A stretch of 32,000 bases of DNA from positions 1 to 32,000 of the forward strand of contig NQJD01000009.1 in NCBI GenBank assembly GCA_004284765.1, given 5' to 3'. Positions 1 through 32,000 of the stretch are shown here, piece by piece (within the stretch, counting starts at the first letter, position 1; each line of letters opens with the position of its first letter). The notes beneath the pieces are model-generated. The model saw only the letters and a list, made by a program, of their open reading frames with translations. It did no database searches and was not told the DNA's origin. Made by a program: the position numbers and the translations under genes. This DNA is from Candidatus Electronema aureum. GTDB taxonomy: Bacteria; Desulfobacterota; Desulfobulbia; Desulfobulbales; Desulfobulbaceae.

Positions 1-150
1 TTCATAACTGCCGGAAAAGAAAGCGGCGGCAGTCAAAGCTGCGGTCATGACCTCAGCCGTGCTCATCGTGCATTGCGGGTCATCGCGCCAGCCCTTGGAA
101 ATTAAAAAATCATCGCATAAACAGTAAAATGTTGTAATCTTGAGTTCCAT
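1..150 (-). CDS. DDE transposase, N-terminal 50 codons only (ORF runs off the left edge of the window)
   Basis: Own minus-strand translation from ATG (148-150), preceded by GGAGGAGAG (152-160): MELKITTFYCLCDDFLISKGWRDDPQCTMSTAEVMTAALTAAAFFSGSYE. The xCxxDDF ... S/T-AEV-x-T ... FFxG pattern is what I recall from N-termini of IS4/IS5/IS982-type transposases. Absent from the ORF track because it is open-ended. Confidence 0.5.
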   Translation of the reverse strand, partial: MELKITTFYCLCDDFLISKGWRDDPQCTMSTAEVMTAALTAAAFFSGSYE

Positions 151-414
151 GCTCTCCTCCGTGTGCGGTTATATTCGTGCCAGACAGCAGAAGTATACCA
201 TACGCGGGGAAGCATGGATTTTTCAAGAGTTATAGGTCACAACTTGGGTTAATTTCAGAACTCATATTAAACGCCTGAGCCGAAGAACAATCTGTTTTTC
301 AAAAAACGAAAAAATTCATGACAATGTCATCGGCATGTATATCACCCGTTATTATTTTGGAGAGCGGTCGATACTCAGAAAGTGCCTGATCAACGGATTT
401 GAGCTACCACCAAA

Positions 415-439
415 GGGTTCAGGCAGCCAGCCCGAACCC
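415..439 (-). terminator. Degenerate copy of the hairpin terminator at 3711-3735
   Basis: GGGTTCAGGC-agcca-GCCCGAACCC has the same stem as 3711-3735. On the minus strand it is followed only by TTTGG, so it is probably weakened. Confidence 0.35.
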
Positions 440-473
440 TTTTCTTTTTCACCCGTTTTGTCGGGCAGATGCG

Positions 474-930
474 CTAAAACGACCTCATGATCCAGAAGCC
501 GCAGGCGATGCACTTGCTGTCGTCGGAAACGTAGCTCACGCCGTCAGCGGCCTAGTCCCGCGCAACCTCCTCGCGGGCGATGGCGTGGGTCGGACACATC
601 GTCTCGCAAAATCACCACCTGCTTGCCGGTGGCCATCGGATGCTCGCTCTTCGCCGCCTTCAGATAATCGAGGGCCGGAATCACCCGCTCGTGGCCGGTA
701 AACGGAATAATCTTCGGCTGTACTCGGCCGAAGAGCTGCTCCATCTTCTCCTGGGTCATGCTCACGCGAAGCTGCACCTTGATCAGCTCCTGCTTGAGGA
801 AACGCTGCACCTCCATCTCCCAGACCGCCTTGGCCAGCCGCTCCCACGGAATGGTCTGGGCCAGCTTGCCGCCGAGCTGGTCGCCCCACATCAAAGATGT
901 GGGCCTATTCTCCCGGCCCAAGAGCAAAAG
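474..930 (-). pseudogene. Decayed duplicate of the 3' part of the 3770-6139 gene (GltD-like FAD/NAD(P) domain plus C-terminal ferredoxin)
   Basis: Nucleotide-level collinearity with 3770-4875; about 93 percent identity in a 108-nt stretch I compared by hand. Relative deletions of 27 nt, ~0.59 kb and ~30 nt, an in-frame TAG in the ferredoxin part and frame changes. ORF 544-927 reads GGKLAQTIPWERLAKAVWEMEVQRFLKQELIKV...PKIIPFTGHERVIPALDYLKAAKSEHPMATGKQVVI, matching the intact protein. Confidence 0.85.
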
Positions 931-1333
931 GATGCATGATCACGAAAGATTGCTCTATTTCCTGCCCATGCTGCATGTCTTCAGAGCAGACGACCGCGCA
1001 GCCGTTCTCCAAAGCTGAAGCCAAAATCAGGCTGTCCCAATAGGAATACGAATATTTCTTCTTCAGGAGAAGGCACCTTTTCACCGTACCAAGACTCACT
1101 GAAGCGATATTCATATTTTCTTCAAGATCGGAGAGGAAGCTGGCAATCGTCTCGTGCTGTATCTTGTTCTTCGACAAAGCGGAATACACTTCGCTCATGA
1201 CCTAAGTGCTGATAAACACCTCTTTTTCAAGTAGGCTGGAAAGAAGCTGAACCGCCGCCTCATGCCGTTTCTGATCATTGTCAAGAAAGGAATAAATCAG
1301 AATGTTCGTGTCAATGAAAACTTTATCGGGCAT
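905..1333 (-). pseudogene. PIN-domain (VapC-like) toxin gene interrupted by an in-frame TAG at 1202-1204
   Basis: ORFs 1202-1444 and 905-1198 are contiguous in one frame: MPDKVFIDTNILIYSFLDNDQKRHEAAVQLLSSLLEKEVFIST-TAG-VMSEVYSALSK...YWDSLILASALENGCAVVCSEDMQHGQ. Typical PIN acidic residues are present (IDTN..., SED). The last ~10 codons read into the GltS remnant. Confidence 0.75.
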
Positions 1334-1559
1334 GAAGCTCATCCCTGCTGAATATCTTGAATTGCTCCGCTCTTGCAGGGCGAATAACTGACTGCGGTAG
1401 TCTGCGCATGGTCTTGATTTTGTCGGCAGGAGGTTCGTTGTCAATACTGACGAAATGAAGTTCCCTCAGTAAGTTGACTAAAAGCATGAATTTAGAATCA
1501 TCACTGACTGTCAGCGTAAGGGTTTTCATCTGCGCATCCTTTTTCATTTGATTAAACAT
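1323..1559 (-). CDS. Putative antitoxin partner of the PIN gene (assigned by position)
   Basis: 78-aa ORF immediately upstream of the PIN start, overlapping it by ~11 nt (stop 1323-1325, PIN ATG 1331-1333). Small size and operon arrangement are typical of VapB-type partners. I recognised no specific family. Confidence 0.5.
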   Translation of the reverse strand: MFNQMKKDAQMKTLTLTVSDDSKFMLLVNLLRELHFVSIDNEPPADKIKTMRRLPQSVIRPARAEQFKIFSRDELHAR

Positions 1560-1627
1560 TTTTTGAAGACGCTTTTAGAGTAGATTATTTTAACTCATTA
1601 ATCTGCTTCCACAAATCTTTTGTGATA

Positions 1628-1888
1628 CTATTCCACAGGATTGAATTTCATTCCGTCTGTCAGTAATTTTTTCTTAACTTGATGATGTAGCGACTTATTT
1701 AGCAGTAGTCGGATGAAGTACGAAACCTTCTCCTTGCCTTCCTGATCAAGTCGTGTCAGAATGCTTGCTGATGATGCGGATATATGCTCACTTTTCTGAA
1801 GGGATGGTGCGATGAACCCTGAAAATGGGTACAGAATAGCATAGAAACAGACAAAACTGAAAAAGGACAACGGCCATAAATTCAACAA
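1628..1888 (-). CDS. Hypothetical small protein (hydrophobic N-terminus), TTG start
   Basis: Only an ORF in a low-GC spacer. No recognisable motif and a non-ATG start. Confidence 0.2.
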   Translation of the reverse strand: MLNLWPLSFFSFVCFYAILYPFSGFIAPSLQKSEHISASSASILTRLDQEGKEKVSYFIRLLLNKSLHHQVKKKLLTDGMKFNPVE

Positions 1889-1941
1889 ATGATTTATAAC
1901 CGTTGTTACACCATTAACAATGATCTTTTACGAACGGTTGA

Positions 1942-3555
1942 TTACTGCAAAGCGTCAATACTCTGACCACTGTCCGTAGCACTGCAAGTGTTTTTTGGCA
2001 TACTATGTGGAACTGAAATCTGAACATTTCCAGTGCAATCCCCTCCGTTGCCATCATCAGCGGTAAAGGAAACGCGATAGACACGTCCGTCACCTTTGCC
2101 AGAACGTTCAGCTCTGAGAGCCACTGTATGGGCATCGGCATCTATCTTTGCATCTGGAGCATGATGAATACCTCCAGCTCCACGAACTGTTGCTGTAGCT
2201 TCATCGCTGGTCACACCGGTTACTTGAATTGTTACTGCGTCGCCATCTGGATCCTTCACCCCAATGATTCCGATTTCTACGAAGTTGTGATTTGGAGGCC
2301 AGATGCAACTTGTTGTTGGTTTCGCATTGTTGCAATCAGGCGATTCATTGCAAACCTGCCATTTTTTAGTTGAGTTAGCGCACTTTTTCTCTGCATCGTC
2401 AACAAAACATGCTGCAATATCATCTATACCAGCAGATAATGCGGTATCTGTGTACTGCCAAACAGCCTTGCCATCAGCATTTGTTGCGACAATTGCAGAC
2501 TTTCCAGCATTTGGTCCGCTTGTGATCTCAAAGGCAACATCTACTCCTGACTGAGGAATACCGTCATTATTTTTTATTGTTGCCGTTACCGTATGGTTTT
2601 CTCCTGTGCAACTGAGACCATCCTTCGGTTCGAGACCGATTTCATTCGGTGCTGAGAATGGTTCGAGATCAAGCAGCATTAGTGAAAGACCAAGGCAATC
2701 ACTTCCTGCTTCCTGGCCATTAATATTAAGTGTGACGAGTCCAGGAGTGCCACCAAATGCGGGTGTAATATCAAGCGTATGGCTATCCCAGAGTTGTCCA
2801 TATGATCCGCTTCTGCTTGTTCCCGCTGTAGGCAGTGAATTGCCGTCATAAAGAGTCTCATTGTCATTGATGGTGTATGAACCATTAGCTGTACTGAACG
2901 TCAGCTCACTATCTCCGGCAGCTTGACCATCAGCCAAATGAAGTTGAGCAGCAACTGAACCTCCTCTATACTCAATGCCTGGCAATGAAGCATGCCATCC
3001 TTGATCCTCACCTGGAAAACCTGATGGATAATTTGAATCGTTACCGGAAAAGAAAACAAGATCACGATTGTTTGCATCATTTCCATCATCAAATATCACA
3101 ACTAAAGAAGCACCATTGGCGTTATGCCCAGAAAGTGCTGACAAATTAGTAATGTCGTAACTTCCATTACCCTGTATAAAGCCCGTAACATCTGCTTCAA
3201 AAGCCCTGCTTGATCCAGGCCCCCAGCAATTGGTTGTGGCATCTCCAAGAGATATTCCAGTAACAGAATTGCCATTGATATTGACTATGGCATTGTCATA
3301 GACCGCACTTGGACTAGAGTTATTTATGCCATGCCAATAAAGAAATGCTTTCTTCACCGTGCCGTTAACGCAATCCAAATTTATAGTTCCACTTCCTCCG
3401 CCGACACCGCTGATGCCCGCTGAACACCAGTCAACATTTACTGCGGTACGCCGCTTGGTTATAGGGGTAGCATAAGCTGTTGCAAGAAAAAAACAGCTTG
3501 GAACGATAGCAATTGTTGCGACATGAGAAACAATCTGCTTTTTCATACTGCTCAC
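1942..3555 (-). CDS. Secreted multidomain protein: signal peptide, DUF3344-like N-domain, Ig-like (Big_1-type) domain, C-terminal WPPNH...VPH domain
   Basis: N-terminus MSSMKKQIVSHVATIAIVPSCFFLATAYA looks like a signal peptide. AFLYWHGINN and the surrounding segment recall DUF3344. GENHTVTATIKNNDGIPQSGVDVAFEITSGPNAG...ADGKAVWQY is Ig-like. The C-terminal CIWPPNHNFVEI...TSDEATA...LRAERSGKGDGRVYRVSFTADDGNGG...VPHS module recurs in many secreted proteins. Lower GC than its neighbours, by eye. Confidence 0.8.
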   Translation of the reverse strand: MSSMKKQIVSHVATIAIVPSCFFLATAYATPITKRRTAVNVDWCSAGISGVGGGSGTINLDCVNGTVKKAFLYWHGINNSSPSAVYDNAIVNINGNSVTGISLGDATTNCWGPGSSRAFEADVTGFIQGNGSYDITNLSALSGHNANGASLVVIFDDGNDANNRDLVFFSGNDSNYPSGFPGEDQGWHASLPGIEYRGGSVAAQLHLADGQAAGDSELTFSTANGSYTINDNETLYDGNSLPTAGTSRSGSYGQLWDSHTLDITPAFGGTPGLVTLNINGQEAGSDCLGLSLMLLDLEPFSAPNEIGLEPKDGLSCTGENHTVTATIKNNDGIPQSGVDVAFEITSGPNAGKSAIVATNADGKAVWQYTDTALSAGIDDIAACFVDDAEKKCANSTKKWQVCNESPDCNNAKPTTSCIWPPNHNFVEIGIIGVKDPDGDAVTIQVTGVTSDEATATVRGAGGIHHAPDAKIDADAHTVALRAERSGKGDGRVYRVSFTADDGNGGDCTGNVQISVPHSMPKNTCSATDSGQSIDALQ

Positions 3556-3705
3556 CTAAGTTGTTTTTAGGCAGTGTAATATTGAGAATTTTTCTCAAAA
3601 TACAAGCGTCTGCCAATCATATTTTGACAGATTACCACCTTTCCTCATTACGTCAAGAAATATTTCCGGGCTGCACGAAAAGACTTGCGCAACCGCTGCA
3701 AACGT

Positions 3706-3735
3706 AAAAAGGGTTCAGGCTTGCGGCCCGAACCC
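3706..3735 (-). terminator. Rho-independent terminator of the glutamate synthase operon (potentially bidirectional)
   Basis: Minus strand reads GGGTTCGGGC-cgcaa-GCCTGAACCC followed by TTTTT, 35 nt after the stop at 3770. The plus strand also has a T-rich tract after the stem. Confidence 0.75.
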
Positions 3736-3769
3736 TTTCCTTTTTCACCCGGTTTATCGGGCAGATGCG

Positions 3770-6139
3770 CTAAAACGGCCTCATGGTCCAAATGCCGCAG
3801 GGGCAGGTGTCGGCGCAGAAGCCGCAGGCGACGCACTTGCTGTCATCGGAGACATAGCGGTAGGCCACGCCGTCCGCCGCTTCTTCAGCAGGCAGCTCCT
3901 CGCGGGTGATGGCGTGGGTCGGGCACATGGTCTCGCACAAATGGCAGTCGCGGCAGGAGCCGCAGCTCAGGCAGCGGGCCGCCTGCTGCTCCTCGGTCTT
4001 GCCCTTGTCCTCCACCGGGTCGTAGTGGGCGATGGTCAACGCCTCGTACTGAATCAGCTTTTTGGCGAAGGGCTTCCACGCTTTGCCCTCCATTTGCGCG
4101 ATCAAATACTCTGCTGTCCGCTTGGCCGCGCCAAGGGCGTTGGTGGCCAGACCGGGCCGCTCGACATCGCCGACCGCGAGAATCTTCGCATCGCTGGTGC
4201 GCCCGGCTTCGTCGGTCTTGATCCACGAGCCGCCTGCGATCTTCATCACGCTCACGCTCTCCGGCAGGAAAGGCAGGCTGGGCACATCGCCGATGGAGAT
4301 GATGACCGTCTGCGCCGGAATCAGCTCGCCTTTGTCGGTGACAAGGCCCTGCTCGGTGACTTCCTTCGTCATCACAGGCCACTTGAAGACCGCGCCGAGA
4401 GCTTCGGCGGCCTCGCGCTCCTTGCCAAAGGCCAGCGGCTTCTGGATGTCCACCAAGGTAACTTGGCTTGCGCCCAGCCGGTAGCACTCGGCGGCCACGT
4501 CGCAGCCGACATTGCCCGCGCCGATAATCACCACCTGCTTGCCCGTGGCCATCGGATGCTCGCTCTTCGCCGCCTTCAGGTAGTCCAGAGCCGGAATCAC
4601 CCGCTCGTGGCCGGTGAACGGAATGATCTTCGGCTGATGCGTGCCGACCGCGACGATGACATAATCGTACTCGGCCTTGAGCTGCTCGATCTTCTCTTGA
4701 GTCATGCTCACGCCGAGATTGACCTTGATCAGCTCCTGCTTGAGGAAACGCTGCACCTCCATCTCCCAGACCGCCTTGGACAGCCGCTCCCACGGAATGG
4801 TCTGAGCCAGCTTGCCGCCGAGCAGGTCACCCTTCTCAAAAATATGGGCTTCAATTCCGGCCAAAGCCAAGTGCCACGCCACGCCCATACCTGCCGGGCC
4901 GCCGCCGATGACCGCCACTTTGTGGCCGGTAGCGGGCTTGCCCTTGGGCGGATCAACATTATGGACGGCCTGGCCCAGCACCGAGACATCAATGGAGAAA
5001 TCCAATTTTTTGCGGGCGCAGTTCTGAATGCAGAGGTTCGGGCAGATGGTGCCGCAGACCGAGGCCGGGAAGGGCGTGTAGCGCAGCAGCATCTCGTAGG
5101 CTTCCTCGTTCCTGCCCTCGCGGATCAGCCGCAGCCGGTCAATGGTCGGGATGTGCATCGGGCAGTAGTAGGTGCAAGGCGCGGCGGAGTCGCGGTTGAC
5201 CCACCACGGCTTGCGCCTGCGCAGCTCGCCGGTCTCAATCACGCCGACCACCGAGCGGTCGAGCATCGGGGCTAAGTCGCGCAAAGGGTCGCCGCCGCCG
5301 AAGCCTGCGCTCCACACGCGCTTGGCAAATTCGGACATCGGCATCGGCCCGGAAGACAACAGAGCGCGCTCCTGCGGCGGGACAGCGGCAAGCAGGTTCC
5401 ATTCCTCGCGCTGGCTCAAGGTGTCGAGCAATTCCGGCCTGCCGATGGCGTTGAGATATTCCGGCAGACGCTCAAGCAGCCACTGCCATTCCTCATCGCT
5501 CGGCTGCACTAATTTGGCGTTGCTGCGAGCATAGCTGCCGTCAATCGTGCCCCGGAAATAGACCTTGCCGCCGACCATGCCGACGCAGGGCCGGTAGCCG
5601 AGCACGTTGTCCGGATTCTTCGGGTTATGGCCGCAAACCACCGCGATGCCGCCGCAGTTGAACTCGGCAAAGGTGTCGCCCGCTGAGCCGAGCACCCACA
5701 TCTGCGGGCGTTCGTAGTCAGGGTTCCACTTGGTCATGGTCAGGCCGCGCGCACCGATGGAGCCGCCGATCATCACCCGCCCGCCCGCCATCGCGCTGCA
5801 CGCGCCGTTGGTCGCGTCGCCTTTGACGATCACATCCGCGCCGATGTTGAGATAGCCCACGTCGTCTGAGGCCGAGCCTTCGCAGATAACCGTGGTGCCG
5901 GGCAATCCCATGCAGCCAACCCGCTGCCCGACCGGCCCTTTCACCCGGATCGTCAGCGGCCTGTCCTTGCGCCCGCCCAGCCGCAGGCCGATGTTGTGCT
6001 GGCCAAAGGATTCGAGAGTCAGCTCGTCCGCTTCAGCCGCCGCGCCGCGCACTTCTTCTTCAAAAATCTTAGATGTCAGCCGCAGGCCATTGGCATCCTT
6101 GCCGCGTATGATTGCAGTCTTTTTTGCTTGTTCAGTCAT
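3770..6139 (-). CDS. Glutamate synthase fusion subunit: GXGXG (GltB C-terminal-like) domain + GltD-like Fe-S/FAD/NAD(P)H oxidoreductase + 2x[4Fe-4S] ferredoxin tail
   Basis: 789 aa. N-terminal repeated G-x-G-x-G beta-helix pattern (GDATNGACSAMAGGRVMIGGSIGARG). Central CPMH..C..ICPNLCIQNC Fe-S motif and VAVIGGGPAGMGVA / VVIIGAGNVGCDVA dinucleotide folds. C-terminal CLSCGSCRDCHLCETMCP and CVACGFCADTCPCG. Confidence 0.9.
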   Translation of the reverse strand: MTEQAKKTAIIRGKDANGLRLTSKIFEEEVRGAAAEADELTLESFGQHNIGLRLGGRKDRPLTIRVKGPVGQRVGCMGLPGTTVICEGSASDDVGYLNIGADVIVKGDATNGACSAMAGGRVMIGGSIGARGLTMTKWNPDYERPQMWVLGSAGDTFAEFNCGGIAVVCGHNPKNPDNVLGYRPCVGMVGGKVYFRGTIDGSYARSNAKLVQPSDEEWQWLLERLPEYLNAIGRPELLDTLSQREEWNLLAAVPPQERALLSSGPMPMSEFAKRVWSAGFGGGDPLRDLAPMLDRSVVGVIETGELRRRKPWWVNRDSAAPCTYYCPMHIPTIDRLRLIREGRNEEAYEMLLRYTPFPASVCGTICPNLCIQNCARKKLDFSIDVSVLGQAVHNVDPPKGKPATGHKVAVIGGGPAGMGVAWHLALAGIEAHIFEKGDLLGGKLAQTIPWERLSKAVWEMEVQRFLKQELIKVNLGVSMTQEKIEQLKAEYDYVIVAVGTHQPKIIPFTGHERVIPALDYLKAAKSEHPMATGKQVVIIGAGNVGCDVAAECYRLGASQVTLVDIQKPLAFGKEREAAEALGAVFKWPVMTKEVTEQGLVTDKGELIPAQTVIISIGDVPSLPFLPESVSVMKIAGGSWIKTDEAGRTSDAKILAVGDVERPGLATNALGAAKRTAEYLIAQMEGKAWKPFAKKLIQYEALTIAHYDPVEDKGKTEEQQAARCLSCGSCRDCHLCETMCPTHAITREELPAEEAADGVAYRYVSDDSKCVACGFCADTCPCGIWTMRPF

Positions 6140-6186
6140 AATATAAAATCCGTGATGATGGACAGAAAATGCCGGATGGCTGGTTT

Positions 6187-6954
6187 TTATTCTTTCATAA
6201 TCTGAATGACGCGCTCATCCAAACAGGAACGAAGGAAAGCGTTCATCTGCCGCTGGTCGCTGCTATCATAAAAAGCCAGCATGAGCTGATTGAATTCTAA
6301 CTGCCGTTTTGCCGGAAGATTGATTGCCGGAAAGCCATTGTGCAAGAGCAGTCCGTTCATCATGAAACGGCCCATGCGCTTGTTGACATCGTAGAAAAAT
6401 TGGTGCCGCGCCATTGTCAGAAAAATAAAAATTGCCTTATCGTAAATGTCAGGCAATTGCTCCGCATCCTTTGTCATCTGCGCAAACAGCTCCGGCAACT
6501 TGTCTGCTGAAGGCGGCATGTGCGCTGTTCCCGCAATCGTCACGCCGCCGGAGCGAAACTTTCCCCATTCCAAGGCATCTTCCTTAGCGGCCAGCGCATG
6601 AATGGCGCAGGCTATTTCCGCCTTAACTGCAAATCTATTTTCTTCAATCAACTGCAACAGCAACCGCCACGCCTGATGCTGATTCAGTGCAATCTGCTGA
6701 TCACTAACTTTATGCCCGCCAACCGTGATGCCGTCCAGCAGGGTTTGTATCTCCGGCAGGGTGTAATTGATGCCCTCAAGATTGACCGCATCGCAGATGA
6801 ACTCCGGCAGCATCCGTTTGGCGAGCATGAGAGCCTTGGCTTTGTTGGGCTGCATGTGCCAGTGGGAATCTTTCATTTTTTCATGCAATGCAATATCAGA
6901 CCGCAATGCGTATTCCTTCCCGTCGGGCAATTTCGATAATTGTGCTCTCGTCAT
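6187..6954 (-). CDS. Fic/Doc-family protein with non-canonical Doc-like active-site motif
   Basis: HQFFYDVNKRMGRFMMNGLLLHNGFP aligns to the Fic motif HxFx(D/E)GNGRxxR but carries Doc-like D-V-N-K-R. The N-terminal AVNLEGINYT resembles the (S/T)xxxE(G/N) helix. The start is uncertain: 6954 overlaps the MNT gene by 59 nt, and the alternative ATG at 6876 avoids the overlap. Confidence 0.75.
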   Translation of the reverse strand: MTRAQLSKLPDGKEYALRSDIALHEKMKDSHWHMQPNKAKALMLAKRMLPEFICDAVNLEGINYTLPEIQTLLDGITVGGHKVSDQQIALNQHQAWRLLLQLIEENRFAVKAEIACAIHALAAKEDALEWGKFRSGGVTIAGTAHMPPSADKLPELFAQMTKDAEQLPDIYDKAIFIFLTMARHQFFYDVNKRMGRFMMNGLLLHNGFPAINLPAKRQLEFNQLMLAFYDSSDQRQMNAFLRSCLDERVIQIMKE

Positions 6955-7219
6955 CTTGCTCCCAGCGGTTCAGGCCTACTGGTATAGGTTCTATCCGGTT
7001 GTCTGTGCGGGCGGCAGTCTTCCAGAGCAGATTTATATCTTCCCGGCTGCATGAGTGGTCATATTTGTCAGATATAACAAGCAAATCAATATCACTCCAT
7101 TGATGACTGCCGCCTCGTGCGTATGAACCGAAAAGCACTCCAAATCGGACTGAGATGCCTTGCCGCAAAAGCTCCTGCAAATATTTTCTTACTGACTGTT
7201 TAATTGATTCTTCAGCCAT
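6896..7219 (-). CDS. Minimal nucleotidyltransferase (MNT) domain protein
   Basis: GVLFGSYARGGSHQWSDIDLLV is the GSxxRG...DxD nucleotidyltransferase signature. 107 aa, overlapping the HEPN gene end by 31 nt. Confidence 0.85.
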   Translation of the reverse strand: MAEESIKQSVRKYLQELLRQGISVRFGVLFGSYARGGSHQWSDIDLLVISDKYDHSCSREDINLLWKTAARTDNRIEPIPVGLNRWEQDDESTIIEIARREGIRIAV

Positions 7220-7578
7220 GTGAATACTTCTTCGGTTTTTTGTAAAAGTCGTTGCGTCTCGTTCGGCGATGGAAGTGCTCCCCAGAGTTCTGGGTAACGG
7301 CCCTCAATATTGCATGGATTCATTTCTGACAAAAGATCCGCCTGCTCTGCTTCAAAAGCGATGCCAGTCAATTCGGCGAGCCTTGCCAAGTTATGAATTC
7401 TCGGAGCAATATCTTGAGTATGACGACAAACGTGCGCCTTCAGAATTTTTTCCAAGGTGAGATGAAGGAAGAAAAGACCGTGACGAATTTTCTTCGACTG
7501 GATGAGCTGGCCAGCCACCTCAAAATCTTCCTCCGCACCTGTCAGCCAATGAGCAATATGTTTTTCTATGTCCATCAT
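7189..7578 (-). CDS. HEPN domain protein
   Basis: 129 aa. HWLTGAEEDFEVAGQL...LEKILKA...PRIHNLARL...EGRYPE is the helical HEPN pattern with the R/H motif region. Adjacent to the MNT gene. Confidence 0.8.
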   Translation of the reverse strand: MMDIEKHIAHWLTGAEEDFEVAGQLIQSKKIRHGLFFLHLTLEKILKAHVCRHTQDIAPRIHNLARLAELTGIAFEAEQADLLSEMNPCNIEGRYPELWGALPSPNETQRLLQKTEEVFTWLKNQLNSQ

Positions 7579-7656
7579 GGATGGAGCGCAGCCTGAATCA
7601 GCAGCCTGACATGGGATGCGCTTGGAGATTTTACGATGAGCCGTGTCATGTTATCT

Positions 7657-7896
7657 TTATCTTGTAACAACAAACAACACTATAAGCAGCAGAACAAATA
7701 TTATTCCCAGCACAAGCCCTGTTTTTGATGATGGCGCAGACGCAATGCGTTCTATCGCCTCAACGTCAGGTCTGTTTGCTGTTGATGTTTTTTCTCTATC
7801 ATCAGAAGAATTACTGCCAGCGGAAACATTTCCATGCACATTGCCGCCAACAACATTGCTGTTCTTCGCATTGCCTATATTGATATTATTACCCAT
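7657..7896 (-). CDS. Orphan small tail-anchored membrane protein, Asn/Gly-rich N-terminus
   Basis: 79 aa. MGNNINIGNAKNSNVVGGNVHGNVSAG... then a C-terminal TM GLVLGIIFVLLLIVLFVV. Its ATG is embedded in the last codons of the upstream ORF (AATGGGTAA). AT-rich DNA. Confidence 0.4.
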   Translation of the reverse strand: MGNNINIGNAKNSNVVGGNVHGNVSAGSNSSDDREKTSTANRPDVEAIERIASAPSSKTGLVLGIIFVLLLIVLFVVTR

Positions 7897-8182
7897 TTTT
7901 CACGTCTCCCTGAACGTTTCCACCGATTATATTGGAGCCAACAGCTTCTTTGATGTTAATACTGCTGTCTGAAAAATTTATGATCAATTCATTTTTGTTG
8001 CTATAATCAGTGTTTGATATAAACAAATAAAGGTGATCAATAACTTGCTTGATGAATCCGGTATTAGTATTCGATACGAGAAGTAAATGAAAATTATTCA
8101 CAAAAATAATTTTCAATCCATCTATCCACTCATAGCGGTGTATCCTTCTAACCTTTCGTTGTTCCTTAATATAAAGAAACAT
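7889..8182 (-). CDS. Orphan small soluble protein ending in a GGNVxGxV motif
   Basis: 97 aa, ATG start, no clear SD. The C-terminus SSINIKEAVGSNIIGGNVQGDVKNG repeats the motif at the N-terminus of the next ORF. Confidence 0.35.
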   Translation of the reverse strand: MFLYIKEQRKVRRIHRYEWIDGLKIIFVNNFHLLLVSNTNTGFIKQVIDHLYLFISNTDYSNKNELIINFSDSSINIKEAVGSNIIGGNVQGDVKNG

Positions 8183-8189
8183 TTTTATA

Positions 8190-8510
8190 TTAAAAATAAT
8201 ATATAATAATTATCCATATAAAAATATAATCATTATTGAAATTTATAAGTTTATACCTTATCCCTAATCCATCTACTAAGAAAAACATCGCAAATAATGA
8301 ACAAATACCAACTAAAACCATGAACAAAAAATATTTAATTATTAATTCGAAATATCCTACTTGAAAAATTTCTACACCTGCTTCTTTCTTGAAAGATCCA
8401 AAGTTTAATGATACTATATTATGTATCGAGTAAATGCTATCTCCGCAACGCAAGGCATTACCTTTGATCGTCACAAGAGCATTGCGGAATTCTTTCACCT
8501 CTAAGTTCAA
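8190..8510 (-). CDS. Orphan small membrane protein (soluble N-terminal ~45 aa, then hydrophobic helices)
   Basis: 106 aa, TTG start 5 nt downstream of GAGGTG. Hydrophobic stretch IIKYFLFMVLVGICSLFAMFFLV and an Ile/Tyr/Phe-rich tail. Very AT-rich. Confidence 0.4.
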   Translation of the reverse strand: MNLEVKEFRNALVTIKGNALRCGDSIYSIHNIVSLNFGSFKKEAGVEIFQVGYFELIIKYFLFMVLVGICSLFAMFFLVDGLGIRYKLINFNNDYIFIWIIIIYYF

Positions 8511-8566
8511 GTCAACACCTCACAAGGTTATACCGACTATAAACCTTCAGCTTCATCCTTTGAAAA

Positions 8567-8854
8567 TCAGCTAATATAACCCCATTTTCTGAACTGTTCT
8601 TGCAACGCAGAATCATTTTTGAAGGCTTGAAAGAAGATATATTCAGGGGCTAAATCAGCACCGTTTGGCCAGACAAGCGTTTCCAGCTCGTTATCAACAA
8701 TAAAGGAGGAAAACATCGCCTGATTCTTGAGCGGTTCAAAAACAGGGCCGCTCAATGCCTCGGATAAATCTGCTATCCCTTGTTGACCATTACTAAATGC
8801 AACTTCCACCTTGTATCCTTCAAGATACTCGGCATCTTTAATATGAAGAAACAT
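8567..8854 (-). CDS. DUF2442 family protein
   Basis: MFLHIKDAEYLEGYKVEVAFSNGQQGIADLS...VFEPLKN...FSSFIVDNELETLVWPNGADLAPEYIF matches the DUF2442 pattern as I recall it. I chose the start at 8854 (MFLHIK) rather than the ORF-track 8902. Confidence 0.75.
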   Translation of the reverse strand: MFLHIKDAEYLEGYKVEVAFSNGQQGIADLSEALSGPVFEPLKNQAMFSSFIVDNELETLVWPNGADLAPEYIFFQAFKNDSALQEQFRKWGYIS

Positions 8855-8856
8855 TC

Positions 8857-9114
8857 TTACTCCAATGGTTCGACAGAATTGGGAGCCGCCTTTTTCCGGC
8901 ACAGCTCCCAGTTTTCAATCAACTCATTCTGATGCAGTTCGTGCCATTCAAGCACATGCCGCAAAGCTCTCTTTGGAAACCGTCCTTCCACCACGCCGGT
9001 ATGAATATCTACCGTGATTTCATAGCCATCGTATTTTGCATGAAAATGTGGAGGGCTATGATCATCCCAGTACATGGCGATGATGATTCCAAGGAATCTG
9101 CTTATGATCGGCAT
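8857..9114 (-). CDS. DUF4160 family protein
   Basis: MPIISRFLGIIIAMYWDDHSPPHFHAKYDGYE...RALRHVLEWHELHQNELIENW is the classic DUF4160 N-terminal signature. Start taken at 9114, 14 nt after the upstream stop. Directly abuts the DUF2442 gene. Confidence 0.8.
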   Translation of the reverse strand: MPIISRFLGIIIAMYWDDHSPPHFHAKYDGYEITVDIHTGVVEGRFPKRALRHVLEWHELHQNELIENWELCRKKAAPNSVEPLE

Positions 9115-9128
9115 GTCGGCAGCAATAC

Positions 9129-10769
9129 CTAACAAATATACTTAATCCCCAGCCGCTGCGCCGCGTCCGCGTCGTCAATGCCGAGGGCATCGGCCATGCC
9201 GATGGGCAGGCTCTGCGAGCGGCCCAACGGTGCCATGATCTTCTTCATCTCTATCCTGATCGACGAGAAGACATCGGCCACGCGCTGGGCGACATCATCC
9301 GGGTCAAGCCTGCGGTAGAGCTTGGGATTCTGGCTGGTGATGCCCTTGGGACAAATGCCGGTGTTGCAGACGTTGCAGCGGCCCATCTCGTTGCCAAGAC
9401 AGCCCGCGCAGGCCTGCATAATGTACTTGCCCATATGCACACCCGACGCGCCGAGCATGATCAGGGCCATGCCGTTCTGGGTGACGTTGCCGTTCTTGCC
9501 GATGCCGCCTGCGGCAAAGAGCGGAATCTCGTTCTGGCGGCCTTGGGCGACCAATTCGAGATAGCACTCGCGCAGGTTGGAGGCAATCGGGTGGCCGGTC
9601 GCATCCATGCTGATGTTGTAGGCCGCGCCGGTGCCGCCGTCAATGCCGTCAATCAGCAGACCGCCCGCGTAAGGATTGCGCACCAAGTTGTTCAGCACCG
9701 ACTTGGCCGAGGTGGAGCCGGAAATCTTGGGATAGACCGGCACCCGGAAACCGAAGGCCATGGACATGGTCTGAATCATCTTCATCACGCTTTCCTCAAT
9801 CGAGTAGAGCGTCTGATGCACGGGCGGCGAAGGCAGGTCAACCCCTTCCGGCACGCCGCGCAGGCGGGCGATCAGCTTGCTGACTTTAAACCACATCAGC
9901 AGGCCGCCGTCACCGGGCTTCGCGCCTTGGCCGTACTTGATCTCAATGGCCGCCGGGTCGCACTGCATCTCCGGGATAGCCCGGATGATCTCATCCCAGC
10001 CGAAATAACCGGAAGCAATTTGCAGGATGATGTACTTCAGGAATGGACTGCGCAGCACCCAAGGCGGGCAGCCGCCCTCACCAGTGGCCATGACCACCGG
10101 AATGCCGAGCACCTCGTTGCAATACGCCACGCCTTGGAGCAGACCCAGCCACATGTTGGGCGAGAGCGCACCAAAGGACATCGAGCCGATCACGAACGGG
10201 AATATCTCGCGGGTCGGCGGAATCCACTCGCCTGCGAGCTGGCGGCGGAGAAATTCCTCCGGCGGCAGAATGCGGCCCAGAATGGTGTTGATGTTGAACT
10301 CATGCCGCCCAGCATCCAGAGCCGGGTCAGTGAGCATCGAAATCCGGTCAAAAGCGATGCGGTCAAGGATGGTCTTGCCCGGCACGTTGCGGCGACCGCC
10401 GCGCTTCCAAGCATCGCCCTTCTCGTCCATGTGAAAGCGCGAGCGATGCTCGTTCGTGTTCGGCACCGGGCTGATGGCCTCATTCGGGCAGACCGAAGAG
10501 CACATACCGCAGCCGATGCACATCTTGTCAATCGCCGTGTGCTGGCGGATGCCGACAAAGTGGCGGTAGTCGTTGCCGCGCTTCTTCTGGAGGATGTCTA
10601 ATTTCGGCACCCGCTGCCTGCGGTAGGTCAGATAAATCGCCTGCTTGGGGCAGACAGCCGTGCATTGGCCGCACAGGGTGCAGCGGTCTTCGCGGTGCTG
10701 AATGATCCACGGCAGATCGCCGCTGGTCAGGCTGCTTGGCTGAGTGTAAATTGATCGAACTGAGACCAT
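9129..10769 (-). CDS. Glutamate synthase FMN-binding subunit (GltB domain-2-like) with N-terminal 2x[4Fe-4S] ferredoxin
   Basis: CTLCGQCTAVCP and CIGCGMCSSVCP clusters, then ...GSMSFGALS..., VMATGEGG, KPGDGG, IDGIDGGTGAA, FAAGGIG, which are typical of the GltS FMN domain. Confidence 0.9.
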   Translation of the reverse strand: MVSVRSIYTQPSSLTSGDLPWIIQHREDRCTLCGQCTAVCPKQAIYLTYRRQRVPKLDILQKKRGNDYRHFVGIRQHTAIDKMCIGCGMCSSVCPNEAISPVPNTNEHRSRFHMDEKGDAWKRGGRRNVPGKTILDRIAFDRISMLTDPALDAGRHEFNINTILGRILPPEEFLRRQLAGEWIPPTREIFPFVIGSMSFGALSPNMWLGLLQGVAYCNEVLGIPVVMATGEGGCPPWVLRSPFLKYIILQIASGYFGWDEIIRAIPEMQCDPAAIEIKYGQGAKPGDGGLLMWFKVSKLIARLRGVPEGVDLPSPPVHQTLYSIEESVMKMIQTMSMAFGFRVPVYPKISGSTSAKSVLNNLVRNPYAGGLLIDGIDGGTGAAYNISMDATGHPIASNLRECYLELVAQGRQNEIPLFAAGGIGKNGNVTQNGMALIMLGASGVHMGKYIMQACAGCLGNEMGRCNVCNTGICPKGITSQNPKLYRRLDPDDVAQRVADVFSSIRIEMKKIMAPLGRSQSLPIGMADALGIDDADAAQRLGIKYIC

Positions 10770-11863
10770 ATCAGGAGTTCCTTTCTGTCAGGGGGAATGA
10801 TGACTGTATGTTCGCGCATGGGCTGGAAGTCAAGGCTCGGATCGCGGTCCGGGATCAGGGCCTCCACGCCGCACATCTCCGAGGCGATGGCCCAGGCGCC
10901 GGGCCGCCCTCCGACTGTGGCGGGCCGCATCTTCTTCTGATCCATGACCAGCAAGCAGCTTTCGTCCGGCAAGGTGCCGATGACTGCGTTCGGGCCGTCA
11001 ATGATCAAACGGCGGCAGGCGGTGCGCAGGCCCTTGAGGAACTCGCCCTGCGGATGCTTGTTCAGCTCCTCGGTCTTCAGCGGGGTGATGACGTGCTTGT
11101 AGCAGGCCAGCGGCAGATTGAGCTTCTTGGTCACGTAATGAAGAATGTGCGCAAAAACCTCGGAATCCGATTGATAACCCATGTAGCCGGGAATCCGTTT
11201 GCCTTCCAGCCATTCTTTGATCGGCACAAAGGCGGTGTTCTCGCCGTTGGTCATCGTGGCGATGCCCTGAATGAAGAAGGGATGGCAGGCGTAGAGATTG
11301 ATGCCGTAGTTGGTGTTCTGCCGCCCCTGCGCCATGACCACCCGCGCCTTGATGCGGTCGTCGTTGAGGCCCAGCGCGTCGCCGATGTCCAGCGGCCAGC
11401 CTACTTCCTTGATCATGATCACGTCCGGCCAGAAGGAGAACACGGTCAGATCGCCGCCGTGCTGTTCGCCGTCCTTGCGCAGAAAGAGCCGGGTCTGCAT
11501 CAGCTTGTCTTCCAGCTCCGCCTCGCTCATTCCCTGCGGTTTTTTATAAACCCGGACGATGTACTGATAGCGGTCTTTGGCCTCAATCAGGGCGGAGTTG
11601 ACCTTAAACTGATGGTCGTACTCCTGCTCAAAGCCGCGCTCCTCCATGTGCTTGTGCAGCCGTCGGAAAGCGGCCTCGCTGTGGGCGATGCCGGACAGAA
11701 TCAGGTGCTCTTCTTTTTTGTAATTGAAATCCGCAAAGCTAACCCCGCGCAGCAGCAGGCCAAGGCCGCTGCCGTCATATCCCTCCTGCATGGCTTCCAT
11801 GCCGGTCAGAACCTCGTAGGGGGAAAAGGGGATGTCTGCGGTTTTCAGGGCTAATCGACACAT
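10727..11863 (-). CDS. Class-II (Ntn) glutamine amidotransferase subunit of archaeal-type glutamate synthase
   Basis: Starts MCRLALK (catalytic Cys2), then DGSGLG and MAQGRQNTNYG...HPF. First gene of the operon; overlaps the next gene by 43 nt. Confidence 0.85.
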   Translation of the reverse strand: MCRLALKTADIPFSPYEVLTGMEAMQEGYDGSGLGLLLRGVSFADFNYKKEEHLILSGIAHSEAAFRRLHKHMEERGFEQEYDHQFKVNSALIEAKDRYQYIVRVYKKPQGMSEAELEDKLMQTRLFLRKDGEQHGGDLTVFSFWPDVIMIKEVGWPLDIGDALGLNDDRIKARVVMAQGRQNTNYGINLYACHPFFIQGIATMTNGENTAFVPIKEWLEGKRIPGYMGYQSDSEVFAHILHYVTKKLNLPLACYKHVITPLKTEELNKHPQGEFLKGLRTACRRLIIDGPNAVIGTLPDESCLLVMDQKKMRPATVGGRPGAWAIASEMCGVEALIPDRDPSLDFQPMREHTVIIPPDRKELLIWSQFDQFTLSQAA

Positions 11864-11937
11864 AAATGACTCCCGGAAATTCGATGCTGGATATGCGCAA
11901 GGCCGGAGGGTTATTTTTCCGGCATAAAAAAGACTTG

Positions 11938-11966
11938 ACAGTACAAAAAAAACAGCGTGCTGTCAA
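11938..11966 (-). promoter_or_regulatory. Candidate sigma70-type promoter of the glutamate synthase operon, embedded in a 10-bp inverted repeat
   Basis: Minus strand reads TTGACA-17 nt-TACTGT, ~70 nt upstream of the ATG at 11863. The same DNA forms the inverted repeat TTGACAGTAC-N12-GTGCTGTCAA (11935-11966). Confidence 0.3.
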
Positions 11967-12074
11967 ATAGAAAGAGCTACAAGCCAGCTATGCTGGATTT
12001 CCGCAAAGTTTTTTCGCCGGTGTCTTCCTTCTGGATTGTTTGTGATATCCATCGCTTTTTCTCTTTCGCAAAAC

Positions 12075-12103
12075 TTGTTCAACCACGCCGTTTAGACTAT
12101 ACT
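12075..12103 (+). promoter_or_regulatory. Candidate sigma70-type promoter of the substrate-binding protein gene
   Basis: TTGTTC-17 nt-TATACT, ~45 nt upstream of the ATG at 12148. Confidence 0.35.
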
Positions 12104-12147
12104 TGGCGACCAACCTGTTCAACCTTAAACAACAACGAATTGCCTAT

Positions 12148-13968
12148 ATGTTCAAGACCCTTCTCTTCGGCCTGATGCTGGCCTTTCTTGCTCTTCTCGC
12201 CCCGACTAAGAGCCACGCTGCGCACGGGGTATCTATTGACGGCAAGCTGAAATACCCTGCTGGGTACAGCCAATTTGACTACACCTCTGCGGCAGCAAAA
12301 AAAGGCGGCAGTCTGACACTGCACGATATCGGCAGTTTTGATAAGATGAATCCCTATACTCTCAAGGGAACTCCGCCGTTTGGGCTGGACAACTTTGTCT
12401 TTGAGCCGCTGGCTGTGAGCAGTTTAGACGAGCCGTTCGCCGCCTACGGTTTGATTGCCAAGGATATTGAGTTGGCGGCGGATAAAAAATCCGTTACCTT
12501 CACCTTGGATGAACGAGCCAAATTTTCTGATGGCTACCCTGTTATGGCAGAGGATGTCAAGTATTCGTTAGACACGCTGAAAAGCGACAAGGCTCACCCT
12601 TCATACCAGATTTATCTTCAAGACATCAGCAATGCGGAGATTCTTGAGCCGCTGAAGATTCGCTTCAATTTTGCTAAAGTCAATCGCGAGCTGCACATGC
12701 TTGCGGCCCAGCTGCCAGTGCTGAACAAGAAATATTACGAGAAGAACGGCTTTGGCGAGGACAGTAAGGCGGACCCTATGCTGCCGCCGGTCGGCTCTGG
12801 ACCGTACCTTGTCAAAGAGGTTAATCCGGGCAAGGCTATTACCTATGCTCGCAACCCAAACTACTGGGCTGCTGATCATCCTGCCCGTAAGGGTATGTTC
12901 AACTTCGATACGGTCATGGTCAAGTATTTCAAGGATCAGATCGTCGGTGTGGAGGCGTTCAAGGCAGGCGACTTTGACTATATGTGGGTTAATGTTGCCA
13001 AGCAATGGCAGCGTGACCTTACAGGCCGTCAGTTCGACAGCGGCAAGCTACTGAGGAAGGAGTTCCCGCACAACAACAACGCGGGGATGCAGGGCTTTCT
13101 CTTCAACACCCGGCGACCTTTCTTCAACGACCGTAAAGTGCGGCAGGCACTCGGCTTGGCCTTTGATTTTGAATGGGCCAACAGCTCCTTGTTCTTTAAC
13201 CAATACACCCGGAACAATTCCTATTTCAGCAACTCCGAGCTGGCGGCAACCGGGTTACCCAGTGAAGCCGAACTGAAGCTACTCAAACCCTTGCAGGAAA
13301 AATATTCTGAGGCAATGCCGCCAGAGGTTTTCACTCAGCCGTTAGTTGCGCCGAGCACCACGCCGCCGAACAGTCTGCGCGGCAATCTCAAGCTGGCCCA
13401 ACAGATGCTGACAGAACAGGGCTGGCAGATCAAGGACGGGGTGCTGACTGGCAAGGACGGCACTAAGTTCGAGTTTGAGATACTCCTCTCCGGCTCTTTC
13501 TTCGACCGGGTCATGGCCCCTTATGTGAAGAACTTAGAAAAACTGGGCATTAAGGCTAAGTATCGACTGATTGACCCAGCTCTGTATGAAGACCGAATCA
13601 AGAGTTTCAATTTCGATATGATCGTGCATAGCTTTAGTCAGTCGCAGTCTCCGGGCAATGAACAGCGGGACAACTGGGCCTCGTCTTCTGCCTCGCACCA
13701 AGGTTCAGGCAATGTAGCCGGAGTGCAATCACCGATAGTGGATAGCTTAGTCGATTCATTGATCTATGCTCAAAGCCAAGACGAGCTGACTGCGGCCTGC
13801 AAAGCCTTGGATCGGGTGCTGTGGTACGGCTATTATGTCGTACCCAACTGGTATTTAGCGTATCATCGGGTGGCCTTTGCCAGCAAACTCAAGCTACCGG
13901 AGAAACTGCCGCTCTACTACAATCCCTATCAGCAGCTCTGGACGTGGTGGACGGAGGAAGGCAAGTAG
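12148..13968 (+). CDS. ABC transporter substrate-binding protein, family 5 (peptide/YejA-like)
   Basis: Signal peptide MFKTLLFGLMLAFLALLAPTKSHA, then GGSLTLHDIGSFDKMNPYTLKG...GSGPYLVKE...ITYARNPNYW, typical of SBP family 5. Start moved to 12148 from the ORF-track TTG at 12103. No permease or ATPase genes are adjacent. Confidence 0.85.
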   Translation: MFKTLLFGLMLAFLALLAPTKSHAAHGVSIDGKLKYPAGYSQFDYTSAAAKKGGSLTLHDIGSFDKMNPYTLKGTPPFGLDNFVFEPLAVSSLDEPFAAYGLIAKDIELAADKKSVTFTLDERAKFSDGYPVMAEDVKYSLDTLKSDKAHPSYQIYLQDISNAEILEPLKIRFNFAKVNRELHMLAAQLPVLNKKYYEKNGFGEDSKADPMLPPVGSGPYLVKEVNPGKAITYARNPNYWAADHPARKGMFNFDTVMVKYFKDQIVGVEAFKAGDFDYMWVNVAKQWQRDLTGRQFDSGKLLRKEFPHNNNAGMQGFLFNTRRPFFNDRKVRQALGLAFDFEWANSSLFFNQYTRNNSYFSNSELAATGLPSEAELKLLKPLQEKYSEAMPPEVFTQPLVAPSTTPPNSLRGNLKLAQQMLTEQGWQIKDGVLTGKDGTKFEFEILLSGSFFDRVMAPYVKNLEKLGIKAKYRLIDPALYEDRIKSFNFDMIVHSFSQSQSPGNEQRDNWASSSASHQGSGNVAGVQSPIVDSLVDSLIYAQSQDELTAACKALDRVLWYGYYVVPNWYLAYHRVAFASKLKLPEKLPLYYNPYQQLWTWWTEEGK

Positions 13969-13973
13969 TGGCA

Positions 13974-14411
13974 ATGGAGGCGATAACCTTGTTTCTGCCT
14001 GATCTGGCTGCCACAGCCGAGCTGGGCCGTCAGTTAGGCAGGAAGGCGCAGAATGGTGATGTCATCCTCTTGTACGGCGGGCTTGGGGTTGGTAAAACCA
14101 CCCTCACCCAAGCCATTGCCGTTGGGCTGGAGGTGCCGCCGGATCAGTATGTCAGCAGCCCATCCTTTGCTCTTCTGCACGAATACCAAGGCCGTCTGCC
14201 GCTCTTTCATCTTGATTGCTACCGGTTAGCAGGTGAGGAGGATGTGGAAGGGGCAGGATTAGCTGAGTGCATCGGCAGAACCGGCCTGACTGTGATTGAA
14301 TGGCCGGAACGGTTGGGTAACCTGCGGCCTGAGGAACGGTTAGATATTTTCATAGAAGCGATCAGCGAAAGCGAGCGGCTGTGCAGGATGGAGGCGTGGG
14401 GGAAAGGTTGA
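13974..14411 (+). CDS. tsaE: tRNA t6A37 biosynthesis ATPase TsaE (YjeE)
   Basis: LYGGLGVGKTTLTQAI (P-loop), SPSFALLHEY, HLDCYRL and IEWPE are hallmark TsaE motifs. An alternative GTG start at 13968 overlaps the upstream stop. Confidence 0.85.
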   Translation: MEAITLFLPDLAATAELGRQLGRKAQNGDVILLYGGLGVGKTTLTQAIAVGLEVPPDQYVSSPSFALLHEYQGRLPLFHLDCYRLAGEEDVEGAGLAECIGRTGLTVIEWPERLGNLRPEERLDIFIEAISESERLCRMEAWGKG

Positions 14412-14494
14412 GATGTAAAAAATAGATTTTCGGGCAACCTATTGATTATAAAATAAATAAAATAACAGAGGTACTATACTGCTGAAAAAATTTT

Positions 14495-14519
14495 CGGTGA
14501 ATTCAAGTTCCAAGTGCAA
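14495..14519. repeat. IS30 terminal inverted repeat (transposase 3' side)
   Basis: Reverse complement of 15541-15565 with 3 mismatches. The transposase stop (14503) lies inside it. Confidence 0.8.
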
Positions 14520-15463
14520 GCGTTAAGTAGTCTCGCCAAAATAGCTCTTTTGGTGTTTTAAATCCAAAAAATTTTCGAGACCTGTTGTTGAGCTTTTCCA
14601 TAATAGCTTTAACATCCTGCGTGTCCAGCGTGTCAAAGCTCGCTCCTTTTGGGAGGTATTGCCGTATAAGTCCGTTCGTATTTTCGTTGAGCCGCGCGTT
14701 GCCAAGCCTGATACGGATGCGCGAAGAAGCAGTCTGCCTGAAGAGTGCTTGCGAACTCCTGATGCAAGGCAAATTCCTTGCCGTTGTCGCAGGTTAGGGT
14801 ATGAACTTGGTCTTGGTAGGGAAGGAGGGTTTGGACAAGTGCCTGATTGACGCTATCTGCCCGTTTATCCGGGGCAAGAGCGATAACTCGCGTCTTCCGT
14901 TCTGCCAAGGTGATAAGAACAGCTCCTCCCCGACGACCGATCACCGTATCCACCTCCCAATCACCAATCCGAGAACGTTCTTCAACGATGTCGGGGCGAT
15001 GATCTCTCGAGACCCGGTTTTTAATCGTGCCCCGTCGGTCAGTGCTGCCATAAGTTTTCTTTTTTTTTCGGCAGCATAGATGGATATACAGAGTTCCTCC
15101 GTGCTGCTTGTCATGAGCAACATGTTGATAGATTCGTTCATGACTGACCTGAAGATTTTTGGTTGCGGAGAGCCAGCCGCTGATGTGTTCAGGACTCCAA
15201 TCTTCGCGGAGAAGATCATTGACAATATGCCATATTTCTTCAGAAATTCTCCGCTCGGCCTTTTCTTGGCGGCGTTGACCAGCCAGTTGTTGTGCCTGCT
15301 GGGGCCGATAGCCGCGTTCACCGCAATTACGCTGCAATTCTCGACCGATAGTTGATCTGTGTCGGCCAAGCTGCAAGGCTATGGCTGATTTCTGATGCCC
15401 TGCTTGCTTTAAGGCGTAAATTTGATTACGTTCTGCTTCGGTGAGTTGTGTGTAGTTTTTCAT
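14503..15463 (-). pseudogene. IS30-family transposase, split by a frameshift near 14690-14705
   Basis: ORF 14633-15463 carries the HTH (LGRHRSTIGRELQRN), DWEVDTV and LTCDNGKEF, and ends ...FFAHPYQAWQRAAQRK. ORF 14503-14772 in another frame continues ...LNENTNGLIRQYLPKGASF...LNNRSRKFFGFKTP. The frames join at the CGCGCGG run, consistent with a 1-nt insertion. The catalytic E (NENTNG) lies downstream of the shift. Confidence 0.8.
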
Positions 15464-15540
15464 CCGTGCTCCTCTTGCTTGCCGGTAAGAAATGAGCCAT
15501 CATGCTACCACAACTCACTTTTCTTACAACCAGACAAAAG

Positions 15541-15565
15541 TTGCACTTACAAGTTGAATTCACCG
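15541..15565. repeat. IS30 terminal inverted repeat (transposase 5' side)
   Basis: Pairs with 14495-14519. Confidence 0.8.
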
Positions 15566-15640
15566 GCAAAAACAGGTGTTCCCGCAACAGAACACTGTAC
15601 TACGAAACAGGCCGATAGGCCGAAACAGACAGAGGAACAG

Positions 15641-17056
15641 ATGGCTGAAATCACCTTGCTGTGGCATGATTATGAAACGTGGGGTATTGATCCCCGCCAA
15701 GGCAGGCCTGCGCAGTTTGCCGCTGTTCGTACCAATTGTGCGCTGGAGGAAGTCGGCGCACCGCTAACGCTCTGGTGTCGTCTATCTGGTGATGTGCTGC
15801 CTGATCCCAACGCGGTGATGCTCACTGGCATTTCTCCGCAGGAGGCAGCGGCCAAAGGCACTAACGAGGCTGCCTTTTTCAGCCGAATCAACGCCGAGCT
15901 GTCGTTACCAGAAACCTGCAGAGTGGGCTACAACAGCCTTCGCTTTGACGACGAAGTCACCCGCTTTGGCTTTTATCGCAACTTCATCGACCCTTATGCC
16001 CGCGAGTGGCAAAACGGCTGCTGCCGCTGGGACATTATTGATTTAATGCGAACGGCCCATGCTTTGCGGCCCGAAGGTATTAGCTGGCCGAAACAGAACG
16101 ACGGCAGCACCAGCTTCCGACTTGATTTGCTGACCGCTGCCAACGGTATTACCCATGATGCTCACGAAGCTCTGAGTGATGTTCGCGCTACCTTGGCCTT
16201 AGCCCGCCTGATTCGTCAGCTTCAGCCTCGCCTTTACGACTACTGCTTCAATCTCCGCCAGAAAAATGAGGCGACCAAGCTGCTCAATCTGAGTAAACGC
16301 GAAATCATCCTGCATGTCAGCGGTATGTATCCAGCGGCTAAAGGCTGCATCGCACCGGTCATGCCGCTACTTCAACATCCACGCAACAAGAGCGAAATCA
16401 TTGTCTATGACCTCCGTCAGTCGCCGCAGATGCTGCTCTCCATGACCCCGAAGGAGATGGAAGAAAATCTCTATGCCCGCAGCGAGGAGATGCCAGAGGG
16501 CTTTGAGCGGCTGGCCCTGAAAGGGGTGCATATCAACAAATCGCCAGTGCTGGCCCCGATCAGCACCCTCGTGCCGGAGATGGCGGCAAAATGGCAGATC
16601 GATTGGCAACAGGCCGAGCAGCACCGGCAGCAGCTTTTGGCTGATACTACGCTGATGCAGCGACTGACCGCGCTCTATCAGCAAAGGTCAGACACGCCAC
16701 CGCCCGATGCAGATACAGCTCTCTATGAAGACTTGATTTCTGATTCTGACCGCCGCCTCTGCAACGAATTGCTGACGAAAAAACCGGCTCAGTTGGCCGC
16801 GTGGGAGCCGTCTTTTGCTGATGAACGCCTGCGCACACTCTATTTCCGCTATCGAGCGCGGAACTGGCCAGAAAGCCTAAACGCCAAGGAGCAGGAGCAA
16901 TGGCGGCATTTTTGCGAAGCCCGTTTGTTAGAAGGGCAGTTTGGTAACGAACTCACTGTTGCCAGCTATCGGCAAATTCTGGAGGAATTAGTCAGCAGCG
17001 GCGCGGCGGAGCAGCAACCAGAGCTGTTCAAACAACTGGTGGAGTGGGTGCAGTAA
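15641..17056 (+). CDS. sbcB: Exodeoxyribonuclease I
   Basis: MAEITLLWHDYETWGIDPRQGRPAQFAAVRT...GYNSLRFDDEVTRFGFYRNFIDPYAREWQNGCCRWDIIDLMR...RPEGISWP...SFRLDLL...HDAHEALSDV...YFRYRARNWP is collinear with E. coli ExoI as I remember it. AGAGGAA lies 4 nt upstream of the ATG at 15641. The ORF-track start at 15422 lies inside the IS30 element. Confidence 0.9.
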   Translation: MAEITLLWHDYETWGIDPRQGRPAQFAAVRTNCALEEVGAPLTLWCRLSGDVLPDPNAVMLTGISPQEAAAKGTNEAAFFSRINAELSLPETCRVGYNSLRFDDEVTRFGFYRNFIDPYAREWQNGCCRWDIIDLMRTAHALRPEGISWPKQNDGSTSFRLDLLTAANGITHDAHEALSDVRATLALARLIRQLQPRLYDYCFNLRQKNEATKLLNLSKREIILHVSGMYPAAKGCIAPVMPLLQHPRNKSEIIVYDLRQSPQMLLSMTPKEMEENLYARSEEMPEGFERLALKGVHINKSPVLAPISTLVPEMAAKWQIDWQQAEQHRQQLLADTTLMQRLTALYQQRSDTPPPDADTALYEDLISDSDRRLCNELLTKKPAQLAAWEPSFADERLRTLYFRYRARNWPESLNAKEQEQWRHFCEARLLEGQFGNELTVASYRQILEELVSSGAAEQQPELFKQLVEWVQ

Positions 17057-17071
17057 GGATCGGGTTCAATT

Positions 17072-17746
17072 ATGGAAAACAAGATCAAGCTACTGGCGGA
17101 ATCCCTGCTTTTTAACGGACTACCGGAATCAATGCTCCAGCAATTAGCCGCTGTCACGACGGAGCGACAGTTCAACCGAAGCGAAGCAGTTTTTTTTGAA
17201 GGTCAAGCCGCAGCGGGATTTTACCTGATCAAATCCGGGCAGGTAAAAATATTCAAGCTCTCACCTGAAGGAAAGGAGCAAATTCTGCATGTCTTTGGGC
17301 GCGGCGAACCTTTTGGCGAAGTACCAGTATTCAGCGGTCAGCTTACCTTTCCTGCCAATGCCGTCAGTCTAAGCGCGAGCGAATTACTCTTCTTTCCCAA
17401 GCAAGACTTTGTTCGTCTAATCACAGCTTCGCCAGACTTGGCTCTGTCCATGCTGGCCGTGCTTTCGCGGCGATTATGCCGTTTTGCCGCCCAAATCGAA
17501 AGTCTTTCGCTCAAAGAAGTGCCGAGCCGCGTGGCTGCCCATCTCGTCTATCTTGCCGAAACGCAGGGAAGCACGAAGCAGGTCGAATTGGACATTCCCA
17601 AGGGCCAGCTTGCCAGCCTACTCGGCACCAGCCCAGAAACTCTATCCCGCATTTTTAACAGCATGAGCGCGGAAGGATTGATCCGGGTGGAGGGTCGGCG
17701 GATTGAATTGCTCAGGTATGAGGGGCTGATTACACGGCAGGACTGA
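17072..17746 (+). CDS. Crp/Fnr-family transcriptional regulator
   Basis: cNMP-binding-type beta-roll (FFEGQAAAGFYLIKSGQVKIF...GEPFGE) and a C-terminal HTH (LASLLGTSPETLSRIFNSMSAEGLI). No N-terminal Cys cluster. Confidence 0.85.
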   Translation: MENKIKLLAESLLFNGLPESMLQQLAAVTTERQFNRSEAVFFEGQAAAGFYLIKSGQVKIFKLSPEGKEQILHVFGRGEPFGEVPVFSGQLTFPANAVSLSASELLFFPKQDFVRLITASPDLALSMLAVLSRRLCRFAAQIESLSLKEVPSRVAAHLVYLAETQGSTKQVELDIPKGQLASLLGTSPETLSRIFNSMSAEGLIRVEGRRIELLRYEGLITRQD

Positions 17747-17786
17747 ACGTTTTTTCTGTTCAAAAGCTGCCAGATGCAGTAAAGAA

Positions 17787-20483
17787 ATGTACATGATACC
17801 TTCAAAGAAAACAGTTTATCTCATCGACGGCAGCGCGTACATTTACCGCGCTTTTCACGCGGTCAAGCCGCTGCACACCAGCGGTGGCCTGCCCACCCAC
17901 GCGGTTTATGGTTTCATCAGCATCCTCCGCCGCATTCTGCGGGAGAAGCAGCCAGAGTATCTTGCTGTGGCTTTTGATACCAAAGGGCCGGTGTTCCGGC
18001 ATCAAATCTCCCCGGATTACAAGGCCAACCGTCCGGCCATGCCGGATGATTTGGTCGTCCAAATTCCTTATATCCGCCGGATAACCGAAGCGTACAGCAT
18101 CCTCAGTATGGCGGCGGACGACTTGGAGGCCGATGATCTGCTTGCCTCAGCGGCGAGGCTGCTGGTTAGCCAAGGCTGCAAGGTGATCGTGGTGTCCGGT
18201 GACAAAGACCTGCTGCAATTGGTCGGCGAGGACATCACTTGCTGGGACCCGATGAGCGACAAGGTCATGGATACCGCTGCGGTCGAGGAAAAATACGGCC
18301 TTGGTCCGTCCCAGCTGCTTGACTACTTCGCCCTGATCGGCGATGCCTCCGACCATATCAGCGGTGTGCCGGGCGTGGGGCCGAAGACCGCGCAGAAGCT
18401 GATTGCCGAATATAGGACGCTGGAAGGCTTGTATGAGCAGGCTGCCGGGCTGAAGAAATCCAAGGTCAAAGAAAATCTGCTGACTCACCGCGAGGCCGCT
18501 TTTCTTTCCCGCGAGCTGGTGCGTCTCCAAGAAAAGGCGGTGGTGGAGGCAGATGTAGAAGCATACCGGGTGACTGCGCCTGATACCGAGGCTCTGCGCA
18601 CGCTGCTCACCGAGCTGGAATTCACCAGCCTGCTCAAAAGCGATGTGCCTGCCGCCGGATTGGACACCGCAGGGTTTCAGCTCATCACACGCCGCGACGC
18701 GCTGGAGCGGCTGGCGGCGGAACTGCGCACAGCGGAATATTTGGTCATAGACACCGAAACCACCTCGCTTGACCCGCTCCAAGCCGAGCTGGTCGGCCTT
18801 TCTCTTTGCACCGGCATCGGGCAGGCGTGGTATTTGCCCTGCGGCCACCGCGACGCGCTCGGCCAACTCTTGCCTGAACAGCTTCATCGGCAAGATATTT
18901 TGGAGCTTGTCGGCCCGCTACTTGCTGATGACCGTTTGCCGAAGATCGGCCATAATCTCAAGTATGATTACGCTGTCTTGGCCGCGCCACAGAACGGCGG
19001 ACTGCGGGTAGCCGGGCCGCTCTGGGACACGATGATTGGAGCGTGGCTGCTTGATCCAAACCGCCACTCTTATAAATTAGACGACCTCTGCTTGGAGCAG
19101 GGCTTCAAGCTTACCTCCTTCGCCGAAGTGACCGAGGCAAGCAAGGCGGCGGATGCTTTCTGCCGGGTGCCGCCGGAAAAGGCAAAGGATTACAGCTGTG
19201 AAGATGTGCAAGGCAGTCTGCGCCTCTTCTTGGAGCAGCGGCCTCAGCTGGAGCAGCAGGGGCTGCTCCAGCTCTTCACCGAAGTGGAAGGGCAGCTAAT
19301 TCCGGTGCTGGCGGACATGGAACGCAGCGGGATCCTTATTGATCTGGAGCTACTTGGCCAGCTTTCGGACGACTTCGCTGCCCAGCTGTCCCTGTTGGAG
19401 ACAGAGATTCACTTGGCGGCAGGCCATCCTTTCAACATCAACTCGCCCCAGCAGTTGGCCGAGGTGCTGTTTGAGGAGCTGAATCTGCCCAGAGATCGTA
19501 AGACCAAGACCGGCTATTCCACTGATGTGCGGGTGCTGGAGAAACTGGCTTGGCGGCACGAGCTACCTGCCCTGATTGTCCGCTTCCGCAACCTTGCCAA
19601 GCTGAAATCCACCTACGTTGACAAGCTGCCGGAGCACGTTAGCCCGATCAGTGGTCGCGTGCATTCCTCCTTCAATCAGTGCGGCACCGCCACCGGCAGG
19701 CTCAGTTCCAGCAATCCGAATTTGCAGAACATCCCCATTCGCAGCGAGGAAGGTCGCCTTATTCGCTCCGCCTTTATTGCCCAGCCCGGCTGCCTGCTGC
19801 TGGCTGCCGATTATTCGCAGATTGATCTGCGGGTGCTGGCTCATTACAGTAATGATGCTGACCTGTTGGAAGCGTTCAAGAAGGATGAGGATATCCACGC
19901 CCGGACAGCGGCAGACATCTTCCGGGTTTCCCGTAGCCTCATTACCCCGGAGATGCGCCGGATCGCCAAAAGCATCAACTTCGGTATCGTTTATGGTATG
20001 TCCAGCTTTGGTCTGTCCGAGCAGCTGGGCATCAGCCGCCGCGAGGCGCAGCTCTTCATCGACCGCTATTTCGAGCATTACCCCGGCATCAAACAGTTCA
20101 TGGAGGCGGTGATTGAGCAGGCCCGCAGGGATGGTTATGTCAGCTGCCTGCTCGGCAGGCGCAGGCAGCTGCCGGAAATTAACAGCTCTAACCGCACTCG
20201 GCGGGAATTTGCCGAGCGGACGGCGATCAACACGCCGATTCAAGGTACAGCCTCAGATATCATCAAATTAGCCATGCTCAAGGCGCACGAAGAGCTGAAG
20301 AATAGGCAGTTTCGGGCCAAGCTGCTGCTGCAAATTCATGACGAATTAGTCTTTGAAGTGCCGGAAGAGGAGATTGAAGCGGTCTCAGCTTGGATCGTGC
20401 CGCTGATGGAATCGGTATTGGAACTGGCCGTGCCGCTGAGGGTGAATGCGAGAGCGGGGCTGCGTCTTGACAGGGCCTATTAA
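17787..20483 (+). CDS. polA: DNA polymerase I
   Basis: 5' nuclease (YLIDGSAYIYRAFHA), 3'-5' exo (VIDTETTSLDP), polymerase motifs A (LLAADYSQIDLRVLAH), B (RRIAKSINFGIVYGMS) and C (LLLQIHDELVFEV). 898 aa. Confidence 0.95.
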   Translation: MYMIPSKKTVYLIDGSAYIYRAFHAVKPLHTSGGLPTHAVYGFISILRRILREKQPEYLAVAFDTKGPVFRHQISPDYKANRPAMPDDLVVQIPYIRRITEAYSILSMAADDLEADDLLASAARLLVSQGCKVIVVSGDKDLLQLVGEDITCWDPMSDKVMDTAAVEEKYGLGPSQLLDYFALIGDASDHISGVPGVGPKTAQKLIAEYRTLEGLYEQAAGLKKSKVKENLLTHREAAFLSRELVRLQEKAVVEADVEAYRVTAPDTEALRTLLTELEFTSLLKSDVPAAGLDTAGFQLITRRDALERLAAELRTAEYLVIDTETTSLDPLQAELVGLSLCTGIGQAWYLPCGHRDALGQLLPEQLHRQDILELVGPLLADDRLPKIGHNLKYDYAVLAAPQNGGLRVAGPLWDTMIGAWLLDPNRHSYKLDDLCLEQGFKLTSFAEVTEASKAADAFCRVPPEKAKDYSCEDVQGSLRLFLEQRPQLEQQGLLQLFTEVEGQLIPVLADMERSGILIDLELLGQLSDDFAAQLSLLETEIHLAAGHPFNINSPQQLAEVLFEELNLPRDRKTKTGYSTDVRVLEKLAWRHELPALIVRFRNLAKLKSTYVDKLPEHVSPISGRVHSSFNQCGTATGRLSSSNPNLQNIPIRSEEGRLIRSAFIAQPGCLLLAADYSQIDLRVLAHYSNDADLLEAFKKDEDIHARTAADIFRVSRSLITPEMRRIAKSINFGIVYGMSSFGLSEQLGISRREAQLFIDRYFEHYPGIKQFMEAVIEQARRDGYVSCLLGRRRQLPEINSSNRTRREFAERTAINTPIQGTASDIIKLAMLKAHEELKNRQFRAKLLLQIHDELVFEVPEEEIEAVSAWIVPLMESVLELAVPLRVNARAGLRLDRAY

Positions 20484-20699
20484 CACTATTTAACCTAACT
20501 TGTGGGATAATGAAGCGTAAACCTCTTGCGTATACAAGGGGCAAAAAATCTTTTGCCTCTCCGCCAATGCCCTGATTGGTGTCTCCACCAACGGACTGTT
20601 CATGGGCACAGGAAAGAGAGCAGCGGCATGGCCTTGGGCTGTTGCCGCCAAATGCAGCCCACCTAGTGTTAAGAGGACATCGTAAGGAGGAACAAACTC

Positions 20700-21155
20700 A
20701 TGTCGAACGAGGAGAAAAATCTGCTGCTGGTTGAAGACAGCGACGATCATGCCGAGCTAACCGAGTTCTATATCAAAGACTGCTGTCCGGCCATCCACGT
20801 CAATCGCCTGCGCGATGGTGCCGAGGCGATGGCCTACATTGAGCAGGCAAATAGCACGGAACAGGCGTTACCTTGGTTGGTGCTACTTGATCTCAAGCTG
20901 CCCAAGTATGACGGTCACGAAGTGCTGGCCCGGATGAAGTGCAGCGGCAAGTTAGCAAAAATCCCGGTGGTCATCTTTTCTACCTCCAATTCCAGCAAAG
21001 ACATCGAACGTGCCCTCAATAGCCACGCCAACAGCTACATCGTCAAGCCAATGGAGGCAGACGGATACGGGGCAGTCATCAGCGAAATAATCCATTATTG
21101 GCAGCTGAACGAACATCATCATCTTCTCTGCGAACAACGCCACGCCGATGCCTGA
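20700..21155 (+). CDS. Single-domain response regulator (REC only)
   Basis: LLLVEDSDDHAEL...LVLLDLKLPKYDG...VVIFSTS...ANSYIVKP. Strong RBS TAAGGAGG upstream. Confidence 0.85.
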   Translation: MSNEEKNLLLVEDSDDHAELTEFYIKDCCPAIHVNRLRDGAEAMAYIEQANSTEQALPWLVLLDLKLPKYDGHEVLARMKCSGKLAKIPVVIFSTSNSSKDIERALNSHANSYIVKPMEADGYGAVISEIIHYWQLNEHHHLLCEQRHADA

Positions 21156-23748
21156 GCGAAACCTGCATATCCTCCTGATCGAGGATAACGAGGATCATGC
21201 CGACCTCTTCAAAGCGAATCTGTCGATGACTGCCTATGCAGGCTCAGAGGTGATTCGGCAGGAGACCCTGCGGGCTGGGGTGGAGGAATTAGAGAGTAGG
21301 CATTTTGATTTGCTCTTCATTGACCTCTCGCTCAAGGACAGCACCATCACAGAGACCTTAGACCGGTTGCGGGATTTAGGCTGTGGCTGTCCGACCATTG
21401 TTCTCACCTCACTCGACGACAAGCGTACCATTCTCGATATTATTAAAAAAGGCGCGGATGACTGCTTGCCCAAGTCAGAGATGAATGATGTCCTGCTCGA
21501 ACGGATCATTCATTTCAACCTCGACCGCTGGAGGCTGCGGCAAGAGCTGTTCAGCAGCAAGGAGGCGTACAAAGACCTGTATCATAACTCGCCCAACATG
21601 CTCGGCTGCACTGATGCAAAAACTCGCAGAGTTTTGAGCTGCAATCAGACCTTTGCCGATACATTAGGCTATCAATCAGATGAAATCATTGGCAGGGAGA
21701 TTTACGCCTTTTATCATCATGACTGCTGGGATCAGTATAACAAGATTTTCACGACGTTTATCACTTCAGGGATCATCAGCAATGCTGAGTTACAGATGGT
21801 GAGGAAAGACGGCAGTACGATTGACGTGTTACTCAATGCCTCATCGGTGCGTAATGAAAAGGGAGAGATTCTTCATTCTCGTTCCACTTGGGTCGATATC
21901 ACTGAACGAAAAGCGGCAGGAAGAAAACTCAGGGAAATACAGAAATTCAATCGACTGATCATTGAAACCATACCAGATTTACTCTGGCTCAAGGATGCAA
22001 AGGGTGTTTATTTGATCTGCAATCCCCGCGTGGAGCAGTTATTCGGCGCACCAGAAGCGGAGATTGTCGGCAAAACCGATTATGATTTTACTGACAAGGA
22101 ACAGGCAGATACCTGCCGGGAAAGCGACTTGTTAGCTGCCGCTGCGGGCAGAGCATTGATGAATGAAGAATGGGTCACGTTTGCTGCGGATGGAAAAAAA
22201 TTGCTGTTGGAAATCACCAAAGTACCGCTCTTCGATGAACAAGGAAAAAGAGTGGCAGTGATGGGCATTGGCCACGACATCACCGAACGGCATGAGGCAG
22301 CTCAGAAGGCTGAGGCAGCCAACAAAGCCAAATCGGTTTTTCTCTCCAACATGAGCCATGAATTGCGCACTCCGCTCAACGCGATTCTCGGCTACACGCA
22401 AATCTTTTTGAGTGATGACTCGCTCAGGCCCCGGCAGCGGAGTGGGATCAGCACGATTCATCAGGCTGGTGAGCATTTGCTCCTACTGATTAATGACGTT
22501 CTTGATATCTCAAGGATTGAATCAGGCAAGTTAGAGCTGATTGAAACCGAGTTTTGTTTGACTCCCTTTATTAAGGGGATTCGAGAGATCATGAAGCTGC
22601 GGGCCAGAGATAAAGGGCTTGATTTCCGCGATGAGGCTACCGAGTTGCCTGCGGTGATCATTGCCGATGAATTGCGCCTACGGCAGGTAATTCTGAACTT
22701 GCTCTCTAACTCGGTTAAATTCACCCACAGCGGCTGGTGCTCTCTCCAAGTTAACGCTGAACCGGCAGGCCACGGCAAGGTGCGGCTGCATATCGCGGTG
22801 GAGGATAGCGGCGCAGGTATTTCTGCTGAAGATCAAAAGCTGGTCTTTGAACCCTTCCTTCAGGTGGGCGAGCGGCTTCAGCACCGGGAAGGCACCGGCT
22901 TGGGCTTGGCAATCAGCCGGGAGTTGGTGCGACTGATGGGCGGCGAACTCCAGCTCATTAGCCCGATTAACAAGACTGCACAAAACGGCACTGGGCTAGG
23001 CAGCCGCTTCTTCTTCAGCATTGAGGTGCCGATTTCCGAGCATAGGGCCATTGCTGCCCAGCAACACCGCAAGGTAACAGGCTATACCTGCCTGCGCCGG
23101 TCTGATGAGCCGCGCCGGGTGCTGGTGGTGGATGATAAATTATCCAACCGGGCTGTGTTGCGTGATACCTTGGAGCCGCTTGGCTTTGTTGTCCAGGAGG
23201 CGACTGATGGCATTGAAGTGCCATCAGCCTGCCAACGCTTCCGGCCTGATATTATTTTAATGGATTTGCGGATGCCAAAAGTCGATGGCTTTGCTGCTGC
23301 TGACCTGCTCAAAGAGCAAGAGGAATTCCGCCATATCCCAGTGATCGCTGTCACAGCCTCCATTGCTGAGGGGGAAGCCTTTCGTCAGCGTTGTTTACAG
23401 CATGGTTTTGCCGATTACATTCACAAGCCGTTCTCTGCGGGCGAGCTACTGGAAATTATGGCCGCGCATCTTCAGGTTGAGTTGGCCTACAGTGAACCGG
23501 TCTTGCCAACAGCAGCCCCGGAAGCGATGATTCTGCCACCTCAAGAGCTGTTAGATGAACTGACTTGGCTGGCTGAAATCGGCGAAATTCAAGGTATCAT
23601 CGAAAAATCAGCAGAGATTGCTGGGTTAGAGGCAGGAAAATACCGAGCCTTTGCCCGTCAGGTACAAGAGCTGGCTGAAGATTTCCAGTTTGAGGCACTT
23701 CAGAATTTGATTTCCCCTGCCAAGAAGGAACAAACATGCACTCTATGA
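21148..23748 (+). CDS. Hybrid sensor histidine kinase: REC - PAS - PAS - HisKA - HATPase_c - REC - His-less C-terminal extension
   Basis: N-terminal REC (ILLIEDNEDHADL...LLFIDLSL), PAS-like segments, H-box SHELRTPLNAILGY, N/G boxes (LLSNSVKFT, DSGAGI, GTGLGLAI), second REC (VLVVDDKLSNR...IILMDLRMPKVDG). The ATG overlaps the upstream stop. Confidence 0.9.
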   Translation: MPERNLHILLIEDNEDHADLFKANLSMTAYAGSEVIRQETLRAGVEELESRHFDLLFIDLSLKDSTITETLDRLRDLGCGCPTIVLTSLDDKRTILDIIKKGADDCLPKSEMNDVLLERIIHFNLDRWRLRQELFSSKEAYKDLYHNSPNMLGCTDAKTRRVLSCNQTFADTLGYQSDEIIGREIYAFYHHDCWDQYNKIFTTFITSGIISNAELQMVRKDGSTIDVLLNASSVRNEKGEILHSRSTWVDITERKAAGRKLREIQKFNRLIIETIPDLLWLKDAKGVYLICNPRVEQLFGAPEAEIVGKTDYDFTDKEQADTCRESDLLAAAAGRALMNEEWVTFAADGKKLLLEITKVPLFDEQGKRVAVMGIGHDITERHEAAQKAEAANKAKSVFLSNMSHELRTPLNAILGYTQIFLSDDSLRPRQRSGISTIHQAGEHLLLLINDVLDISRIESGKLELIETEFCLTPFIKGIREIMKLRARDKGLDFRDEATELPAVIIADELRLRQVILNLLSNSVKFTHSGWCSLQVNAEPAGHGKVRLHIAVEDSGAGISAEDQKLVFEPFLQVGERLQHREGTGLGLAISRELVRLMGGELQLISPINKTAQNGTGLGSRFFFSIEVPISEHRAIAAQQHRKVTGYTCLRRSDEPRRVLVVDDKLSNRAVLRDTLEPLGFVVQEATDGIEVPSACQRFRPDIILMDLRMPKVDGFAAADLLKEQEEFRHIPVIAVTASIAEGEAFRQRCLQHGFADYIHKPFSAGELLEIMAAHLQVELAYSEPVLPTAAPEAMILPPQELLDELTWLAEIGEIQGIIEKSAEIAGLEAGKYRAFARQVQELAEDFQFEALQNLISPAKKEQTCTL

Positions 23749-24368
23749 AAGACGCGATCCTTGTTGTTGACGATCAGCCCGCCAACCTGAAGGTGCTGCT
23801 CTCCTTTCTCCAGACGCACAATTTTCAGATTTATATCGCTGACAGCGGCACCCGGGCATTGCATGTCCTTAGCAAGGTCATCCCCGACTTAGTCCTCTTA
23901 GATGTAATGATGCCAGATATTGATGGCTTTGAAACTTGCCGCCGAATTAAGGCTGATCAGCGCCTGACTGGCGTGCCAGTGATCTTCATGACGGCCTTAG
24001 ATAGCGTCGAAGACAAGGTAGCTGGTTTTACCGCTGGCGGGGTAGATTACATCACCAAGCCGTTTCAGCAGGTTGAGGTGCTGGCCCGAATTAAGACTCA
24101 CATTATGCTGCGGAAACGGGAACGGGAGATAGAGCAGGCTTTAGCCGAAATCAAGACGCTCACCGGCATTCTTCCCATCTGCTCGTACTGCAAGCAAATC
24201 CGCAACGACAAGGGCTATTGGCAGCAGGTGGAGGAATACATCGGCCAACACTCGCAGGCTTTGTTCAGCCACGGTCTTTGCCCGGATTGTTATAAGAAGG
24301 AAATGGACAGCTTTCTGGAGCTAACCGGCCAAAGGAAAAGCAAAGCGCAGGAAGCAGAGGGCAACTGA
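23745..24368 (+). CDS. Response regulator with C-terminal Cys-rich PICxxCKxIRxDxGxW...SHGxCPxC domain
   Basis: REC (ILVVDDQPANL...LVLLDVMMPDIDG...ITKP), then LPICSYCKQIRNDKGYWQQVEEYIGQHSQALFSHGLCPDCYKK. Start chosen at the ATGA overlap (23745) with the kinase stop; the ORF track gives 23736. Confidence 0.85.
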   Translation: MKDAILVVDDQPANLKVLLSFLQTHNFQIYIADSGTRALHVLSKVIPDLVLLDVMMPDIDGFETCRRIKADQRLTGVPVIFMTALDSVEDKVAGFTAGGVDYITKPFQQVEVLARIKTHIMLRKREREIEQALAEIKTLTGILPICSYCKQIRNDKGYWQQVEEYIGQHSQALFSHGLCPDCYKKEMDSFLELTGQRKSKAQEAEGN

Positions 24369-24557
24369 CTTTTCGCTACCTGAGCAGACGGAATACGCCC
24401 AATAAACACTACGCTGTTCCCCTCGCAGCAGTTTTTCCCTGTTCTTTTGCGGCGCGTTATAGTATGGAGAATGGAGTGCTTCGGTTGTCCGGTGTTCCTC
24501 TTGCTTTTTTGCGCGACAGACAGAGGCTTTCGTTGAATAATTCACTCAAAGAGAAGA

Positions 24558-27377
24558 ATGAGAATCTGCTCCTCGCGGCATGTCCTGCCCGCTCTATTGT
24601 TTGCTGCTTGCTGCGGGGTTCCTGCAACTGCTGCTGCCAAATTCCTGCTGGTACCTGACCAGTATCCTACTATTCATCAAGCCATTGAAGCAGCAGGCCC
24701 GAACGACACAGTTCGGGTCGCTGCCGGAACCTATGCCGATAATATCATTCTGCGGCCTAACGTAACCTTGGAAGGCGGCTGGAATGCCCAATTCAGCGAG
24801 CGAAACCCCTCCAAATATAGCACCACCATCAACGGCAGCACACGCGGCGGCTATGTCGTTGCGGGCGCAGATCAAGCGGTTGTTGACGGCTTCATCATTA
24901 CTGGCGGCGGCCCGCCCATGATGATGCCTGATGCCGATGTGGGTCCAGGCGTGTACTGCGATTCTGCTTCTTTCACGGTCAAAAATAATGTCATTACCGG
25001 CAACAAGGCAGCTGGAATTTACGCTCGTACCTGCCAACTGCTGATCACCGGCAACATCATTGCCGCCAACGGAAAAGCAGGAATTTTTATGGAGGACGGC
25101 AGCGCAGCCCAGATTAATGGCAACCTGATCACGCGCAATCTCTGGGCTGGAATCAACACCGGCGGCGAAATGCCTTCAAAGGTTGAGATCATCAATAATG
25201 CGATTCACAGTAACAAAAAAGCTGGCATCAACGTCGCATTGGCTACTGGCTTAGTCGCTAATAATCTGATATATAAAAACGGTGAAGCCGGGGTGCGCTG
25301 TGGTCTTGCTGATATGCAGATTATCAACAACACCGTGGCAGATAATGGTTTGGCTGGAGTTTCGGTAGCTGAATCTGCGCGACCAAAGTCAGAAACAATT
25401 TCTGGTAAATCATCAGAACTGAAGCTACCGATGATCAAAAACAACATCGTCACTGGCAACGGCGAGGCTGGCATCAAGTCCTTTGGTGGTGGCTACACTT
25501 ATAACATTCTCTACGGTAATAATCGAGTAGATGGCTTTTACCCTGATTTTCTCTGGTATCTACGCCTTCAGTTTGGTGGCTACGAGGATCAAGCCACGCT
25601 GGAAAAAACCAAAAATATTCTTGCTGATCCCCTTTTTGTTAATCCGGCCCAGCATGATTATCGCCTCAGACCCGGCTCTCCGGCTATTGATGGCGGCGAT
25701 CCTGCTGCGCCGTTCAACGATAAAAATTTTGGGCCATCACTTGGCTCTGATCTCAACGACATGGGTGCTTATGGCGGGCAATACACAGTGGCAGAGAACA
25801 GGCCGACGAACCAGCCACCCCAAGCCCAGATTGAGGCACTGAAAGAACAGGTCTATGCCGGAGATAAAGTGGTACTGAACGGCGCGGTCAGTATCGATCC
25901 TAATGGTGATGAAATTCGCTACGACTGGCAACTCATCGGTAAACCGATGCAGAGTATGGCAGCTCTTCAGCCACAAAAGGACGGCACTTGTCAGCTTACG
26001 GCGGATAAAGGCGGCCAGTATGCAGTACAGCTGACCGTCACTGACCGCTGGGGTTTGCAGGGCAAAACAGCGCAGCTGACCGTGAATGTGGACCCGGACA
26101 AGCCACCCACAGCCAAGATCAGCAAGCCGCACGATCCGTCCAAGCTCGGTCAAACCGTAACTCTTTCTGCCTATGACAAGAACAAGCAAAGTGGCAATGA
26201 ATTGAGCTATCTCTGGATGATAGCCAAAAAACCTGCGGCCAGCCAAGCACAGCTCTCCGCTCCGAATGCCGAGCGGCCTTCGTTTGTTGCAGATGCACCT
26301 GGTTGCTACACCCTGCGACTGACTGTCGGTAATGGCAAAAAAAACAGCGAGCCGGATACTGCCTATTTTTGCACAAAGGAAAGTCAAGTTCCGGGCAAAA
26401 GGTCAGTACCTGATGAGTATCCGACCATCCAAGCGGCCTTAGATACCGCTGAAGACGGCGATGATGTGATCGTCCAAGCAGGTACCTATAAGGAAAATAT
26501 CATCATCGACAAAGCGGTTAATTTGATCGGTGTGGGGAATCCAGTGATTGACGGCGGGGGGAAGAATGCCGACGAAGCAGCTGTTTTCGTTTGCTATCTC
26601 GACAGTAAAGCGACAGGCCGCGTTCAAGGTCTCACCGTCACTGGTGGCGGCGCGGGCCAGTTTGGCCACGGCATCCAGATTCTCAACTGCTCGCCAGAAA
26701 TTGTTGGCAACCGCATTACCGGCAACAAGCACGTAGGCGTAGGTATTCACGGACAAAAGGGCTTCACCGAGAACGCCAAAATTCATAACAACTACATCTA
26801 CGACAACGCGATTGGTGTGAGCAACGGTCTTGGCGCAGGCGGGCAAATTTATCACAATAACATCTACAACAACAAAGTGACCGGCATTGGTGTGCGCGGC
26901 TTGGCCACGCCCGTTGTGCGCAATAACGCCATTTACGGCAACTACATCGGTATTGGAGTCAGAGAAGAGGCGTATCCGACAGTTGAGGGTAATGAAATTC
27001 GTGACAATATCACCGGGATCGCAGTCAATCCGGGTACCGAAGGAGCTGCGCACTTGGGAGCCTCAGGGAGCAAAATTATCGTGCGCGGCAATATTGTCCG
27101 TAATAACCGCAAGTCTGGTATCTTTATTTCCTCGCTCAACCGGAGTGACCTTTTTGTTCAAGGCAATTCTGTTACCAGCAACGCGACAACAGAGGAAAGC
27201 AGAAGCGGCGGTGTCGTGACCGGCTATCCGCATCAATCTTTGGCGAAAGCATTTATGGACAACAACGCGGTTAGCGGTAATAATCAACGAGATATTCAGC
27301 TGTTCCATGAGCTGGGTGAATCAGCCGGAACAATAGGCAGTTCACAAGGTCGCAGACCAAATTTTCAAGGGAGGTGA
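24558..27377 (+). CDS. Exported protein with two right-handed parallel beta-helix (PbH1/NosD-like) modules separated by two PKD-like Ig domains
   Basis: Signal/lipobox-like N-terminus (LPALLFAACCG). Both halves open with VPD(Q/E)YPTIQ/H(Q/A)A(I/L)...D(T/V)(V/I)...AGTY..NII and continue with many GN.I..N...GI beta-helix repeats. The middle has two ~90-aa PKD-like repeats (...YDWQLIGKP...TVTDRWG..., ...YLWMIAKKP...). Confidence 0.85.
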   Translation: MRICSSRHVLPALLFAACCGVPATAAAKFLLVPDQYPTIHQAIEAAGPNDTVRVAAGTYADNIILRPNVTLEGGWNAQFSERNPSKYSTTINGSTRGGYVVAGADQAVVDGFIITGGGPPMMMPDADVGPGVYCDSASFTVKNNVITGNKAAGIYARTCQLLITGNIIAANGKAGIFMEDGSAAQINGNLITRNLWAGINTGGEMPSKVEIINNAIHSNKKAGINVALATGLVANNLIYKNGEAGVRCGLADMQIINNTVADNGLAGVSVAESARPKSETISGKSSELKLPMIKNNIVTGNGEAGIKSFGGGYTYNILYGNNRVDGFYPDFLWYLRLQFGGYEDQATLEKTKNILADPLFVNPAQHDYRLRPGSPAIDGGDPAAPFNDKNFGPSLGSDLNDMGAYGGQYTVAENRPTNQPPQAQIEALKEQVYAGDKVVLNGAVSIDPNGDEIRYDWQLIGKPMQSMAALQPQKDGTCQLTADKGGQYAVQLTVTDRWGLQGKTAQLTVNVDPDKPPTAKISKPHDPSKLGQTVTLSAYDKNKQSGNELSYLWMIAKKPAASQAQLSAPNAERPSFVADAPGCYTLRLTVGNGKKNSEPDTAYFCTKESQVPGKRSVPDEYPTIQAALDTAEDGDDVIVQAGTYKENIIIDKAVNLIGVGNPVIDGGGKNADEAAVFVCYLDSKATGRVQGLTVTGGGAGQFGHGIQILNCSPEIVGNRITGNKHVGVGIHGQKGFTENAKIHNNYIYDNAIGVSNGLGAGGQIYHNNIYNNKVTGIGVRGLATPVVRNNAIYGNYIGIGVREEAYPTVEGNEIRDNITGIAVNPGTEGAAHLGASGSKIIVRGNIVRNNRKSGIFISSLNRSDLFVQGNSVTSNATTEESRSGGVVTGYPHQSLAKAFMDNNAVSGNNQRDIQLFHELGESAGTIGSSQGRRPNFQGR

Positions 27378-27414
27378 ATTTACGGAGAGTAGGTATTTTT
27401 TGTCATAGCTTTAC

Positions 27415-27443
27415 TTGACAAATGCCGCTGCTTGTCGTATTCA
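27415..27443 (+). promoter_or_regulatory. Candidate promoter of Met/Gln-rich paralog 1
   Basis: TTGACA-17 nt-TATTCA. This would give a ~255-nt leader before the ATG at 27705. Confidence 0.3.
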
Positions 27444-27704
27444 ATAAAGCATGGTTTAGATTGAGGAGTGGCATATATTCTTTCATCCTGTTGACTGACA
27501 AAAAAATATACAACCCGTTAGAAAACCGCTACGATTAAATCAGATTTTGATCGGCGAGGCGGAATAGAGAGGAATGATAATGTGTTGCCGGGCGTGTGGC
27601 CAAGCGGTACGTTATTAGCCGGGCGTGAAAAGTTTACGTTCAGGCGGCAACGGATAAGGAGATGCTCCTTATTCACCTATGTTCAACATGAGGAGGAGAC
27701 AAAA

Positions 27705-28031
27705 ATGAAAGGCTTGACAATGAGATTCGTACTGGGAATGGCAGCAGCAGCTTTGGTATTTGCTGGTACCGCATCAGCTCAGAAGGCAACTGGTAATTTG
27801 AGCATTGATCCTGAAACGTTGCAGACCGTTGACCAAGCTCTGCTCAAGATGCAGCAGGATATGATCCAGAAAAATTATGCTTCTATGTTGCTGAAGCCGC
27901 AGATGATGAGCAAAATGATGGCAGAGCGCACCCCGCAGAATTTCATGCAGGGAGCCATTCAGCCGGTCATGATGCAGAAAATGCGTGATCAGATTAAACC
28001 GCAGCAGATGGGTATCATGTCCACCAGATAA
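27705..28031 (+). CDS. Met/Gln-rich secreted protein, paralog 1 (108 aa)
   Basis: AGGAGGAG RBS 7 nt upstream. Signal peptide MKGLTMRFVLGMAAAALVFAGTASA. By hand count the mature 83 aa contain 13 Met, 14 Gln, no Cys and no His. Motifs DPETLQTVDQ, KMQQDMIQ, IQPVMMQKM. Confidence 0.8.
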   Translation: MKGLTMRFVLGMAAAALVFAGTASAQKATGNLSIDPETLQTVDQALLKMQQDMIQKNYASMLLKPQMMSKMMAERTPQNFMQGAIQPVMMQKMRDQIKPQQMGIMSTR

Positions 28032-28082
28032 TAAATATCTGCTGCGTAGAGCTGCTTTCCTACTACGGGAAGCAGTCTATAG

Positions 28083-28117
28083 AAGCTGGGGATGGTATCA
28101 TCCCCAGCTTTTTTTTT
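28083..28117 (+). terminator. Rho-independent terminator after paralog 1
   Basis: 11-bp stem AAGCTGGGGAT / ATCCCCAGCTT, 6-nt loop, then a T9 run. Confidence 0.8.
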
Positions 28118-28256
28118 ATCAGCAGGCAGCATTTTTTTTCCTCACCTCATTTTTTCCATCCTGCATCATTTTTTTCTTGTCATAGCGCAGTTTGGTATCT
28201 ATCCGAATGCTCGCACAAGATATTGTTCTCCACCGATAAAAAAACGAACAGGTGAC

Positions 28257-28286
28257 CTTGACACTATCAACAGCTCTGTGCTATCC
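28257..28286 (+). promoter_or_regulatory. Candidate promoter of paralog 2
   Basis: TTGACA-18 nt-TATCCT. Shares CTTGAC(A/T)-N9-GCTCTGTGCTA with the paralog 3 upstream region at identical spacing. Confidence 0.4.
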
Positions 28287-28391
28287 TATTCTTATATGAG
28301 AAATGCTCCTGACAAAAAAGGCGAAGAGAAGAAGTAGGGAGCTAATCGCGACAAGAAAATAGCAAAACAGTTAAAAATGGGGGAGACTACA

Positions 28392-28733
28392 ATGAAGACA
28401 ATAAAGAAGGTTAAAATTAGGATTGTTCTTGGAATAGCAGCATTCGGTTCTATAATGACAGCTGGTTCTGCATCTGCATTCACCGTTGATCAAGAGATAA
28501 CAAATATGATCAACGGAATCATAGTACAGATGCAGCAACAGACAATGGCTGAATTGTATGCACAGGCACCGCTGAAGAATCAGATGCGCGGCAAGATGAT
28601 GCAAGAATTTTCTTCAAAAACAATTCTGATGAATCAGATTCAGCCGGTAATGATGGAAGCGAACCTAAAAGCAACCAAAAACGCACTGATGGAACGGATG
28701 GTTAGTAGGCCGATTCCTCTACCAGGATCATGA
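28392..28733 (+). CDS. Met/Gln-rich secreted protein, paralog 2 (113 aa)
   Basis: GGGGGAG lies 6 nt upstream of the ATG at 28392 (the ORF track starts at 28377). Signal peptide ...IAAFGSIMTAGSASA. Mature chain VQMQQQTMAELYAQAPLKNQMRGKMMQE...IQPVMMEA has no Cys or His. Confidence 0.75.
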   Translation: MKTIKKVKIRIVLGIAAFGSIMTAGSASAFTVDQEITNMINGIIVQMQQQTMAELYAQAPLKNQMRGKMMQEFSSKTILMNQIQPVMMEANLKATKNALMERMVSRPIPLPGS

Positions 28734-28770
28734 TCTGCCGATAAAAGGCAGTTGTGTTCAATATATAAAA

Positions 28771-28807
28771 TGCCGGAGAACGCCCTGAGCTTCTCCGGCA
28801 TTTTTTT
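28771..28807 (+). terminator. Rho-independent terminator after paralog 2
   Basis: 10-bp stem TGCCGGAGAA / TTCTCCGGCA, 10-nt loop, T7 run. Confidence 0.8.
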
Positions 28808-28838
28808 GTGACATTGTTTCGCAACTCATCCTGAGGGC

Positions 28839-28868
28839 TTGACTTCTCAGTCTGCTCTGTGCTACCGT
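28839..28868 (+). promoter_or_regulatory. Candidate promoter of paralog 3
   Basis: TTGACT-18 nt-TACCGT. Shares the GCTCTGTGCTA block with the paralog 2 promoter. Confidence 0.4.
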
Positions 28869-28910
28869 ACTCTTACATCTTATGAACATAATAATAAAAA
28901 AGGGGACAAA

Positions 28911-29375
28911 ATGAATATACTGAATAAAATTCGTACCAGCCTAATTTGGGGAGCTACAGCAGCAGGCCTAATCCTGACAGCAGCCCCGGCCAGTGCGCTT
29001 GAATTTGACCCAAAAACTCTGCAAACTGTTGACGAGATGATACGGAAAATGCAGCAGGAGACGATGCAGCAGCAATATGCAGCTATGCCGCTCAAAAATG
29101 AGTTGCCGGGAAAAATGATGAATAATATGTATCAGTATGCCTCAACCGCTTACCGACAGAATATTCAGCCGCAGATGGTGCAAGTGATAATCGGCAATAT
29201 GCGGCCTTGGGAGTTTCCTGGAAAATTCAAACAAGCGATGATGCCGAGCATAGTTCCGCAGGTCAGTAATCAGATCAAACAGATACAACTCCAGCAGATG
29301 CAGGAGGGAATCAACGATCCTTCGTTTCCGAACGTACCCGGCATGTTGCAGAAAACAGAAGAGCAGGTTAAATAA
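28911..29375 (+). CDS. Met/Gln-rich secreted protein, paralog 3 (154 aa; bridges short and long subtypes)
   Basis: AAGGGGA RBS. Signal peptide ...LILTAAPASA. N-terminal half resembles paralog 1 (DPKTLQTVDEMIRKMQQETMQQQY). C-terminal half resembles paralogs 4 and 5 (YRQNIQPQMVQVIIGNMRPWEFPGKFKQAMMPSIVPQVSNQIK...FPNVPG). Confidence 0.8.
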   Translation: MNILNKIRTSLIWGATAAGLILTAAPASALEFDPKTLQTVDEMIRKMQQETMQQQYAAMPLKNELPGKMMNNMYQYASTAYRQNIQPQMVQVIIGNMRPWEFPGKFKQAMMPSIVPQVSNQIKQIQLQQMQEGINDPSFPNVPGMLQKTEEQVK

Positions 29376-29405
29376 CCGTCTCTGATTTTGAAGTCGAAAA
29401 GTTGA

Positions 29406-29438
29406 AAGCCGTGCCACAAGGTGCGGCTTTTTTATTTT
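29406..29438 (+). terminator. Rho-independent terminator after paralog 3
   Basis: Stem AAGCCGTGCC / GGTGCGGCTT (two G-U pairs), loop ACAA, T-rich tail. Confidence 0.65.
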
Positions 29439-29565
29439 CAGCACGAGCTACTCGATGCACTTGCAACGTTTCTTTTATTGTGAATAAAAACAACAAGAAG
29501 GTGCAAAGGTTAGGTGTCGCTCGCTGTGGAAAGTAAAAAAAATTATACATAGTCTTGTAAAAGAC

Positions 29566-29594
29566 TTGCAAAATAATGCACAAAACGCTATGTT
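29566..29594 (+). promoter_or_regulatory. Candidate promoter of paralog 4
   Basis: TTGCAA-17 nt-TATGTT. A 6-bp inverted repeat AGTCTT-gtaa-AAGACT (29551-29566) abuts the -35. Confidence 0.3.
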
Positions 29595-29707
29595 TGTCAA
29601 ACAGGAGCAATTCTGTGCTGATGCAGGAAAAAATGGAGCTGACATGTTTTGAGAGATATCCGTTCGCGTGGTGTGGGCGGTTTTTCAAACAAGAGGAGGA
29701 GGAAAAA

Positions 29708-30469
29708 GTGAAAAAAGCAGCAATCAGATTTACAGTTGGAATTGGGCTGGCTCTTGCCGTGACCGCAGGTTCGGCAGTAGCTCAGAATGCCTCGACAAAT
29801 CCGATGGCAGGTATGGCCAGCAGCATCGCCGCAGGTATGGCCAGCAGCATGATTTCTGGTGTCAATCAGCAAGTCAGCGGCAATGTCAAGATGGACACGC
29901 TGTTCTCACCTGAGGCAGATCAGGTTGCTCAGTCTGGACCGGCATCAGTTCTGGACATCCGCCAGATGATTGAGCAGGCTGTGCAGAATATGCCACAGCA
30001 GCAGCGTGATTCGCTGGCCCAGCAGATGACTACGCAGAATCTGACTTTGCTTCAGCAGGGGTCAGCAGCGGCCAGCCAGATCAGAACGAAAGTGCGGGAC
30101 ACCATCATGACGGACCGCTACAAAAACATTTCTGCAATGGCTCCGAATCTGTACAGAAGCAATATTCAGCCTCAGATGGTACAGACCATCATCAGCAACA
30201 TCAAACCTTGGGAGCTGCCTAATCGCTTCAAGAGCAAGATGATGCCGATGATCGTTGGTCAGGTGAGCAACCAGATTAAAATGCCGCAGATCAATTTCAT
30301 GCAGGAGAACATCAATAGTGCTGAGTTCCCCAATGTGCCTGGTTTGCCGAGTGGTATGGCTGGTTCTGTACCCAACCAAATCAAAGAGCAGCAGATGCAG
30401 CAAATGCAGCAGGGCGTGATGGATCCGAATTTCATCAATCCTCAGGACCTGATGAACGGCGGTATGTAA
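29708..30469 (+). CDS. Met/Gln-rich secreted protein, paralog 4 (253 aa)
   Basis: GTG start 7 nt after AGGAGGAGGA. Signal peptide KKAAIRFTVGIGLALAVTAGSAVA. Core LDIRQMIEQAVQNMPQQQ...QNLTLLQQ...QIRTKVRDTIMTDR...YRSNIQPQMVQTIISNIKPWELPNRFKSKMMPMIVGQVSNQIK...FPNVPG. No Cys or His in the mature chain. Confidence 0.8.
   Translation: MKKAAIRFTVGIGLALAVTAGSAVAQNASTNPMAGMASSIAAGMASSMISGVNQQVSGNVKMDTLFSPEADQVAQSGPASVLDIRQMIEQAVQNMPQQQRDSLAQQMTTQNLTLLQQGSAAASQIRTKVRDTIMTDRYKNISAMAPNLYRSNIQPQMVQTIISNIKPWELPNRFKSKMMPMIVGQVSNQIKMPQINFMQENINSAEFPNVPGLPSGMAGSVPNQIKEQQMQQMQQGVMDPNFINPQDLMNGGM
29807..29850 (+). repeat. Tandem 24-bp duplication inside paralog 4 (AGMASSIA / AGMASSMI)
   Basis: GCAGGTATGGCCAGCAGCAT occurs at 29807-29826 and again at 29831-29850; the 20 nt are identical and the period is 24 nt. 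Confidence 0.9.
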
Positions 30470-30496
30470 GCTGAAACGCAGTCTTTGTTAAGCTTG

Positions 30497-30534
30497 AAGC
30501 CGGAGACGCGAGGAGTGTCTTCGGCTTTTATTTT
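30497..30534 (+). terminator. Rho-independent terminator after paralog 4
   Basis: 11-bp stem AAGCCGGAGAC / GTCTTCGGCTT (one G-U pair), 9-nt loop, then TTTTATTTT. Confidence 0.7.
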
Positions 30535-30652
30535 GATAGCGGAGCAGTTGAAAAAATTTTACAAACTTGGCAAAAATTGCTATTTTAAAGAGTAGTCGTA
30601 TTTTATGGGAAGAGGAGCTGGTGGAATTATGAAAAAACGAGGAGAGAAAGGG

Positions 30653-31633
30653 ATGAAGAAGACAATCAAAGTTGCGTTGGGTCTGTCCGTTATCTGTTTG
30701 GTAGCAGCAGGTTCAGCTTGGGCTGGCGGCAGTAATCCGGGCGATATGGGTATGGGCAATGTAGGCGTAAACCCCATGATGGGCGGCATGAACCCGATGA
30801 GCAGTGGCTTCAACATGCCCGTTAATCCCAATTCGTTGGCTGGCACCTATGCAGGAGCGGGCGTTCAGTCAGGCTACGGCGGTGGAATGCCGGGCGGCAT
30901 TGGAATGGGTGGAACCATGCCGGGCAACAGTGGAATGCAGCAGCAGGGTGGGATGCCTATGCTCGACCTGCGGCAAGTGGTTATGCAGGGCATTCAGACA
31001 CTACCGCAGCAGCAGCAGTACAACGGGGCAATCGGCATGGCCAATCAGAATCTGTCCCTGCTGAATCAAAGCATGGGGAACGGCATGTCTCCGGTCAATC
31101 AGATTCGGTACAGCGTGCGGGATCAAATCATGACCAATCGCGTCAACGATATCTCCCGGATGGGCCAAGCCACTTTCAGGCCGATGATTCAGCCCGGTGC
31201 CGTACAGAGCATGATCAGCCAAATTCAGCCGTGGAATTTCCCCTACCGCTTCCAAAGTGCCATGATGCCTGCCATGATTCCTATGGTTAGTTCGCCAATC
31301 AAGCAGCAGCAGATGGCTTTCATGCAGAACGGCATCATGAGTCAAGGTTTTCCCAATGTTCAGCTGCCGATGCCTGCTTTTGGGCCTCAAGGCATGTACA
31401 ATAACATGATGCCAAATAATCAAGGGATGATGAATGGCGGCATGATGCAGCAGGGCGGAATGATGAACAACGGTGGATATTACCCATCAATGAATGGTGG
31501 CATGATGATGGGTAATGGTATGATGCCGGGTAACCAAGGCATGTATAACAATGGAATGCCTGGTGGAATGGGAATGGGTGGTATGATGGGTGGCAGCATG
31601 ATGCCGGGCGGTCAGGGCATGTACGGCTACTGA
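30653..31633 (+). CDS. Met/Gln/Gly-rich secreted protein, paralog 5 (326 aa) with Gly/Met low-complexity N- and C-terminal regions
   Basis: GGAGAG lies 6 nt upstream of the ATG at 30653 (alternative starts 30629 and 30605). Signal peptide MKKTIKVALGLSVICLVAAGSAWA. Core is homologous to paralog 4 (LDLRQVVMQGIQTLPQQQQ...QNLSLLNQ...QIRYSVRDQIMTNR...IQPGAVQSMISQIQPWNFPYRFQSAMMPAMIPMVSSPIK...FPNV). Flanks resemble GGMNPM... and ...GGMMQQGGMMNNGG...GMGMGGMMGGSMMPGGQGMYGY. Confidence 0.8.
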   Translation: MKKTIKVALGLSVICLVAAGSAWAGGSNPGDMGMGNVGVNPMMGGMNPMSSGFNMPVNPNSLAGTYAGAGVQSGYGGGMPGGIGMGGTMPGNSGMQQQGGMPMLDLRQVVMQGIQTLPQQQQYNGAIGMANQNLSLLNQSMGNGMSPVNQIRYSVRDQIMTNRVNDISRMGQATFRPMIQPGAVQSMISQIQPWNFPYRFQSAMMPAMIPMVSSPIKQQQMAFMQNGIMSQGFPNVQLPMPAFGPQGMYNNMMPNNQGMMNGGMMQQGGMMNNGGYYPSMNGGMMMGNGMMPGNQGMYNNGMPGGMGMGGMMGGSMMPGGQGMYGY

Positions 31634-31659
31634 TCAAGAGCAAATTGATCGACTCCACC

Positions 31660-31698
31660 AAGCCGGGGATGCGAGAGCGTCTCCGGCTTCGTTATTTT
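31660..31698 (+). terminator. Probable terminator after paralog 5
   Basis: Stem AAGCCGGGGA / TCTCCGGCTT (one G-U pair), 10-nt loop, then CGTTATTTT (an interrupted T run). Stem sequence is related to the terminator after paralog 4. Confidence 0.5.
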
Positions 31699-31811
31699 CA
31701 GCTTCCCTCTTGACGCGCCTGCTGCACCCGGCTACATTGGCCTTTTTTGCATGAAAAATAGGTTTATCCACAACGGCGGTTGTGCCGCAGAAAAAGAGGG
31801 GAAAAAGAAAG

Positions 31812-32000
31812 GTGGAGCATAAAAACGCCATTGTTTTGGCTATGTTTGGCACCACCATTGAGTCTGCTCTCAAAGGACTGCTCAATATCCGCGACAAAAT
31901 GAAGGCGCATTACCGAGAAACGCCAGTACGGATCGCTTTTACCTCCAATATAATCCGCAAAAAATGGCGAAAGCGGGCTACTGACCGAGAGTACATCAAA
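31812..32000 (+). CDS. cbiK: Sirohydrochlorin cobaltochelatase CbiK-like protein, N-terminal 63 codons (runs off the right edge)
   Basis: Own translation from GTG 31812: (M)EHKNAIVLAMFGTTIESALKGLLNIRDKMKAHYRETPVRIAFTSNIIRKKWRKRATDREYIK. The K-x-A-[IL]-[VL]-[LV]-x-x-FGT[ST] ... [VF]R-x-AFTS-x-x-I-x-x-K-x-R-x-R pattern matches the CbiK N-terminus as I recall it (Salmonella MKKALLVVSFGTS...LFRAFTSGMIIRKLRQR). Absent from the ORF track because it is open-ended. Confidence 0.6.
   Translation, partial: MEHKNAIVLAMFGTTIESALKGLLNIRDKMKAHYRETPVRIAFTSNIIRKKWRKRATDREYIK

Follow-up and report, generated by a model that had tools for sequence, protein, structure and literature searches.

Five neighbouring plus-strand genes in Candidatus Electronema aureum, an electricity-conducting cable bacterium, encode Met- and Gln-rich proteins with export signals. 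On present sequence data the family has been found only in cable bacteria and has no apparent tie to characterised proteins. The genes lie within the window (the whole 32,000-nucleotide stretch of DNA that was analysed), and the same five are called in the annotation of the closed genome. The hallmark of cable bacteria is a unique envelope with an as-yet-unassigned protein part (PMC11976967, PMC11774119, PMC13534509), for which the array proteins are candidates. Tentatively, and somewhat short of what could be called probable, they are read here as self-associating structural or matrix components of the cable-bacterial periplasm.

Distribution and search for relatives

An exhaustive profile search of 1.84 billion protein cluster representatives returned 18 matches, 17 of them real related clusters, and every match with a named organism belongs to Electronema or Electrothrix. 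A GTDB species scan found the family in Electronema-type genomes only, and a metagenome scan with the paralog 1 profile recovered 11 loci among 241 M records. The earlier note had recognised no family, and this judgement stood: Pfam, NCBIfam and PDB sequence profiles gave no match, and Foldseek found nothing (best E 5.3, TM ≤0.31). Membership of the CusF/CopC, SilE/PcoE or Spy/CpxP/ZraP groups is therefore unsupported.

Both genera inherit the family vertically, and in each it lies beside a cobalamin gene, cbiK or cbiG. The number of members is not constant: Electrothrix keeps a two-gene version, paralogs 4 and 5 alone were seen within 10 kb in E. halotolerans, and paralog 5 is missing from Electronema sp. 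TJ. The paralog 4-like protein of Electrothrix is strongly diverged and has lost the PW segment.

The five genes and their products

All five open reading frames occur where the earlier note had placed them, with ATG starts in paralogs 1, 2, 3 and 5 and a GTG start in paralog 4. Purifying selection indicates that they are truly coding, as dN/dS between the window and its orthologues is 0.04–0.26, with one outlier pair at 0.50. Signal peptides ending in A-x-A had been proposed for all five; a predicted Sec-type layout of basic N-region, hydrophobic core and AxA site is present in every paralogue and orthologue, and in the orthologues this layout is kept while the sequence drifts.

Paralog 1 (27705..28031, + strand; 108 aa, mature 83 aa) is a short form consisting of an N-module (DPxTLQTVD...MQQ...Y...LK...KMM) followed by IQPVMM. 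It is the best conserved member across genera, with orthologues in seven Electronema-type loci and, in Electrothrix, at 45–48% identity (E 2e-34). Its dN/dS is 0.10–0.25 apart from the single pair at 0.50 (versus Electronema sp. PJ), Met is kept in 91% of the cells of its Met columns, and four Met are invariant across genera in this type. Paralog 2 (28392..28733, + strand; 113 aa, mature 84 aa) is short as well; its N-module has diverged, and it ends in RPIPLPGS (dN/dS 0.08–0.23; Met kept in 87% of cells). Paralog 3 (28911..29375, + strand; 154 aa, mature 125 aa; dN/dS 0.04–0.14) fuses the N-module of paralog 1 to the IQP...PW...MMP...FPNV core of paralogs 4 and 5.

Paralog 4 (29708..30469, + strand; locus tag CDV28_10932; dN/dS 0.09–0.19) has 253 aa when read from its GTG. 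This start was preferred over the 284-aa database call because the orthologues keep the MKKAAI N-terminus and because of the ribosome-binding site GAGGAGGAGG. The signal peptide is followed by a Met/Ala/Ser-rich spacer, an LDIRQ helix module, the IQP...PW...MMP...FPNV core and a QQMQQMQ tail. Paralog 5 (30653..31633, + strand; 326 aa, mature 302 aa) holds a conserved 133-aa core between uncharged low-complexity tails of 79 and 90 aa, rich in Gly, Met, Asn, Pro, Tyr and Gln. Charged residues make up about 4% of the protein, and in this genome the tails contain no Lys or Arg and at most one Asp or Glu. They are fast-evolving and differ strongly among species, with a (GGYGGGM)n repeat in one of them. 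A helical core flanked by uncharged Gly/Met/Tyr/Asn tails is a structural-protein layout.

The mosaic paralogy described earlier is real by BLASTP, with E values of 1e-13 to 1e-16 among paralogs 1, 2 and 3, 2e-28 for paralogs 3 and 4, 4e-36 for 4 and 5, and 9e-17 for 3 and 5. The core common to paralogs 3 to 5, the LD[IL]RQ-type module common to 4 and 5, and the short IQPVMM version in 1 and 2 all hold as written. The motif D-P-x-T-L-Q-T-V-D, which had been assigned to paralogs 1 to 3, occurs in 1 and 3, whereas paralog 2 has V-D-Q-E-I-T-N-M-I-N there; the downstream half (MQQ...Y...LK...KMM) is found in paralog 2 too. Besides Met, the invariant residues include Pro, Trp, Arg, Phe, Ile, Gln and Lys.

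Composition and predicted structure

The hand counts made at the outset were exact (13 Met and 14 Gln in the 83 residues of mature paralog 1; 53 Met in the 302 of paralog 5). With the 16 other genes of the window as reference, the 822 residues of the five mature chains contain 112 Met against 18 expected, a six-fold enrichment, and 110 Gln against 36. Each chain is 10–17% Met, and the pI of the proteins is 8.2–9.8. None has a single Cys or His, as had been claimed, an absence with a chance probability of about 3e-15. The Electrothrix paralog 4-like homologues examined (E. communis, GW3-4) carry one Cys and three to five His each; judged from these sequences, the absence is peculiar to Electronema and not family-wide.

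Met–Met spacings of i+1, i+3 and i+4 exceed the shuffle expectation in paralog 1 only. The consistent signal is at i+2 (M-x-M), which is missing from paralogs 1, 2 and 3 against 1.2–1.8 expected in each and fits Met lining one helix face. AlphaFold models the core as entirely helical, with modest confidence (pLDDT 62), and the picture of a helical bundle is weak because the models are of low confidence (pLDDT 49 and 62). Conservation of Met as Met (82–91% in paralogs 1–3) exceeds that of Leu, Ile or Val, a pattern that could equally point to thioether chemistry, whether for metal binding or for redox.

Transcription and translation signals

Every array gene is preceded by a purine-rich Shine-Dalgarno-like sequence, a perfect AGGAGG in the case of paralogs 1 and 4, and each appears to have its own promoter-like site and hairpin terminator. 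A stretch upstream of paralog 2 (28257..28298, +) matches the sigma-70 consensus (TTGACA-18-TATCCT plus an upstream TG) and is a putative promoter; it is homologous to, and alignable with, the promoter-like element upstream of paralog 3 (28838..28879, +). Promoter-like sites also lie upstream of paralog 5 (30548..30590, +). Intrinsic-terminator-like hairpins stand 3' of paralog 1 (28081..28112, +; 14-bp stem and T run), paralog 3 (29404..29431, +; 12-bp stem), paralog 4 (30496..30528, +; 14-bp stem) and paralog 5 (31660..31689, +; 13-bp stem), the last of which parts the array from cbiK. The hairpin after paralog 2 (28735..28751, +; 5-bp stem) is weak.

Possible functions

The five paralogues, which carry Sec-type export signals and are predicted to be largely alpha-helical with low-complexity stretches, are proposed to be structural or matrix components of the specialised periplasm. 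Paralogues would associate specifically through the conserved core (LDxRQ helix, IQP, PW-x-x-P-x-RF, MMP, FPNV), and the flexible side chains of Met, arranged in stripes along helix faces, would make for malleable packing surfaces rich in sulfur. Through its uncharged Gly/Met/Tyr/Asn/Gln tails, paralog 5 may then promote assembly of a higher order, gel-like or insoluble, comparable to that of keratin head/tail domains, glycine-rich wall proteins and sulfur-globule envelope proteins. What we infer is the periplasmic location, the self-assembly and a possible link to the conductive fibres, their protein sheath or the cell–cell cartwheel. Paralog 5 is comparable in layout to keratins, plant glycine-rich wall proteins and sulfur-globule proteins in that a central conserved helical region is flanked by uncharged, fast-evolving Gly/Tyr(/Met)-rich tails. 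The likeness is one of analogy and not of homology: in paralog 5 the chief companion of Gly is Met instead of Ser, and the protein is bacterial and presumably periplasmic.

Among the four functions that the earlier note had listed, a structural or matrix role is the best fit to the new evidence; like the other three, it is a proposal. It is favoured by the tight restriction to bacteria with a unique envelope, the Sec-type signal peptides of all paralogues and orthologues, the core/tail architecture of paralog 5, and vertical inheritance in both genera beside cobalamin genes. Met spacing that fits one helix face, together with the all-helical AlphaFold core, points the same way, and the non-Met invariant residues argue for specific interactions and not bare composition. 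The structural reading is further favoured by a multi-paralogue set with its own promoter-like sites, hairpins and, for paralogs 1 and 4, perfect AGGAGG sequences, a layout usual for structural subunits that are abundant and produced in fixed proportions. The structural reading is weakened by the low confidence of the models, by the divergence of the Electrothrix paralog 4-like protein, and by a gene content that varies whereas conductive fibres are, to our knowledge, universal among cable bacteria. A literature search found no expression, abundance or localisation data, and the locus tags are absent from the searchable literature. The current fibre model considers nickel-dithiolene oligomers attached to cysteines (PMC13534509), and the array proteins, being Cys-free, cannot supply that attachment.

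A sacrificial periplasmic methionine buffer, in which exposed Met would scavenge reactive oxygen species from periplasmic O2 reduction by cathodic cells and be recycled by a periplasmic methionine sulfoxide reductase, is unlikely but has a precedent. MrpX of Azospira suillum is a small exported protein with 20% Met; it is oxidised quickly, and YedY regenerates it (PMC4436054). Like MrpX, the array proteins have a signal peptide, a very high Met content and a presumed periplasmic destination, and in both cases Met could plausibly serve a chemical role. In the array, Met is also rarely swapped for Leu, Ile or Val. In addition, O2 reduction in cable bacteria is rapid, and the activity is quickly inactivated (10.64898/2026.01.20.700514). 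However, mrpX lies in a yedY1-yedZ1-mrpX operon with its methionine sulfoxide reductase and is induced through an ECF sigma factor in the SigF/NrsF regulon (PMC4436054), and no yedYZ/msrPQ, msrA/B or SigF/NrsF genes occur in the window or any related locus. Compared by description, MrpX is a single protein with 44% charged residues, whereas the array comprises five Gln-rich, poorly charged paralogues. Composition would suffice for a sink, which needs neither invariant Pro/Trp/Arg/Phe motifs nor five distinct paralogues. The precedent for this suggestion is real, but the linkage that defines it is missing here.

Distinctly unlikely is a soft-metal buffer or chaperone with thioether-only sites for Cu(I), Ag(I) and possibly Ni, which might guard against metals mobilised by the acidification that cable bacteria bring about or supply the fibre cofactor with nickel. 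The Mets motifs of Ctr1, as well as CusB and CusA, are established examples of Cu(I) sites built from thioethers alone, and the enriched Met of the array is conserved in position. Periplasmic nickel is, moreover, required by cable bacteria (PMC11247825). The CusF/CopC/Ctr1-like binding suggested earlier nevertheless lacks homology support. CusF, CopC/PcoC and SilE/PcoE are likewise periplasmic and Met-rich, but their defined sites pair Met with His or Trp, and their genes belong to cus, cop, pco and sil operons; SilE/PcoE are disordered until they turn helical. The array proteins show no sequence or profile similarity to them (Pfam, NCBIfam, PDB), paralogs 1–3 lack the M-x-M spacing of CusF-type sites, and none of the adjacent genes encodes copper/silver efflux, a multicopper oxidase or a nickel transporter. 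In Electronema the proteins are entirely without the residues that Ni(II) prefers as ligands, His and Cys, so that Ni binding seems rather to be avoided, and the downstream cbiK lies behind a terminator and has no signal peptide here.

An ATP-independent periplasmic chaperone or holdase is very unlikely. Here amphipathic helices lined with Met would hold clients that are unfolded or hydrophobic, much as Spy/CpxP do or as the SRP54 M domain does with its methionine bristles, and might escort fibre subunits. Like Spy/CpxP/ZraP, the proteins are small, basic, predicted to be helical and probably periplasmic, with Met apparently on helix faces, and LDxRQ loosely resembles LTxxQ. The distant relationship that had been suggested was nevertheless absent from Pfam (LTXXQ, Metal_resist) and PDB profiles at E≤10 and from Foldseek, and the tails of paralog 5 and the five-paralogue set would be unusual. 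An envelope around sulfur or another inclusion, like SgpA/B/C of purple sulfur bacteria but coating zero-valent sulfur from sulfide oxidation, is highly improbable: the host is a sulfide oxidiser and there are several small secreted paralogues with Gly/Tyr-rich repeats, but the Sgp likeness is one of description, Gly/Tyr richness is confined to paralog 5, and the cable-bacteria literature consulted mentions no periplasmic sulfur globules.

Neighbouring genes

Directly upstream of the array is a gene for a secreted 939-aa protein (24558..27377, +) with two right-handed beta-helix (NosD-like) and two PKD domains in Pfam. A true NosD was ruled out by a score of 76 bits, the cutoff being 300. The gene keeps this position in seven freshwater Electronema-type loci at 68–98% identity, and such conserved linkage in seven assemblies favours the structural reading; the protein is a possible partner of the array proteins. 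Downstream, the 5' part of cbiK, a class II chelatase gene (31782..32000, +), is separated from the array by a strong terminator and is probably not part of the array system. It serves as a synteny anchor, being found downstream of the array in eight other loci.

Array genes and their products

Five consecutive plus-strand open reading frames lie at 27705-28031, 28392-28733, 28911-29375, 29708-30469 and 30653-31633 (paralogs 1-5), as had been read from the sequence in the earlier note. The signal peptides described there are borne out by all five N-termini, in each of which a basic N-region is followed by a hydrophobic segment and then an AxA site. The hand counts of the same note proved exact: the mature chain of paralog 1 (83 residues) contains 13 Met and 14 Gln, that of paralog 5 (302 residues) contains 53 Met, and all five mature chains are indeed devoid of Cys and His. 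Taken over 822 mature residues, 112 Met and 110 Gln were counted, against 18 and 36 expected from the 16 other genes of the window (reference composition: Met 2.2%, Gln 4.4%, Cys 1.8%, His 2.2%). With this window-gene composition, the complete lack of both Cys and His in 822 residues has a chance of about 3e-15. The mature chains contain 9.6-17.5% Met and are mildly basic (pI 8.2-9.8).

A purine-rich ribosome-binding site precedes each array gene. It is a perfect AGGAGG at paralogs 1 and 4, a match found at just one of the 16 other window genes. Paralog 4 (29708-30469, plus strand, GTG start) matches CDV28_10932 of the freshwater cable bacterium Candidatus Electronema aureum at 100% identity. 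In the closed chromosome OW818638.1 the locus spans 2,758,593-2,765,447, and the identical five genes are annotated there. The 284-aa call of paralog 4 in the database and the closed genome, which starts about 93 nt upstream (window 29615-29707), is probably too long; the GTG at 29708 (253 aa) is preferred because the orthologues all start with a MKKAAI-like sequence and a strong GAGGAGGAGG ribosome-binding site is located there. The GC content of the array (27705-31633) is 0.42-0.51, below that of the neighbouring genes, and its codon preferences are also distinct from theirs, with GCA/GCT, GTT/GTA, GGT, AAA and AAT enriched. The lower GC and the codon bias may stem from strong expression or a different history.

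Paralogy and conserved residues

In codon-level comparison with orthologues, dN/dS was 0.04-0.26 for all five genes, the sole outlier being 0.50 (paralog 1 versus Electronema sp. PJ). Thus, the five frames are coding and the long antisense open reading frames are their shadows. The mosaic paralogy proposed earlier was recovered by BLASTP, with E values of 1e-13 to 1e-16 among paralogs 1, 2 and 3, 2e-28 between paralogs 3 and 4, 4e-36 between paralogs 4 and 5 and 9e-17 between paralogs 3 and 5. The motif DPxTLQTVD, which had been assigned to paralogs 1-3, is present in paralogs 1 and 3 and missing from paralog 2.

Among the orthologues, the share of Met-column cells that still hold Met is 91% for paralog 1, 87% for paralog 2, 82% for paralog 3 and 74% for paralog 4, and Met is seldom swapped for Leu, Ile or Val. 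These three residues are themselves mostly retained at 60-71%, with Ile reaching 84-85% in paralogs 1 and 4. Four Met are invariant across both cable-bacterial genera, Electronema and Electrothrix, in the paralog-1 type. Met pairs at i+2 spacing number zero in paralogs 1, 2 and 3 versus 1.2-1.8 expected, and spacings of i+1, i+3 and i+4 exceed expectation in paralog 1 only. Such a pattern would be expected of Met residues lining a single helix face, not of a CusF-like M-x-M arrangement. The invariant residues also include Pro, Trp, Arg, Phe, Ile, Gln and Lys, in the segments IQP, PW-x-x-P-x-RF, MMP and FPNV, and this invariance of non-Met residues indicates that the fold or interface is a specific one. 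Cys and His are absent from every Electronema orthologue examined; one Cys and three to five His occur in the paralog-4-like proteins of Electrothrix (E. communis, GW3-4).

Paralog 5 consists of a 133-aa conserved core flanked by tails that lack Lys and Arg and almost lack Asp and Glu. The tails are built of Gly, Met, Asn, Pro, Tyr and Gln and are very different among species, for example (GGYGGGM)n in one. Trypsin would release from its ends Lys/Arg-free peptides of 83 and 109 residues, and across all five proteins a single usably sized tryptic peptide, from paralog 1, is free of Met. The scarcity of Met-free peptides and the length of the end peptides would make for poor detection by standard shotgun proteomics.

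Transcription signals

Terminator-like hairpins are found 3' of all five genes, with stems of 12-14 bp after paralogs 1, 3, 4 and 5 and a weak one after paralog 2; the hairpin between paralog 5 and the following cbiK gene has a 13-bp stem. Each of the 177-360 bp spacers contains a sigma-70-like consensus promoter match. In addition, an alignable 42-nt element (CTTGAC...CTCTGTGCTAyCsTAyTCTTAyAT) lies upstream of paralog 2 (28257-28298) and of paralog 3 (28838-28879), and looks like a duplicated promoter. Sigma-54 promoter matches were fewer than expected by chance and none was meaningful. The promoter and hairpin matches to consensus suggest five separately transcribed units. Concerning expression, no searchable paper or supplement mentions the locus tags of the array. 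Short Logan contigs considered as possible transcripts gave no sign of expression either, and the one that was inspected runs into the start of the next gene.

Distribution and genomic context

A word-indexed search returned 24 orthologue clusters of paralog 4, of which all that bear an organism name belong to Electronema. Similarly, a scan covering each GTDB species by one genome gave nine loci, all in Electronema species or Desulfobulbaceae metagenome-assembled genomes. When 1.84 billion cluster representatives were searched exhaustively with a HMMER profile, only 18 matches at E<=1e-3 were obtained, one of which, an 804-aa repetitive protein, was discarded as spurious. One distant match was a protein of Candidatus Electrothrix sp. 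AR3, and with this protein as query, homologues of about 165 aa were identified in E. communis, GW3-4, AR1, AR3 and AR5. In two closed Electrothrix genomes, a diverged paralog-4-like gene is directly followed by a paralog-1 orthologue (103-106 aa, 45-48% identity, E 2e-34), which is also free of Cys and His. A paralog-1 profile scan of metagenomes (241 million records) yielded 11 loci. When distant members were included in the profile (A3), low-complexity candidates overwhelmed the search and only four proteins were returned. Judged from these searches, the family appears to be confined to cable bacteria, where it occurs in both genera, and appears to have expanded to five genes in freshwater Electronema. 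One family member of 218 aa from a JGI metagenome (P0037) is misnamed 'flagellar biosynthesis component FlhA' at source.

Seven freshwater Electronema-type assemblies share the gene order beta-helix/PKD protein, paralog 1, paralog 2, paralog 3, paralog 4, paralog 5. The first of these genes (24558-27377, plus strand) encodes a secreted 939-aa protein in which two right-handed beta-helix domains of NosD-like type are combined with two PKD domains. The gene lies directly upstream of the array, and its product is 68-98% identical among the seven assemblies. The protein was rejected as a true NosD, scoring 75.8 bits against the TIGR04247 cutoff of 300, and a domain scan of the window found no nosF, nosY or nosZ near it. 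The array is shorter elsewhere. E. halotolerans (L008, 9815-11971) has paralogs 4 and 5 alone within 10 kb, with nuoM/nuoN-like genes upstream in place of the beta-helix gene; in Electronema sp. TJ (L003, 401-2177) paralog 4 leads straight to cbiK without paralog 5, and one further contig carries three family members followed by cbiK.

Besides the beta-helix/PKD protein, the neighbours of the array are two-component regulators, polA and cbiK with a FecCD-type ABC transporter. Downstream of the array, in the window (cbiK, 31782-32000, plus strand) and in eight other loci (for example L008, 12135-15143), come the genes for CbiK (a class II chelatase), for a FecCD permease and for an ABC ATPase, an arrangement present at nearly every locus, and the Electrothrix gene pair sits a few genes from cbiG. 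A putative signal peptide was found on the CbiK of E. halotolerans but not on that of E. aureum or of another array-bearing locus (L011). A functional tie to cbiK, for instance as a periplasmic nickel chelatase, was rejected because a strong terminator lies between, the CbiK of E. aureum lacks a signal peptide and the Electrothrix neighbour is cbiG. The cobalamin genes are best read as an ancestral synteny anchor with no functional tie to the array.

Known families and folds

The earlier statement that the proteins belong to no recognisable family was upheld. Pfam (E<=10) and NCBIfam (E<=0.1) scans of the five proteins returned noise only, and PDB profile searches with three family alignments (A2, A4, A5; E<=10) gave no significant match, the best being Pumilio repeats (E 0.03) and designed helical proteins. 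AlphaFold2 modelled mature paralog 4 with a pLDDT of 49, and the conserved core, supplied with a 38-sequence alignment of both genera, as four helices with a pLDDT of 62 and a pTM of 0.43. A Foldseek search of the PDB found nothing, the best E value being 5.3 and TM at most 0.31. The family is thus an orphan by sequence and, so far as testable, by fold. As it lies outside every characterised family tested, we regard it as a new protein family, the function of which may be analogous to a known kind.

Possible role in the cable-bacterial periplasm

Cable bacteria conduct electrons over centimetre distances via periplasmic fibres. The protein component of these fibres has still not been identified, while the nickel-organic core is now being described (PMC11976967, PMC11774119, PMC13534509). 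A comparative search centred on nickel and iron proteins produced no candidate fibre protein (PMC11976967), and a methods review expects that future proteomics may identify conduction proteins (PMC11774119). In 2026, structural chemistry placed nickel-dithiolene ribbons within protein bearing sulfur amino acids, with cysteine cross-links considered (PMC13534509).

The array proteins may self-associate as structural or matrix components of the cable-bacterial periplasm, a reading that we put forward tentatively, at somewhat short of an even chance. It is suggested by their lineage restriction, predicted export and conserved interfaces, by the multi-paralogue set with putative expression signals at each gene, by the core-plus-sticky-tails design of paralog 5 and by the linkage to the secreted beta-helix/PKD protein. 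A narrower proposal, which we consider rather unlikely, is that they form a protein sheath that both embeds and insulates the nickel-bis(dithiolene) ribbons in the periplasmic fibres or the cartwheel junctions. Such a sheath would be sulfur-rich and free of Cys and His; methionine thioethers would line the ribbon channel, and the absence of His and Cys would avert stray Ni(II) capture. The tails of paralog 5 would confer SDS-insolubility on the assembly, and the scarce Met-free tryptic peptides, together with the 83- and 109-residue ends of paralog 5, would explain why such proteins have escaped detection in proteomics. The cysteine cross-link model (PMC13534509) argues against the Cys-free array proteins as a covalent anchor, but not against them as a surrounding matrix.

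Unlikely, but the strongest of the other explanations, is a methionine antioxidant sink resembling MrpX, for which MrpX itself provides a precedent (PMC4436054). The array chains resemble the small exported MrpX-type sinks of about 20% Met in having predicted signal peptides and a Met content (9.6-17.5%) somewhat below that of MrpX; their overall composition is unlike that of MrpX. The MrpX operon includes yedYZ/msrPQ under SigF/NrsF control; the array differs in having no linkage to Msr or SigF genes, and genes for a molybdopterin oxidoreductase, for YedZ or for an ECF sigma factor were absent from the window and the related loci.

A thioether buffer for soft metals, as the earlier note had suggested by comparison with known copper and silver proteins, is doubtful. 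Neither CusF, CopC/PcoC nor SilE/PcoE was matched in Pfam (E<=10), NCBIfam (E<=0.1) or PDB profiles (E<=10), so that homology is lacking. The metal sites of those proteins use Met together with His or Trp (M-x-M, HxxM/MxxH), whereas the array chains have no His and paralogs 1-3 no M-x-M spacing. Those proteins also reside in cus, cop, pco or sil loci, whereas the array has neighbours of other kinds and no metal genes nearby.

A chaperone of the Spy or SRP54-M kind is very unlikely. The distant Spy/CpxP/ZraP link raised in the earlier note failed in both motif and profile: LTXXQ/Metal_resist was absent at Pfam E<=10, Spy, CpxP and ZraP did not appear in the PDB profile searches, and the LDxRQ of the array proteins differs from LTxxQ, with Electrothrix homologues showing FSATQ or LSLAQ at that position. 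An envelope protein of sulfur inclusions is the least probable of all, with only a slight chance. These readings are not mutually exclusive, and a matrix rich in Met might at the same time shield oxygen-sensitive fibres.

As regards a structural or matrix role, several features sought in a fibre or envelope component are found in the family, namely predicted export, restriction to cable bacteria, presence in both genera and an assembly-like sequence. The array proteins have so far been invisible to metalloprotein-centred searches, and the array provides a short, concrete list of candidates for a cable-bacterial fibre or envelope protein. Should they instead be a Met-based antioxidant or metal buffer, they would give new insight into how an unprotected periplasmic oxygen cathode is survived. 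Under either outcome, they would represent a Met/Gln-based periplasmic protein family without a characterised relative.

Other features of the window and related loci

The GC content of the window ranges from 0.36 (8-9 kb) to 0.65 (5-6 kb). A Fic-domain gene and a nucleotidyltransferase/HEPN toxin-antitoxin pair are encoded on the minus strand at 6187-7578, and an IS30-like transposase (HTH_38 and rve domains), the open reading frame of which overlaps the sbcB start, is encoded on the minus strand at 14633-15463. At the Candidatus Electrothrix communis locus (L012), a called 199-aa gene (8833-9432) beside heterodisulfide-reductase-like genes contains an in-frame TGA, within GG*QHGECH, that is a possible selenocysteine codon.
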